DNA from: Gammaproteobacteria bacterium
GTDB lineage: Bacteria; Pseudomonadota; Gammaproteobacteria; Eutrophobiales; Eutrophobiaceae
Reading direction: 5' to 3'
Length of the DNA: 64,000 nucleotides
Assembly (NCBI GenBank): GCA_965243205.1
Contig: CBDEUK010000002.1
Location: 1,536,001-1,600,000 of the forward strand
Below, in pieces: positions 1 through 64,000 of this stretch. A program made the translations under genes and the position numbers. Position 1 is the first letter of the stretch. Every line of letters begins with the position of its first letter. Under the pieces are notes generated by a model that had not been told where the DNA came from, ran no database searches, and saw only the letters and a list, made by a program, of their open reading frames with translations.

Positions 1-2
1 GG

Positions 3-662
3 GGCGCTGATCATCATGGTTATATTGCGCGCGTCCGTGCTGCATTAAAAGCACTAGGACAAGACGATGACAAACTCGATATTCTTTTAGTACAGTTTGT
101 ATCTCTGTTTCGTGGCAGCGAAAAAATCCAAATGTCTACGCGCTCTGGCCAGTTCATTACTTTAGAAGAACTGCGAGAAGATGTAGGAACAGATGCTACA
201 CGTTTTTTCTATGTTATGCGTAAGAGTGAACAACATCTGGATTTTGATTTAGAATTGGCTAAATCACGTAATAAAGAAAACCCTGTGTATTATATCCAAT
301 ACGCTCATGCGAGAATTTGCCGTTTACTGGAAAAACTTGAAAGTCAAGGTATCAAGATAGATATAAAAAATGATTTAGTTTTTTTACAAAACTTAATCGA
401 AAGCAAAGAAACCGAATTACTCAAAACACTTGCTAAATATCCTGAAACGATCCAAAAAGCGGCTATTCAATACGAACCTCACAACTTAGTTTATTACTTG
501 AAAGATTTGAGCAATGAGTTTCATACCTATTACGATACACATCGAATTCTTGACGAACCTGAAAACATACAAAAAGCACGTATCATTTTGTGTTTAGCTG
601 TGAAACAAATCATTCAAAATGGTTTGGGCTTGTTAGGTGTATCCGCCCCGGAGAGTATGTAG
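3..662 (+). CDS. argS: arginine--tRNA ligase, C-terminal part (5' end outside window)
   Basis: Frame is open from base 3 (GADHHGYIAR...QMSTRSG), followed by the DALR anticodon-binding domain NPVYYIQYAHARI and the C-terminus GVSAPESM. Confidence 0.97.
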   Translation, partial: GADHHGYIARVRAALKALGQDDDKLDILLVQFVSLFRGSEKIQMSTRSGQFITLEELREDVGTDATRFFYVMRKSEQHLDFDLELAKSRNKENPVYYIQYAHARICRLLEKLESQGIKIDIKNDLVFLQNLIESKETELLKTLAKYPETIQKAAIQYEPHNLVYYLKDLSNEFHTYYDTHRILDEPENIQKARIILCLAVKQIIQNGLGLLGVSAPESM

Positions 663-1279
663 TGCCTAGAGACTACAAAAACGGTTTAAGTAAACCTGAA
701 GAACAGTCATCGACTCCCAATGCTTTATTGACTTTTTTTATTGGGTTAACAGCAGGATTAACTCTTACTGCTGTTATATTTTTTATGATTAATTCAAATA
801 CACCTTCGACGGATATTGCAAAAATAAAACCTATTGAAAAAATAGAAGAAGAGGTTGTAACCGTTGAACCTGAGCCAGAAAAAATCAGTTTAAGTGAGTT
901 GGCTGAAAAGGAAAACCTTGAAGAACCAACGTATGAATTTTACAAAATTCTACCGAACCTTAAGATCAATGTTTCTGAATGGGAAGAGACACAGATGCCT
1001 GTTGAGGAATCTCAAACAACACAGTCTTCAGATAATATTGTGTATGTCTTACAAGTAGGTTCATTTCAAAAAATGGAAATGGCCGATCAAGTCAAAGCTA
1101 GATTGGCTTTATTAGGCATAAGTGCTGATATCCAGAGAGTGGTCATTAATGGCCAAGATGTGTTTCATCGAGTTCGAGTAGGACCATATAAAGACAACAA
1201 AAAACTTGAACAAACCAAAACCAGTCTTATAAACAATAATATGCCATTCGACTTATTAAAACTCTCAGTCAATCAATAA
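662..1279 (+). CDS. SPOR-domain cell division protein (FtsN-like)
   Basis: Likely GTG start overlapping the argS stop (MPRDYK), then a TM helix, the YEFYKILP motif and a C-terminal SPOR domain (LQVGSF...HRVRVGPY). argS-SPOR synteny is typical. The ORF-track start at 590 is probably too far upstream. Confidence 0.88.
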   Translation: MPRDYKNGLSKPEEQSSTPNALLTFFIGLTAGLTLTAVIFFMINSNTPSTDIAKIKPIEKIEEEVVTVEPEPEKISLSELAEKENLEEPTYEFYKILPNLKINVSEWEETQMPVEESQTTQSSDNIVYVLQVGSFQKMEMADQVKARLALLGISADIQRVVINGQDVFHRVRVGPYKDNKKLEQTKTSLINNNMPFDLLKLSVNQ

Positions 1280-1311
1280 GTTACGATTTAATCTTTTAAA
1301 TCAATAAGTTA
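1271..1311 (+). promoter_or_regulatory. two identical IHF-consensus sites (AATCAATAAGTTA x2)
   Basis: Exact 13-bp direct repeat at 1271-1283 and 1299-1311; each copy matches WATCAANNNNTTR. Confidence 0.5.
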
Positions 1312-1472
1312 TATTTTTTATAGTAACTATTTCACGAATTTACCCACAAAAAATCACTTGTAATTTAATCTTGTGCTAATATATATCGTTAATAAATTTA
1401 TTTATTTCAGAAACTTAGAAGATAAAACTAGAAAGAACCAAGGTTAGGTGCCCGAAAACGCACGGGGTATTA

Positions 1473-1880
1473 ATGTCGAAAAATCCGAAAATTCCTAAGC
1501 CAAAAATTGCTGTCGTAGAGAGCAATAAGTCCGCTTTAAAAATTCACGAACGCAGCGCTGAAAAACTCGGCATTGAACTTATCTCCTTTCTCTCCGCTGA
1601 AGATTCGATGGAATATTTAAAAGATAATAAACCGGATTTACTTTTTTTAAGTATTATTCTCCCCGATCAAGATGGACTCACTTTTTTACGCGAACTTCGT
1701 AATAACCCAATCCACACAGAAACGCCTGTTGTCATGATCACCTCAAAAGATTATGCTCAAGATAGAACTCTAGCTGAAGAATTAGGTGCAACTGAATTCT
1801 TAGTAAAACCTGTGCCAATTCAAGCTATTAGTGATGTGATTTGTAAGCACACCGATGCTGTGCAAATCAATCCAAATTAG
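1473..1880 (+). CDS. stand-alone receiver-domain protein, atypical (phospho-Asp replaced by Ser)
   Basis: CheY fold motifs are present (KPDLLFLSIILPDQDG, TPVVMIT, FLVKP), but the acidic pocket VVDD is VVESN and the phospho-Asp position is S. Confidence 0.85.
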   Translation: MSKNPKIPKPKIAVVESNKSALKIHERSAEKLGIELISFLSAEDSMEYLKDNKPDLLFLSIILPDQDGLTFLRELRNNPIHTETPVVMITSKDYAQDRTLAEELGATEFLVKPVPIQAISDVICKHTDAVQINPN

Positions 1881-1913
1881 TATCCAATAGATAAATATAA
1901 CTATAATTACATT

Positions 1914-2825
1914 ATGAGTGATCGATATCTTCGTTTCTGGGGGGTCAGGGGTTCCTATGCGGCACCTTTTCCTACACATGTAAAAGTCGGCGGTAACACT
2001 TCTTGTGTAGAAATCCGCGATGGCGATAATTTGTTAATTTGCGATGCAGGAACTGGGATTATTCCACTTGGCAATGAACTGATGAAACAAGATAACATCC
2101 GCGACATGATGGTTATCCTTACCCATTATCATTGGGATCACATCTGTGGCCTACCTTTTTTTGTACCTGCATTTTCACCCGATTGGAACATTACTTTCTT
2201 TGGTCCAGGCCGTTCAAAAGAAGATATAGAAAAACACTTTTCCGAGCAAATGAAAGCGCCATACTTTCCTGTTAGTACAGAGACATGGCTAGCGAATATC
2301 AATTATAAAGTGCCCGAGCGCGGACCAATTAACTGGGGACGGATTTCCTTTAAATTCAGCAGCGTGCATCATCCTGGCGTGACCTATGGTTACAGAATAA
2401 AAGTAGGCGATAAAACCGTTATTTATATTTCCGATAATGAATGTCTATTCCTCGAAAAATCCATCACCATGCAGTATCAAAGCTTTAATGAAACAGAGAA
2501 AGAAATTTATGATGAGATGAAAAAAGAGGAATACCAATCGGAAGTCGACTTAGTAAAAGATGCTGATATCTTGATCCACGATGCACAATACACATTAGCA
2601 GATTATCGAAAAAAACGTGGTTGGGGACACTCTTGTTATATCGATACTGTTACGCTTGCAATGGATGCTAATGTAAAAACACTATATCTATATCATCATG
2701 ATCCAAATTATGATGATATGGAATTGCATAAGATTCATTTACACGCCTTACAAATCATTAAAAAACGTGGCTCTGATCTAAAATGCCACATCGCCTGCGA
2801 AGGCATGCAAGTTGATCTGAGTTAA
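1914..2825 (+). CDS. MBL-fold metallo-hydrolase (RNase Z/PhnP-like phosphodiesterase family)
   Basis: Motifs FWGVRGS, GGNTSCVE, DAGTG, THYHWDH (HxHxDH), HDAQY, GWGHS and HHDP. Confidence 0.9.
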   Translation: MSDRYLRFWGVRGSYAAPFPTHVKVGGNTSCVEIRDGDNLLICDAGTGIIPLGNELMKQDNIRDMMVILTHYHWDHICGLPFFVPAFSPDWNITFFGPGRSKEDIEKHFSEQMKAPYFPVSTETWLANINYKVPERGPINWGRISFKFSSVHHPGVTYGYRIKVGDKTVIYISDNECLFLEKSITMQYQSFNETEKEIYDEMKKEEYQSEVDLVKDADILIHDAQYTLADYRKKRGWGHSCYIDTVTLAMDANVKTLYLYHHDPNYDDMELHKIHLHALQIIKKRGSDLKCHIACEGMQVDLS

Positions 2826-2844
2826 TAACTGTTCTCTTTGTATT

Positions 2845-3042
2845 ATGAATGTCGTTGTTAATGGCGAACCTAAAGAAGTAAATGATTCCATCACCATTAG
2901 TGAACTGCTTACGCTACTAGAAATTGACGGTAAGATAGCTGTTGAACTCAATCAAGAAATTCTTCCAAAGAACATGCATAGTTCAACTAAGCTCCGATCT
3001 AATGACCAAATAGAAATCGTTAACGCCATTGGTGGTGGTTAG
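2845..3042 (+). CDS. thiS: sulfur carrier protein ThiS
   Basis: 65 aa, ubiquitin-like, C-terminal GGG, directly upstream of thiG. Confidence 0.95.
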   Translation: MNVVVNGEPKEVNDSITISELLTLLEIDGKIAVELNQEILPKNMHSSTKLRSNDQIEIVNAIGGG

Positions 3043-3070
3043 TGGTAAGGGCTAACGATATACTTTTAAC

Positions 3071-3865
3071 ATGACTCAAAATAATTCAGAAGATACCTTA
3101 TTAATCGATAACAAACCCTATCAATCTCGTTTGCTGGTTGGTACTGGTAAATATAAAGATTTAGACGAAACTGCAAATGCTATAGAAGCCAGTGGTGCCG
3201 AGATTGTGACTGTAGCAATTCGTAGAACCAATATCGGACAAAACAAGGATGAACCGAATTTATTAGAGGTGATTCCGCCCGATAAATATACCATCCTACC
3301 CAACACCGCAGGTTGTTACGATACGGACTCAGCGGTTAGAACTTGCCGCTTGGCTCGTGAATTATTGGATGGTCATGATCTTGTGAAACTTGAAGTTTTA
3401 GGTGATCAAAAAACCTTATTTCCCGATATACCCGCAACCTTAGAAGCTGCTGAGATTTTAGTTAACGATGGTTTTAAAGTGATGGTCTATACGACCGATG
3501 ATCCTATCATAGCTAAACGTTTTGAAGAGATAGGCTGTGTTGCAGTGATGCCATTAGCCGCACCTATCGGTTCAGGTTTAGGTATTCGGAATCCTTACAA
3601 CATTCGAACAATTGTCGAAAATGCTTTGGTTCCAATCTTAGTCGATGCTGGCGTAGGCACTGCTTCGGACGCAGCCATCGCAATGGAATTAGGTTGTGAT
3701 GGAGTATTAATGAACACCGCTATTGCTGAAGCAAAAAATCCTATTTTAATGGCATCTGCTATGAAAAAAGGCATTGAAGCTGGCAGAGAAGCTTACCTAG
3801 CAGGTCGAATGCCTAGGCGTGCTTACGCAAGTGCATCATCACCTATCGACGGTACTTTCTTCTAA
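3071..3865 (+). CDS. thiG: thiazole synthase
   Basis: Motifs [34 protein letters not shown] and [10 protein letters not shown]. Confidence 0.98.
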
Positions 3866-3876
3866 ACGCTTTTCTT

Positions 3877-4575
3877 ATGAGCGAAATACCAGCTCAACGC
3901 AGAGCTATACGAAGCTTTGTCAAACGTGATAGCCGCATCACATCTGCTCAAAAAGAAGCCATAGAACAACACTGGGAAACTTATGGAGTCGATTTCACTG
4001 CAAAGCCTATAAATCTACGAGATATCTATAATCGTACTGCCCCTAAAATTCTAGATATAGGCACCGGTATGGGTGATAGCACTCTTAGCTTGGCACAACT
4101 ACACCCGGAAAATGACTATCTCGCAGTTGAAGTTCATTTGCCTGGCGTTGGTAGTCTGATTCATAAGGCAGAAAAGTTACAACTTTCTAACATACGAATT
4201 ATTAATCGAGATATTCTAGATATATTGGAACATCAATTAGAAAATAATTCTCTCGATGAAATATGTATTTTCTTCCCTGATCCTTGGCATAAAAAACGTC
4301 ATCATAAAAGACGACTGATCAATATAGAATTTTTTCAGCTATTGTTAACTGTATTGAAACCCCACGGCCGAATCTTCATCGCAACTGACTGGCAGGATTA
4401 TGCAGAACATATTCTTGAAGCTAGCCGCAAAGTAAATGGGTTAATCAACCTTAGTGGAAATAACCAATTTGCTCCGAGACCTTATTGGCGGCCATTAACA
4501 AAATTCGAAAAAAGAGGAATAAATTTAGAACACGAGGTCTGGGATTTGGTATTTTGTAAGAAAAACAATGCTTAA
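3877..4575 (+). CDS. trmB: tRNA (guanine-N7)-methyltransferase
   Basis: Motifs IRSFVKR, LDIGTGMG, FFPDPWHKKRHHKRRL, ATDWQDYA and TKFEKRG; thiG-trmB synteny. Confidence 0.97.
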   Translation: MSEIPAQRRAIRSFVKRDSRITSAQKEAIEQHWETYGVDFTAKPINLRDIYNRTAPKILDIGTGMGDSTLSLAQLHPENDYLAVEVHLPGVGSLIHKAEKLQLSNIRIINRDILDILEHQLENNSLDEICIFFPDPWHKKRHHKRRLINIEFFQLLLTVLKPHGRIFIATDWQDYAEHILEASRKVNGLINLSGNNQFAPRPYWRPLTKFEKRGINLEHEVWDLVFCKKNNA

Positions 4576-4720
4576 AAATAGAGTGTTTCTGGTAAGCATT
4601 TCCAATTACTTCCACCAGAAACACAATTTCCTTTTCCAGTACAATCCTATTACTGGCAATCGTCCAAACTATTTGGATTAAATAGTTTCCTTACCTCATA
4701 CAAAGAAGGAGCTACTACCT
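4576..4720 (-). ncRNA. candidate GGA-rich structured small RNA (CsrB/RsmY/Z-like or base-pairing sRNA)
   Basis: The minus strand has 7 GGA motifs and consecutive hairpins (TCCAAA/TTTGGA; CCAGTA-ATAGGATTG-TACTGG). A terminal 11-bp stem GTGTTTCTGGT/ACCAGAAACAC is followed by TCTATTTTT. A -10-like GATAAT lies at 4733-4728. Confidence 0.5.
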
Positions 4721-4756
4721 GATAACTATTATCAATAAAATTTTTATCACTTTATA

Positions 4757-4772
4757 TAGCTCTAAAGTACTA
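4757..4772. promoter_or_regulatory. imperfect palindromic box, putative binding site of the adjacent NarL/LuxR regulator
   Basis: TAGCTCTAAAGTACTA. A 12/16 identical copy, TAATTCTAAATGACTA, lies at 5528-5543 just upstream of the TonB-dependent receptor gene. Confidence 0.4.
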
Positions 4773-4782
4773 TTTTCAGTCG

Positions 4783-4811
4783 TTGACTAAACATGCCATG
4801 CTGTATTTAAT
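4783..4811 (+). promoter_or_regulatory. sigma70 promoter of the regulator-TBDR-SBP-kinase operon
   Basis: TTGACT-17 bp-TTTAAT upstream of the ATG at 4865. Confidence 0.55.
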
Positions 4812-4864
4812 TTAATATTTACCGAAAGTATATCCATGTTTTATCTATATTTTGAGCACAGTAG

Positions 4865-5530
4865 ATGATTACACAACACAGTAAACTTGTAATTGCTGAT
4901 GATCATGCCTTAATGCGTATGGCATTAAATGATTTAGTCAAAGACTTCTTACCTGAAGAAAATATTATTCAAATAGAAACACCTGAAACAATTATTGATA
5001 TTGTTAAATCTGATCCAGCAATTTCAACCATCCTGTTAGATTTATTTATGCCTGGGCAAGATATATTTTTGCTGCTATCAAAGCTTCTTGGTTTTAACCC
5101 AAAACTAACAGTCGTAGTAATCTCAGCCTCTGAAAAAAAACAACACATACGAAAAGCGTTAGAATTAGGTGCTAAAGGTTATATTCCAAAATCTTCTGAT
5201 ATGGAAACAATAAAAAATGCTCTAGCTAAAATCTTTACTGGAGAAAGTTACATTCCTAATTTAGAAGTGCACGAAGAAGAAACATTTGATGAAAGCTATG
5301 TACTAGAAAATACTAAAGCTTTCACCGCAGACCAAATAGAAACTTTATTAACGGATAGACAACTACAAATCTTCCAACTACTGGGGCAAGGAAAAAGTAA
5401 TAAAGAAATTGCAGCTAGAATGTATATTTCGATTAATACTGTAAAAATTCACGTTAGCGCTATTTTAAACTCACTTCAGCTTGAAAATCGTGCTCAAGCA
5501 GGCATTATTTCTCGTTCTATTTATCATTAA
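4865..5530 (+). CDS. NarL/LuxR-family DNA-binding response regulator
   Basis: REC domain (IADDH, LLDLFMP, GYIPK) plus a LuxR HTH (LTDRQLQIFQLLGQGKSNKEIA...TVKIHVSAI). Confidence 0.95.
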   Translation: MITQHSKLVIADDHALMRMALNDLVKDFLPEENIIQIETPETIIDIVKSDPAISTILLDLFMPGQDIFLLLSKLLGFNPKLTVVVISASEKKQHIRKALELGAKGYIPKSSDMETIKNALAKIFTGESYIPNLEVHEEETFDESYVLENTKAFTADQIETLLTDRQLQIFQLLGQGKSNKEIAARMYISINTVKIHVSAILNSLQLENRAQAGIISRSIYH

Positions 5531-5549
5531 TTCTAAATGACTATAAGAA

Positions 5550-7544
5550 ATGAAAATTACTCGCCTAATAAACAGTATAACTGCCATTATAATTCCGCTT
5601 TATATCACCTTATTAATCATTACTCGACCACTTAATGCTGAAGAATCAACCGATTATAGCGAGGATTTATTTTTCTCAGAGCCTCCATTAATCACTGACG
5701 CCTCACGTTTCTCCCAAAAACAAAAAGATTCAACTGTTTCTACTTCAGTGATTGATCAAGAAATGATCATGGCCTCAGGAGCCATTAATATTGTTGACTT
5801 ATTAAGACTCGTTCCAGGCTTTCAAGTCAGCCATGTTGATGGTGGAAATTTTTTAGCTTCCTATCATGGTTTAGCAAATGAAAACCCGTTCAGATTAGAG
5901 GTAAGAATTAACGGATTTACAGTCAATAATCAATTTACTGATGGCACTGTATGGCAAGCCTTAGGTATTGAAATTGAAGACATCGATCATATCGAAATAA
6001 CACGTGGTTCTAATTCATCAAATTTTGGATTTAATTCGCTCATTGCAAGTATTAACATCATTACGAAATCACCATTAAAAGAACAAGGGACTCAATTAAG
6101 GGCACTTGGTGGAAGTGCTGATACACAAGGATATTTATTAAGGCATGCGGGTAATATTGGTTCTGTTTATTTCAGAGGCGGATTTGATTATAAAAAATCC
6201 AGTGGCTTTGATGCTATTGATGATGATACTGATATTTATCAAGCATCTTTTAAATCGTATTATGCACCAACTCTTCAAGATGAAATTGAATATGAGTTTA
6301 CCTATCACACTGGATTAAATACCTTCGTTGATTTTGAAGAAGGCATTCCTGGCAGTGTTCGTAGAAATAAAACCATGCGACATTCAGTCTCATGGGATCA
6401 TGATTATAGTGGCAGTGATCATTTTCAGGTTCAAGCAACTTATGATCAATTCATTTCAGATTCAGATGATGTTCTAGTTTCACAAAATCCTTTATTACCA
6501 CTTACATCAAGAATTGGTGAACTAGAAGCAAACCGCTTTGATCTAGAAACCTCTTTTTTTAATCAACTTAATAATTCTGTTGAATGGTTATTTGGTGGAG
6601 GTGTACGACATTCAAATATTGATGGTGACACTGTATTACAAGGCAATCAAAGTTCTGTTTCCAGAACCAGTTACCGACTTTTCACAGGTATTAATTGGAA
6701 TATTTCTCAATCATTAAAATTCGAAAGCAGTGTTCTAATTTTTGATTCCAATATTGATGAATTCTCTATCTCTCCTAGAGCAGGCATCAATTATAAATTA
6801 TCACCTAACCATATCCTCAGAAGCAGTATTGCGTATTCGGAACGTTCTCCTGGATTATTAACTCAACATCAGTTTAGCCAGGATCCCAATGCAAACTTTA
6901 TATTTACCTCAGTAATTCCAAATCTTAGCAATGAAAAGCTTATTAGTGCTGATGTAGGCTATCGAGGAATATTTTTTAAATCAAAAATCATCTCTGACTT
7001 AAGAATTTTCTTTGAAAGTTTAAGAGATGGTATAGGTACTACAAGATTTGATCCAAATGGCTTAGGGGCATTATTTGGATCAGGTACCGCAGAAATAACA
7101 AATAATGAGCTTGATGCGAACACTTATGGTATTGAAACTGAAATAAAATATCGAATCAACCCGCAAGCCTTTATTCATTTAAATTACAGTTATGCCAATT
7201 CAAATGGATCCTTTGTTGAAGATAGTTTTAACAATACTATTGGTACTCTCGATAAAAGAACGCCAAAACATACCTTAGGTATTTTAGCCAGCCATCAATT
7301 TCAATACGGTTTTTTTGCCAGCACAGCTTATTATTATCAATCAGATTTACAATGGTTTGGCAATGATCAAAGAACAGCTTCTTACGATCGTTTAGATCTA
7401 AGACTAGGAAAAAATACAAAATTTTATGGTAAAGAAATAAATATAGAATTTTTATTGCAAAACCTATTAGATGATTATATTGAACACAGAGTAGGAAATG
7501 TGTTTGATACTCGAGCTTTTTTAAGGCTTGAACTGGAACTATAG
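5550..7544 (+). CDS. TonB-dependent receptor (plug + beta-barrel)
   Basis: Signal peptide, plug motifs (DLLRLVPGFQV, IDHIEITRGSNS, INIITK) and barrel end motifs (NLLDDY, C-terminal LRLELEL). Confidence 0.9.
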   Translation: MKITRLINSITAIIIPLYITLLIITRPLNAEESTDYSEDLFFSEPPLITDASRFSQKQKDSTVSTSVIDQEMIMASGAINIVDLLRLVPGFQVSHVDGGNFLASYHGLANENPFRLEVRINGFTVNNQFTDGTVWQALGIEIEDIDHIEITRGSNSSNFGFNSLIASINIITKSPLKEQGTQLRALGGSADTQGYLLRHAGNIGSVYFRGGFDYKKSSGFDAIDDDTDIYQASFKSYYAPTLQDEIEYEFTYHTGLNTFVDFEEGIPGSVRRNKTMRHSVSWDHDYSGSDHFQVQATYDQFISDSDDVLVSQNPLLPLTSRIGELEANRFDLETSFFNQLNNSVEWLFGGGVRHSNIDGDTVLQGNQSSVSRTSYRLFTGINWNISQSLKFESSVLIFDSNIDEFSISPRAGINYKLSPNHILRSSIAYSERSPGLLTQHQFSQDPNANFIFTSVIPNLSNEKLISADVGYRGIFFKSKIISDLRIFFESLRDGIGTTRFDPNGLGALFGSGTAEITNNELDANTYGIETEIKYRINPQAFIHLNYSYANSNGSFVEDSFNNTIGTLDKRTPKHTLGILASHQFQYGFFASTAYYYQSDLQWFGNDQRTASYDRLDLRLGKNTKFYGKEINIEFLLQNLLDDYIEHRVGNVFDTRAFLRLELEL

Positions 7545-7549
7545 TTCCC

Positions 7550-8455
7550 ATGAAAAGAATAAAATATATTTTATATTTTATTTTATTCCCGATATATATA
7601 TTGGCGCATCCATCTTTTGCATCTGAAATAAAAATAAGCCTTTTAATTTCTGATAACCCGCAAAGCCAATACGTTGCAAAAAAACTTCAATCAAAATTTT
7701 TCAGATCCGAAGAGAGTGTATCAATTGAAATTTCTAATATAAAAGATAAATTTTATACGAGTAATAACGATACTAGTTTAATTGTAAGTGTAGGCACAAA
7801 ATCTACAAATATTATATTTAATAACGATTCAAAAATACCAATATATAGCCTAATGGTGCCACGCGATATATATAATAATTTAATCAGCACCAAACAGTTA
7901 AAAAATCAATATTCTGCTTTATATCTCGATCAGCCATTTGAACGATATTTATTGTTACTTAAAAAACTCATGCCGAATGCTAAACGTATCGGGATCTTCA
8001 CTAATAACAATTTATCTGGAGAAAAAAGTTCTTATGAACTGATTGCCAAAGAATTAGATTTTGAACTGTTCATAAAACCAATTAATACGAACGAAAACCC
8101 TATTAACGAAATCAATCAATTATTCTCTAAAGTCGATGCAGTCTTGCTTCTACCAGAAAAAATAATTAATCAACTATCTGCAAAATGGATACTTTTCTCA
8201 GCTTTTCGAAATCAGAAACCTGTGGTTGGCTTCTCTAAAAAATTTCTCGATGCTGGAGCATTAGCGAGTATCCATAGTAACCTAGATGATCTTGTTGAAG
8301 AAGCATACCATGATATTTTATATTTTTTAGATAATAAAAAATTCAAAAATAACGCACATTATCCGAAAAGATATGAAATCAAGATTAATGAATCCGTTTC
8401 AAGAACGCTAAACTTATCGATAGATAAGAATAGTTTAATTATTGATGATTTTTAA
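7550..8455 (+). CDS. periplasmic ABC-type substrate-binding-like protein (ABC_sub_bind/YfiR-like), no cognate permease nearby
   Basis: Signal peptide; motifs SALYLDQPFERY, MPNAKRIGI, PVVGFSKKFLDAGALASI and INESVSRTLNL. Confidence 0.8.
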   Translation: MKRIKYILYFILFPIYILAHPSFASEIKISLLISDNPQSQYVAKKLQSKFFRSEESVSIEISNIKDKFYTSNNDTSLIVSVGTKSTNIIFNNDSKIPIYSLMVPRDIYNNLISTKQLKNQYSALYLDQPFERYLLLLKKLMPNAKRIGIFTNNNLSGEKSSYELIAKELDFELFIKPINTNENPINEINQLFSKVDAVLLLPEKIINQLSAKWILFSAFRNQKPVVGFSKKFLDAGALASIHSNLDDLVEEAYHDILYFLDNKKFKNNAHYPKRYEIKINESVSRTLNLSIDKNSLIIDDF

Positions 8456-8457
8456 TC

Positions 8458-10749
8458 ATGTCTAAAATTGATAAAAAAAATAGTCTGAACCGTTCACTAA
8501 CCTTATTGTGGCTTGTTCCTGTAATTTTAATTAGCTTGATTTTAGGTATCTATATCATCACTCAACGACTAACCGATATAGAAGAAACTCTTGTTCAAAA
8601 ACAAATTAGCATTCTAAGATATATTGCATCATCATCAGAAATCGCTATGTATTCAGGTGATATTAATAGACTTGAAGAAATTGCTAATTCAATACCAACC
8701 AATCAAGATATTGAGGGGATCGCATTTTACAGCTCTTCGTTAAAATTAATTAGTACTTCGAATGGATTCTCTCCAGACATTGGTATCTTAAATAAGATAT
8801 CTTCATATAAGCCTGAAACATTAATTAAAGAAAATAACAATTGGTTAATATTTAAACCTATATTAAATCATTCCATAGAAATAGAAGATGATTTTTTTAC
8901 TTCAAACTCAAAACAAAATTCCTTGCTAGGTTATGTTTTTATTTATTCAGCAAAAAACTATTTGGATTCGAAACGTAAAGAGATTATTTCCACCAGCATA
9001 ATAATTTGTCTAACAGGGATCTTAATGACCTTAGCATTTTCAAGAAGGTTGAATTATAAAATTAACCAATCAATTTCTATTATATCAAACTCTATTGACG
9101 AATTAAGCAATGGTAATTTCAGTCATAAAATTGAAGATGATGCAGGAGAACTTTCAAAGTTATATAACGATCTAAATTCTTTATCTGATACATTAAAACA
9201 TCATGATGCTCTGATGAAAGAAAATATCGAAATAGCCGTTAGAAAAAAACAAGAAGCATTAGAAACTGTCGAACAAAAAAATATCGAATTATCTGTTCAA
9301 AAAGAAAAAGCTGAAAAAGCAAACAAAACCAAGGATGAATTTTTAGCAAAAATGAGTCATGAACTCAGGACACCAGTCAATGCGATCAATGGTTTTGCTA
9401 ATTTGATTAAGAAGAAAAGTCAAAGTATCGAAGAAACTGAACATGCTAATATAATTATTAATTCATCTAATGTTCTACTCTCGATCATAAATGAATTATT
9501 AGACTTTTCGAAAATCGAGCTTGGTGAACTTGAACTATCCGAAACAGAATTCGATCTGATTCGATGTATCGATAATGTTTGTCAAATGAACTACGGCGCG
9601 GCTGAAGAAAGAAATATTGGTTTTAATATTGATATCGATCCAGATTTAGCACGATATGTCATCGGCGATGAATATAAACTCACTCAAGTCCTTAATAATA
9701 TTCTATCAAATGCTATCAAATTCACCTCAAAAGGCTATGTGCATTTTGATGTCAAACTAAAAAATAAATCTTTTCAGTATCAAACTATTAACTTTACAAT
9801 TTTAGACACAGGGGTTGGTATACCTAACGAAAAACTATCTGTCATTTTCGATGAGTTTACTCAATTAAAAACTGATATTGATGCCTATAACGAAGGTACA
9901 GGACTTGGTTTATCGATCGTGAAAAAATTAGTTTCTTTATTAAATGGCAGTATAGATATAACTAGTGAGCTAAATAAAGGAACAATTGTTACTCTGACTA
10001 TACCATTAGATACTATTTCAAATATATCTTCTAATGAGAAACAGCCAAACAAATCATCTAATAAAAAAATTATGTCAGAACAAATTGATGATTTAAAAAT
10101 TCTAATTTCCGAAGATCATGACTTTAATCGATTATTATTAATCAATATATTAGGAGAATTTAATTTTGAAACTTATGAGACTAAAAATGGCGAGGAACTT
10201 TTGGATTTTCTTCCTCAAGTTGAACCAGATATTATATTACTTGATTTACATATGCCTGTAATGGATGGTTACACAGTATGTAAAAAAATTCGCAGCCGTA
10301 AAGACAAATTAAAAGACACACCAATTTTAATCATGACTGCAGATGTGATTTCTTTAACAAACTCTAAATTTATTGAAACCCAAGCAAATGACATTATTTA
10401 TAAACCCATTAACGCCGATGAACTTATTGAAAAAATAAGAATGCATTGCCATTCGCCATTGAATGGTCAAAATAAAGTAAAAAAGTTACTTAATAAACCA
10501 TCTTATACAAACGATGAATTATATATAGAGTATAAACGTCTTATTGATATTTCTATAGAACAAAATAAAACCAATGACGAACAACTAAAAGAAACATTGC
10601 ATATGCTAAAAGGCATAGCTTCCCTTAGCAACAATGGAGTACTCACAAATAAGATAAAAACATTAGGAAATACATCAAAAGAATTTCTACATGAAAAATT
10701 GATTGAAATAAAAAAAATTATCGAATCTGAATTAACTTTCATTCATTAA
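8458..10749 (+). CDS. BarA/GacS-like hybrid sensor histidine kinase (TM-periplasmic-TM-HAMP-HisKA-HATPase-REC-short HPt)
   Basis: H-box KDEFLAKMSHELRTP preceded by a BarA-like S-helix (LETVEQKNIELSVQKEKA); NILSNAIKFT; DTGVGI; GTGLGLSI; REC motif LLDLHMPVMDG; HPt-like LHMLKG. Confidence 0.9.
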   Translation: MSKIDKKNSLNRSLTLLWLVPVILISLILGIYIITQRLTDIEETLVQKQISILRYIASSSEIAMYSGDINRLEEIANSIPTNQDIEGIAFYSSSLKLISTSNGFSPDIGILNKISSYKPETLIKENNNWLIFKPILNHSIEIEDDFFTSNSKQNSLLGYVFIYSAKNYLDSKRKEIISTSIIICLTGILMTLAFSRRLNYKINQSISIISNSIDELSNGNFSHKIEDDAGELSKLYNDLNSLSDTLKHHDALMKENIEIAVRKKQEALETVEQKNIELSVQKEKAEKANKTKDEFLAKMSHELRTPVNAINGFANLIKKKSQSIEETEHANIIINSSNVLLSIINELLDFSKIELGELELSETEFDLIRCIDNVCQMNYGAAEERNIGFNIDIDPDLARYVIGDEYKLTQVLNNILSNAIKFTSKGYVHFDVKLKNKSFQYQTINFTILDTGVGIPNEKLSVIFDEFTQLKTDIDAYNEGTGLGLSIVKKLVSLLNGSIDITSELNKGTIVTLTIPLDTISNISSNEKQPNKSSNKKIMSEQIDDLKILISEDHDFNRLLLINILGEFNFETYETKNGEELLDFLPQVEPDIILLDLHMPVMDGYTVCKKIRSRKDKLKDTPILIMTADVISLTNSKFIETQANDIIYKPINADELIEKIRMHCHSPLNGQNKVKKLLNKPSYTNDELYIEYKRLIDISIEQNKTNDEQLKETLHMLKGIASLSNNGVLTNKIKTLGNTSKEFLHEKLIEIKKIIESELTFIH

Positions 10750-10759
10750 AATATTATCT

Positions 10760-11410
10760 TTATTCCATTATCTCGATGAATAAAGTAACGGCATCAAATT
10801 CTTCGATATTTCTCAATGGCTTTTGGCTATCAGGCTTTTTAATACTTATTAGATTTTCAATCCCGTACGATTTAGCAGATTTAAGAACATTTAAATTATC
10901 ATCAATTAATAACGTTGATTTGTTCTGATAATCAATAATATTTTTTAAGCAATGCCAAAACTTTACTTCCTCTTTTGCTACACCAAAATCATGCGAACTC
11001 ACAATATTATGAAAATAATCTTGTATCTCCGTCACGGAAAATTTCATATCAATTAAATCACGATGAGCATTAGTAACCATAACAATTGATTTATCTTGCT
11101 GCTTTAAAAATTGGAGGAATTGAATTGTATCCGATCTGATTTGTATTTTATGTTTGATCGTTTCTTTTAAATCGATCATATTCATCTCTAAACGCTTTGA
11201 CCAATAATCTAAACAATACCATTGCAGTGTACCCTCCTCTTTTTTAAAAATTGGTATTAATTCAGACTTTGCATCTTCTAAAGTTATATCATGTTTTTTT
11301 GCCCAACATTGTGGCAAATGTTCATGCCAAAAATAATTATCAAAATGTAAATCTAATAAGGTTCCATCCATATCTAACAGAACCGTCTCGATTTTTGACC
11401 AATCAATCAT
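10760..11410 (-). CDS. yrfG: GMP/IMP nucleotidase (HAD superfamily)
   Basis: Motifs IDWSKIETVLLDMDGTLLDLHFDNYFW, WYCLDYWS and KPDS. Confidence 0.92.
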   Translation of the reverse strand: MIDWSKIETVLLDMDGTLLDLHFDNYFWHEHLPQCWAKKHDITLEDAKSELIPIFKKEEGTLQWYCLDYWSKRLEMNMIDLKETIKHKIQIRSDTIQFLQFLKQQDKSIVMVTNAHRDLIDMKFSVTEIQDYFHNIVSSHDFGVAKEEVKFWHCLKNIIDYQNKSTLLIDDNLNVLKSAKSYGIENLISIKKPDSQKPLRNIEEFDAVTLFIEIME

Positions 11411-11490
11411 ATTAATTTCGTAAATTCAATCTAACATCTATTATTTCTATCCGTTATCATAGCGTATTGTCATAACGAAGTAGAATTTTT

Positions 11491-12300
11491 GTGAATAACA
11501 TTATCGAACCAAAATTATTAACTCAATTAGCCGACTCTGTTAAAACGATTGCAATAGAAGCTGGTCATGAAATTTTACGAATCTATGAAACAGAATTTGA
11601 AGTTGAACGTAAAGAAGATAAATCTCCGGTTACTGAAGCAGATAAGGCTGCACATAATGTTATTTGTGAAGGCCTAAATAATCTAGAACACATCTTTCCT
11701 ATTCTTTCAGAAGAAGCTGCAGCGATTCCTTTTGATGAACGGCACTCTTGGCAAACATACTGGCTAGTCGATCCTTTGGATGGAACCCGTGAATTTATTA
11801 AACGCAATGGTGAGTTCACTGTAAATATTGCATTAATACATGAACAAAAACCGATTATTGGTGTAGTTTACGTTCCAGTAACAGATGTTACTTATTGTGG
11901 AATTTTAGATATTGGCTCATTTAAACAAATTGATGGAAAAAAAGGCTCTATTCAATGTCGCCCATCTAATTTAAATAGCATCACTATTGCTGGCAGTCGT
12001 TCACACAGTAATAAAAAACAACAAGCTTTTATACAAAATTTCCCTGACGCAGAAATACTCGCTGTTGGCAGTTCATTAAAATTTTGTTTAGTAGCTGAAG
12101 GAAAAGCTGATATTTATCCACGTTTCGGCCCAACATCCGAATGGGATACAGCTGCCGCTCAATGTGTCGTCGAGCAAGCAGGAGGCAAAGTAGTCACACA
12201 TGATTTGGTGCCGCTAAAATACAACACCAAAGACTCTTTATTAAACCCAGAGTTTCTTACCATAGGCGATCCTGAGTTTAATTGGGCTCAATTTATCTAA
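11491..12300 (+). CDS. cysQ: 3'(2'),5'-bisphosphate nucleotidase CysQ
   Basis: Motifs SPVTEAD, YWLVDPLDGTREF, GSSLKFC and PTSEWDTAAAQ; GTG start; divergent from yrfG as usual. Confidence 0.96.
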   Translation: MNNIIEPKLLTQLADSVKTIAIEAGHEILRIYETEFEVERKEDKSPVTEADKAAHNVICEGLNNLEHIFPILSEEAAAIPFDERHSWQTYWLVDPLDGTREFIKRNGEFTVNIALIHEQKPIIGVVYVPVTDVTYCGILDIGSFKQIDGKKGSIQCRPSNLNSITIAGSRSHSNKKQQAFIQNFPDAEILAVGSSLKFCLVAEGKADIYPRFGPTSEWDTAAAQCVVEQAGGKVVTHDLVPLKYNTKDSLLNPEFLTIGDPEFNWAQFI

Positions 12301-12770
12301 AACGATTTACCAATGGCAAATCCAAAAACAATCGAATCGTGTGCGTTTTCAGCTATATCGAAATGCAATTGTGGTGATAAGGTATAGTGATGATCAAATT
12401 TAAATTCATACATCGTTCCGACCCTAAATAAAAATCGATCACCATGATCAGTAAATTCTATTCCAGGACCTACTTGAAATATCATGCCGATGGGTGTGTG
12501 TATATCAGCAACCGTTAAGAATGTAGTCGCATCAATATCATCAAACGCATGTTCAAGAACAACCCCTAAGCCTAAAATTTCACTTACACAATACTCATAA
12601 TCTAAACCAAAGGTTTCACCATTATGATCATCATCTAACATATGAGTGCCCCCTATAAATAGGGATATATGATGTGGTTTTTCTAAGTTTTCTGCGTTAA
12701 CAAAAGAGATAAAGGAAAAGAAACAAATTAAAGAAACAAGTATCATTTTCATGAATGTCTTTAGCGACAT
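12297..12770 (-). CDS. small secreted/outer-membrane beta-barrel-like protein (start may be 12752)
   Basis: Signal peptide ending in VNA, alternating beta-strand pattern, C-terminal Phe (IGKSF), His-rich. Confidence 0.65.
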   Translation of the reverse strand: MSLKTFMKMILVSLICFFSFISFVNAENLEKPHHISLFIGGTHMLDDDHNGETFGLDYEYCVSEILGLGVVLEHAFDDIDATTFLTVADIHTPIGMIFQVGPGIEFTDHGDRFLFRVGTMYEFKFDHHYTLSPQLHFDIAENAHDSIVFGFAIGKSF

Positions 12771-12835
12771 CAGAAAAAAAAACTTGAGCTATTTCTCAGT
12801 TTTAAAAAAATACCAAATGTAGATCTTAAATAGAA

Positions 12836-12911
12836 TGGTGGCCAGGGACAGAATCGAACTGCCGACACAGGGATTTTCAGTCCCCTGCTCTACCGACTGA
12901 GCTACCTGGCC
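12836..12911 (-). tRNA. tRNA-Phe(GAA)
   Basis: Reverse complement reads GGCCAGGTAGCTCAGTCGGTAGAGCAGGGGACTGAAAATCCCTGTGTCGGCAGTTCGATTCTGTCCCTGGCCACCA: 76 nt, GAA anticodon, encoded CCA. Confidence 0.98.
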
Positions 12912-13104
12912 AGATAGATAAGATATATAATTTTTCTTTCCCTATTGGACTGAAAATAGATTTTCATGTCCTGCATACCCTGCCGCTGCGCGACCTCGCC
13001 ATCCTGGCGTATGGTCTTCATACTTAGGTTAATGTAGTAAACCTTGATGAGAAAACACTCTAAGCTATTGATTTTCTTATAAGCGTGTTCAGAGCGAAGG
13101 GCGT

Positions 13105-13133
13105 ATTAAACCGATCTCATCGCCATTCGTCAA
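13105..13133 (-). promoter_or_regulatory. sigma70 stable-RNA-type promoter for tRNA-Phe
   Basis: TTGACG-17 bp-TTTAAT followed by the GC-rich discriminator ACGCCC. Confidence 0.75.
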
Positions 13134-13153
13134 GTCAAAGTCTTAGATGGGAA

Positions 13154-13429
13154 TTATTCGTCTTCAGGGGCAGTAAATTCAGCTGGCTTTTCCGCGCCAC
13201 CAGTAAAAAAGAACTTTTCCATTTCTTCTTCCAGAAATTGTCTGGCCTTGGGTTCAATTGGCGTAAGACGGTACTCGTTAATCAACATAGTTTGATGACC
13301 GAGCCATTGTTGCCATGCCTCCTTAGATACATTATCGAATATGCGCTTGCCTAAATCGCCAGGATAAGTTGGTCTGTCCAAACCTTCTGCTTCTTTATCC
13401 AGTTTTACGCAATGTACCATTCTTGTCAT
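13154..13429 (-). CDS. yggX: Fe(II)-trafficking/oxidative damage protection protein
   Basis: [10 protein letters not shown]...[10 protein letters not shown]...[14 protein letters not shown]; mutY-yggX synteny. Confidence 0.96.
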
Positions 13430-13451
13430 TCAATCTTTCCTCTTACTAATC

Positions 13452-14492
13452 TTAATTTAAGGATTCTAATAATTTTTTGACCGGGGCAGCCAAACCTAAT
13501 GTATTAATATCAGAATTTTTAATCCAACGCAGTGTATCATGTTCAGCGATACGATTTTTAGCTAACTCGATTTTTATTCGTACTGGTTCTATATCCAAAT
13601 GGTAATGGCTAAAGGTATGCCTAAAACCAGTTAACGCCTGTTGACTAAGTATTGTTAAACCAAACTTTTCATCAAGAAATGATTCTATATTTTGTTCATG
13701 ATTGATTTCAGGTAACGACCATAAACCACCCCAAATCCCTATTGGTGGACGTTTAATCATCAACACATTTTTTTCATTACTTTCACAAATTAAAAAGCGT
13801 ATTTGTTTTGTTGGCTTATTCGTTTTTGGTTTACGGTTTGGATAACTTGCAACTGAATTTAATTGAAAAGCTTTACAATTCGTTTTAAAGATACATGATT
13901 CACAAGTTGGTTTGGAACGAATACAAACCGTTGCGCCAAAATCCATAATGGCTTGCGTGTAATCTGCTACTCTTTGTTGTGGCATTAAATCGTCCGCTAA
14001 CTTCCATAAATCATCGGCTACTTTGCTATTACCTGGCCATCCCTCAATAGCATAGAGCCGTGTTATAACTCGTTTAACATTACCATCCAATATCGGCTGC
14101 CGTTGTTGTTGTGCTATCGACAAAATCGCTCCAGCAGTTGAACGACCAACTCCTGGTAGAGAAATCATCTCATCGATAGTATTAGGAAATTCACCATTAA
14201 AATCATTTACAACTTTTAAAGCCGCTTTATGTAAATTCCGTCCTCGGGCGTAGTAACCCAATCCTGTCCAGTGTTGCAATACTTCATCAACAGTAGCAGA
14301 TGCTAAATCATGAACATCTGGAAAACGTTGCATGAAACGTTCGTAATATGGAATAACCGTTTTAACTTGAGTTTGTTGTAACATGATCTCAGAAACCCAA
14401 ACTCGATAAGAATTAATATTTTGTTGCCAAGGCAGATCATGGCGACCATGTTGGTCAAACCATGTTAAAAGTTTTTTGGAAAAGTTTTTCAA
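13452..14492 (-). CDS. mutY: A/G-specific adenine glycosylase
   Basis: Motifs WVSEIMLQQTQV, GLGYYARGRNL, HhH LPGVGRSTA, 4Fe-4S cysteines and a NUDIX-like C-terminus. Confidence 0.98.
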   Translation of the reverse strand: MKNFSKKLLTWFDQHGRHDLPWQQNINSYRVWVSEIMLQQTQVKTVIPYYERFMQRFPDVHDLASATVDEVLQHWTGLGYYARGRNLHKAALKVVNDFNGEFPNTIDEMISLPGVGRSTAGAILSIAQQQRQPILDGNVKRVITRLYAIEGWPGNSKVADDLWKLADDLMPQQRVADYTQAIMDFGATVCIRSKPTCESCIFKTNCKAFQLNSVASYPNRKPKTNKPTKQIRFLICESNEKNVLMIKRPPIGIWGGLWSLPEINHEQNIESFLDEKFGLTILSQQALTGFRHTFSHYHLDIEPVRIKIELAKNRIAEHDTLRWIKNSDINTLGLAAPVKKLLESLN

Positions 14493-14507
14493 TTTTAGAA
14501 ATGATTA

Positions 14508-17500
14508 TTAAAAACCCAAACCTTTAAATAATTCTTCAACCGCTTTTTCTTTTAATTGTTCCACTGGATCTTTTTCTTCTTCAGTTGGTGGTGTAGGTTC
14601 ACCTTCAGTTGTTAGAGACTCAGTTTCTGAAGATTTTGATGGTACAGTAGCTTCACTTTCTGTTGGCGTAGTTTCCGTAGTCTGGGTTGATTCTTCAGAC
14701 TTCTCTTTTCCTGATAGTTTATCCAAAAAATCGCCTAACTTACGTTCTACTTGTTTTGCTGCAAATCCAGAAACTATTTTTCCAGCATCAGGGATACAGT
14801 TTTTATCAGCTAGCTTTCCACGACATCGAATAGGAATGCGTTCTCCACCAACATTATAAGTTTTTTCTCCTTGTTCCAATCGTTGTTCAGTCGCTTCTAC
14901 TACTAGATCGTATTTCCAAGTTTGATCAGCCAAGTTCATCACCATACCTTTACCAGCAACATTAAAACCTGATGCAAGTAAAGCTAAATCTTCATTACTC
15001 ACAACACCACTATTTATGTCTAATGTTCCATTAACACTATCAAATGGTGTCTCTCCTCCTTGAGGTAAATTTTTAAGTCCTAAAACATCCTTATTTTTAA
15101 TTTTAATCTCAACATCGTGAAGAATTTTTGGTATGTCAACACCTTTTAGAATACCGTTAACTAAATCTAATTCACCTTTTCCACTTAAACTATTTCGCAA
15201 AGCATTTACATCTGCCCCTGATGAACTTAAATTCAAACTCACATTACCTTTGCCTGTTAAAGTCGCTTCACCAGTTAAATCATTTAATAACGGTTCTATT
15301 AAAATATCATTGAACTGTGTATTCATGTTTAACTTTGGCTGTTTGCCAGTAGCATCTAATAGAATATCTCCTGAATAATTACCTTCATATAAATTTGCTT
15401 TGGCCGGCTTGAATTGCAATTTACCGTCTTTGGCTTTTAAACTAAGCTTCACATCTTTCATTTTTATGTTTGAATAAACTAAACTCCCGATTAAGACATC
15501 TCCATTTATATTCAAACTACGTAAAGTATCCATTGGTAATTCTGTTGCTGCACCTGCTGCAACTGTTTCTGGTGTAGCTTTAGCTTTGTTTGCAGGAGGC
15601 ATATATCGATCAGCATTGATTTGATTAATACCAATACCAAAATTGATCGCAGGTTTGCTGAAATTTTGAACCGAGACATCACCACGTAGTTCACTTTCAT
15701 CTAAAATCATATTCAGATTCGATAATTTTAATGAATCTTTAGAACCAGATAATGTTGTCTTAATAGAAAATTTCTTTAACACATTCTTATCAGCTGTTTT
15801 CGGAGCAGGCTGATTTAATTTTGCTAAGAACGATCGCAAATTAAATGGCGCAACTGAAAGATCACCATTAAAGTTTGCAGCGGTGTTTAAATCAGTAACG
15901 TTAACATTACCCATTAAGTCTAAACCCAAACCTTTGATGGTAAGGTTTTTAATGGATGCTGTTTGTTTATTCGTATTACTGTTGACATCACCTATCATGA
16001 TTAAATCAACAGGTGAATTAGGTATTTGTTTACTCGACAAAGTGGCTTTTAAATTAAATGGGCTTAATGAAATTTCATCGCCTTTACCTTTAACACCTAA
16101 TTCAAGGTTTAATTTTTTAAGGACCTGAGCTAGATCAGCTTGGCCTATTGCAGAAAGTAAATCCGTTAGCTTTTCACCGTTAACCGTAAAATTTCCATCA
16201 ATATTATTATTTGATGAATTCATTTTACCATTCACAGTTAAACCTAAAGCTTTAGCATTCAAACTAGTGACATTTAACTTTCCAACAGATGGATTCAAAT
16301 CAAATGTCGATGCAATATCAAAACTCTTCTGTTTGGTGTTTATTAATGTATGTCCAAACTCAATCAAGTTTTTATCGCCTTGTAATTGACCGACTACTTC
16401 TAGTAGTAATGGCAAATTATTACCCTGTGCAGTCAGCGTGCCTTGAGCAGCTGGCGATTCTGACTGTAATCCTGATGCTGTAACATTGGCGTTAATATCC
16501 GTACCTAATCCTTTCATAATGAAATCTGGAACCTTAACGATTTGTTCTTCCATATCAACATTCACGGAAGAACTGATATCAAATGATGATGTTTTTAGTT
16601 TTGCTAGATCCGTCGCGAGCGGCTCGACTTCTAATACTTTAAATAACTGAGCTAAGCTCTTCCCAGTAAGCTTAAACTTGCCATCAACTAAAGGATCAGA
16701 ATCAATATCACTTGCTTTTAATTCAGCCTGTAATTGAGTATCTAAAGCATTTAAATTTAACGATTCGATAGTTGCCGTTTGTTGTTTTAGATCGACGACT
16801 AATCCCGTATCAAACGTTAACTCAGTTTTACCACCTGGAATCTTTTTACCCCTCATCAAGGCCGTTACATTGAATGGTTTTGCACGATATAACTCATTGT
16901 CTAAATCGTATTCCAAAGTACCTTTTAAATTTACATTGGAATTAATAGCTGGTTGATTTGATTCAACATTTAAACTGGCAACTAAATCGACAGGATCACC
17001 AAACGTTAATTCGCCGGTACTAGCTGTGATATTATTAACGTTAACCACTTGCCCACTACTTTGATCATTCCAGCTTACTTTTGAATCTTTAATATCTATC
17101 CCGCCTAATATCAAAGCTGCAAGTTCTGGCGGTTCTGAATCATGTGAATGTTTTTCATCCGTATCGCCCGCAAAATCAGCCCAGTTAGTGATGCCTTGTT
17201 TGTTTTTTTCTAGGTTTAACTCAAGGCCATGAATTTTTAAGGTATCCAATTCAAACTGTTGTTTGAGTAGTGGTAAGGTTTTGATACGAACCGCTAATGA
17301 ATCCGTCTTCATAAAAGGTTTATCACTGAAACCCTCAGGATTACTTAAGGAAACATTTTGCAGATTGATCCCAGCCCACGGATAGAAACTTAAATTTAAA
17401 TCACCATCGATACTTAAATCGCGACCAGTCTCTTGTTTTACTTGCGTGATAATATCTTGTTTGAATTTATCCGATTTAGCGTAATGAATTCCGCCGTAAA

Positions 17501-17570
17501 TAACTCCTGCAGCAATAACCACTATCAGCAAAAATAAACCAATTAACCATTTAAAAAATCGTTTCATCAT
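14508..17570 (-). CDS. asmA: AsmA family protein, extended by internal duplication
   Basis: N-terminal TM, TGRDLSIDGDLNLSFYPW, AsmA C-terminal region; asmA-mutY synteny; 1020 aa with repeated beta modules. Confidence 0.88.
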   Translation of the reverse strand: MMKRFFKWLIGLFLLIVVIAAGVIYGGIHYAKSDKFKQDIITQVKQETGRDLSIDGDLNLSFYPWAGINLQNVSLSNPEGFSDKPFMKTDSLAVRIKTLPLLKQQFELDTLKIHGLELNLEKNKQGITNWADFAGDTDEKHSHDSEPPELAALILGGIDIKDSKVSWNDQSSGQVVNVNNITASTGELTFGDPVDLVASLNVESNQPAINSNVNLKGTLEYDLDNELYRAKPFNVTALMRGKKIPGGKTELTFDTGLVVDLKQQTATIESLNLNALDTQLQAELKASDIDSDPLVDGKFKLTGKSLAQLFKVLEVEPLATDLAKLKTSSFDISSSVNVDMEEQIVKVPDFIMKGLGTDINANVTASGLQSESPAAQGTLTAQGNNLPLLLEVVGQLQGDKNLIEFGHTLINTKQKSFDIASTFDLNPSVGKLNVTSLNAKALGLTVNGKMNSSNNNIDGNFTVNGEKLTDLLSAIGQADLAQVLKKLNLELGVKGKGDEISLSPFNLKATLSSKQIPNSPVDLIMIGDVNSNTNKQTASIKNLTIKGLGLDLMGNVNVTDLNTAANFNGDLSVAPFNLRSFLAKLNQPAPKTADKNVLKKFSIKTTLSGSKDSLKLSNLNMILDESELRGDVSVQNFSKPAINFGIGINQINADRYMPPANKAKATPETVAAGAATELPMDTLRSLNINGDVLIGSLVYSNIKMKDVKLSLKAKDGKLQFKPAKANLYEGNYSGDILLDATGKQPKLNMNTQFNDILIEPLLNDLTGEATLTGKGNVSLNLSSSGADVNALRNSLSGKGELDLVNGILKGVDIPKILHDVEIKIKNKDVLGLKNLPQGGETPFDSVNGTLDINSGVVSNEDLALLASGFNVAGKGMVMNLADQTWKYDLVVEATEQRLEQGEKTYNVGGERIPIRCRGKLADKNCIPDAGKIVSGFAAKQVERKLGDFLDKLSGKEKSEESTQTTETTPTESEATVPSKSSETESLTTEGEPTPPTEEEKDPVEQLKEKAVEELFKGLGF

Positions 17571-17590
17571 GTAACCTTTTTTTAATCACT

Positions 17591-19000
17591 CTATAAATTA
17601 TTCAATGTATCGCGCCCTAATTGAATCGCCTGCAACACTCGATTGGGCGCTGTTCCACCCACATGGTCACGGGCCGCAACCGAACCCTCTAAGCTCAATA
17701 CCGCAAACACATCCTCTTCTATGACCTCAGAAAACTGCTGAAGCTCCGTTAATGTCAGCTCGGATAAATCTTTTTGTTGCTCGATTGCATAATGAACCGC
17801 TTTACCAACTACTTCGTGAGCGTCACGAAATGTAACATCACGCCCAACCAAATAATCCGCTAAATCAGTCGCGGTACTATAACCATCAAACGCTGCTTTT
17901 CGCATGCGTTCACGATTTACTTTAATACCTGGCACCAAGCCTTTAAATGCGACTAAGCAATTTTGCACAGTATCAATCGCATCAAATAAGGCCTCTTTAT
18001 CTTCTTGATTATCACGGTTATAAGCTAAAGGCTGGCCTTTCATAATGGTTAATAAAGTCATTAAGTCACCATAGACACGGCCTGTTTTACCGCGGGTTAA
18101 TTCTGGAATATCGGGGTTTTTCTTTTGTGGCATGATCGAAGAGCCTGTGCAGTAAGCGTCGTCCAGATCAATAAATCCAAACTGCTGCGACATCCACAAG
18201 ATCAATTCTTCTGAGAAACGCGATAAATGCATCATGATTAATGATGCTGCAGAATTAAATTCGATCATAAAATCACGATCACTCACTGCATCCAATGAGT
18301 TTTGGCTTACACTATCAAAACCAAGTAAATCAGCAGTGAAATTTCTATCAATAGGATAGGTAGTACCGGCCAAAGCCGCTGAGCCTAATGGCAGAACATT
18401 CATACGTGCACGACAGTCTCTTAATCGTGTTGAATCACGCAATAACATATTAAACCAAGCCATCATATGATGACCGAAACTGATCGGCTGCGCCGTTTGT
18501 AAATGTGTAAAACCTGGCATTATGGTATTGACTTCGCTTTCAGCTAATTCCAAAACTGCCTGCATCAAATCACGCAACAATTCACGAGTAGTATCTATCT
18601 CATCTCGAAGGTATAAACGCACATCGGTCGCAACTTGATCATTACGAGAACGCCCAGTGTGTAGTTTTTTGCCAACATCGCCAATACGCTCAACCAAAGC
18701 AGATTCAATATTCATATGCACATCTTCAAGTGTGGTTTGCCATGTGAAATTATCAGCCTCAATGTCGGTTTCAATAGAGCTTAAGCCTTCTATAATTTGA
18801 GCTACTTCTTCCTCCATCAATACACCGACTTTACCCAACATCTTCACATGCGCAATCGAGCCCATGATGTCATAATGATAAAGACGGGAATCGTAAGAAA
18901 CCGATTCTGTGAACGTTTCTACAAATTCGTTGGTTGCTGCGGTAAAACGACCGCCCCAAAGTTTGGTTGTTGAAGATTTGTCGCTATGCTTATTAGTCAT
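17591..19000 (-). CDS. argH: argininosuccinate lyase
   Basis: Motifs [15 protein letters not shown] and [12 protein letters not shown]. Confidence 0.99.
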
Positions 19001-19087
19001 AATTTCTCGTTATAGGTCAGAATAATTGTCTACGCGAAGTATATCGCATGAAGAGATTAACGGATTTGCTTTTTCGACACTAGAAAA

Positions 19088-20125
19088 ATGAAAAATATTA
19101 TAAATACTACTGATTCTTTCCTACCTAATTTCTGCACAGCTAGAATGACCTTAATTGTCGTCATCATGGCGGAATTATTAGCCATCATCCTCGCCTTGTC
19201 AGATCCGAACCATGATAATGAATTAGTTTACCATTTAGCGCTTCAATCGCTATTTATTCAATTGATCGCCTTGAGCTGTGCTGCCAGCTTGTGTATCGGT
19301 CGTCGATTTTTAAATCAATTACCATCTCCAATGATCGCCCTAATCAGCTATGGTTTAATCTTACTTGTGTCATTTCTCATTATTGAACTCGTCTGGCACT
19401 TCATGCATAACGAGCCTTATCTTGAAGGCATGAAGCAATCACATATGATGTACAGCATTCGTTGTTTGACAATCGCCGCGATTACAGGAGCTTTAGTCTT
19501 ACGCTATCTTTACGTGCAACACCAATGGCGCAATCAAATCGAAGCCGAATCCAAGGCGCGAATCGAGGCTCTGCAGGCCAGAATTCGCCCCCATTTTTTA
19601 TTCAATTGCATGAATACCATTGCCTCTCTCACGCGTAAATCGCCCGAATTGGCGGAGGAATCCATCGAAAACCTCTCTGCTTTATTCCGTGCAAGCTTAC
19701 AAAAAACAGAACAACTGAGTACCCTAGAAAAAGAATTTGAATTATGTAAACAATATCTGAGTATAGAACAACACCGATTAGGCGATCGTTTACAATGTGA
19801 TTGGCAAGTGGATCCTTTACCATTAGATACACGAATACCAACATTGACCTTACAACCTTTAATTGAAAACGCAATTTATCATGGCATAGAGCCTTTAGCT
19901 TCTGGTGGAACCGTCACTATTCAAGGCCGGGAAGATGATAAACACTGGATTATTTCTATTCATAATCCAATCGATAAACGTTTAATCGCCAACCGAGAAG
20001 GCAATCGAATCGCTCAAGAAAACGTACGGCAACGATTAACGACTTATTACGATAATCCAAATTGTTTTCGTATTCTCGAAAGCGACGATGACTATCGAGT
20101 TGAAATAAGTATAGCTAAAGCATGA
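19088..20125 (+). CDS. algZ: AlgZ/FimS-like LytS-family sensor kinase
   Basis: Motifs FLPNFC, ALQARIRPHFLFN and LQPLIENAIYHGIEP; divergent from argH. Confidence 0.9.
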   Translation: MKNIINTTDSFLPNFCTARMTLIVVIMAELLAIILALSDPNHDNELVYHLALQSLFIQLIALSCAASLCIGRRFLNQLPSPMIALISYGLILLVSFLIIELVWHFMHNEPYLEGMKQSHMMYSIRCLTIAAITGALVLRYLYVQHQWRNQIEAESKARIEALQARIRPHFLFNCMNTIASLTRKSPELAEESIENLSALFRASLQKTEQLSTLEKEFELCKQYLSIEQHRLGDRLQCDWQVDPLPLDTRIPTLTLQPLIENAIYHGIEPLASGGTVTIQGREDDKHWIISIHNPIDKRLIANREGNRIAQENVRQRLTTYYDNPNCFRILESDDDYRVEISIAKA

Positions 20126-20850
20126 AATTATTAATTGTTGATGATGAACATTTAGCGCGCGATCGTTTAATTGATATGCTCAAAGACATCAATGCCAGCT
20201 ATGAATTACATGAAGCAACGAATGGTGCAGAGGCAATTGAAACCCAAAGCCATATTCAAGCAGATGTAATTTTATTGGATATACGAATGCCTGTAATGGA
20301 TGGACTAGAAGCCTCAATGCATTTGAATAAACTCGATCCTTCACCCATGATTGTGTTCACAACCGCTTATGGCGATCATGCATTAGATGCTTTTGAAAGC
20401 AACGCAATTGATTATCTTCTAAAGCCTATCAAGCAAGAACGATTAAAAGCAGCTTTAGATAAGTGTGTCACTATGCGACAAGGGCGAAACTTTAATGATG
20501 ACATTGCTCAGCTTTCTTCTCAACGTACACACTTAAGCGCTAAAACACCTCTCGGTTTAAAAATCATCCCTGTACACGACATCCTTTATTTCAAAGCTGA
20601 TCAAAAATACGTGAGTGGATTTTATGATGGAGGAGAATTAGTACTTGATGAAACTCTAAAATCTTTAGAAAAAGAGTTTGTAAGTATATTTATTCGTACA
20701 CATCGTAATACTTTAGTTTCGATCGAAGCCATTAAATCATTAGATAGAGATGAAGAAGGTAATGCCATTATCACTCTCAAACAAAGCAATGATATGTTAC
20801 CCGTGAGTCGCCGTCATTTAAGTACTGTAAAAGCATTAATGAAGTCGTAA
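20122..20850 (+). CDS. algR: AlgR-like LytTR response regulator
   Basis: REC plus LytTR domain (YFKADQKYV, FIRTHRNTLV, VSRRH). Confidence 0.9.
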   Translation: MKLLIVDDEHLARDRLIDMLKDINASYELHEATNGAEAIETQSHIQADVILLDIRMPVMDGLEASMHLNKLDPSPMIVFTTAYGDHALDAFESNAIDYLLKPIKQERLKAALDKCVTMRQGRNFNDDIAQLSSQRTHLSAKTPLGLKIIPVHDILYFKADQKYVSGFYDGGELVLDETLKSLEKEFVSIFIRTHRNTLVSIEAIKSLDRDEEGNAIITLKQSNDMLPVSRRHLSTVKALMKS

Positions 20851-20857
20851 ATCACTG

Positions 20858-21316
20858 TTACGTCGACATGATGTTTACTGAACAACGTCGATAAGTTTCT
20901 TCTTTTATGATTTCCCAGCCTAGTTTTTTGTAAAAATCCTCTTGATCAGTAGTAAATAAATACAATTTATCAAAATTATATAAACTAGCCTGATTCATTA
21001 CATATTTTACCAATCGGGAACCAACTCGCTGATGACGATATTTCTTAGATACATAGACACTTGCCAACCAAGGCGTCATTTCTGGATGAGTATCCATATC
21101 ATTCTCGATAATAGAAGCAGAGCCAATTAACTCATGATCTGTTTTCGCAATGAACGTACTGGGTATAAATGTCTCCTCCAAATAACTTTGCATTTTTTGT
21201 TCACGAGATTTTAGGCTAGATTTTGGATTAAGATATGACCACTCAGCATGATGCCATTTAGCTAGCTGACTTAAATGTTGTGGGTATTTTTTTAAATCGA
21301 ATATATCTATTCGCAT
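20858..21316 (-). CDS. GNAT family N-acetyltransferase
   Basis: Motif A PWLASVYVSKKYRHQRVGSRL and FYKKLGW. Confidence 0.9.
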   Translation of the reverse strand: MRIDIFDLKKYPQHLSQLAKWHHAEWSYLNPKSSLKSREQKMQSYLEETFIPSTFIAKTDHELIGSASIIENDMDTHPEMTPWLASVYVSKKYRHQRVGSRLVKYVMNQASLYNFDKLYLFTTDQEDFYKKLGWEIIKEETYRRCSVNIMST

Positions 21317-21337
21317 ATTTCACATGCAAATTATGTT

Positions 21338-22621
21338 TTATGCCATCTCATGACTAGCGGCTAATAACGCCAATCGCGCTATCACTCCATAAGTATAAAA
21401 TCGATTTGGGTGTGCATCAGGATCAAGTTCTTTATCTGGTGAGATACAAGAATCAGCAAACGCTAAACGCTCAAACCGCATACCAGGTGAATTTAAATTT
21501 TCATTGGCTCCTTTTTTTGAATGTACACGATAAAAACCACCGACTACATTATGATCAACCATATAAACAACAGGCTCTGCCGAACTCTCTTCATCATCCC
21601 ATTTTTCATGGGTATAAACTCCTTCTTGTATGATCACTTGAGTTATCTTTTGACCTTCTTTAGTAGTTGACATTTTGTTACGTTGTTTCCGATTTAACTC
21701 CAATACATCGTCAGGACTTTTAACCGTCATAACACCCATACCATAAGTACCTGCATCGGCCTTAACCATTACGAAAGGATCACATGACACAGAATATTCT
21801 TGGTATTTTTTTTTAATCGAAGTTAATAATGTCTCAACATTTTTTACCAAACAGTTTGTACCTTCTTGTTTAACAAAATCGATTTCGCCACAATTACGAA
21901 ACATCGGGTCTATTAACCAAGGATCGATATCAATTATTTCGGTAAACTCTTTTGCAATGGCTTGGTAATGTTTGAAATGAATCGACTTTAAACGTGTTGA
22001 CCAACCCATATCCAAACTGGGTGTAATTGACTGTTCAATGTCCTTAAGAATGTCAGGCTTGCCACCCGATAAATCGTTATTTAACACAACTAGGCAAGGG
22101 TCGAATTTTTCTAATAGAACTCGATTACCAGTTCGTTGTAAAGGTTCTAATAAAACTGAAGCACCTGAAGGTAATTCAATCGTTTGTGGTTCAGTAATGT
22201 CTTCAGAGATAGAACCAATGCGCACTTCATAGCCCGCTTTTTCAATAATGTTACGTATTGAATTTAAACTTTCTAAATAAAATAAATTACGTGTATGGTT
22301 TTCTGGTATTAAAAGTACGCGATCAATTTCGGGGTTAATCCGTTCAATCGCCATTTGCATTGACTGTATACATAATGGTTCGAATGCAGAGTTTAAATTA
22401 TTAAAACCTGCAGGGAATAAATTCGTATCGACGGGAGCAATTTTATAACCCGCATTACGTAAATCGACTGAAGCATAAAATGGCACGGTAACCTGCCGCC
22501 ATTGATTACGAAACCATGACTCAATGATATGTTGTTTATCAAGAATATGGCTTTCTATCTCTTTTAAAGGCCCATTTAAAGCGGTCGTTAAATGCGGAAC
22601 AGCGGACAATTGTGCGTTCAT
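21338..22621 (-). CDS. gshA: glutamate--cysteine ligase (ATP-grasp GshA type found in beta/gamma-proteobacteria)
   Basis: Motifs VPHLTTALNGPL, APVDTNLFPAGFNNL, KADAGTYGMG and PNRFYTYGVIARLA. Confidence 0.93.
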   Translation of the reverse strand: MNAQLSAVPHLTTALNGPLKEIESHILDKQHIIESWFRNQWRQVTVPFYASVDLRNAGYKIAPVDTNLFPAGFNNLNSAFEPLCIQSMQMAIERINPEIDRVLLIPENHTRNLFYLESLNSIRNIIEKAGYEVRIGSISEDITEPQTIELPSGASVLLEPLQRTGNRVLLEKFDPCLVVLNNDLSGGKPDILKDIEQSITPSLDMGWSTRLKSIHFKHYQAIAKEFTEIIDIDPWLIDPMFRNCGEIDFVKQEGTNCLVKNVETLLTSIKKKYQEYSVSCDPFVMVKADAGTYGMGVMTVKSPDDVLELNRKQRNKMSTTKEGQKITQVIIQEGVYTHEKWDDEESSAEPVVYMVDHNVVGGFYRVHSKKGANENLNSPGMRFERLAFADSCISPDKELDPDAHPNRFYTYGVIARLALLAASHEMA

Positions 22622-22696
22622 AAATATGATCCCAATATTGATAAGGGCTAAGAGCCATATTGTACTGTTGAGTTCATAACAACAGTATTATTTTTT

Positions 22697-23434
22697 TTAA
22701 GATAAATCACCCCAAAGTGACTGTAAAACACCCATTGCTACCAATGCGGCGGTTTCTGTTCGAAACACTCTAGGGCCCAATTTAATTGATTGATAGCCAT
22801 GAGAGATGGCCGATTCAATTTCATCATGACTCAAACCTCCCTCACTGCCAATCAACAATGTAACTGAATCAGATGGTTTGTTTAATTCATTAACCGACTG
22901 ACTAGATGAGGGCGCAAGAACAATTTTCAAGTCCGATAATTCCATTTCTAACCAATCTTCTAACAACATTGGTTCCAATAATTGTGGGATTTTGCAACGA
23001 CCCGATTGCTCAGTTGCAGATACAATGACTTTGTTCCAATGTTTTAATTTACTTTCTACTTTATCGGTTTTAATTTTGATACTAGAACGTTGGTTAATAA
23101 TAGGCACTATTCTGTGCACTCCCAGTTCTACAGCTTTTTGCAAAGTAAAATCCATTTTTTGTCCTTTACTCAAACCTTGAGCCAAGGTTATTTTTAGCGG
23201 ACTTTCTGTTTTAGAATCTTCGCTAGATATAATTTTGACTTGTGCTAGTTTCTTTGAAATTGATTCAACTGTTGCTGTATATTGATATCCATATCCATTA
23301 AACAATTGGATTTGATCTCCTATACCTTTACGCAGTACAGTAAGTAAATGATGAGAAACCTCCGAAGGCAACATCACTAATTCGCCTTCCCTTAAAGGTA
23401 TTTCCACATAAAATCGAGATATTCTTTTTGACAT
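22697..23434 (-). CDS. rsmE: 16S rRNA m3U1498 methyltransferase
   Basis: Motifs HLLTVLR, QKAVELGV, EQSGR, IGSEGG and LGPRVFRTETA. Confidence 0.97.
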   Translation of the reverse strand: MSKRISRFYVEIPLREGELVMLPSEVSHHLLTVLRKGIGDQIQLFNGYGYQYTATVESISKKLAQVKIISSEDSKTESPLKITLAQGLSKGQKMDFTLQKAVELGVHRIVPIINQRSSIKIKTDKVESKLKHWNKVIVSATEQSGRCKIPQLLEPMLLEDWLEMELSDLKIVLAPSSSQSVNELNKPSDSVTLLIGSEGGLSHDEIESAISHGYQSIKLGPRVFRTETAALVAMGVLQSLWGDLS

Positions 23435-23504
23435 TTTAATTATCAGAACGGAATTTTTTTATACGTTAACAAGTCTGACTCTAAAAACAACCACCTGTAA
23501 TACT

Positions 23505-23825
23505 TTGAGCATAATTAACGCAAAATTCGCCCCCGGCCAAATCATCTATCATCGATTATTCGACTATCGAGGTGTGATCATTGGCGTCGACGCCAACTTT
23601 GAAGGTGAAGACGAATGGTATGAACAAATGGCCAAGAGCAAACCGGCTAAAGATCGTCCCTGGTATCATGTCTTGGTCGATCAAGCTTCTCATCAAACCT
23701 ACGTTGCTGAACAAAACTTAGAATTGGAAATAGAAAATCATAGCCCTATCCAACACCCACTGATCGATGAATTATTTTATGAATTGGATAATGGTATATA
23801 TAAAAGCCGCGCAATTGCTCATTAA
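23505..23825 (+). CDS. hspQ: heat shock protein HspQ (YccV-like)
   Basis: Motifs KFAPGQIIYHRLFDYRGVI, PWYHVLV and TYVAEQNL; TTG start. Confidence 0.9.
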   Translation: MSIINAKFAPGQIIYHRLFDYRGVIIGVDANFEGEDEWYEQMAKSKPAKDRPWYHVLVDQASHQTYVAEQNLELEIENHSPIQHPLIDELFYELDNGIYKSRAIAH

Positions 23826-23830
23826 CACTA

Positions 23831-24280
23831 ATGCTCAATAAATTAATTCAACTCTTATCTGATAATTCGGATAACCAAGCATCCGATATAGATAGAGAGA
23901 AGCTCATCCAACTTTCAACAGCAGCATTATTAGTTGAAATCAGCCTAGCGGATTCTGAGATCGGAAACGAAGAAATTGATACTATGATGTCAATCATTGA
24001 ATCGGAGTTTGATTTTTCCAGCGAAGAAGCCAGCCAATTATTAAACGAAGCAAAAAACCGTGTAGAGAACTCTGTTTCATTGTATGAGTTTACAAACTTA
24101 CTGAAAGACGAACTATCGCTTACCGAGCGTAGTAACATCATCGAGCAACTATGGAAAGTGGCTTATGCAGATGCGGTTTTAGATAAATATGAAGAGTATT
24201 ATGTAAGAAAAATAGCAGATTTGCTTTATGTACCGCAAACCAACTACATCAAAGCAAAATTATCTGCTCTAAACGATTAA
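23831..24280 (+). CDS. TerB-family protein
   Basis: Motifs AALLVEISLAD and LWKVAYADAVLDKYEEYYVRKIADLL. Confidence 0.88.
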   Translation: MLNKLIQLLSDNSDNQASDIDREKLIQLSTAALLVEISLADSEIGNEEIDTMMSIIESEFDFSSEEASQLLNEAKNRVENSVSLYEFTNLLKDELSLTERSNIIEQLWKVAYADAVLDKYEEYYVRKIADLLYVPQTNYIKAKLSALND

Positions 24281-24284
24281 AAAT

Positions 24285-24719
24285 TTAACTCAGCATTGTT
24301 TGAATTAATTGGTCTTCTAACTCAATACGAGTTGTCATATGTTCACCAAGTAACGATAAGTCTGCTTGAAACTCAGAAGATGAAATATCCACATTATTTT
24401 TCTCGTATTTTTCATTGAAAGCTAGAGCTACTTCCGTTGTTTTAGCAATAGGAGGATAAATTTCTGCTGCTAACCCCGAAACTGCTTTGCGTCGTTCTTG
24501 GCCTTCAGCAATTCTCGCATATAAGCCAAAATGTCCTGCAGCGATATAATCGACTAAGACCTGACAAAAATCCTCAAATAACTCTTTTTTCATTTCCGCG
24601 GAATCATCTTCTTCCGCTTTTGGAAGTTGAAACAATAGCGAAAGTAATTGCTTTCGCTCTTTAAGCATATTATCAATTAATTTATTACTTCTTCGTTCTT
24701 TTACTGAGTGTTCACTCAT
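24285..24719 (-). CDS. rsd: Rsd/AlgQ anti-sigma70 factor
   Basis: Motifs FCQVLVDYIAAGHFGLY, FNEKY and RIELEDQLI; start chosen after a GGAGAGG RBS. Confidence 0.92.
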   Translation of the reverse strand: MSEHSVKERRSNKLIDNMLKERKQLLSLLFQLPKAEEDDSAEMKKELFEDFCQVLVDYIAAGHFGLYARIAEGQERRKAVSGLAAEIYPPIAKTTEVALAFNEKYEKNNVDISSSEFQADLSLLGEHMTTRIELEDQLIQTMLS

Positions 24720-25067
24720 TTTTATAACCTCTCCATCACTTGCACCCATAGTAAACAGTCTCCTATTGTCCTGACAAGCATTAATAATTTATGTGTTTTA
24801 GCCACAATCTCTATTCAAGAATCATGCTAGAATTTAATCAGCTGCACTATTGGTTGTTAAGCATTAAAACTACTGATATTGTGCTTTAATAAATGGCTGT
24901 AAACTAAGCAAAGCAAATAAGAAATCTTCGTAGTGAATTGAATGTTACAAATTCCATCTGACAGCACTTTTCGTTTATAATACCGATAATTTGCAATAAT
25001 AATCAAACACTTCTGATTTTTTATTAAACTAAAGTTAAAATTAAGGAATATGGCCTAAGTAATAAAT

Positions 25068-26519
25068 ATGATAATTCCGGGTTATCAAATTCAGAAAAAA
25101 ATTGGCCAAGGCGGAATGGCCACAGTCTATCTTGCGATTCAAGAATCTCTGGATCGTCCAGTCGTCCTAAAAATCCTTGATGCTGAGCGAATTGAATCTG
25201 AACAATGGACTGAACGTTTTTTGTCAGAAGGCCGTTTAGTTGCCTCACTTCGACATCCAAATATTATTACTATCTATGATATAGGTCTTGCTGAAGAACA
25301 ACTCTATATTTCGATGGAATACATCGAAGGCGGTGATTTAAAAAAACGCATGAAAACCCCAATTTTGCCTAGCCAATGTTTGGACTATTTAATCAAAGTT
25401 GGATCCGCACTCGATACTGCACATGCTCATGGTATTGTTCATCGCGATGTAAAACCTGCAAATATTCTCTTCAAAGACGATGAAACGCCTCTACTCACAG
25501 ACTTTGGTATTGCCAAACAAATTGATGGCGACTTAGATTTAACCTCAACCGGGATATTTCTAGGTAGTCCTAACTATGTCAGCCCAGAGCAAGCGGATGG
25601 CCTTGCTGTCGATGGTCGCTCCGATATATATAGTTTGGGGTGTATCTTTTACGAAATGCTCACTGGTGATAAACCTTTCCCGTCCGACTCTGTGATCGAA
25701 ATCGTTATCAAACATAAACAAGCGCCAATTCCTGATTTGCCCCATGAATACCGTGCATTTCAACCACTGCTTGATCGTATGATGGCGAAAAAGTGCGAAG
25801 ATCGTTTTCGTAACTGCCAGATTATGATTGAGTATATCCAGGAAATGCGTGATCGGATCACTACAAATAATCAAATCAAACCGGTATCCGAATTTGATGC
25901 AACTGTAGCAGAACGAATATCAGAACCCATTGAAACGGTTGCGGAACCAAAGAAAAATCTTAATCCAATTCTGATGGTCCTATTAATTATTGCGTTTTCT
26001 ATCAACATTATTCTGCATTTTGTTGAGAAAAGCATTTCTATGGGTGACTACAAGCCTAAGATAGCAACTCAATCGAACATCCCGATAAACCAAACTGATT
26101 TAAAAGCCCAATCAGGTGTAGATACTTTATCAGGTAATAACTCACCTGGGCTTGCAGCAGAATCCGCTTCACCCGCAGTTCGCAGCGCTCTTATGTGGTT
26201 AGGAAAACAAAGCTTAGAAGAATTTAAGCTAACTTACCCTGCAAAGGATAATGCCTATTATTATTTCTCAAAATTGTTGGATATAGAACCTGAAAATCAA
26301 GAAGCAAAGAATGGAATCATTATGATTGCAGAACGCTATGCAATCCTTGCTGAAAAGGCAATCGCTGATAACGACTATCAAAAGTCTGCGGCTTATATCA
26401 ACATTGGTTTACAAATCGATCCAAACAATGCCAGCTTGCATTCTGTTCGGTCATTTATGCAGGAATTGGATCAACCTTCGGCCTGGGATGCCATCAAAGG
26501 TATTTTCACCAAACAATAA
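25068..26519 (+). CDS. Hanks-type Ser/Thr protein kinase with TM helix and extracytoplasmic TPR-like domain
   Basis: Motifs GQGGMATVY, HRDVKPANIL, DFGIAK and GSPNYVSPEQ; TM at about aa 300-320; C-terminal LTYPAKDNAYYYF helical repeat. Confidence 0.93.
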   Translation: MIIPGYQIQKKIGQGGMATVYLAIQESLDRPVVLKILDAERIESEQWTERFLSEGRLVASLRHPNIITIYDIGLAEEQLYISMEYIEGGDLKKRMKTPILPSQCLDYLIKVGSALDTAHAHGIVHRDVKPANILFKDDETPLLTDFGIAKQIDGDLDLTSTGIFLGSPNYVSPEQADGLAVDGRSDIYSLGCIFYEMLTGDKPFPSDSVIEIVIKHKQAPIPDLPHEYRAFQPLLDRMMAKKCEDRFRNCQIMIEYIQEMRDRITTNNQIKPVSEFDATVAERISEPIETVAEPKKNLNPILMVLLIIAFSINIILHFVEKSISMGDYKPKIATQSNIPINQTDLKAQSGVDTLSGNNSPGLAAESASPAVRSALMWLGKQSLEEFKLTYPAKDNAYYYFSKLLDIEPENQEAKNGIIMIAERYAILAEKAIADNDYQKSAAYINIGLQIDPNNASLHSVRSFMQELDQPSAWDAIKGIFTKQ

Positions 26520-26529
26520 ATACAAAAAA

Positions 26530-27048
26530 CTATTGATTGATAATTTCTTTCGCTTTATCTCGTTGAGTTTGTTCCCATTCACCGATTAATTGCTTCATAT
26601 CATCGATTGTTAAACCAGATAAATCTTCAGCTGTAATGGTTTCTGGTTCCTCTTCCTCCGGCTCAACTTCTGCAAGTTTCTCTTCAACTTCCTCAAGTTC
26701 TTCTTCTAACTCATCAAGTTCACTTTTACGAGGTTTCGTCTTTTCCTGTTTAGACAATACCGATTTTGCCTTCTCACGGATACTTTCTTCATTGGCTATA
26801 TTCAAAGAACTGTCACGTAATCTCTCTCTCTGCTCTTCGGAAACTCGAATACCGGTATCATCAACCAATTGGCCTGATTCAAATACAAAAATCCTGGGGC
26901 CTCTATCTCCCGTTCTGTACCAAGCAGGCGGCTTACCTGATAATTGAGTCGTACCAGTTTCAGAATCGGTCCATTGGTACATTCTAGCTTCAGCCGATAT
27001 TCCAAATACCGTCAGAAACAGAATGAAAATACGCAAAGAGTTGATCAT
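26530..27048 (-). CDS. secreted DUF4124-like protein with acidic coiled-coil tail
   Basis: Signal peptide followed by MYQWTDSETGTTQLSGKPP. Confidence 0.7.
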   Translation of the reverse strand: MINSLRIFILFLTVFGISAEARMYQWTDSETGTTQLSGKPPAWYRTGDRGPRIFVFESGQLVDDTGIRVSEEQRERLRDSSLNIANEESIREKAKSVLSKQEKTKPRKSELDELEEELEEVEEKLAEVEPEEEEPETITAEDLSGLTIDDMKQLIGEWEQTQRDKAKEIINQ

Positions 27049-27145
27049 CGATTTTCCTAAATCTTTCTATTATCAGTTTATTATAGCACTGTGTTAGACC
27101 AGATACTCAAACAAGTCGATAATGCCTCTGTAATTAAATTTACTG

Positions 27146-27862
27146 TTAGGCTTCAATACACCTTAAATAAGCCTGTTCTAGCTCATCTACACCGTACTTC
27201 TTGCAGCACTCATCGGGGGTCCCAATAAATTTCAGCCTAGCATTATGTAATATCGCCATACGATCACATAAGGACTGAACATCCGCCAATAAATGGGTGC
27301 TAAAAAATAGTGTCTGACCCTGCTGCTTTAAATCCAGTAGGTATTGCTTCAGATACGCTCTAGCTTTAGGGTCTAAACCGCTCATCGGCTCATCTAAAAT
27401 CAAACATTTTCGCTTGCTGAGTAAACTCGCGGCTAAACCCAATTTCTGTGCCATACCTTTGGATAATTGACCCACGGTTTTATCGAGTGCTCCAGGTGTT
27501 AAATCTAACGTATTAAGCATTTCTATAACTGACGATTCTTCGTATTCCAAACCATAAAGCTTTAGCATATAACGAATAAACTCACGGCCAGTTAAATAAT
27601 AGGATGGAAGAAATTTTTCAGGTAAGTAACTCACATTTACCCGGGATGAAGTATTACTGTGTTCAACACCAAAAATATTAATCTCACCACTTTCAAATAA
27701 CACAAAATCTAATAAACATTTAATTAATGATGTTTTACCCGCACCATTAATTCCGACTAAGCCTAAGTATTCACCTTCAAAAACATTTAGATCGATTCCA
27801 TCCAGAACCAATTGCTTTTGGTAACTTTTTTTAACTTGTTTAAATTCTAAAGCAGTGTTCAT
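27146..27862 (-). CDS. ABC transporter ATP-binding protein (PilH/XapD-like)
   Basis: Walker A GINGAGKTS, signature LSKGMAQK, Walker B LILDEPMSGLDP, H-loop STH; immediately downstream of the pilin gene. Confidence 0.93.
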   Translation of the reverse strand: MNTALEFKQVKKSYQKQLVLDGIDLNVFEGEYLGLVGINGAGKTSLIKCLLDFVLFESGEINIFGVEHSNTSSRVNVSYLPEKFLPSYYLTGREFIRYMLKLYGLEYEESSVIEMLNTLDLTPGALDKTVGQLSKGMAQKLGLAASLLSKRKCLILDEPMSGLDPKARAYLKQYLLDLKQQGQTLFFSTHLLADVQSLCDRMAILHNARLKFIGTPDECCKKYGVDELEQAYLRCIEA

Positions 27863-27898
27863 AAATTTAAGTTTATATTAAAAATAGTTTTGTAAAAT

Positions 27899-27925
27899 AT
27901 AAAAAAGCCCGCTTAACGCGGGCTT
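27899..27925 (-). terminator. rho-independent terminator after the major pilin gene
   Basis: Minus strand reads AAGCCCGC-GTTAA-GCGGGCTT followed by a T-tract. Confidence 0.85.
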
Positions 27926-27949
27926 GTTGTATTAATTAATTGGTAAAGA

Positions 27950-28738
27950 TTAGTAGATATACACTGCATTACAACTTTGTTGAGCGCCTTGAATATTCCA
28001 TATTTGCTGAGCAGCACCACCCCCAGCAGGAGGAGCACCAGCTATAGTACATTGAGGATTTGCTGCAGAATTTACATCGACAACGATACCAAATGCTCCA
28101 CCACCACCGCCAGTAGCCGCCGTACCACGCATGATGCCTGTCTGAGGTAAAGAATCGTCAATTTTTACATCCAACTCTCTCAATACATTTACAGGTATTT
28201 GTGTACCGAATGAAAAAATCAGTCTAGGTGCAGCCGCAGCACCTGCAGCTAACACATCATATTCATCAGAGGTTCCTAAAAGCACAGCTCCTTGGAAAGC
28301 ATTTACAGGTGTTGCACCTGCAGCTTGGTAACCAGCAACGCCAATTGTAGAACCAGCTGCAGCACCAAAAGCGACATTTTGTCCTGCATATAGCCCAGTA
28401 ATAAATCCTGCATTCGATAGATGATGCCAAACGTTGACTGCTTCATCTAAACTGCCTCGATCTAACTGCCCGTTTCCATTACCTCCATCTAAGTTATTCA
28501 CGCCTATCGCATTTCGGGCATTATTCTGAGGCATATCACCAGGAATAGCTCTGTAGCGATCAATAAAACCATAGTAGGCAGCTTGGATACCTGAATTTTG
28601 ATCGGCTAGGTTTCGTACTCTAGCACTGGTTATTAACTCCTGCCCTTTCAAAATACCGCCAAGTAATAGACCTATAATAACTAATACAATCGCTATTTCT
28701 ACTAAGGTAAAACCAGATTGTTTTTTTATACTAACCAT
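27950..28738 (-). CDS. type IV pilin-like protein, probable major subunit
   Basis: Class III signal KKQSG|FTLVEIAIVLVIIGLLLGG and a C-terminal Cys pair; has its own promoter and terminator. Confidence 0.92.
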   Translation of the reverse strand: MVSIKKQSGFTLVEIAIVLVIIGLLLGGILKGQELITSARVRNLADQNSGIQAAYYGFIDRYRAIPGDMPQNNARNAIGVNNLDGGNGNGQLDRGSLDEAVNVWHHLSNAGFITGLYAGQNVAFGAAAGSTIGVAGYQAAGATPVNAFQGAVLLGTSDEYDVLAAGAAAAPRLIFSFGTQIPVNVLRELDVKIDDSLPQTGIMRGTAATGGGGGAFGIVVDVNSAANPQCTIAGAPPAGGGAAQQIWNIQGAQQSCNAVYIY

Positions 28739-28785
28739 ACTTTTTCTCTTTAAAAATTTATTAATAAGAACATTGCTATGCTTAT

Positions 28786-28801
28786 TGCAGTCATCATGCC
28801 A
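28786..28801 (-). promoter_or_regulatory. sigma54 (-24/-12) promoter of the pilin gene
   Basis: TGGCATGATGACTGCA, an exact GG-N10-GC, 48 bp upstream of the pilin ATG. Confidence 0.8.
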
Positions 28802-28806
28802 GAGTA

Positions 28807-28819
28807 CAAGTCATTGATT
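28807..28819 (-). promoter_or_regulatory. IHF site between sigma54 promoter and enhancer
   Basis: AATCAATGACTTG, an exact match to WATCAANNNNTTR. Confidence 0.6.
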
Positions 28820-28874
28820 ATTAAGTAGAAACATATTTATATATAGTCTAAACTGGCAATATTTCATCAAAAGT

Positions 28875-28890
28875 TGTCGAAATATCAACA
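28875..28890. promoter_or_regulatory. putative upstream activator sequence (TGT-N10-ACA)
   Basis: TGTCGAAATATCAACA, about 75-90 bp upstream of the sigma54 -24 element. Confidence 0.45.
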
Positions 28891-28977
28891 GTTTTATTTT
28901 AGTTGTTTTTAAACAAACTCTTTAAAATATAACTAAACACATTGCTTTTAAGCATAGGAAAAAAAGGATATGCAAAC

Positions 28978-30252
28978 ATGCAGTTTTCCAAAATAATAAT
29001 CATTAAAGTCCTGATTATTTTTATTACCTTCTTCCTTTTTTTCAGTAACGCTGTTGGTTTGTTAGAAATGGGATGGATTACTAAACCAGATATATTTATT
29101 TCATCCAATTTTAGTAATCTCGGTGAACACTCGGTTTTGCAATTAGAAGTTTTCAGCTCACCTGAATTTTTCTGCCTTGTCATCATTGGAACAATACTAA
29201 CCTTCGTACTACCAATGCTTAATCCTGTTATGGGATCTCTACTTACTTTTGTATGCATGATTCCACCTTTCATGATGCAAATTTACGCTGATCGAGGATT
29301 GTTTTTCTCAGGCAACATGGATCCGCTTATTCCTTTGGAATATACCTTCCTAATGATTCTAGTTTTATTCGTAGTAAACAATCTGGTTTCTTTATTCACC
29401 GAAATGAGACATAAACGATTAATGCTGGAATCATTCAGTCATTTTGTTCCTCCACAAATTGCTGAGCAGATTGCTAAAGACCCTGCAAATGTCAACATGA
29501 AAGGACAAGCTAGAGAAATGACGGTTATGTTTACTGATCTCGTCAGTTTTACAGATGCATCGGAGCGTCTTAACTCGGCTCAAGTAACCTCTTTACTCAA
29601 TGCTTATTTCAATGAAATGACGGATGTAATTTATCAATTCCAAGGCACTATTGATAAATACATGGGGGATTCGATTATGGCATTTTGGAATGCTCCTATT
29701 ACTCAAACCGATCATGCAAACCGTGCTATTGAAACCTGCTTTGAAATGCATAAACGAATCGAAGAAATCTCGGCTGATTTCAAAAAAAGAGGGTGGCCAG
29801 CTCCAGAAATGAGTATTGGTATTAATACAGGCATGATGAATGTTGGCAATATGGGATCAAAATATCGAATTGCATACACGGTAATTGGTGATGCAGTAAA
29901 TACAGCTTCTAGAATTGAAAACTTAACACGGTTTTATAAAGTGCCTACCATTGTTACTAAAACAACAATGGAAAGTGCTTCTGGTTTTTTATACAGAGAA
30001 CTTGACCAAGTCGCTGTTAAAGGTAAAAAAAATAAGGTTCAAATCTATGAACCTGTATGCAAAAAAGGCGAAGCAAATGAATCTATTTTAAAGAAAATTC
30101 AAAATCATGAAATAGCTCTCAAATACTACTTTAATGGTAATTGGATTGAAGCTAGACAAAAGTTTGAGAACTTGTTATTCGATTATAGAGATGACTATTA
30201 TGAAGTAATGATTAGTATTATTGATCGTGAATATCAAATGTACTTAAGATAA
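28978..30252 (+). CDS. membrane-bound class III adenylate cyclase
   Basis: N-terminal TM helices; MFTDLVSFT; IDKYMGDSIMAFW (Lys indicates ATP specificity); YTVIGDAVNTASRIE. ATG at 28978 follows AAAGGA. Confidence 0.9.
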   Translation: MQFSKIIIIKVLIIFITFFLFFSNAVGLLEMGWITKPDIFISSNFSNLGEHSVLQLEVFSSPEFFCLVIIGTILTFVLPMLNPVMGSLLTFVCMIPPFMMQIYADRGLFFSGNMDPLIPLEYTFLMILVLFVVNNLVSLFTEMRHKRLMLESFSHFVPPQIAEQIAKDPANVNMKGQAREMTVMFTDLVSFTDASERLNSAQVTSLLNAYFNEMTDVIYQFQGTIDKYMGDSIMAFWNAPITQTDHANRAIETCFEMHKRIEEISADFKKRGWPAPEMSIGINTGMMNVGNMGSKYRIAYTVIGDAVNTASRIENLTRFYKVPTIVTKTTMESASGFLYRELDQVAVKGKKNKVQIYEPVCKKGEANESILKKIQNHEIALKYYFNGNWIEARQKFENLLFDYRDDYYEVMISIIDREYQMYLR

Positions 30253-30255
30253 TAT

Positions 30256-30981
30256 TTAATCTTTCAATTTCGATTCCAACTCACTTAAGCGATTATGTAA
30301 AAAACGTAATTCATGCTCATCTTTAATTTCACCAGACTCTAGGAAACCCCCTATCAATATTTTTGCACTTTCAAGCTGATCCAATTCTTCCAGTATAAAT
30401 AATTCCATTTGTGTTGCCCAAGCAGGCGCAGCATCATACGAAGTATTTTCTCTTAGAAGTTTAGCAAAACTCAAAGCCAAATCTAAATCTTTAAGTTCGT
30501 ATTTAGCTACATAAACACAATACGCCATCCATCGCCATCGTTGATTAGGCTTTTTTAAATATTCATCCTTAACAAAATCCAACATGATTTTTTTCTTAAT
30601 AGTGTTATCCACTCTAGAATAAACGCGGCTTGCAGTTAATAAGGGATATTGAGATTTATTGTCTAATGATTGAATCAGGCCCAACCACTCTTTGATAATA
30701 GAATAGTTGAGTTCCTTAAAACTTAAACTAACACCGGGTTGATTATCAAACGCTTGCAGCCATAGCATAAGTGTTTTTGAAGCAATTATGTTATCGGATA
30801 AAGCAGGTAATAAATAGTAATATGAATTAGCAGGTTTTGTTAATTGTTCAATTTTTAATTGGGGCTTTATGAAATAAAGATGAAAAATAACTTGTAGCGC
30901 TAAAAATAATACCAATCCAATAATGTAGTGTTTTGGAACATATTCAACTGGCCTTTCCCTATTAGTAGTTAGTATATACAT
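30256..30981 (-). CDS. membrane-anchored helical (TPR-like) pilus accessory protein, PilG(Myxococcus)/XapA-like
   Basis: Single N-terminal TM and an all-helical periplasmic region; directly follows the ABC permease. Family assignment is by context only. Confidence 0.55.
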   Translation of the reverse strand: MYILTTNRERPVEYVPKHYIIGLVLFLALQVIFHLYFIKPQLKIEQLTKPANSYYYLLPALSDNIIASKTLMLWLQAFDNQPGVSLSFKELNYSIIKEWLGLIQSLDNKSQYPLLTASRVYSRVDNTIKKKIMLDFVKDEYLKKPNQRWRWMAYCVYVAKYELKDLDLALSFAKLLRENTSYDAAPAWATQMELFILEELDQLESAKILIGGFLESGEIKDEHELRFLHNRLSELESKLKD

Positions 30982-30986
30982 TTAAT

Positions 30987-31757
30987 TTAAAATTCCATTC
31001 GATACAGATCAAAAAGTGCTACAAATGAAATAAATGCGACATATATAATGCATTGAAGCATATTTAAGAAAATATCATTAAGATTAAAACTACCATAAAT
31101 TAGCCACGAAGTTTGCGCAAAATCATATAATGATGGAATAACAGTATCAATTATATCTAACGTCCAATTAATAAATTTATAAGAAAGAGTGTTCGTTTCT
31201 ATAATTGGGCTATCACTAATTAACTGGATAATTTCCATATTTCTGGAAAGGATATAAAACGACATAATACTTACAAACGAAATAACCGTTTGCTTAAATG
31301 TAAAAAAGAATAACAAACTAAGTGCTATCACGATTAATAACTCACAATAAAACGATAGACACCAATAAATGACTAGTTTCAGAGGAATATATAACGCTAG
31401 ACAAATTGCAAGAATAACTACTGCAATTAAACCAATCAACGCGTAGCCAACCAGCTTTCCAGTGTAGTACGTATGGCGTTTAATTGCGTGAGAAAATATA
31501 TGCAACATTACTTTATCATCAAACTCTCTTGTCAAACTTGTTAATATAAATAAACTCAGCACTACGACTAAAAGAATTCTGGATGAAAAACTAATCCAAG
31601 CGGTGGCAATTTCTTTACTTTCAGTAATTGCGATTTCAGAGATAAATTCTGCTATTCCTAATAACAAAAGCAAGCCTATAATAAGGAATAATAAGTTTTT
31701 ATTTCGAACACTTTCTATGACAGTATATTTAGCAATGGCAAAAGAACTATTTTTCAT
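30987..31757 (-). CDS. ABC-2 type permease (PilI/XapB-like)
   Basis: About 6 TM helices; motifs IAKYTVIESVRNK, REFDDK and YYTGKLVG. Confidence 0.8.
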   Translation of the reverse strand: MKNSSFAIAKYTVIESVRNKNLLFLIIGLLLLLGIAEFISEIAITESKEIATAWISFSSRILLVVVLSLFILTSLTREFDDKVMLHIFSHAIKRHTYYTGKLVGYALIGLIAVVILAICLALYIPLKLVIYWCLSFYCELLIVIALSLLFFFTFKQTVISFVSIMSFYILSRNMEIIQLISDSPIIETNTLSYKFINWTLDIIDTVIPSLYDFAQTSWLIYGSFNLNDIFLNMLQCIIYVAFISFVALFDLYRMEF

Positions 31758-31797
31758 TATCTAATCCGATTCGCTCAATTTTCTAAATTATAACGGT

Positions 31798-33474
31798 ATG
31801 AATAATAAGAAAACAAATTCTCGTTTTACATTACAAACCATTAGCCTAGTTCTAATGCTAGAACTATTACATTTAGCCGTTTGGTTTGATTTTGGAAGCT
31901 TAATTTCAAAATCGCTTTTCTTAGCTCATTTTGGATTTTTCTTAATATGGCAACCAATCTGGCAGCAAAGTAAAAGCTTCACACTTGTAAATACCTCGGT
32001 TTTTATTACTGCTATTTTCTGTTTCGTTTACTGGATTAATTTATGGTTAATCGTCGGATGGGTTATTTTATTGGTTGGCTTTATAGGTGGCATTTATAAA
32101 CAACGCCGTACAGAACATTTATTTTATATGTTTGTGTTGATATTTTTAATTTCTGAATTGTTAATTGGCTGTAACACACAAATATTCAATATCGTATTAA
32201 ATATTCAAGAACAAAAAATCTTCAGCTATGGAATGCTCTATATTCCTCTATTACTATTTTTATTTAAACAAGAAACGAAAAAACAACTTATATCTGTTGA
32301 CCTATTAAGAGCGATTAGTAGCGCATTACTTATCAGTATATTGACATTAGGAAGCTTATTAGTGATGTACCATACTGGGACTAATTATTTTAATGCGTTA
32401 ATTAGAACAATATTATCTATTGCTGTAAGTCTTATTGTTATCAGTTGGTTATTATCACCAAAACTTGGTTTTAGTGGTTTATCGCAACTCTGGTATCAAT
32501 CATTATTAAATATAGGAACACCTTTCGAAAAGTGGTTGCACGATTTATACATGATCAATCAAAGAATTGATTCACCTGAATTATTTATCGAGGAAACGAT
32601 GGATGAATTAACAACTGTTAATTGGGTTTCCGGTATTGAATGGCAATTACCACATACTAAGAATAAAGCTGGCGAAGAAAGCAAATATACTATCCCTATT
32701 AAAATTAATGATCTAAATGTCACTTTTCATACACATATTCTTGCTGGAGGTGCTTTAATTTTACATTCACGGTTATTAATTAGGCTTATAGAAAATATGT
32801 ACACCGCTAAAGTACAAGAACATAAATTAGCACAACAAGCACATCTTAAAAATATACATGAAACTGGCGCGAGAATTACGCATGATATAAAAAACCTTCT
32901 ACAGTCACTAAATATGATGACTGCTATGGCTTCAAAAAATAATCTGGATACTGATAAAAAACAAAAACTTATTAATCAACAATTACCAAATATTTCTCAA
33001 CGTTTGCAACTTGCATTGAATAAACTAGAAACACCAGACATTACTGAAGAAATAATTATTAAACCCATTAATAACTGGTTAGAAACTTTAAACTCTAGAA
33101 TCGAATCAAATACAGTTACTATTCATTCTGATATTAGAAGCAATCATCCTATCCCTATGAGTATGTTTGATAGTGTCGTCGATAATCTACTAGAGAATGC
33201 CTATTTTAAGCAGCAATTAGATAATTCGATTAAAATTGAAATAACTGTTATTAGTAATGAAAAAGAAATCTCTATTCGCTTTGCTGATAACGGAGATGCA
33301 ATACCACAATATATAGCTGATAGATTGTTTAATGAAATAATTGCCTCAGAATCAGGCTTAGGTATAGGTTTATACCAAGCCGCTAAACAAACAAAGCAAA
33401 ACGGCTATGATTTTATTCTCTCAAACAATACTAATGGGAAGGTTGAATTTTCACTTATAAGAGAATTAGGGTAA
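31798..33474 (+). CDS. multi-TM sensor histidine kinase (PrsK-like H-box)
   Basis: About 8 N-terminal TM helices; H-box THDIKNLLQSL; NLLENA; DNGDAI; GLGIGLYQ. Confidence 0.88.
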   Translation: MNNKKTNSRFTLQTISLVLMLELLHLAVWFDFGSLISKSLFLAHFGFFLIWQPIWQQSKSFTLVNTSVFITAIFCFVYWINLWLIVGWVILLVGFIGGIYKQRRTEHLFYMFVLIFLISELLIGCNTQIFNIVLNIQEQKIFSYGMLYIPLLLFLFKQETKKQLISVDLLRAISSALLISILTLGSLLVMYHTGTNYFNALIRTILSIAVSLIVISWLLSPKLGFSGLSQLWYQSLLNIGTPFEKWLHDLYMINQRIDSPELFIEETMDELTTVNWVSGIEWQLPHTKNKAGEESKYTIPIKINDLNVTFHTHILAGGALILHSRLLIRLIENMYTAKVQEHKLAQQAHLKNIHETGARITHDIKNLLQSLNMMTAMASKNNLDTDKKQKLINQQLPNISQRLQLALNKLETPDITEEIIIKPINNWLETLNSRIESNTVTIHSDIRSNHPIPMSMFDSVVDNLLENAYFKQQLDNSIKIEITVISNEKEISIRFADNGDAIPQYIADRLFNEIIASESGLGIGLYQAAKQTKQNGYDFILSNNTNGKVEFSLIRELG

Positions 33475-34395
33475 ACGCCCTGCTTGAACAAGTTTGCTTT
33501 TTAATACCTGAGGGGAAATCCATATAATTTGATCATCAATACCAAGTTGACTTATACCTCCTGCGACAGCACCACCAGGCGACACAGCTGGCCCAGGGTT
33601 TATATAATTAGATAATATAAATATTCCATCAGAATCGCTATTTTCAGCTTCATTGCATAAAAAAGCTGGTGTTGGTGTATCTATTAATCCTGTACCTGGA
33701 TTTAAGGTTCTAGTGACATTTTCTCCATGCGAAACAACAACAGCAAATACATCTTGTGCCACCGGAACAAATGGCGCTACACAAACGGTTCCATCTTGTA
33801 TAGTGATATTTCCTACAGGACACATGTCAATCGTCGCTAAATTCTCGGTTGAATTTAATGGGCAATTAACAGGAACGCTTATAGGATTAAGATTACCAGG
33901 GGTTCCAGTGCCAACAAAATCAGCCACATAATCCATAACAGAATATGTAAACCAACTTTCCCATTCATCAAATTCTCCAACCCCTAAAGTAACCCAAGGT
34001 AAATTGCCCTCAATAGGTAATACTCCTTGATTTCCATTGCCAAGCACAGCTGGGGTAGGATCAGCAGCACATTGTTGTGTACCGGCAGGACCAGGAATTA
34101 AATCTTCAGTACCATCATTTAAATTACCTACAGCAACCAAATTGCAGCTTCCAACTCCTGCATTTCTGCAATCAGGACATGGCAATCGACCATTCGTTAT
34201 AGCAAAACCATAAAGAGCTTCTTCAATTGTTTTCAAGCTTTCTTCTGTTTTAACACGCCGCTCTTGTTTTATTCCTTCTCTTAATGGAACTAATAGTCCT
34301 GCAAGTAGCAAACCCATAATTACTAGGACAACGGTCATTTCAACTAAAGTAAAACCTGTTACTTTCTTTAATATAGTGTTTGATATTTTATTCAT
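33466..34395 (-). CDS. minor pilin/pseudopilin
   Basis: KKVTG|FTLVEMTVVLVIMGLLL, GRLPCPD, several cysteines. Confidence 0.88.
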   Translation of the reverse strand: MNKISNTILKKVTGFTLVEMTVVLVIMGLLLAGLLVPLREGIKQERRVKTEESLKTIEEALYGFAITNGRLPCPDCRNAGVGSCNLVAVGNLNDGTEDLIPGPAGTQQCAADPTPAVLGNGNQGVLPIEGNLPWVTLGVGEFDEWESWFTYSVMDYVADFVGTGTPGNLNPISVPVNCPLNSTENLATIDMCPVGNITIQDGTVCVAPFVPVAQDVFAVVVSHGENVTRTLNPGTGLIDTPTPAFLCNEAENSDSDGIFILSNYINPGPAVSPGGAVAGGISQLGIDDQIIWISPQVLKSKLVQAGRLP

Positions 34396-36458
34396 GGTTG
34401 AGTGGTATTTAGCATTATATTAATTTGATCATTATAGGAATTTGATAAAAGCTGTTTATCAAAATTTAAATTGCCGAGCCCTCCAATACTTTCAAAATAA
34501 TCTGTGAAAGTTGTATTAGGTCTTGCCGTTGGGTTTGGCGCTACTGCTGGTGTTAAATCCTGTCCAGCAATCATAAGTAAAACTCTATTATCATTAATTT
34601 GATTTAGCCCATTGGAAGTTAAATTCAAGCAATTACCACCTGCACCTGGCACACAAATCGCTGAAGGAGGAAAAGCAGAGTTTATAGAACCTGGCAATGG
34701 TTCTACAACCAAAACTGGATAAGCAACATAAACCATATGATGCCAATTATTAGCCACAAACCATGTTGGTAATACCGGAGGAGATTCACCAACTGATGAA
34801 TATGATGAATCACCATCAATATCAATTCCTAATGTATCAATATGATGATCAAGATTATTTATATTCATCGTTGTAGTGGGTGGAAATGGAACTACTCCTT
34901 GTACTGTTAATGTAGATTGTCCAAGTTGTACAGGCGGATTAGGGTTAATAGTTCCTACATCAGTAATTTGGATAGTCAGCTGATTTGGAAAGTTTCCATT
35001 GATACTAAGATTACGTCTCAAATGGGCTGCAGCAGTGGGAGGAATATAATTTACGTTTGAACCATCATCTGTGTATGTAATAGAGTAAGTTCTTACAAAA
35101 TTATCATAGCATGTACCAGTATTATCGTTTATACAAATCGTTGTTGAACTAATATCAGATGAACAATTGAATGTATTACGTCCAGCATTAATAGCGGAAT
35201 TCCAAACACAATTAATATTATTTACTCCTAAAGCACCTGCAGTCATAGGAGAATTAATAGGAAAACCTGCGGGTGGAGGTATTATATTCACACCGCAATT
35301 TAGTGGGAAGTCATTCGTGCTACAGTAATAAGTCTCAATGCAATTAGAATCCGTTAAACAACTGACATTTGGATCAGCGGGATTAGGCCCGACAAAACCT
35401 GCGGCTGGCAGTCCACTCCAACTAGCATCAAAATTAACTGAAGCAATATTATAAACCGTATTATCTACAAAAACTGGTAACTGACCAAATGTAGTGTTTA
35501 TGACACCTAAAGAATTTACATCAGCTGTTGTAGGATCAAATGGTTTTAACCACGGTAATCCATATACATCATCACAATTAAATGGAGCAATTAGACAATT
35601 TGGATCATCATCAAAAAAATTATTATCGCCATCATCATCAACGCCATTAATATTTTGATCATCCCTATCTGGATCTATTCGATAATATCTCAAGGCACTC
35701 GTTGCTTCATTTAGTACTCTTTTTTCTACCGCTTTCATTAACTCTTGGCGAGTAATTACTAATATTCGATCATTAAAATTTGTACCATCATCACCAGGAA
35801 GAAAAGAAATAAAGTTTCTATCATTACCATCTGAATTTACTGAATCTAAATAGGCTGTATAGTCATTTACACCTAGTATTCGGTTTTGACCAGGTAATGC
35901 AGCACCAGGAGAAAAGATAATCGCAACAATATCTGGGCCATTAATATTGTTATCAACAACAAAAGGCCCATCAATATTTGCAATGGCTTGATCGTCTGAA
36001 ATAGTATCGCTGTTATGATTAGGATTAACAGGTAATGCACCAGTATTCCTATAATTGTCGGCTACCACGTACCATAAATGTTCTCCAGAACCATCTTGTA
36101 ACTCTTCTATTTCCAAAGTTTTATAGGGTAACCAACCTACTGCACCTCCTGTAGAAAGATTTCCACACCCAAGATTATTAGTTTGTCCATCATCATTATT
36201 ATCTGGACATGGCAAATAACCTGGGCCTCTTAAAGTTGTAGCACCGGTTCTTTCTGGTACTGATACAGCATATGCAATTAATGCCTCTTTAGCCCTTTGG
36301 AGAGCATCGTAGGTTTTTTCTATATTTTCACGGTCACGAACTTTTGCATTAAGCTTTGAGACAAGTAGAAAAGATGAGCCAACAATCATTACTAGCACGA
36401 AAGCTAATAACGCTGCGCCTCTTTGAGATTGGATTTTATTGTTTAGGCTAAACAACAT
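34392..36458 (-). CDS. large PilX/GspK-like minor pilin with Cys/Asp-rich insert, possible tip adhesin
   Basis: QSQRG|AALLAFVLVM (no Glu5, K/X-type), GYLPCPD, DxDxDG-like loops, many cysteines. Confidence 0.72.
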   Translation of the reverse strand: MLFSLNNKIQSQRGAALLAFVLVMIVGSSFLLVSKLNAKVRDRENIEKTYDALQRAKEALIAYAVSVPERTGATTLRGPGYLPCPDNNDDGQTNNLGCGNLSTGGAVGWLPYKTLEIEELQDGSGEHLWYVVADNYRNTGALPVNPNHNSDTISDDQAIANIDGPFVVDNNINGPDIVAIIFSPGAALPGQNRILGVNDYTAYLDSVNSDGNDRNFISFLPGDDGTNFNDRILVITRQELMKAVEKRVLNEATSALRYYRIDPDRDDQNINGVDDDGDNNFFDDDPNCLIAPFNCDDVYGLPWLKPFDPTTADVNSLGVINTTFGQLPVFVDNTVYNIASVNFDASWSGLPAAGFVGPNPADPNVSCLTDSNCIETYYCSTNDFPLNCGVNIIPPPAGFPINSPMTAGALGVNNINCVWNSAINAGRNTFNCSSDISSTTICINDNTGTCYDNFVRTYSITYTDDGSNVNYIPPTAAAHLRRNLSINGNFPNQLTIQITDVGTINPNPPVQLGQSTLTVQGVVPFPPTTTMNINNLDHHIDTLGIDIDGDSSYSSVGESPPVLPTWFVANNWHHMVYVAYPVLVVEPLPGSINSAFPPSAICVPGAGGNCLNLTSNGLNQINDNRVLLMIAGQDLTPAVAPNPTARPNTTFTDYFESIGGLGNLNFDKQLLSNSYNDQINIMLNTTQP

Positions 36459-36508
36459 TCTTTCTTAACCTTCCTTACTTTTCCAATCAGAAACTAAGAT
36501 AGTTATTA

Positions 36509-37045
36509 TTAATTTTGAGCTTCAGAATCTAAAGTTTCTGGAGTATAGGTTTCGCCAACTTTGAGTGTAACATTGGTTTTATTATCGGGTAGTTTTACCG
36601 TAACACTATCATTATGAATCGTACGATTCTTCACAGTAATATTTTCTTCGATCATACCACCTTCATAGGTATTATTATCATTTATCCAAACGGTATTATT
36701 CCCTTTTTTACGTGAAACAATTCCCTTTAAGCTAATAGGTTCTTTAAGCACTTCAACCTCTTCTACTTCTTCCTCTTCCCAAAAGAGGCCTTCTTCTTCA
36801 AAGCCTTGAGTAACTTCTTGTCCTTCAGCAGTAATAGCTTGTTCATCTTTTACTTTAGAAGGATCTTTAATCTGAACGTCTTCGTATTGAGTAACGTGAT
36901 GCTGAGATCTCATAGGTTTTGATATTCGTAAATCCTCCAACATGGAACGTTGTGCCGGTGAAGTAAACAAACGACCTAGCTGATCAACACTATGTACTGA
37001 TGTTGAAACTAACATTAAAACCAGAAATGAATAAAATACTTTCAT
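36509..37045 (-). CDS. exported pilus/T2SS alignment protein (PilP/MshK-like position)
   Basis: Signal peptide; LGRLFTSPAQR; C-terminal beta domain LKGIV...TVWIN...LKVGE. Confidence 0.6.
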   Translation of the reverse strand: MKVFYSFLVLMLVSTSVHSVDQLGRLFTSPAQRSMLEDLRISKPMRSQHHVTQYEDVQIKDPSKVKDEQAITAEGQEVTQGFEEEGLFWEEEEVEEVEVLKEPISLKGIVSRKKGNNTVWINDNNTYEGGMIEENITVKNRTIHNDSVTVKLPDNKTNVTLKVGETYTPETLDSEAQN

Positions 37046-37057
37046 AATATCAAACCA

Positions 37058-37687
37058 TTAAATCGATAACTCTGTACCATCACTTTTTTTAATATTAAAC
37101 CATTCCAGTTCACACTTGGCATCTACATTACTAGTGGTAGTACTACGTTTAATCACATCATTTTTTCGAACCAGTTCACAGCTACGTATCGAATAAATTC
37201 CATTAGCATTCTCATTTAATTTTTGCATTAGATTGACTAAATCACCTTCATGTAAAAGCTGTAAATTAAGATCCATGCTACTGACATAAACTTTAAAACT
37301 ACCTTGTGTAACAGGAAAACGATTATCGTATTCTGTTTGGGAGTTAATTTGGTAGCCTACTGAAGGGATCTGAATTTCTTGCCCTAAATTCCTTAATGTT
37401 TCTATCCAATTTAGGCGATGTTCACGACCAATAATGCCTATTTCATATAATGCAGCATAACTTGGATAAAAGTCCCGAATATTTTTTTCCTCTTGATCCA
37501 CGGCTAAGTAACGTTGGCTAATATTTTGAAATTGCGTTTTATGTTTACTGTATTCTGCAAACATTTCACCACGAAAATAGTAGCTAAACCAGATCATCAA
37601 AGCTGCGATTGCGATGCTAACCAATAAAACAATTAAAGCGCCACGTATCATTGAAAATTCAATGTTACTATTTGTACTCTCACTCAT
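37058..37687 (-). CDS. PilO/GspM-like inner-membrane alignment protein
   Basis: TM, coiled coil and ferredoxin-like region (LLHEGDL); position in the operon; ATG at 37687. Confidence 0.65.
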   Translation of the reverse strand: MSESTNSNIEFSMIRGALIVLLVSIAIAALMIWFSYYFRGEMFAEYSKHKTQFQNISQRYLAVDQEEKNIRDFYPSYAALYEIGIIGREHRLNWIETLRNLGQEIQIPSVGYQINSQTEYDNRFPVTQGSFKVYVSSMDLNLQLLHEGDLVNLMQKLNENANGIYSIRSCELVRKNDVIKRSTTTSNVDAKCELEWFNIKKSDGTELSI

Positions 37688-39287
37688 TGGGCACCCCCAA
37701 AGCAATTCTTAATGTAAATTTAGCTTCTTTTTCTAGTTTTTCTACACTACCTTGCAAACTTGCTTCAGAACTAATATCCATAGGAAATTCTTCGACTGTA
37801 ACACTTTCAATATTTTCTTTACTTCTTAGTGCTTCGGCAAGATCATTCACCGTTTTAATCGCTGTTCTAAAGTCACCATTGAAATTGGCTATGCGGGCTT
37901 CAAAAGTCGCTATTTGATAGTAAAGATTACTGTTTTGGTTTTGTATATAATTCGCTACGGGTATAGTCGCATATAGATTTGTAACCGCTCGTGAATTTTG
38001 AAACTGATCATTTGGATCTAAGCTATGGTTCCATTGTAAATTTTCCAGAATAACTTGAGGATACATTTTTAAACTTGAACCAATAACTTTTAATATAGGT
38101 TCAGGATCCGTTTTAAATTTTTCTAAGTTACCCGCTATTTCAACCACTGTTTTTATATCGTTAGGTTCAATGGGCGTTTTAGGAAGACCTTCTCGTGCAA
38201 TATTAAATCGCTCTTGATAAAACTCCGTTTTCTTTATTGCTGACATGCTATCCTGCTTATAACTCACTGCGTTCATCAAAAACCAACCACTCAAAATTGT
38301 ACTGCTTAATAATAACAATGCACTTGCAGCATACATGCCCACACGCATTTTGCGCATAGTGGAGTAGCGAACCTCATTGGGATTAGCATAGGCATTTTTG
38401 GCACCTTTTTTAAATAAATGATAAGCAAATAACTTATCACTAAATGGTGTTTTTAAAGAAAAATCCGTATTAGCGATTTTCGCCATATAATTTAAATCGA
38501 TCAATTTATAAGAGATAGATTCGGTATCTTGTAGTTTCTCTTTTAATTCTTTAAGCAATTCACCTTCAGTTAAAAAATAGACGTTTAATTGTTCATCATT
38601 GCTCACTAAACGCATACTGTTTAAATAGCGGTAAATTTTTTCTATTTCTGAAGAAATGATTGGACCATAAGGTGTTGTGCCGTAACGTGGCATTTTTACC
38701 ATACGGCTTATTTTTAAGTCTTCACCTTGAAAAAAAGACTGTCTTAAGCCACTGACGCTCTGCATAGTGACTAATAAGGTTTTTTCTTGTCGGTTAGGTA
38801 AAAATTCAAGAATGTTCTTACTGAATAAAGCAACTGATGTAACAGAGACAACTGGGTATTTATATTTTTCTAACAACTGTAACCAAGGTTTAACATACGA
38901 TGTCTCACCAATTGAAGACAGTAAGACATTATCATCGCGTCTTCCTTCAGCTTCTCGGTTTTGAGTTTCGTCATAAACATAATCAGCACCACGAAACAAT
39001 CGTTCTTTTTTCCGATCTAATACAGCTTTACGATCACTACCATAAACATGAGGAATAGTGTCTAAACGAAATTCTTCTTCAGCAACGTCAACTAACACAT
39101 AAGTCGTTTCAGGGTCTGATTCAGATAGATAACGTTCAAATTGAATTCGACCATTCTCCTTAGTATCAAATAAATATGAATTGATAATTTCTCCTCGATA
39201 CCATTGATAGGCAACCATCTTCTCAGCGCCTAATAAGATTACTCGTCTAGGAAAAATATCAATAGTCGATTTTAGTAATGAGATCAT
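37680..39287 (-). CDS. GspL/PilM-PilN-like fused alignment protein
   Basis: Cytoplasmic N-domain (VLVDVAEEEFR, GLRQSFF), a single TM at about aa 320-340 and a periplasmic PilN-like end. Confidence 0.65.
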   Translation of the reverse strand: MISLLKSTIDIFPRRVILLGAEKMVAYQWYRGEIINSYLFDTKENGRIQFERYLSESDPETTYVLVDVAEEEFRLDTIPHVYGSDRKAVLDRKKERLFRGADYVYDETQNREAEGRRDDNVLLSSIGETSYVKPWLQLLEKYKYPVVSVTSVALFSKNILEFLPNRQEKTLLVTMQSVSGLRQSFFQGEDLKISRMVKMPRYGTTPYGPIISSEIEKIYRYLNSMRLVSNDEQLNVYFLTEGELLKELKEKLQDTESISYKLIDLNYMAKIANTDFSLKTPFSDKLFAYHLFKKGAKNAYANPNEVRYSTMRKMRVGMYAASALLLLSSTILSGWFLMNAVSYKQDSMSAIKKTEFYQERFNIAREGLPKTPIEPNDIKTVVEIAGNLEKFKTDPEPILKVIGSSLKMYPQVILENLQWNHSLDPNDQFQNSRAVTNLYATIPVANYIQNQNSNLYYQIATFEARIANFNGDFRTAIKTVNDLAEALRSKENIESVTVEEFPMDISSEASLQGSVEKLEKEAKFTLRIALGVPNE

Positions 39288-40464
39288 AAATAGGTCCTAA
39301 AACTGACAACATTATCCAACCAACAATTAACCCTAAAAATAGAGTCATCATCGGTTGCACCATCGATTGTAAACGTTCGATTGCTTCGCGCACATCGCGA
39401 GAATAAAAATACCCAACATTATGTAATGATTCTTCGAGTGCCCCGGTATTTTCTCCTACTCGTATCATTCTAAGTACTAATGGTGGAAAGAGATTTGTAG
39501 ACTCAAAAGCATTGCTCAATGTAGCACCATCGGCTATTTGTTGTCCGACTTCACGCATCGCTTTTGAAACGACTTTATTACCAGCAATCTCTTCACCAGT
39601 CCGAATACATTCAATAATGGTAATACCAGATGCATACATAATGGCAAAAAAACTCGTCAATCGAGTTAAAATAAGTTTTTTAAAAATCGGGCCAATGATT
39701 GGCAGCTTCAATTGAATGGCATCAACCGTCTCTTGGAAATCATCATTAGTTTTATAACTAACAATAGCAATAGCAATTAAAATAACAGGTAAAAAAACAA
39801 CTACATACCAATAATCCACAAAGAAATTAGACACTGCTATTAATACTTTAGTATGTGTAGGTACCTCTTGTCCCATAGTTTTTACAAACAGTAGTAATTC
39901 GGGTACAACAAAAATCATCAAGAATGTTATTGCAGCAAACACAAGCGTGCCAACAATAATTGGATATATAAATAGTTTCTTAGTGTGAGCCATTTGCTCA
40001 TCTTGCCACTTTAAGTTTTCACCCAACTTTTCAAAGATGGTTGATAGATCACCTGTCTGTTCACCTGCTTTCACTAAGTTTGTGAATACATTACTAAACA
40101 CTGCGGGAAACTGTTGCATGGCTTCAGATAATGTTTGACCACCTTCGACCAATTCGATCATCGCAGTAAGTACTTCTTGTAAACGTGGGTTATCAGTACT
40201 GTCACGTAAATCTTGCAAACTATCGAGAATAGGCACGCCTGCCCGTGAGGTTTGTTCTAAATGAAAACACAACGTAATTAAGTCACGACGATTAACACCT
40301 TTACCAGTTAAGCTAGAACCTCTGGTATCAATCTCTTTATAGTTGATGAGATCCAGTCCCATCTTTTTCAAACGCATTTCTAAATCAGCAACATTAACTG
40401 CGTCAGCGTTTCCATTATGAATGGAGCCAGATTTATCAATTGCTTTGTATTCGTAGAAAAACAT
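39259..40464 (-). CDS. platform protein GspF/PilC/MshG family
   Basis: Motifs YEYKAIDKSG, AGVPILDSL, AGEQTG, YPIIV and RMIRVGENTG. Confidence 0.95.
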   Translation of the reverse strand: MFFYEYKAIDKSGSIHNGNADAVNVADLEMRLKKMGLDLINYKEIDTRGSSLTGKGVNRRDLITLCFHLEQTSRAGVPILDSLQDLRDSTDNPRLQEVLTAMIELVEGGQTLSEAMQQFPAVFSNVFTNLVKAGEQTGDLSTIFEKLGENLKWQDEQMAHTKKLFIYPIIVGTLVFAAITFLMIFVVPELLLFVKTMGQEVPTHTKVLIAVSNFFVDYWYVVVFLPVILIAIAIVSYKTNDDFQETVDAIQLKLPIIGPIFKKLILTRLTSFFAIMYASGITIIECIRTGEEIAGNKVVSKAMREVGQQIADGATLSNAFESTNLFPPLVLRMIRVGENTGALEESLHNVGYFYSRDVREAIERLQSMVQPMMTLFLGLIVGWIMLSVLGPIYDLITKIDY

Positions 40465-40466
40465 TT

Positions 40467-42197
40467 CTATTTCTGAACTATACGTTTGGTTAAATCGACG
40501 ACTCTTGATACTTCATCAATACTGGTTGTGCCATCTAAAACTCTATCCGATCCTACGTCGGCTAATGTTTTAAACCCTTTGGAAATCGCCATACGTAAAA
40601 TTTCACCTTGAGTTCCACCACGGGCAATTAAGTCATCTATATCATCATCGAGTCTCAAAATTTCTAAGATTGCTACTCGACCTTTATAACCTGTGTTATC
40701 ACATTTATCACAACCTTTAGCCTTATAGACTTGTTTATCTTTATCACCAGAACGCAGTCCAAGTAAGTTACGTTCTATATCAGTAATCACATAAGGTTCT
40801 TTACAATGCTCACAAAGCTTTCGTACTAAACGTTGAGCTAAGATACCAATAATATTTCCGGATAAGATATCGGGTTTAATGCCAATATCTAATAGTCTAG
40901 GCATGGCACCAACGGCCGAATTGGTATGCAATGTTGAAAATACTTGGTGACCAGTCATAGCAGCACGAAATGCCATGTTTGCTGTATCTTCATCACGAAT
41001 CTCACCGACAAGAATAATATCAGGGTCTTGACGCATGATAGAACGGATACCATTAGCAAAATCCAAACGTCCAGATTCTTGCACTGAGCTTTGACGAATC
41101 ATTGTTGTTGGGTATTCAACAGGATCTTCCAACGTCATGATGTTAACTTGTTCAGTATTTAAATAATTTAACACCGAGTAAAGCGTGGTGGTTTTACCAC
41201 TACCCGTTGGACCCGTAACTAAAATAATACCTTGAGGTCTTGCCACCATCACTTTTAAAGCATTAGATGCTTCATCATTCAACCCAAGTTTCTCTAAAGA
41301 AACGATACCTTTTTGTCTGTCAAGTACACGTAGAACGATGTTCTCTCCATGTACCGTCGGTAAAGTTGAAACACGAAAATCAACTTGGCGACCTGAAAGC
41401 GATAAAGAAATTCGACCATCTTGTGGTGCGCGAATTTCGGCTATATCAAGATTAGCCATAACCTTTAAACGTACAGCAATGGCCGACCAATAATTTTTAT
41501 GTAAGCTTCGAATTTGACGTAATACGCCATCAATACGATAACGAAACCGTAAGAAACCTTCTTCTGGTTCAAAGTGAATATCCGATGCACCGCGCTTTAC
41601 TGCATCTGATAGCAATGAATTCACTAATCTAACAACAGGCTGGCTGTATTCTTCTGTATCCGCATCAAGACTTTGATAATCAATTTCACCGGATTCAATC
41701 TCTCGTAAAATACCATCAACGGAAAGTTCGAAACCATAAAACTGATCCAATGCCTTTTCGATCTCAGCTTCACCTGCAAGCACTGGAACAACGTCAGTCG
41801 ATCGACCAACGACAGCATCTAATTGATCTAATGCTACAACGTTATAGACATCTGCCATTGCAACCGTTAGGCGATTATTAACGGCATCGAACGTTAAAGG
41901 TAACGCTCTTAACCTTCTTGCTAAATCTTTAGGTACCATTGCGATCGCTTCAGGATCGGCAACGGAACGACTGAGATCAACAGTATCACGACCGATAACA
42001 CCACCAAGAATATCATTGATAATGGCTTCGGTTGCGAAACCTAATTTAACTAAGATACGGCCAAGATGTTCTTTACTTTTTCGTTGCTCGGTTAAGGCAA
42101 TTTCGATTTGATCGCTGGTTGCAACACCACGGCGAATAAGCATTTCGCCCAGTCGTAAACTCTTTTTAGGCATCTTAGTCATTAAACTTTCCATCAA
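40467..42197 (-). CDS. assembly ATPase GspE/PilB/MshE family with MshEN domain
   Basis: MshEN RLGEMLIRRG...ALTEQ; ASDIHFEP; Walker A GPTGSGKT; LEDPVE; Zn motifs CEHC and CDKC. Confidence 0.96.
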   Translation of the reverse strand: MMESLMTKMPKKSLRLGEMLIRRGVATSDQIEIALTEQRKSKEHLGRILVKLGFATEAIINDILGGVIGRDTVDLSRSVADPEAIAMVPKDLARRLRALPLTFDAVNNRLTVAMADVYNVVALDQLDAVVGRSTDVVPVLAGEAEIEKALDQFYGFELSVDGILREIESGEIDYQSLDADTEEYSQPVVRLVNSLLSDAVKRGASDIHFEPEEGFLRFRYRIDGVLRQIRSLHKNYWSAIAVRLKVMANLDIAEIRAPQDGRISLSLSGRQVDFRVSTLPTVHGENIVLRVLDRQKGIVSLEKLGLNDEASNALKVMVARPQGIILVTGPTGSGKTTTLYSVLNYLNTEQVNIMTLEDPVEYPTTMIRQSSVQESGRLDFANGIRSIMRQDPDIILVGEIRDEDTANMAFRAAMTGHQVFSTLHTNSAVGAMPRLLDIGIKPDILSGNIIGILAQRLVRKLCEHCKEPYVITDIERNLLGLRSGDKDKQVYKAKGCDKCDNTGYKGRVAILEILRLDDDIDDLIARGGTQGEILRMAISKGFKTLADVGSDRVLDGTTSIDEVSRVVDLTKRIVQK

Positions 42198-44092
42198 TTG
42201 ACACTAAGTGCGTCAATTCTTGCCAAGATGTTAGAGGCACTAAAACTTGAAGGTTTATTTTTAGAAAGATTTAAAGCTGCTCGATAATACTCTATGGCCG
42301 CTTTAGATTGCCCCATGTGATCCAAACTAATCGCCAAATTCAAAGCATAATCAGCATTACCTGGTTGGCGACTGTATGCATCGAAAAAAGCCTGTTGAGC
42401 TTCTGGCCATCGTTGTTGTTTAGAATAAAGGTTTCCAAGAGAAAAGTGTAAACTTGGATTCTCAGGGTTTTGTTGAATTAAATCTTTAACCGTTGATTCG
42501 CTAGTAACGTTACCAACTTGATTTTGTAAATTCAAAATCGAAACTTTCGCTACTGAGTCTTTAGGATTTAATTTTAATAATTTTCGATAAATTTGATATG
42601 CACTTTGAGTATTACCTTTTTTTAATTCAATGGCTGCCATGCCTAGTAATGCATCACGATTATCAGGTGTTTCTTTTAATGAAATCCTATATAACGAAGA
42701 AGCGACATCATAATTACCCTCTTGGAACGCATTAAAAGCACGTTTGTTGGTATCTAATTCAGGCCGTGGTTTTTTCTTCTTACTAATTTTAATCATTGAA
42801 GGCGAAACAGGAGCAGCAACAGGTGAGAAAACCACTTCTTCTTTTACGATTTCTTTTGTTATTGGTTTTCCATCAATAGACGGTGTTATAGATTCTGTTG
42901 GAGTATCTAAATTTGCAACGGATGTTGCTGCGGTTTCTATTGGCTCTTCAGAACTATCGCTTGAAGTCGTTATTTCCACTGTCTCAACAGGTTGTTCAAC
43001 TACTTCATTTGAAGTCACTGGTAACTCAGTAGTTGATTTATCTTCATCATGAGAAATATATTGAGTTTCAATTTCCTCGGTTTCAGGCACATTCACACTT
43101 GTCACGGCTGCCTGATTAGGCGTTACTAATTCATCTAGACTTTTAATTAAAGGTTCTTGTTTAGCTTCAACGCCCTTCGCAACAGACGGTGACAATACTT
43201 TTGGAACATCTGGGGTAATCTTGTATTGAATAAATAAACCGGCTGCTACCAATAGCAATAAACCTAAGGCAGCACTTAAACCGATCATGAAACGATTGCC
43301 CCAGTTTTCAGATTTTGATGCTGCAAAAACAGTACTTGCTACAACTGGTGTAGGTTGCCCTTCATGTTGGCCAATATCACGCAACATTTGTGTAACCGAT
43401 CCACTATCAAGTGCCTCTAACTCCAGTGAAGGATCGGTTAACTGGCCTAAATTCGTTCGATAGTTCTGTTGCTCTTGAGAATCACTAACTTGCTTTTCAA
43501 TCGTAGGTTCAGAAATCTCTTCTTCGTTTTCATTTTGGTTTTCTAACGTTTCTAATTTTAGTCCAAGAGTTTCATCATCGAGATTATCTTCAGCGATATC
43601 CATTCTTAATTCATCGGTGACATCTGAAAAATCATCACGACTAAACTCAGATGTTTCCATTGTTCTCTCGATGATTGTTTCATCGGTCATATCGGAAATT
43701 AGCTGAGTATCTTCAAGGTCTAGATCAATATCATCTAATTCTTTTTCGCCTAATGTTAAAATCGTATCGTCGTCAACATCTCCAAGGTTTTGGTCATCCA
43801 TAACGACTGTGTTTTCTTGTTCTATCTGAGTTGTTGAAAAAGTCGGTTCGTCATCAGCAAGAGTGAAGTCTTCATCTTTGTCTTGCAATTCCATTGAAAG
43901 AGAAACTTCCTGAGTAAGTTCTTCAGAACCATCTACTTCATTTGTCATTGTCGTACTCAAAACTTGAGTATCATCTTCGACTATAGAATGCTCACCAGTG
44001 GAAAGGATCGGATGCTGGCCAGTTTGCCGACGTTTTGCAGCTTCCTTCTTTTCCTTTTCCGCCTTTTTCAAGGCATCCATCAACAGACTCAC
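42194..44092 (-). CDS. GspB/MshN-like protein: N-terminal MSLLMDALKKAE motif, acidic linker, TM, C-terminal TPRs
   Basis: ExeB-type N-terminus, long D/E-rich region, TM at about aa 270-290, TPR repeats (LHFSLGNLYS...YALNLAISLD). Confidence 0.75.
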   Translation of the reverse strand: MSLLMDALKKAEKEKKEAAKRRQTGQHPILSTGEHSIVEDDTQVLSTTMTNEVDGSEELTQEVSLSMELQDKDEDFTLADDEPTFSTTQIEQENTVVMDDQNLGDVDDDTILTLGEKELDDIDLDLEDTQLISDMTDETIIERTMETSEFSRDDFSDVTDELRMDIAEDNLDDETLGLKLETLENQNENEEEISEPTIEKQVSDSQEQQNYRTNLGQLTDPSLELEALDSGSVTQMLRDIGQHEGQPTPVVASTVFAASKSENWGNRFMIGLSAALGLLLLVAAGLFIQYKITPDVPKVLSPSVAKGVEAKQEPLIKSLDELVTPNQAAVTSVNVPETEEIETQYISHDEDKSTTELPVTSNEVVEQPVETVEITTSSDSSEEPIETAATSVANLDTPTESITPSIDGKPITKEIVKEEVVFSPVAAPVSPSMIKISKKKKPRPELDTNKRAFNAFQEGNYDVASSLYRISLKETPDNRDALLGMAAIELKKGNTQSAYQIYRKLLKLNPKDSVAKVSILNLQNQVGNVTSESTVKDLIQQNPENPSLHFSLGNLYSKQQRWPEAQQAFFDAYSRQPGNADYALNLAISLDHMGQSKAAIEYYRAALNLSKNKPSSFSASNILARIDALSVN

Positions 44093-45819
44093 TATCTAGC
44101 CCCTACAGTTCCAGATAGTGCATTATTAGATTGAAGAAAAGGTTTGTATAAATCTAAATCCCCATCAACACTTGGGTCTTTAATAACGATAGGACGAAGG
44201 AATATCACTAATTCTGTTTTTTGGGTTTCAATTCTTTTGGAGCTAAACGCTCTACCTACACCAGGAATATCTTTTAAACCAGGAATACCTCGATCTAAGT
44301 CACTCGTCTCATCGCTCATCAAGCCACCCAGAACTGCTATTTCCCCATCATTCATTCTTAACATTGACTCCATCTCACGAACAGCAATGACCGGAACATT
44401 ATTTGGAATATTTGCCGGTAACTGAGGTTGGGGATCTCGCACATCTGCTATTCGCCTTGAAATCGTTGGACGAACATTCAAGATGATGTCATCGTTTTCA
44501 CTTATATATGGGGTCATACTCATTACAAGCCCTACAGGAACAGTCTTAGCAGTTGTGTCAATTGCAGGTTGACCAACACCAGCAAGAGTTGCTACACCTG
44601 GCTCAGCATCAATTTCAAAATAAACTAAATTTTCAACCACTTTAAGTACTGCGGTTTGATTATTTAGCACCATCATTTGCGGGCTAGATAAGACTTTAGT
44701 ATCACCAAACTCATCCAATAAATTAACCGTTGCAGTTAAAGCATCGCCTTCACCACCAATATCCGTATCTTGATATCTTAAAAATCCGCCAGTTTGTTCA
44801 TTGCTACCTGTTGGAGTGGTAGATACTAAACCAATAGCAGCAGAACCTATGGCAGAAGCTGCTGAGATACCTGTAGTCAAACCAGCTGTGCTGAATGAAA
44901 GGCCCGCTAAATTATTGATAAAAGACCAATCGATACCTGCCTGATAATTATCATTTAATGTAACTTCAACAATAGTCGCTTGAACCAATACTTGTCTATT
45001 CGCACTATTCATCACCTGGTCGATAAAACCTTGAACCAGCTTATGTTGTTTACTAGTAGCATTCACCGTTAAAACACCACTTTCAGGACTTGGAATCACA
45101 TTATTGGTAATGGTGATTTCACCCTCTTGACCACCTGAATTGTCTTCAACTTCTTCTCCGATGATTGCCTGAATATTTCGTACCAAATTTTCCCAAAAAT
45201 TGTTGAATGATTGGCTACGCACGTCAGTTGTAGAATTATTATTACCACCACCACCTGCACCACCTCCTGCAGAACCACCAGCAACATCACCAGTTCCTGT
45301 TGTTGCAATCTGAGTAGCAATCGTAATCTGGCTATCGGTTTCCCGTGCAATATTCACATAATCGATTTTATAAGATTTCAAATAAGCCTGATCCGCCGAT
45401 ACCAATAAATTGTTATTTTGATACTCATATCGAATATCAACTTGGCGTGATATGCGATCAAGGATTTGTGGCATAGTTTGCTCAACAGCATTAAGAGTCA
45501 CTGTGCCTTCTATTCCAGGTGCAATATCGACATTCACATCCGCATCTCGAGCTAGAGCGAATAAAAGTTCCCGAACAGGAACATCGTTAACTACGACAGT
45601 GTATTTTTCTAATTCAGGAGCGGTTTCTGAAGGTTCAGGCAAAATAGGTTCTTGCTGAACAACTTGAGGTATAGAAGCTGGATCAACAGGCATTTTTTTC
45701 GCTACCGACTGAGAATCCGTTGTGATATGGCCCGGAGAGTTGTCCATAGGCTTGGGTTCGATTTGGGCACAGGCAACGAGAAAACTAGATAAAACGCTGA
45801 ATATAATAATGTTTTTCAT
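44092..45819 (-). CDS. MshL-type lipoprotein secretin
   Basis: Lipobox LVAC; STN-like region (DVPVRELLFALARDA); RQVLVQATIVEV; VLSSP; KTELVIFLRP. ATG at 45819. Confidence 0.92.
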   Translation of the reverse strand: MKNIIIFSVLSSFLVACAQIEPKPMDNSPGHITTDSQSVAKKMPVDPASIPQVVQQEPILPEPSETAPELEKYTVVVNDVPVRELLFALARDADVNVDIAPGIEGTVTLNAVEQTMPQILDRISRQVDIRYEYQNNNLLVSADQAYLKSYKIDYVNIARETDSQITIATQIATTGTGDVAGGSAGGGAGGGGNNNSTTDVRSQSFNNFWENLVRNIQAIIGEEVEDNSGGQEGEITITNNVIPSPESGVLTVNATSKQHKLVQGFIDQVMNSANRQVLVQATIVEVTLNDNYQAGIDWSFINNLAGLSFSTAGLTTGISAASAIGSAAIGLVSTTPTGSNEQTGGFLRYQDTDIGGEGDALTATVNLLDEFGDTKVLSSPQMMVLNNQTAVLKVVENLVYFEIDAEPGVATLAGVGQPAIDTTAKTVPVGLVMSMTPYISENDDIILNVRPTISRRIADVRDPQPQLPANIPNNVPVIAVREMESMLRMNDGEIAVLGGLMSDETSDLDRGIPGLKDIPGVGRAFSSKRIETQKTELVIFLRPIVIKDPSVDGDLDLYKPFLQSNNALSGTVGAR

Positions 45820-46099
45820 AATATTAGCTTCACTTCGTGACAACGATTGAGTCCTTATAGATTATCTTTCACATTATAATAGCACGATAAATTCATGTGA
45901 ATTAAGGATTTTTTGCTTATTTTGCTTAACTTATGACCAGTCGACAAAATTCGATAATAGTAGCCTTATTCTCGAAAAAAATTCGCAGCAACAAGAATTC
46001 TATTCAGGATTTATTCCAAATAAAAAATTAATAAACCACAACGGCTGATATTGATTATAACTTCGCCTAAATGTTATTAAATTCTTATAAATTTGCAAA

Positions 46100-47008
46100 T
46101 TAAGAGACTATTTTATCGTATGGAAAAAACCATAAAATGATCAGTAAAAATAATAATAAAGTGCCAGCTATGAATAGCCATCGATATCGTCTCCATCCTG
46201 AGACAAATTCACTATCAGCAGCTGCAGCTCGAACATGTTTAGGCAAAACAGACATCGTATTATCAGCATATGCGGCCAACATAGCTTTATCAGATAAAAT
46301 ATTGATTCTACGCAATAGGCCTTTCGAATAGTGGCCAATTTCTTTTATCGCGCTTTTACTAAATACATCAGCACCTCGATAACCACATGCCCTTAAGCGA
46401 GAATTTATATATTCACGGATATCAGGTACTTCAAAAGGAGCCAAGTTAAAACTGTAGGTAATTCTTTCTTTCAACTGACGGATCTCAGGTTTTGAGATCA
46501 TCTCATCTAATTCTGGTTGACCAAATAAAACTATCTGTAGCAATTTGTGTTTATTGGTTTCTAAATTACTTAATAATCTAATTTCTTCTAACGTTTGAAT
46601 CGTCATGCTCTGAGCTTCTTCAACAAAAACCACAACCTGCTTATTTTCAGCATGTTTTTGTACTAGATAGTGTTGTAGTTCGTTCATAACCTTTAAACGG
46701 TTATCATCGGTTTCTACATCCAGTTGTAACTCAAACGCAACAGCATGAGGGATTTGTTCAGGACTGATACTAGGGTTTGCTAGATAAACAATTTCAACTG
46801 AATCATCTAAATCGTGCTCAAGCATGCGACTAAGCATGGTCTTACCTGTGCCTACCTCACCAACAACTTTGACAATACCTTCACCATTTACCACAGCATA
46901 AATCAATGCTTCTAAAATAGCGCCACGATTACCACCAGGAAAAAACAAGCTAGTATCTGGCGTTATCTTAAACGGAGGCTGATTCAATCCGAAATAATCA
47001 TAGTACAT
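46100..47008 (-). CDS. ExeA/MshM-family AAA ATPase
   Basis: Motifs YFGLNQPPFKITPD, GEVGTGKT, EEAQ, LEEIRLLSNLET and LFGQPEL; C-terminal TM. Confidence 0.93.
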   Translation of the reverse strand: MYYDYFGLNQPPFKITPDTSLFFPGGNRGAILEALIYAVVNGEGIVKVVGEVGTGKTMLSRMLEHDLDDSVEIVYLANPSISPEQIPHAVAFELQLDVETDDNRLKVMNELQHYLVQKHAENKQVVVFVEEAQSMTIQTLEEIRLLSNLETNKHKLLQIVLFGQPELDEMISKPEIRQLKERITYSFNLAPFEVPDIREYINSRLRACGYRGADVFSKSAIKEIGHYSKGLLRRINILSDKAMLAAYADNTMSVLPKHVRAAAADSEFVSGWRRYRWLFIAGTLLLFLLIILWFFPYDKIVS

Positions 47009-47010
47009 GT

Positions 47011-48420
47011 TTAAGGCTCTTCTATTGATAAACGTTGTAAACGACTATAAAGCGTCGTTCGATTCACACCTAATAACCTCGCAGCTTTACTTAAATTACC
47101 TTCTGCTTTTTTTAAAGCTAATTTTATATACCTTACTTCCCACTGATCTAATGTCCTGTCAAGATTAAAATGATCACCAAACAACTCTTGTTCTAACACT
47201 TGATCATTTATTAGGGTTATATCACCTATACTATCAGCATCAATACTGGTTTCTAATTCATCATTTAATTGTTGCAATGTCACTTCTTGTGATGGGTACT
47301 TCGCACCCAAACGAATCACTATATTACGTAATTCTCGTACATTTCCAGGAAAAAAATACTGTTTAAATCGTTCTTTTGCATATTTATCAAGCATGAAAGA
47401 TTGTTTACCAGAAGCATATAATCTACAAAAATGTTCTAGTAAAATAAAACAATCATCGCCGCGTTGTCTTAACGGCGGCACATGAATCGTTAATACGCTG
47501 AGTCTATGGAATAAATCCTTACGAAAGCGGCCTTGTCTAACTTCTTCCCTTAAATCACGATTGGTAGCAGCAATAATTCGCGCATTTGAAAATTGCGCTG
47601 TAGTTTCACCAATTGGATGATACTCTCCACTTTCCAAGACTCTCAGTAATTTTGATTGTAAGTCTAATGGCAACTCACCAACTTCATCTAAGAATAAACA
47701 ACCATCGTTTGCTTCGTGAAAGAAACCACTTTTATTTTCAGTAGCACCTGTAAACGAACCTTTTTTATGGCCAAACAATTGCGACTCAAGTAATTCTGAA
47801 GTAAAAGCGGCACAATTCACCGTCATATACTTACCATTACTTCTTGAGCTTAGTTTATATAATTGTTCAGCGACTAATTCTTTACCACTACCTGACTCAC
47901 CTTCTACTAAAACCGGAAACGGTTGTTCCGCAAATTGATCTATCAAACTTTTTAAGGTTTGAATAACTTGGCTTTCACCGAGAATAGGCTGGCTAACATC
48001 AGCTTCGGCAATATCTTCAGCACCTAAAATCATAACCTGATGATTTAATCGAGCTTGCAGTAACTCTAAATCACAAGGTTTTGGGATGAAATCAACAGCA
48101 CCTAATGTCAAAGCGTGTTGAATGTTTTGTTGTTCATTCTGTCCTGATAAAACCAAGGTTTTTATCTTACGATTAAAACCTAATAAATCTTTTATCAAAG
48201 AAAAACCTTCTTCTGGGCTGTGGGGTTTTGGCGGCAAACCCAAATCAACTAATGCTATATTAGGTTTGTGCTTAATTTTTTGCAGTTGAGTTTTTGCTTG
48301 GTCACGAGTCGATGCAGTAATCAATTCGTATTCGTCTTCAAGCAGCATAGCTAATGAATCCAAAATTAATGGATCATCATCAACTAATAACAAACTGTGT
48401 TTTTGAGATGGTTTTGACAT
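47011..48420 (-). CDS. sigma54-dependent response regulator (NtrC family, PrsR-like receiver)
   Basis: REC with VDLGLPP..EEG; GESGSGKE; GSFTGA; LFLDEVGE; FPGNVREL; Fis-type HTH. Confidence 0.93.
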   Translation of the reverse strand: MSKPSQKHSLLLVDDDPLILDSLAMLLEDEYELITASTRDQAKTQLQKIKHKPNIALVDLGLPPKPHSPEEGFSLIKDLLGFNRKIKTLVLSGQNEQQNIQHALTLGAVDFIPKPCDLELLQARLNHQVMILGAEDIAEADVSQPILGESQVIQTLKSLIDQFAEQPFPVLVEGESGSGKELVAEQLYKLSSRSNGKYMTVNCAAFTSELLESQLFGHKKGSFTGATENKSGFFHEANDGCLFLDEVGELPLDLQSKLLRVLESGEYHPIGETTAQFSNARIIAATNRDLREEVRQGRFRKDLFHRLSVLTIHVPPLRQRGDDCFILLEHFCRLYASGKQSFMLDKYAKERFKQYFFPGNVRELRNIVIRLGAKYPSQEVTLQQLNDELETSIDADSIGDITLINDQVLEQELFGDHFNLDRTLDQWEVRYIKLALKKAEGNLSKAARLLGVNRTTLYSRLQRLSIEEP

Positions 48421-48538
48421 GATCAGTCTTAGTGAGTAATTAAGACAACCTCCAAGCATGCAATCATGTCAAAATACAACGAAGCAGATGTGTCCGCAAG
48501 CTTTTGATGGGAAAGTAAAAAGCTTATGTTTTAATAAA

Positions 48539-49396
48539 CTAGCTATTGCCTAAACCTAGATTCTCACAAATGGCTTCTGATGCGTCTGCTTGATTCATAC
48601 TGTAAATATGAATACCCGGAGCGCCTTGCTCTAATAAGTTTTCACAAAGTTTAGTAGTTACTTCGATACCGAACTCACGAATCGCATTTCGATCATCCCC
48701 GAAATCCCGTAATCGTTTTAAGATCCAGCGCGGTATATCAGCGCCACAACCTTCAGAAAAACGTACTAACTGAGTACATGTTATGATTGGCATAACACCA
48801 GGTACAATTGGGATATCAATACCCATTTTTTCGCAATCATCAACGAAACGATAATACGCTTCAGCATTGTAAAAATACTGTGTGATTGCAGAATTTGCTC
48901 CTGCATCCACTTTCTTTTTAAAGTTTTCTAAGTCTTCTTTAGCTGTACTTGCTTGTGGGTGAAACTCAGGATAACAAGCTACACTGATATGAAAATGATC
49001 ACCTGTTTCTTGTCGAATGAATTCGACTAATTCATTCGCATAACGTAATGATCCCATACCAACTAAACCTGAAGGCAAATCACCACGTAAAGCAACAACT
49101 TGATTAATTCCGCTATCGATATAAGTATCAAGCACAGCTTTAATATCTTCTGCATTCGAACCGATACACGATAAATGTGGTACCCCTGAGATACCCGTTT
49201 TCTCCCGAATATCAACAACTGTCTCTAATGTTCTTTCACGTGTGCTACCACCTGCACCAAAAGTCACTGAGAAAAAGCTTGGATTTAATTTAGCCAAGCG
49301 TTCTTGGGTCATTTGCAATTTGCCTACGGCTTCGGGATTGCGTGGGGGAAAAAATTCAAAACTGAGTTCTTGTGGATGTTTCTTTTGAGATTCCAT
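48539..49396 (-). CDS. metF: methylenetetrahydrofolate reductase
   Basis: Motifs SFEFFPP, SVTFGAGGSTR, ALRGDLP and AITQYFY; ATG at 49396. Confidence 0.97.
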   Translation of the reverse strand: MESQKKHPQELSFEFFPPRNPEAVGKLQMTQERLAKLNPSFFSVTFGAGGSTRERTLETVVDIREKTGISGVPHLSCIGSNAEDIKAVLDTYIDSGINQVVALRGDLPSGLVGMGSLRYANELVEFIRQETGDHFHISVACYPEFHPQASTAKEDLENFKKKVDAGANSAITQYFYNAEAYYRFVDDCEKMGIDIPIVPGVMPIITCTQLVRFSEGCGADIPRWILKRLRDFGDDRNAIREFGIEVTTKLCENLLEQGAPGIHIYSMNQADASEAICENLGLGNS

Positions 49397-49431
49397 AGCA
49401 TTTAAACCTTTATCGTTAAACAATCACCAAC

Positions 49432-49458
49432 CTTAAGTTCTGTCTATAAGAACTTAAG
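49432..49458 (-). other. intercistronic stem-loop between ahcY and metF
   Basis: CTTAAGTTCT-N7-AGAACTTAAG forms a perfect 10-bp stem, extendable by G-U pairs on the minus strand; there is no U-tract. Confidence 0.55.
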
Positions 49459-49487
49459 ATCGGCAATTTTATAAAAAATATTAATAA

Positions 49488-50903
49488 TTAATAACGATAG
49501 TGATTTGGCTTATAAGGTCCTTCAACAGAAACGTTGATATAGTCTGCCTGTTCTTGTGAAAGAACCGTTAATTTCGCACCAATTCTATCCAAGTGTAACC
49601 GCGCTACTTTTTCATCAAGATGCTTAGGAAGCACATAAACATCGTTCTCGTATTTATCACCCTGACTCCATAATTCGATTTGCGCTAAAACTTGGTTAGT
49701 AAATGAGTTAGACATAACAAAACTAGGATGACCAGTTGCACAACCTAAGTTAACCAAACGACCTTCAGCCAACATGATAATGCGTTTACCATCAGGGAAT
49801 ACGATGTGATCAACTTGTGGTTTAATATTTTCCCATTTCACGTCTTTAAGACCAGCAATGTCAATTTCATTATCAAAATGACCAATATTACAAACAATCG
49901 CTTCGTTCTTCATGGCAGCCATATGCTCAGGCGTAATGATGTTAAAGTTACCAGTAGTCGTCACGAAGATATCTGCTTCACTTACAACATCATCCATTCT
50001 GACTACTCTATAACCTTCCATCGCTGCTTGTAATGCGCAGATAGGATCGATTTCAGTTACCCAAACCGTCGCGCCTAAACCGCGTAATGATTGTGCCGAA
50101 CCTTTACCTACATCACCATAACCTGCAACAACAGCTACCTTACCTGCGATCATTACGTCCGTTGCACGCTTGATACCATCGACCAATGACTCACGACAAC
50201 CATAAAGGTTATCGAATTTAGATTTAGTCACTGAATCATTAACGTTAATTGCTGGAAAAGTTAAATCTCCACTTTTAACCATTTGATATAAACGGTTTAC
50301 GCCAGTTGTGGTTTCTTCAGTCACACCTTGAATATTCTTCAATGTTGTTGAATAAAAATCAGGGGTTTCTTTTAAGGTTTCTTTTATCTTGGCAAATAAA
50401 ACTGTTTCTTCTTCTGAACCAGGATTATCTAATACCGAAAGATCTTTCTCCGCTTTGCTTCCTAAAATAAGTAATGTTGTAGCGTCACCACCATCATCCA
50501 AAATCATATTTGGTGTAGAACCATCATGCCATTTCATAATTCGATGAGTGAAATCCCAATACTCTTCCAAGCTCTCGCCTTTATAAGCAAAAACTGGAAT
50601 ACCTTGATCGGCGATTGCTGCTGCAGCGTGATCCTGCGTGGAGAAAATATTACATGAAACCCAACGAACCTCTGCGCCTAAAGCAACTAAGGTCTCGATA
50701 AGAACTGCGGTTTGAATGGTCATATGTAATGACCCAGCGATTTTCGCACCTTTTAATGGTTGTGAATCTTTGTATTCTTCGCGAATTGATACCAAACCTG
50801 GCATTTCGGTTTCAGCGATACGGATTTCTTTGTGGCCCCATGAAGCCAATGACATGTCAGCGACATGATAGTCAGAACTGAGAGTAGAAGCTGCTACGCT
50901 CAT
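49488..50903 (-). CDS. ahcY: adenosylhomocysteinase
   Basis: Motifs [39 protein letters not shown] and NLGCATGHP; ATG at 50903 follows GGAGG. Confidence 0.99.
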
Positions 50904-50929
50904 GTTGTTCACCTCCAAACAATATAAGC

Positions 50930-51027
50930 GAGCGCCGTTGTGAATCTTGCCCCTTTACTGAGCCTGGCGGGTAATCCAAAATAATTTTGGCAGAATATTT
51001 TCTGGCCCGTCGCAGCGCTCCTCAGTA
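50930..51027 (-). ncRNA. SAH riboswitch
   Basis: Minus strand reads TACTGAGGAGCGCTGCGACGGG...CCCGCCAGGCTCAGTA...CAACGGCGCTC, matching the SAH aptamer P1/P2/P4 pseudoknot; directly upstream of ahcY. Confidence 0.93.
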
Positions 51028-51050
51028 CTGAGGTTTATCAAGAGAGCGCG

Positions 51051-51079
51051 AGTATAGTACGGAAATTCGCGATATTCAA
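51051..51079 (-). promoter_or_regulatory. sigma70 promoter for the riboswitch-ahcY-metF transcript
   Basis: TTGAAT-17 bp-TATACT. Confidence 0.75.
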
Positions 51080-51139
51080 AGGCTTGTTATCGGAAAAAAA
51101 TATAATTGTCTTTAACAAAAAATTACAGAACGTTAAGTC

Positions 51140-51173
51140 AAAATAATAAACGCGACCGAAGTCGCGTTTATTA
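51140..51173 (-). terminator. rho-independent terminator of metK
   Basis: TAATAAACGCGAC-TTCG-GTCGCGTTTATTA then TTTT; cUUCGg tetraloop. Confidence 0.88.
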
Positions 51174-51194
51174 ATTATCAAAATGAATTAATAC

Positions 51195-52355
51195 TTAAAG
51201 CGCTGACTTTAATGCGTCTGCTTTATCTGTACGTTCCCAAGGTAAATCCACATCGGTACGGCCAAAGTGCCCGTAAGCTGCCGTAGCTTTATATATAGGA
51301 CGTAATAAATCTAGCATTTGGATTATACCTTTAGGACGTAAATCAAAATGTTCGCGCACTAATTCGGTTAACTTTGCTTCATCTACTTTACCTGTACCAA
51401 AAGTTTCAACCGTAATTGATGTAGGTTCAGCAACACCGATCGCATAAGAAACTTGTAACTCACAACGTTCTGCTAAACCAGCCGCTACAATATTCTTCGC
51501 AACATAACGTGCTGCATAAGCCGCTGAGCGATCTACTTTTGAAGGATCTTTTCCAGAGAAAGCACCGCCACCATGACGTGCCATACCACCGTAAGTATCA
51601 ACAATGATCTTACGGCCGGTTAAACCACAATCACCCACAGGGCCGCCAATCACAAAACGACCTGTAGGATTAACAAGATAACGCGTTTTATCTGTAATCA
51701 TATTGGCAGGAAGCACAGGCTTAATAACTTCCTCAATAACAGCTTCCACTAAATCTTCATGTTTTATATCTTCATCGTGTTGCGTAGATAAAACCACAGT
51801 ATCAATCGCTACGGGTTTATTATCTTCATAAACAAACGTTAATTGTGATTTTGCATCTGGTCGTAACCAAGCAAGCTGCCCATTTTTACGTACTTCAGAT
51901 TGTTTCTTCACAAGTTTGTGTGCATATGAAATTGGAGCTGGCATTAATTCATCCGTTTCATTACATGCAAAACCAAACATCAAACCTTGGTCGCCAGCAC
52001 CTTGGTTTAAATCAATACCTTCACCTTCATTAACACCTTGAGCAATATCCGCAGACTGCTCATCCATTGAAACGATAATGGCACAAGTGTCTGCATCGAA
52101 ACCCATTTCAGACGAGGTGTATCCGATTTCACGGATGGTATCCCGAGCGGTATTAGTAAAATCAATTTGTGCTGAAGTGGTGATTTCACCCGAAAGCACG
52201 ACCATTCCAGTATTTACTAAAGTTTCACAGGCTACGCGTGCAGCTGGATCTTGAGCAAAAATAGCATCAATGATGGAATCTGAAACTTGATCGGCGACTT
52301 TGTCTGGGTGACCTTCTGATACCGATTCAGAAGTGAATAAAAAATTGCTGGCCAT
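51195..52355 (-). CDS. metK: S-adenosylmethionine synthase
   Basis: Motifs [19 protein letters not shown] and [16 protein letters not shown]; ATG at 52355. Confidence 0.99.
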
Positions 52356-52493
52356 AATTAAACCTTTAAAAGATGTTTGAGTAATTCGAAAGGCGGCGAT
52401 TGTAACGAAGATTATCAAGAATTCCTATCATTTAGCGCTTACAATACATTCTTATGATTTATAATTAATCAAACTCTTCATAGGAAAGTAAGT

Positions 52494-53051
52494 ATGGCAT
52501 TAATGGAAACCCCTATATGTAATTTTGGCGAAAGAGCCTATGATTTCACTTTAAAAAACGTTGATAGCTCACTCATGAGTCTCGAACAATGTCGTGGTGA
52601 AAATGGAACCGTGATTATGTTCATCTCCAATCATTGCCCTTATGTAAAAGCTATTCAAACTACGTTAGTCTCTGATGCAAATAAACTTTCGGAAATTGGG
52701 GTCAATTGTGTTGCTATCATGCCAAATGATATCGTTAATTATCCTGAAGATTCTTTCGAAAACATGCAACGAGTTGCTCAAGAATGGGAATACCCATTTC
52801 CTTACTTAATCGATGAAACACAAGAAGTTGCACGCCAATACGATGCTAAGTGCACGCCTGATTTTTTTGGCTACAACCGTGATTTAGAACTTCAATACCG
52901 TGGCCGACTAAATTCAATAACACCTTCAAATACAGCGCCTGAAACTATTGGGCAAGACTTAGTCGATGCCATGAGGCAAGTTGCTGAAACAGGCAAAGGT
53001 CCTACACAACAAATACCGAGCATGGGTTGTTCCATTAAATGGCGGAATTAA
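52494..53051 (+). CDS. thioredoxin-like AhpC/TSA family protein
   Basis: Motifs MFISNHCPYV, YPEDSFENM, CTPDFF and PSMGCSIKW. Confidence 0.9.
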   Translation: MALMETPICNFGERAYDFTLKNVDSSLMSLEQCRGENGTVIMFISNHCPYVKAIQTTLVSDANKLSEIGVNCVAIMPNDIVNYPEDSFENMQRVAQEWEYPFPYLIDETQEVARQYDAKCTPDFFGYNRDLELQYRGRLNSITPSNTAPETIGQDLVDAMRQVAETGKGPTQQIPSMGCSIKWRN

Positions 53052-53060
53052 CTGTTAACT

Positions 53061-53942
53061 TTAAGATAGTGATGAAAGCTCAATAAAACTTTCTATAAAA
53101 TATATCGCTTTATCTGTTTTTTTCATACCGGCATACAAAGATTTTTGTATGCCATTCTTACCTAACCGAACCAATGTAATTGGTAACGCTTCGAGATAAT
53201 CTTGCGCTAACCACTTTGGCAACACACATATACCTCGATTAAACCCGACTAGCTGTAACATAATCTCAATAGATTCAATCTGCTTATGCTCTCGTACTTC
53301 ACAATTTGCAGGAATTAAAAATTGAGCAAAGATATCTAATCTCTCTACTGCCACAGGAAATGTGAAAAGAGTTTGATCATGCAACATGTGAGGCTTAACA
53401 ATTTTATTGTCAGCCAATACATTACTTTTATTTACAACTAAGACCGTTTCATAATCGAACAAAGAAACATAATGCAAACTCTTATCTTTGATCGGATCTG
53501 GAGTTATCAATAAGTCAATATGGCCATTCGATAAAGCATTAAGTCCACTAAACTGAAACTTAGTCACGATGTCCACATCAACGTCTGGGTATCGATGAAG
53601 AAACTTTATAATTGCTTTAGATAACCAGGTGTAACATGGATAACATTCGACACCAATCCTGAGCATTCCTTGTTTGCCTTCGCCATATGCTTTTAAAGTC
53701 TGTTCTGCCTTATTGATAGTTGGTAATACAGTTTGTGCTAAATGTAATACCAGTTCACCGCTTTGCGTTAATCTCAATTGCCTGCCTTCTTTCTTCCATA
53801 AAGAAGTACCTAGTTTTTCTTCCAAATTTTTCATTTGGTGTGAAAGAGCTGATTGCGTCAAATAAAGCGAGTTAGCCGCTTCAGTTAACGTACCGTACTC
53901 ATGCAAAGCATTAATGATACTAAGATGTATTCGCTCAATCAT
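53061..53942 (-). CDS. metR: LysR-family regulator MetR
   Basis: HTH LTQSALSHQ and GMLRIGVECYPCYTWL; divergent from metE. Confidence 0.9.
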   Translation of the reverse strand: MIERIHLSIINALHEYGTLTEAANSLYLTQSALSHQMKNLEEKLGTSLWKKEGRQLRLTQSGELVLHLAQTVLPTINKAEQTLKAYGEGKQGMLRIGVECYPCYTWLSKAIIKFLHRYPDVDVDIVTKFQFSGLNALSNGHIDLLITPDPIKDKSLHYVSLFDYETVLVVNKSNVLADNKIVKPHMLHDQTLFTFPVAVERLDIFAQFLIPANCEVREHKQIESIEIMLQLVGFNRGICVLPKWLAQDYLEALPITLVRLGKNGIQKSLYAGMKKTDKAIYFIESFIELSSLS

Positions 53943-53948
53943 TTATAT

Positions 53949-53963
53949 ATGAACATTTCTCAT
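53949..53963. promoter_or_regulatory. MetR binding site
   Basis: ATGAACATTTCTCAT, a T-N11-A dyad with one mismatch to TGAA-N5-TTCA, in the metR-metE intergenic region. Confidence 0.7.
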
Positions 53964-54047
53964 AAATATTAAATTATATATCATTATTTTTCATGATAAT
54001 AGCTGGATAAACTGCGCGGCCTAATTAACAAACCTAAGGAGACGGTA

Positions 54048-56330
54048 ATGGCCGTTATTCATAATCTAGGCTTTCCACGTATAGGAAAACATCGAGAATT
54101 AAAATTTGCATTAGAACAATATTGGGCAGAACAACTGGATCAAACATCCTTGTTTGCAAAAGCAACAAAGCTACGTGAGGAGCATTGGCGCTTACAATCA
54201 GATTTAACCATGCAAACCGTTGGAGATTTTTCGTTTTATGATCAAGTGCTTGATACGAGTGAATTAGTCGGGAATATTCCTCCACGCTTTCAACAAGAAA
54301 ATAGTATTAGCGGACTCGATAATTATTTTCTCGTTGCAAGAGGTCGATCAACGTCATCGAGCCCTTCTTCACATGCCAGTGAAATGACAAAGTGGTTCGA
54401 TACCAATTACCACTACATCGTGCCTGAGTTTGATTGCAATACGCAATTCAGTTTGCATGCGGAAAACTTGTTGCAACAAATAAAAGAAGCAAAGTCTCTT
54501 GGTTATAAGATCAAGCCCGTTATGATTGGACCTGTTTCGTACTTATGGTTAGGAAAGTCAAAAGACTCAACCAACAAACTTGAGTTGTTAGAGAGCTTAT
54601 TACCTGTATACCTAGAATTATTAAATCAATTACATGCAGAAAATATTGAGTGGGTTCAAATCGATGAACCAGCTTTGGTCATGAATTTATCGCGTGAATG
54701 GATCAATGCCTATGAACATGCTTATTTTGTTTTAAAATCTGCGTTGCCAAAAATTTTATTAACAACCTACTTTGGACCATTAAAAGGAAACTTACGTTTA
54801 GCATGTGAACTACCCATTGATGGGTTACACATTGATGCCATCAATGCCAAACAGGAAGTTGAACAAATAATCGATTGGCTACCTCAACATAAAGTGCTTT
54901 CACTCGGTGTGATTGATGGCAGAAATATTTGGAAAAGTGATCTAAACCAATTATTGGATTGGTTAGAACCATTGTTTGAAAAACGTAAAGATAAACTATG
55001 GCTAGCACCTTCTTGCTCATTACTCCACGTACCTATCGAACTAAAAGATGAGACAAAAATAGATCCCGAAATTTCGTCGTGGATGGCATTCGCAATAGAA
55101 AAAATTCAAGAACTGAACATATTATCTTTAGCATTAACAAAGGGACGTGAATATGTAAAAGATGCATTAACTACCAATAGAGTCGCTATTGATAATAGAA
55201 AAAACTCTAACAAAGCACATAACCCTGATTTGCAACAAAGGCTAAATGAAATATCGGACGATATGACAAAACGTAAGAGTTCACATAAACAAAGGGCAGC
55301 TCTTCATAAGCAACGTTTAAATTTACCGTTATTTCCAACCACAACGATAGGTTCATTTCCACAAACCTCAGAGATTAGAAAAACTCGTAATGATTATCGC
55401 TCAGGAGAAATAACTCGAACTGCTTATGAAAAATTTATACAGGATACGATTGAATATCTGATCCGCGAACAAGAAGCCTATGATTTAGATGTTCTTGTTC
55501 ATGGAGAGCCAGAACGAAATGATATGGTGGAATATTTCTCTGAACACTTAGAAGGCTGCTTATCTACACAAGCTGGCTGGGTACAATCCTATGGTTCCCG
55601 TTGTGTAAAACCTCCCATTATCTATGGCGATATTGAACGCCCTAAGGCCATGACAGTAGACTGGATAAACTACGCTCAATCACTGACAGACAAACCTGTT
55701 AAAGGCATGTTAACTGGACCAACAACCATTCTAAATTGGTCATTTGTTCGTGATGATCAACCCTTGGCTGATACTTGCATACAACTTGCCTTAGCGATTC
55801 GGGATGAAGTATTGGATTTAGAAAAATCAGGCATCAACATTATTCAAATCGATGAAGCAGCTTTAAGAGAAGGTTTGCCGCTACGTAAAGAAGATTGGGA
55901 AGACTATCTATCATGGGCAATTAAATCATTTCGCCTAGCAGCGAATGGTGTTAGCGATGAAACGCAAATCCATACCCACATGTGCTATTCAGAATTTAAC
56001 GATATTATTCACGCAATTGCCGACATGGATGCGGATGTCATCACCATAGAAAACTCTCGGTCAGATATGGAGCTATTAGAAGCATTTGTGGATTTCGACT
56101 ACCCTAATCAAATTGGCCCGGGCGTCTATGATATTCATTCGCCAAATGTGCCTGAAATCCAAAATATTATCGATAGCATGAAAAAAGCTACACAACATAT
56201 TCCAATTGAAAATTTATGGTTGAACCCTGACTGCGGATTAAAAACTCGCTCTTGGGAAGAAGTCAAACCTGCATTGATGAACATGGTGGAAGCCGGGAAA
56301 CAATTACGTAGTGCTCACGGTCAGTCTTAA
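54048..56330 (+). CDS. metE: cobalamin-independent methionine synthase
   Basis: Motifs [35 protein letters not shown] and NPDCGLKTR. Confidence 0.99.
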
Positions 56331-56350
56331 AAATCATTTATGCAAAACTG

Positions 56351-56390
56351 AATATGGCTGAATCATGCCACATTGATTCAGCCATATTTG
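56351..56390 (+). terminator. hairpin/terminator after metE
   Basis: Perfect 15-bp inverted repeat AATATGGCTGAATCA-N8-TGATTCAGCCATATT. Confidence 0.65.
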
Positions 56391-56462
56391 ATAAAAATAC
56401 AGAAATTCAGCTAAAAAAAAGCGATTTGTAGCGAAAATCCACAATACCATGCCTAAATTTAC

Positions 56463-56491
56463 TTGCTCATAACAACCTAGTAATAGAGAAT
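56463..56491 (+). promoter_or_regulatory. sigma70 promoter of the tkt-gap-pgk-pyk operon
   Basis: TTGCTC-17 bp-GAGAAT followed by the discriminator ACGCCC. Confidence 0.55.
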
Positions 56492-56616
56492 ACGCCCTTC
56501 TTTTTATAAGTCCGGATCTCACCAGTATTAACTTCAACTGGTATTCCTGAGCAGCAACAAAATCCCATCAAAGAGGATTCTCAGGAATCAATGCCGACAA
56601 CTATCAATGGTACAAA

Positions 56617-58659
56617 ATGACTATGAAACAACAAACAGCCTCTGAGAATTCTAGCGAGGCCGTGAGTCCATCACGCCAACAATTAGCCAATGCAATCCGT
56701 GCTTTGAGCATGGATGCTGTACAAAAAGCCAAATCAGGGCATCCTGGTGCACCTATGGGGATGGCCGATATAGCAGAAGTGTTATGGAATAATTTTATGC
56801 GCCATAACCCAGCTAATCCAAATTGGATTAATCGTGATCGTTTTATCATGTCAAACGGTCATGGCTCAATGTTGTTGTATTCGGTGTTACATTTAACTGG
56901 TTATGACCTTTCCATTGATGATTTAAAAAACTTTCGTCAATTGCATTCAAAAACACCTGGTCACCCTGAATACGGTTATGCTCCTGGTGTTGAAACCACA
57001 ACAGGTCCTTTAGGACAAGGTATTGCGAATGCGATTGGGATGGCGATAGCCGAACAAGTATTAGCATCAACTTATAACCGACCTGACCATAATATTATTG
57101 ATCACTATACATATGTTTCTGTGGGCGATGGCTGTTTAATGGAAGGCATCTCGCATGAAGTCTGTTCACTAGCCGGGACTTTAAAACTTGGCAAACTGAT
57201 TACGCTGTTTGATTCCAATCAAATTTCGATCGATGGTGATATCTCAGGTTGGTTTACCGATGACCATGCGAATCGCTTCCGTTCGTATGGCTGGCATGTC
57301 ATCGAAAATGTCGATGGTCATGATCCAGAAGCAATTGATCAAGCTATTAAACAAGCTCAGGCTGAAACTGATAAACCTAGTTTTATCATTATTAACACCA
57401 TTATTGGTAAAGGTTCTCCGAACAAGCAAGGTTCTGAAAGCAGCCATGGTGCACCTTTGGGCGACGATGAAATTGCTGCGACTCGTAAAGAACTCGGTTG
57501 GGAACACGCGCCTTTTGAAATTCCCGAAGATATCTATAACGGTTGGAATGCCAAACAATCTGGTCAAAAACTAGAATCTGAATGGAACGCTCAATTTATT
57601 GAGTATGAAAAAGCTCACCCAGAATTAGCAGATGAACTTACTCGAAGAATATCAGGCGAATTACCAAGTAACTGGCAACAGTCCATCGATGCTTTTATCC
57701 AACAAACCGTTGAGAAAGCAGAAAAGATTGCATCTCGTAAAGCTTCACAAAATTCATTAAATGCCATCGGCCCTGTTTTGCCAGAACTGATTGGCGGTTC
57801 AGCTGACTTAGCTGGTTCTAACTTAACGATTTGGTCAGGCTCAGAGGATATTCAAACTGAAGGCTCGAAAAACTATATTTATTATGGTGTACGCGAATTC
57901 GGCATGACTGCGATTAATAATGGTATTGCTTTACATGGTGGTTTTATCCCTTATGGTGCAACATTCTTAATGTTCTCGGAATACGCTCGAAATGCTCTGC
58001 GTATGGCGGCATTAATGAAAGTACAGAACATTAATATTTTTACTCATGACTCAATTGGTTTAGGGGAAGATGGCCCAACCCATCAACCAGTCGAACAAGC
58101 TTCTACTTTACGTTTAATGCCTAATATGTCGGTATGGCGTCCATGCGATGCCGTTGAATCTGCTGTTGCTTGGAAAGCCGCAATTGAAAATACCAAAGGT
58201 CCATCCTCACTATTATTTTCACGCCAAGGCTTGCAACATATTGAACGTACTGAACAACAAATAAATGATATTTCTAGGGGTGGCTATATTTTAATTGAAG
58301 GTACCGCTGAACCCGAGGCCATAGTGATTGCAACTGGCTCTGAAGTCGGCATGGCCTTCAACGTTGTCACACAACTTTCAGAATCTGGTCACAAGATCCG
58401 ATTAGTATCAATGCCTTCTACAGATGCATTTGATAAACAAGACTCTGAATATCGAGAATATGTCTTACCACCTGAATGCAGTAAACGCATTGCTGTCGAA
58501 GCAGGTGTCACAGATTTCTGGCGTAAATACGTCGGATTAAATGGAGCAGTTTTGGGTGTTGATACTTTTGGCGAATCAGCCCCAGCAAATGATGTATATA
58601 AACATTTTGGATTAACAGAAGAAAATTTAAGCGAATTAGTAAAATCACTGCTAGATTAA
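56617..58659 (+). CDS. tkt: transketolase
   Basis: Motifs [35 protein letters not shown] and [16 protein letters not shown]. Confidence 0.99.
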
Positions 58660-58702
58660 TCTGTTTGAAATTATTAAAAAATAGATTGGAGAATAGATAA
58701 AA

Positions 58703-59713
58703 ATGGCTATTAAAATAGGCATCAATGGCTATGGCCGTATCGGTCGTAATATTTTACGTGCGTTGTATGAATCGGGCCGCACGGATGAATTTGAAATTGT
58801 AGCGATTAATGATTTAGGTGACGCAGCAACCAACGCTCACTTGACTCAGTACGATAGTGCTCACGGCAAATTTCCTGGCACTGTCAGTGTAGACGGTGAC
58901 TACATGGTAGTTAACGGCGATAAAATTCGTGTGTTGTCAGAACGTGACCCTGCAAAGTTACCTTGGGGCGAATTGGGTGTTGAAGTTGTTCATGAATCAA
59001 CTGGTTTTTTTGCTAGCAAAGAAAAAGCCTCTGCTCACTTAGCTGGCGGCGCTAAAAAAGTTATTATCTCAGCACCAGGCGGCTCTGATGTTGATGCAAC
59101 AATTGTCTATGGTGTTAATCAAAACGTATTAACTTCATCTGATACCGTTATCTCCAATGCATCATGTACTACCAACTGTTTAGCACCAGTGGTTAAAGTA
59201 CTTCACGATAATATTGGTGTCCAACATGGTGTAATGACCACTATTCATTCTTATACCAATGATCAAGTATTAACCGATGTATTTCACTCAGATTTACGTC
59301 GTGCTCGTTCTGCAACTGAGTCAATGATTCCAACCAAAACAGGGGCGGCAGCGGCAGTAGGATTGGTATTACCTGAACTAAACGGTAAGTTAGACGGTTT
59401 TGCGGTTCGCGTACCAACTATTAATGTATCAATGGTTGACTTAAGTTTTGTTGCTAATCGAGAAACAACAATTGAAGAAATCAATTCATTGATGAAAACC
59501 GCTGCTGAAGGTGAAATGAAAGGTGTGCTTGCATATAACGATGCACCGTTAGTTTCTATCGACTTTAACCACGATCCTGCTTCATCTACTTTTGATGCCG
59601 GCATGACTAAGGTAATCGATGGTACTTTAGTAAAAGTGATCGCTTGGTATGATAACGAGTGGGGCTTTTCTAATCGTATGTTGGATACCACAAAAGCATT
59701 AGTGAATGCATAA
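58703..59713 (+). CDS. gap: type I glyceraldehyde-3-phosphate dehydrogenase
   Basis: Motifs [19 protein letters not shown] and [12 protein letters not shown]. Confidence 0.95.
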
Positions 59714-59729
59714 TTTATAGGCCAACATC

Positions 59730-60935
59730 ATGTTTACTCATAGCAACAGCTTAGATTTAGGTAATAAAAAAGTTTTAATCCGCGTTGATTTCAATGTGCC
59801 TTTAAAAGATGGGGTGATTGAAGATGACACACGAATTAAAGCCTGCTTACCCATTATCAATCAGTGTTTAGAAGCTGGTGCCAAAGTAATGTTAATGTCA
59901 CATCTTGGTCGTCCAACTGAAGGCGAATATGAAGAAAAATATTCTCTTGCACCAGTCGCTAATTATTTAAGTGACCTGTTAGACCGTGATGTTGCACTTA
60001 TTAAAGACTGGTTAGATAAAGACAGCAGCACGTTTCCAGATATCGCGTTAATGGAAAATGTGCGCTTCGAAGTTGGCGAGAAGGCAAACGATGATGATCT
60101 AGCTCGGAAAATGGCTAACCTATGCGATGTCTTTATTAATGATGCATTTGCAACAGCACATCGTGCTCAAGCATCGACACATGGCGTCGCAAAATATTCT
60201 CCGCGTGCATGTGGTGGCCCGCTACTGGTCGCTGAAGTTGAAGCCTTATCCAAAGCCTTAGCAGATCCACAAAAACCTATGGTAGCAGTGGTTGGTGGCT
60301 CTAAAGTTTCAACTAAATTAACCATCCTCAGTGCTTTATCAGATAAGGTTGACCAATTAATTGTCGGTGGTGGCATCGCTAATACCTTTTTAAAAGCGGC
60401 AGGCTACAACATTGGTAAATCGTTATACGAAAAAGATTTAGTTGATGATGCTAAAGAAATCATCGAAAAAATTAAAGCCAAAGGCGGTGAGTTGCCGTTA
60501 CCTTGGGATGTGGTTTGTGCTACAGAATTTTCTGAAGAGGCCAAAGCAACAACCAAAGGTATTAATGAAGTAGAAGACGATGATTTAATTTTAGATGTAG
60601 GCCCTGAAACCAGTAAACATTTGGATAAGTTATTATCCGAAGCCAAAACCATTGTTTGGAACGGTCCATTAGGTGTTTTCGAGTTTGAACAATTTTCTGC
60701 AGGGACCAAAGCATTAGGAGAATCGATTGCAAACAGTGATGCATTCTCAATTGCAGGCGGTGGTGACACATTATCGGCGATTTCAAAATTTAATCTAACC
60801 GATCAAATTTCATATATATCTACTGCAGGCGGTGCTTTTTTAGAATTTCTAGAAGGCAAAGAACTACCAGCCATCGCTATCTTGGAAGAGTCAGCACGTG
60901 CTTGGGAAGCTATGGAACGTGCTCGAGAATATTAG
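59730..60935 (+). CDS. pgk: phosphoglycerate kinase
   Basis: Motifs [38 protein letters not shown] and GGGDT. Confidence 0.99.
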
Positions 60936-60974
60936 TTAAGGATTATTACGTTAAGAGGTTTAATTACACTTTAA

Positions 60975-62417
60975 ATGAGAAGAACAAAAATTATTGCTAC
61001 TTTGGGACCTGCGACGGATGATCCTAAAGTATTAGAAAAGTTATTTGATTATGGTCTTGATGTTGTACGTCTAAACTATTCTCACTCTAGTCACGAAGAC
61101 CATGAACGACGTTTAAACGAAGTTCGTGCTTTATCCGAAAAACGCCATCATGCTGTTGGTGTTATTGCAGATTTACAAGGTCCTAAAATTCGTATTCAAC
61201 GTTTTGGCTCTGGAAAGATTGCTTTAAAAGAAGGCGATCCGTTTACCTTCGATATTGATCTGGCAGAAAACGATGGGGACACCGAACACGTTGGCGTTAG
61301 TTATAAAGCCCTACCAAAAGATGTAAAACCAGGCGATGTGATCTTACTCGATGATGGTCGCGTCGAAGTATTGGTCAAAGAAGTGAATGATCATGAAGTA
61401 AAATGTAATGTGATTACTGGTGGTGAGCTGTCCGACCGTAAAGGCATGAATTTACGTGGTGGGGGTTTATCTGCTGCTTCATTAACCGATAAAGACAAAG
61501 CCGATCTTAAACATGCAATTAAAATCGGTGCTGACTTTATTGCAGTATCATTCGTACGCAGTGCTGAAGACATCCATGAAGCGAGAAAACTAATCGCTGA
61601 TGAAGGTAGCTCAGCCAGCATCATCGCTAAAATCGAACGTTCCGAATCTTTAGATTGCATTGAATCGATTATAGAAGCTTCAGACGTCATCATGATTGCT
61701 CGTGGTGATTTAGGCGTAGAAATTGGCGATGCCAGTCTACCTCCAGTACAAAAACAATTGATCAAACTCGCAAGAGAAATGGATCGAGGTACGATTACCG
61801 CTACACAAATGATGGAATCTATGATTTCTTCACCAATTCCAACTCGTGCTGAGGTATTTGACGTCGCAAATGCGGTACTTGATGGTAGCGATGCGGTGAT
61901 GTTATCGGGTGAAACCAGTGTCGGTAAACATCCACACAAAGTAGTCGAAGCAATGGCTCGGATCTGTGAAGAAACTGAAAAACAACGCATGACACGAGTT
62001 TCCGACCATCGTATCAATCAACGCTTTGAATCCATTGGTGAAGCCATTGCTATGTCATCAATGTATGCAGCCAATCATATTGGTGCCAAAGCCATCGCGG
62101 CTTTGACGGAATCTGGTGCTACTTGTGTTTGGATGTCACGTATCAGCTCTGGGATTCCTATTTTTGCATTCACACGCCATGAAGCCAGTCGCCGTAAGGC
62201 AACCTTGTACCGAGGCGTTTATCCAGTAAAATTTGATATCACCCATACCGATCCACTCGAAGCCAATAAAGAAATCATTGAAATTCTAATGGAAAAGAAA
62301 GTACTCGAAGAAGGTGACGTTGTTATTATTACCAAAGGTGATTTACGTGGAACACGTGGAAAAACCAATAATATGAAGATAATTCGGGTCGGAGAAGCGA
62401 TCGAACACACACTTTGA
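60975..62417 (+). CDS. pyk: pyruvate kinase (PykA type)
   Basis: Motifs RRTKIIATLGP, DLQGPKIR, MIARGDLGVE and ATQMMESM. Confidence 0.98.
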   Translation: MRRTKIIATLGPATDDPKVLEKLFDYGLDVVRLNYSHSSHEDHERRLNEVRALSEKRHHAVGVIADLQGPKIRIQRFGSGKIALKEGDPFTFDIDLAENDGDTEHVGVSYKALPKDVKPGDVILLDDGRVEVLVKEVNDHEVKCNVITGGELSDRKGMNLRGGGLSAASLTDKDKADLKHAIKIGADFIAVSFVRSAEDIHEARKLIADEGSSASIIAKIERSESLDCIESIIEASDVIMIARGDLGVEIGDASLPPVQKQLIKLAREMDRGTITATQMMESMISSPIPTRAEVFDVANAVLDGSDAVMLSGETSVGKHPHKVVEAMARICEETEKQRMTRVSDHRINQRFESIGEAIAMSSMYAANHIGAKAIAALTESGATCVWMSRISSGIPIFAFTRHEASRRKATLYRGVYPVKFDITHTDPLEANKEIIEILMEKKVLEEGDVVIITKGDLRGTRGKTNNMKIIRVGEAIEHTL

Positions 62418-62588
62418 AGAAAAAGTCATAGAATTTAAATATTCAAATATTACAATCGTTTACTATACTGATTTAAAAAAATACTAATGCGACTAAAGGA
62501 ATAGCCAACAAACACTCCAACTAGTAATCAATCGGCGGTTTTGTTTTCCGCCCAAAGTTACATACTGATTAATTAATTGAGGAAAAAA

Positions 62589-63617
62589 ATGAGCGCGCAA
62601 GAACTTGAACAAACTGCCAAAGCAATGGTTGCTCCAGGTAAAGGTATCCTGGCTATTGATGAAAGCTTCCCAAGCATTAAGAAACGTTTTGACAGCATTA
62701 ACATTGAATCAAACGAAGAAAATCGTCGAGCCTACCGTGATTTACTAATCACTAACCCTGGTTGCTCTGAATTTGTAAGTGGCATGATCCTTTTTGATGA
62801 GACCATTCGTCAATCAACCGCAGATGGCACTCCATTCCCAAAAGCACTTATCGACCAAGGTATTATGCCAGGAATTAAAGTCGATACAGGCGCAAAAGAT
62901 TTAGCTGGCCGTCCAGGTGAAAAAGTTACTGAAGGTTTAGATGGTTTGCGTGAACGCTTAGCAGAGTATAAAGAACTCGGCGCTAAATTCGCTAAATGGC
63001 GCGCAGTTATTACCATTGGCGAAGGTATTCCTTCTCGCGGTTGTATCGAAGCCAATGCTCATGCACTAGCTCGCTACGCTGCTCTTTGCCAAGAAGCAGG
63101 TATAGTTCCAATGGTTGAGCCTGAGGTTTTAATGGATGCCGATAACACCATTGATACTTGTTATGATGTAACCAGCGCAACCTTAGAAACCTTATTCAAT
63201 CAATTACGATTACAAAATGTGGCCTTAGAACACACCATCTTAAAAACCAATATGGTTGTTTCAGGCAAACAATGTCCTAGCCAAGCTGGTGTACAAGAAG
63301 TCGCTGATAAAACCATTAAGTGTTTATTAAATTCAGTACCAGCTACTGTTCCTGGTATTGTGTTCTTATCAGGCGGCCAAGCTTCTGCTACTGCAACAGC
63401 ACACTTGAATGCTATGAACGCAACATATAAAAACTTGCCTTGGCCAGTTAGCTTTTCTTATGGACGTGCTCTACAAGAAGATTGCTTAAAAACCTGGGGC
63501 GGTGATGCAGCTAAAGTTGCAGAAGCACAAAAAGTATTATTACATCGTGAAAAATGTAATAGCCTAGCCTGCTCAGGCGATTACAGCGACTCACTAGAAA
63601 AAGTTGCTGCTGCTTAA
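62589..63617 (+). CDS. fba: class I fructose-bisphosphate aldolase
   Basis: Motifs GKGILAIDES, GIKVDTG, FAKWRAV, PMVEPEV, ILKTNMV, FLSGGQ and FSYGRALQ; ATG at 62589 follows GAGG. Confidence 0.96.
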   Translation: MSAQELEQTAKAMVAPGKGILAIDESFPSIKKRFDSINIESNEENRRAYRDLLITNPGCSEFVSGMILFDETIRQSTADGTPFPKALIDQGIMPGIKVDTGAKDLAGRPGEKVTEGLDGLRERLAEYKELGAKFAKWRAVITIGEGIPSRGCIEANAHALARYAALCQEAGIVPMVEPEVLMDADNTIDTCYDVTSATLETLFNQLRLQNVALEHTILKTNMVVSGKQCPSQAGVQEVADKTIKCLLNSVPATVPGIVFLSGGQASATATAHLNAMNATYKNLPWPVSFSYGRALQEDCLKTWGGDAAKVAEAQKVLLHREKCNSLACSGDYSDSLEKVAAA

Positions 63618-63629
63618 AACTGAATAACT

Positions 63630-63774
63630 CAAGGAAACACTGAAAACGTTATCGAGGCAGTTAATAAGAGGCAAACAGCTACGAAAAGAGGGAGTTTATA
63701 AATTATAAATGACCGATTTTGAGTAGATGTTTAACGAAGTAATGACAACGTAGATAGTTTTCTGTGTTTTTTTG
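63630..63774. repeat. MITE-like ~145-bp palindromic intergenic element
   Basis: Imperfect terminal inverted repeats CAAGGAAACACTGAAAAC / GTTTTCTGTGTTTTTTTG with nested internal stems (AAACA/TGTTT, CTAC/GTAG, TTTATA/TATAAA). Confidence 0.55.
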
Positions 63775-63793
63775 TTATAGTTAAATTCTTAGG

Positions 63794-63821
63794 ATGCCCT
63801 GCTTAGCCAGGGCATTTTTTT
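63794..63821 (+). terminator. rho-independent terminator
   Basis: ATGCCCTG-CTTAGC-CAGGGCAT followed by a T-tract. Confidence 0.8.
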
Positions 63822-63843
63822 GTTTGATATGTGGGGATGTTAA

Positions 63844-64000
63844 ATGTCTGATAATCTGAATAACCTTTCTGAACAAGCTCAAGCTGCCTTAGAAGCGTAT
63901 AAAAAAATGTCAGAAAGTAAGCGAGCTTACTTTTCTGTTTTACAAGCAATCGACGTTAAGTATAAAGATGGCGGCAATGCCACTGAAGAAGAAGAAAAAA
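63844..64000 (+). CDS. hypothetical protein, runs off window
   Basis: ATG after GGGGA; open frame MSDNLNNLSEQAQAALEAYKKMSESKRAYFSVLQAIDVKYKDGGNATEEEEK. Confidence 0.6.
   Translation, partial: MSDNLNNLSEQAQAALEAYKKMSESKRAYFSVLQAIDVKYKDGGNATEEEEK

Follow-up and report, generated by a model that had tools for sequence, protein, structure and literature searches.

A candidate small RNA gene divergent from a LuxR/NarL-type response regulator, with a shared anti-Shine-Dalgarno-like hexamer and a limited resemblance to Csr/Rsm RNAs

Does the gap of 289 nt between trmB and a response-regulator gene, in the gammaproteobacterial genome studied here, contain a small RNA gene, and, if it does, is that RNA the output of the neighbouring regulator, acting as a CsrA sponge or by pairing with ribosome-binding sites? 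The genome is 2.79 Mb in size with a G+C content of 36.7% and is assembled in two contigs; the stretch analysed, referred to as the window, covers 64,000 nt (C2:1536001-1600000), and all positions given below are counted from its first nucleotide. Both genes flanking the gap are on the plus strand. The upstream one, trmB, occupies positions 3877-4575 (TIGR00091, 175 bits) and has its stop codon at 4573-4575. The downstream one (4865..5530) encodes a response regulator of 221 aa, in which Pfam recognises a REC domain and a LuxR/GerE HTH domain, and is the first gene of a plus-strand operon. The next three genes specify a TonB-dependent receptor (5550-7544), a periplasmic binding protein of the PF04392 family (7550-8455) and a histidine kinase of the hybrid type (8458-10749). 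The kinase carries sCache_4, HisKA, HATPase and REC domains, and no Hpt domain was detected in it (Pfam, E up to 0.001). The predicted RNA gene would be read from the minus strand, divergently from the regulator gene, and a candidate operator lies between the two at a distance suitable for activation.

The order of the four genes (regulator, receptor, binding protein, kinase) was kept in all five of the same-family loci that were fetched, with protein identities of 31-52%, and trmB is not near the operon in any of these five. The relatives present in public collections are Gammaproteobacteria MAGs. The receptor-binding protein-kinase core is common in Gamma- and Betaproteobacteria, and of the 77 loci fetched, 6 have a regulator directly upstream of this core (two of these 6 being records identical with L035 and L037). 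Our full-text literature search found no published account of the receptor/binding protein/BarA-like kinase module, which is a weak negative. A scan of metagenomes with the regulator protein yielded 17 loci, among which no full-length match exceeded 29% identity and no close relative was present.

At the DNA level, no homologue of the gap (311 nt searched) was found in 40 related genomes, where a single 27-nt chance match was returned, and BLASTN revealed no paralogue of the RNA region within the genome itself, the next best match having an E value of 0.056 over 23 nt. An identical piece of 241 nt turned up in a marine metagenome. No alignment was obtained among the RNA bodies at the six loci compared (the window and L035 to L039), and pairwise alignment with the same-genus locus, L036, gave no convincing homology either; what is called conservation below is thus a matter of short features with partly chosen boundaries. 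A 9-mer shared by the window and the same-genus locus, AAUAGGAUU, was dropped, its chance having been put at about 0.2 by rough arithmetic.

The predicted RNA has a length of about 146 nt (4576..4721, minus strand), its 5' end being placed from a -10 hexamer and its 3' end from a terminator. In the predicted fold it begins with a 5' hairpin (4680..4720) in which a CUCCUU stretch is paired with GAGG/AAGGA and the GGA at 4690 is buried. This is followed by a hairpin of the form CCAGUA-AUAGGAUUG-UACUGG (4656-4636), whose stem of 6 bp closes a 9-nt loop, AAUAGGAUUG, and which would be the best CsrA-type site of the molecule, and then by the linker AAAAGGAAAUU (4625..4635), single-stranded in the fold, whose GGA (4631-4629) comes 16 nt after the GGA of the loop. 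The 3' end is formed by an intrinsic terminator (4574..4624), consisting of a hairpin at 4624-4583 with an 11-bp outer stem, an inner stem and the loop UUGGAAA, and of the tail UCUAUUUUU at 4582-4574, which extends into the trmB stop codon. The hairpins and the 11-bp stem with its T-rich tail, which the first-pass annotation had pointed out, are present as it described them.

The folding z-score of the entire RNA was -2.97. This value is due to the terminator, which alone scored -4.83 (equalled by none of 200 shuffles), while the 96-nt body scored -1.23 (equalled by 19 of 200 shuffles) and is no more stable than shuffled sequence. No ORF of at least 20 aa is confined to the RNA region, and the region was not taken to encode a small protein, since every ORF of at least 20 aa crosses the terminator into antisense trmB. 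The idea that AAGGAG serves as the Shine-Dalgarno sequence of a plus-strand mini-ORF was likewise given up, as inspection by eye found no start codon after it in the window.

That the body folds no better than chance fits an explanation that needs no small RNA at all. According to this, the hairpin at 4583-4624 would be a bidirectional trmB terminator, the palindrome described below and the surrounding AT-rich DNA would be the operator and promoter of an autoregulated operon, and chance would account for both the surplus of GGA and the small hairpins. On the trmB strand the hairpin scores just as well (z -5.10, vs -4.83 on the minus strand), with the tails TCTATTTTT on the minus and AATTTCCTTTTC on the plus strand, and it abuts the trmB stop codon; it probably ends trmB transcripts as well. 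Locus L037 points the same way: its regulator is the closest one found (52-55% identity), yet a mere 141 nt separate the regulator gene from purE, a space that shows no clear terminator and leaves no room for an RNA gene.

The terminators of the other loci speak against this explanation. A terminator with a U tail only, or a better one, on the strand opposite the regulator was observed in four of the six loci (the window, L036, L038 and L039), and unidirectional terminators on this strand also occur in the more distant L042, L043 and L055; in L036, L038, L039, L042, L043 and L055 trmB is not the neighbour, so that a trmB terminator does not account for them. In L036 the tail is TTTTTTTT, vs CGTGAG on the other strand, and a U tract is missing from the strand on which the flanking genes are read; the tails of L038 and L039 are TTTTTATTT and TTTTTTTT, respectively. 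The RNA predicted for L036 is 145 nt long, compared with 146 nt for the window. A terminator of trmB would, in addition, leave about 100 nt of the gap (4625-4725) without a role. Taking these points together with those that follow, we think that a chance assembly around a trmB terminator is rather unlikely, and that an RNA gene at this position is probably real.

The next question was whether transcription of such a gene could be under the control of the adjacent regulator. A -10-like hexamer, GATAAT (4733-4728, minus strand), matching TATAAT at five of six positions, precedes the predicted 5' end, and no usable -35 accompanies it (TATAAA, 3/6); a GATAAT element with a poor -35 had been reported previously and both were recovered. 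Upstream of the hexamer there is an imperfect 7-4-7 palindrome of 18 bp, reading ATAGTAC-TTTA-GAGCTAT on the minus strand (4773-4756), whose arms are complementary at 5 of 7 positions. The palindromic box that had been placed at 4757-4772, near -44, proved to be the core of this element, the centre of which would fall at about -43.5 if transcription starts near 4721. We propose it as a candidate operator of the LuxR/NarL-type regulator.

Related elements were found at the other loci. The same-genus locus L036 has a perfect version, ATAGTAC-ATAA-GTACTAT, which none of 2000 shuffles equalled, and the palindrome of the window agrees with it at 12 of 14 positions, a score reached by 0.2% of intergenic shuffles (p 0.002). 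Matches of 12/14 and 11/14 were obtained in L035 (p 0.003) and one of 11/14 in L038 (p 0.04), and the element is weaker in L037 and L039. Among the distant loci, L042 contains a perfect palindrome of another sequence, CTAGCTC-TTCG-GAGCTAG, and L043 a 6/7 version; these two loci also have conserved non-coding regions some 450 nt long. The right half-site of the window palindrome, GAGCTAT, resembles the L042 type. Across the related loci the palindromes sit 45-125 nt from the start of the regulator gene.

In three of the six loci a -10-like hexamer lies exactly 22 nt after the palindrome in the direction leading away from the regulator (GATAAT in the window, TATATT in L035 and TAGATT in L036). 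Hexamers of this kind have a density of 0.015-0.046 per position, and no -10 hexamer at +22 was found in L037 or L038. This spacing on the strand opposite the regulator is left unexplained if the gap holds only a trmB terminator and an operon promoter. On the regulator strand, -10-like hexamers occur 39 and 38 nt from the palindrome in the window and L036, respectively, which is a class I distance and agrees with an autoregulated operon; the palindrome may serve the regulator operon's own promoter, alone or as well. The autoregulated-operon explanation also gains from the consensus promoter/terminator scanner, which flagged no minus-strand promoter, and indeed nothing relevant in the window or L036, under rules that call for a -35 hexamer with at least 4/6 matches and a terminator loop of at most 8.

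A genome-wide search for a palindrome regulon gave results not above chance: 11 sites matched at 12/14 positions, for 22.7 expected, and 3 sites at 13/14, for 1.3 expected. The contexts of the sites inspected (a carbonic anhydrase gene, a GGDEF gene and an argC-like gene) were unconvincing as a regulon and were set aside. The proposal of the first-pass annotation that the RNA is the output of the adjacent regulator is plausible in view of the palindrome, the 22-nt spacing and the oriented terminators of the related loci, although the spacing itself holds in only three of the six loci. We put the dependence of the RNA gene on the adjacent regulator slightly short of an even chance.

If an RNA is made, its 5' part offers a clue to what it may do. 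The stretch CUCCUUCUU (4711-4703, minus strand), corresponding to RNA positions 11-19 and containing the core CUCCUU (4711-4706), resembles an anti-Shine-Dalgarno sequence, and its location near the predicted 5' end, as noted earlier, was confirmed. To see what the loci have in common, all 6-mers of the whole intergenic regions were compared in an unbiased manner. The results showed that CTCCTT is the sole 6-mer common to five intergenic regions (the window, L035, L036, L038 and L039) on the strand opposite the regulator. The rank-based probability that any 6-mer at least as improbable is shared in this way was 0.0019, or 0.010 when L039 is omitted, L038 and L039 belonging to the same genus and not being independent. 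The other 6-mers, shared at four loci, are the palindrome's own words (TAGTAC and similar) and the AT-rich TTTATT. AAGGAG was found only once on the strand opposite the regulator. CUCCUU is thus present in five of the six loci; the sixth, L037, has no CUCCUU and has CCUCCC. This strand specificity is a further point that a trmB terminator combined with an operon promoter leaves unexplained.

In the predicted folds the unpaired probability of CUCCUU was 0.21 in the window and 0.20 in L036, and 0.80 and 0.75 in L038 and L039, respectively. As to possible targets, AAGGAG occurs in 43 of 2832 crude translation-start regions, and an 8-mer complement is carried by five start regions. Complementarity of the RNA body to the 2832 crude start regions was not enriched, with 62, 15 and 2 matches of 9, 10 and 11 nt, vs 107, 29 and 5 in the reversed control. 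RNAduplex target energies were discarded because they were dominated by unrealistic long loops. The genome has hfq (106.6 bits, above cut-off). Pairing with ribosome-binding sites, which had been suggested as one of two possible modes, is the best-supported option given CUCCUU in five loci, but CUCCUU is mostly paired in the fold of the window and the targets are not enriched. Among the ways in which such an RNA could act, occlusion of a few strong ribosome-binding sites is the most likely one because the anti-Shine-Dalgarno hexamer is conserved, AAGGAG is rare and hfq is present; as the RNA's main mode, anti-Shine-Dalgarno pairing is put forward here tentatively.

The absence of enriched targets, and of sequence conservation in the RNA bodies among loci, would also be expected if the minus-strand promoter were real and its product acted only in cis, as a divergent spacer transcript, by transcriptional interference or by antisense read-through to the trmB 3' end, where the transcript would meet trmB head-on. 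Against this, a strong terminator would halt the transcript precisely where trmB has its stop codon, the five related loci have no trmB next to them, and the presence of CUCCUU on one strand speaks for the RNA itself having a function. We hold a product working in cis only to be improbable, and return to an RNA that would act by pairing when its possible mechanism is set out below.

The feature that first drew attention to the locus was the number of GGA motifs. Seven GGA were confirmed on the minus strand of the RNA region, starting at 4690, 4665, 4647, 4637, 4631, 4613 and 4603, and the estimate of about 1-2 expected by chance was close, the genome-wide GGA frequency giving 1.29 per 150 nt. 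Windows of 150 nt reaching 7 GGA make up 0.084% of all windows, and the Poisson P is 3.6e-4. In a first-order Markov simulation covering the 199,024 nt of non-ORF DNA of the genome on both strands, on the other hand, clusters with 7 or more GGA in 150 nt arose on average 1.6 times per genome, and at least one cluster was present in 33 of 40 simulations. With about 1.6 chance clusters per genome in non-coding DNA, GGA density by itself is not significant genome-wide, as a chance origin of the GGA excess beside a trmB terminator would have it. Four such clusters were observed: two in the rRNA operon, one in an apparent short ORF, and the candidate RNA. A count of GGA motifs, if used by itself, calls too many CsrA sponges when genomes are AT-rich.

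According to the unpaired probabilities, two of the seven GGA are clearly exposed (0.99 and 1.00), two are intermediate (0.58 and 0.66) and three are buried (0.01, 0.09 and 0.29); the loop GGA at 4647-4645 has a value of 0.99 and the linker GGA at 4631-4629 one of 0.58. One of the buried GGA pairs with the CUCCUU stretch. An A(N)GGA core surrounds only three of the seven, all three being AGGA. The earlier description, with some GGA in hairpin loops or a single-stranded linker and others in stems, is right for one GGA in the 9-nt loop and one in the linker, but most GGA are not in loops. The GGA richness, moreover, is not kept in the predicted counterparts at related loci as judged from their sequences: Poisson P values were 0.012 in L035, 0.08 in L036 and 0.73 in both L038 and L039, which means that it is weak in L036 and absent from L038 and L039.

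These motifs, together with a kinase described as BarA-like, had led to the proposal of a Csr/Rsm-type sponge, an output of a BarA/GacA-like system in which CsrA would be sequestered by the GGA motifs. In its favour are the seven GGA in 146 nt and the loop and linker GGA 16 nt apart, both with an AGGA core. The SELEX consensus and loop preference of CsrA sites and the criteria for A(N)GGA context were taken from the review PMC7652899. The first-pass annotation had made the presence of csrA a point on which its proposal depended; two csrA genes were found in the genome, and csrA is present in all five related genomes.

The kinase was compared with the BarA model and gave 407.5 bits, against a cut-off of 890, over residues 7-539. 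No other kinase of the genome covers the N-terminal part of BarA (positions 3-540), a point in favour of a sponge. Its description as BarA-like holds for the N-terminal half including sCache_4, but the score remains below the BarA cut-off and an Hpt domain was not detected. The regulator fits less well. Against the UvrY/GacA model NF007018 it scored 55.7 bits (cut-off 280), ninth of 45 matches in the genome, and its best model was ErdR, with 113.6 bits, also below the cut-off of 390. On these model scores the regulator of the operon is no orthologue of GacA/UvrY and is nearest to ErdR-type regulators. The two best GacA-like regulators of the genome adjoin UhpB/NarX-type kinases and are themselves below cut-off, and the GacA/UvrY or BarA cut-off was reached by no regulator or kinase in the genome.

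The covariance-model check that the first-pass annotation had proposed (CsrB, CsrC, RsmX/Y/Z) gave no Csr/Rsm match at the locus: none was among the 8 weak matches in the 1401 nt searched with Rfam at E up to 10. A scan of the 64-kb window at the gathering threshold recovered only a tRNA and a SAH riboswitch, and a scan of nine related loci only one tRNA. Whole-genome searches with TwoAYGGAY RF01731, RsmY RF00195, PrrB_RsmZ RF00166 and CsrB RF00018 gave nothing over the gathering score and nothing at the locus, the best scores being 39.6, 25.8, 20.7 and 12.6 bits for gathering scores of 43, 57, 44 and 71, respectively; CsrC and RsmX were covered by the all-family scans (the locus at E up to 10 and the window at the gathering threshold). 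Since no regulator or kinase reached the GacA/UvrY or BarA cut-off and no CsrB, RsmY or RsmZ model scored above threshold in the genome, the role of a sponge is left unfilled there by a known family.

Set against this vacancy are the three buried GGA, the mere three A(N)GGA cores, the lack of any Csr/Rsm model match, an ErdR-like rather than GacA-like regulator, a GGA density at the genome-wide chance level that is not kept in related loci, and a palindrome unlike the consensus of the GacA box. The same genome, furthermore, has multi-copy TwoAYGGAY-like elements, arranged in divergent pairs and with near-consensus ACA(N)GGAUGU loops, which by their sequence hold much better CsrA-type hairpins than the candidate RNA. 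The claim of a CsrA sponge is not supported, given that GGA richness is not shared among loci, that most GGA lie outside loops in the predicted fold and that a family match is lacking; nor is the analogy with BarA/UvrY or GacS/GacA acting through CsrB or RsmY/Z, the regulator being ErdR-like. We regard a Csr/Rsm-type sponge as improbable, and binding of CsrA by this RNA in any form as unlikely.

The reading that we prefer, and regard as an even call, is that of a divergent small RNA activated by the regulator, pairing mainly with Shine-Dalgarno sequences and having at most a low capacity for CsrA. Transcription, binding of the regulator, the targets and any binding of CsrA or Hfq are here read from the sequence features and their conservation, and the steps would be as follows. 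A signal passing through the receptor, the binding protein and the kinase would lead to phosphorylation of the LuxR/NarL-type regulator, and the phosphorylated regulator would bind the 7-4-7 palindrome at 4773-4756. At what would be a class II activator site, it would replace the missing -35 and drive the GATAAT promoter away from its own gene; the same site, at about -60 on the other strand, may also autoregulate the operon. The transcript, running from 4721 to 4576, would end at the hairpin that also serves trmB. Its 5'-proximal CUCCUU(CUU) would pair with strong AAGGAG Shine-Dalgarno sequences and so occlude a limited number of strong ribosome-binding sites. The AUAGGAU loop and the AAGGAA linker, 16 nt apart, could hold about one CsrA dimer, which would not amount to CsrB-style sequestration. 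Judging from the predicted fold, CsrA binding may be a secondary or dual role, the GGA-rich 3' half being specific to this genome.

A more far-reaching version can be built on the same features. The operon would then be a dedicated pathway from envelope signal to small RNA, with the RNA as the main direct target of the regulator, and non-homologous RNAs in L036, L038/L039 and L042/L043 would stand under the same operator family. The CUCCUU seed would be masked by the internal Shine-Dalgarno-like GAGG/AAGGA, itself a CsrA-type site, and occupancy by CsrA would gate the exposure of the seed. Such a pathway would link a sensor of nutrient uptake to the Csr network; we rate it as very improbable. 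For the divergent, pairing RNA that we prefer, the consequences are more modest, and no new class of mechanism is opened by the locus. If real, this orphan small RNA offers a means of reading out a signalling module that is widespread and unstudied, and it comes with a testable operator in the palindrome and a testable seed in CUCCUU.

Several known small RNAs are encoded divergently from their own activators, as in the pairs OxyR/OxyS, GcvA/GcvB, SgrR/SgrS and LuxO/Qrr1. The candidate is arranged like OxyS, GcvB, SgrS and Qrr1: the predicted RNA gene lies back to back with a regulator gene with a palindrome between them, it is short and has an intrinsic terminator, and it contains a short stretch, rich in C and U, that could pair with ribosome-binding sites. 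It differs from them in that its regulator is of the NarL/LuxR type and heads an operon of TonB receptor, binding protein and BarA-like kinase, and in that the predicted RNA has no sequence or Rfam kinship with them. If real, the RNA would by analogy be an orphan of the same kind as these regulator-adjacent small RNAs, and its likeness to Csr/Rsm RNAs would be superficial.

With CsrB, CsrC, RsmX, RsmY and RsmZ (clan CL00106) the candidate shares a GGA about every 21 nt, GGA in a loop and a linker, a terminator, an upstream palindrome of 18 bp, a nearby kinase with the BarA-type periplasmic, HAMP and catalytic part, and the presence of csrA in the genome. Unlike these sponges, it matches no covariance model, has most of its GGA paired in the predicted fold, adjoins a regulator that is not GacA/UvrY, and does not keep its GGA richness among loci. 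GacA boxes typically sit further upstream than -43.5, unlike the candidate palindrome at about -43.5. McaS is a dual-function small RNA that both base-pairs and binds CsrA and is not known to be encoded beside a two-component system; by analogy, the pairing region and the few exposed GGA sites of the candidate could do both jobs, although there is no homology between the two and the candidate does adjoin a two-component system. Like TwoAYGGAY (RF01731), finally, the candidate would be a GGA-bearing hairpin RNA of Pseudomonadota, and unlike the multi-copy TwoAYGGAY-like elements of its own genome, paired divergently, it is single-copy and outside the RF01731 matches.

Two csrA genes were found in the genome from which the window is drawn (G000), one on each of its two contigs, even though, over the whole genome, no regulator or kinase scored high enough to pass the NCBIfam models of UvrY/GacA or BarA at their cut-offs, and nothing above threshold was returned by the CsrB, RsmY and RsmZ models. 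The same genome carries a predicted multi-copy family of GGA-hairpin RNAs with loops near the CsrA-type consensus, such as ACAAGGAUGU and ACAUGGAUGU. These TwoAYGGAY-like elements, which scored 39.6 and 39.1 bits against the Rfam TwoAYGGAY model, slightly below its gathering score of 43, are laid out in divergent pairs. All four loci lie on contig C2: a plus-strand element at L005:640-746 with a minus-strand partner (the pair at about 34936-35295), a minus-strand element at L006:353-431 (about 42.0-42.4 kb), and the loci L007 (1112864-1113256) and L008 (2029309-2029742). The multi-copy, divergent-pair layout agrees with the pattern described in a 2026 preprint (10.64898/2026.09.22.753630), where TwoAYGGAY elements are reported as multi-copy, with 68.4% of their doublets being divergent.

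Within the window, the only Rfam matches above the gathering score were a SAH riboswitch (50923-51029, minus strand, 56.6 bits) and a tRNA (12839-12911, minus strand, 70.1 bits). Besides the candidate small RNA, the sole non-rRNA stretch of the genome with 7 GGA per 150 nt outside ORFs of at least 90 aa was C2:66018-66297 on the plus strand, which by eye looks like a short protein-coding ORF rather than an RNA gene. A site resembling the putative operator palindrome (12/14) was observed on the minus strand at C2:1483255-1483272 (L141), within a leader that holds 6 GGA and precedes a carbonic anhydrase gene located some 340 nt downstream of the site. It is followed 22 nt later by GATAAA, the same palindrome-to-hexamer spacing as at the candidate, yet such sites occur genome-wide at chance frequency.

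A non-coding region roughly 450 nt long is common to two distant loci from MAGs (L042:1910-2630 and L043:1875-2595). It lies on the strand opposite the regulator gene, divergent from the same operon type and with a 7-4-7 palindrome upstream (perfect in L042, a 6/7 version in L043). Variable blocks are interleaved with conserved ones, the 3' end is a unidirectional terminator, and neither a match in Rfam nor an ORF common to both loci was found. This region is a candidate new structured RNA.

In both genomes of genus g14 (L038 and L039), a long hairpin, CACGGGAG...CCCGUG, is kept upstream of the regulator gene on the opposite strand, with one loop segment invariant. The hairpin stretch might also code for a mini-ORF with the C-terminal end YMGSSE; 3' of it lie a single-stranded CCUCCUU and then a terminator. 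At L039, the TonB-dependent receptor gene (4471-6431, genome G089) may be disrupted, since its tblastn match is split into two pieces, covering query residues 28-295 and 328-664.
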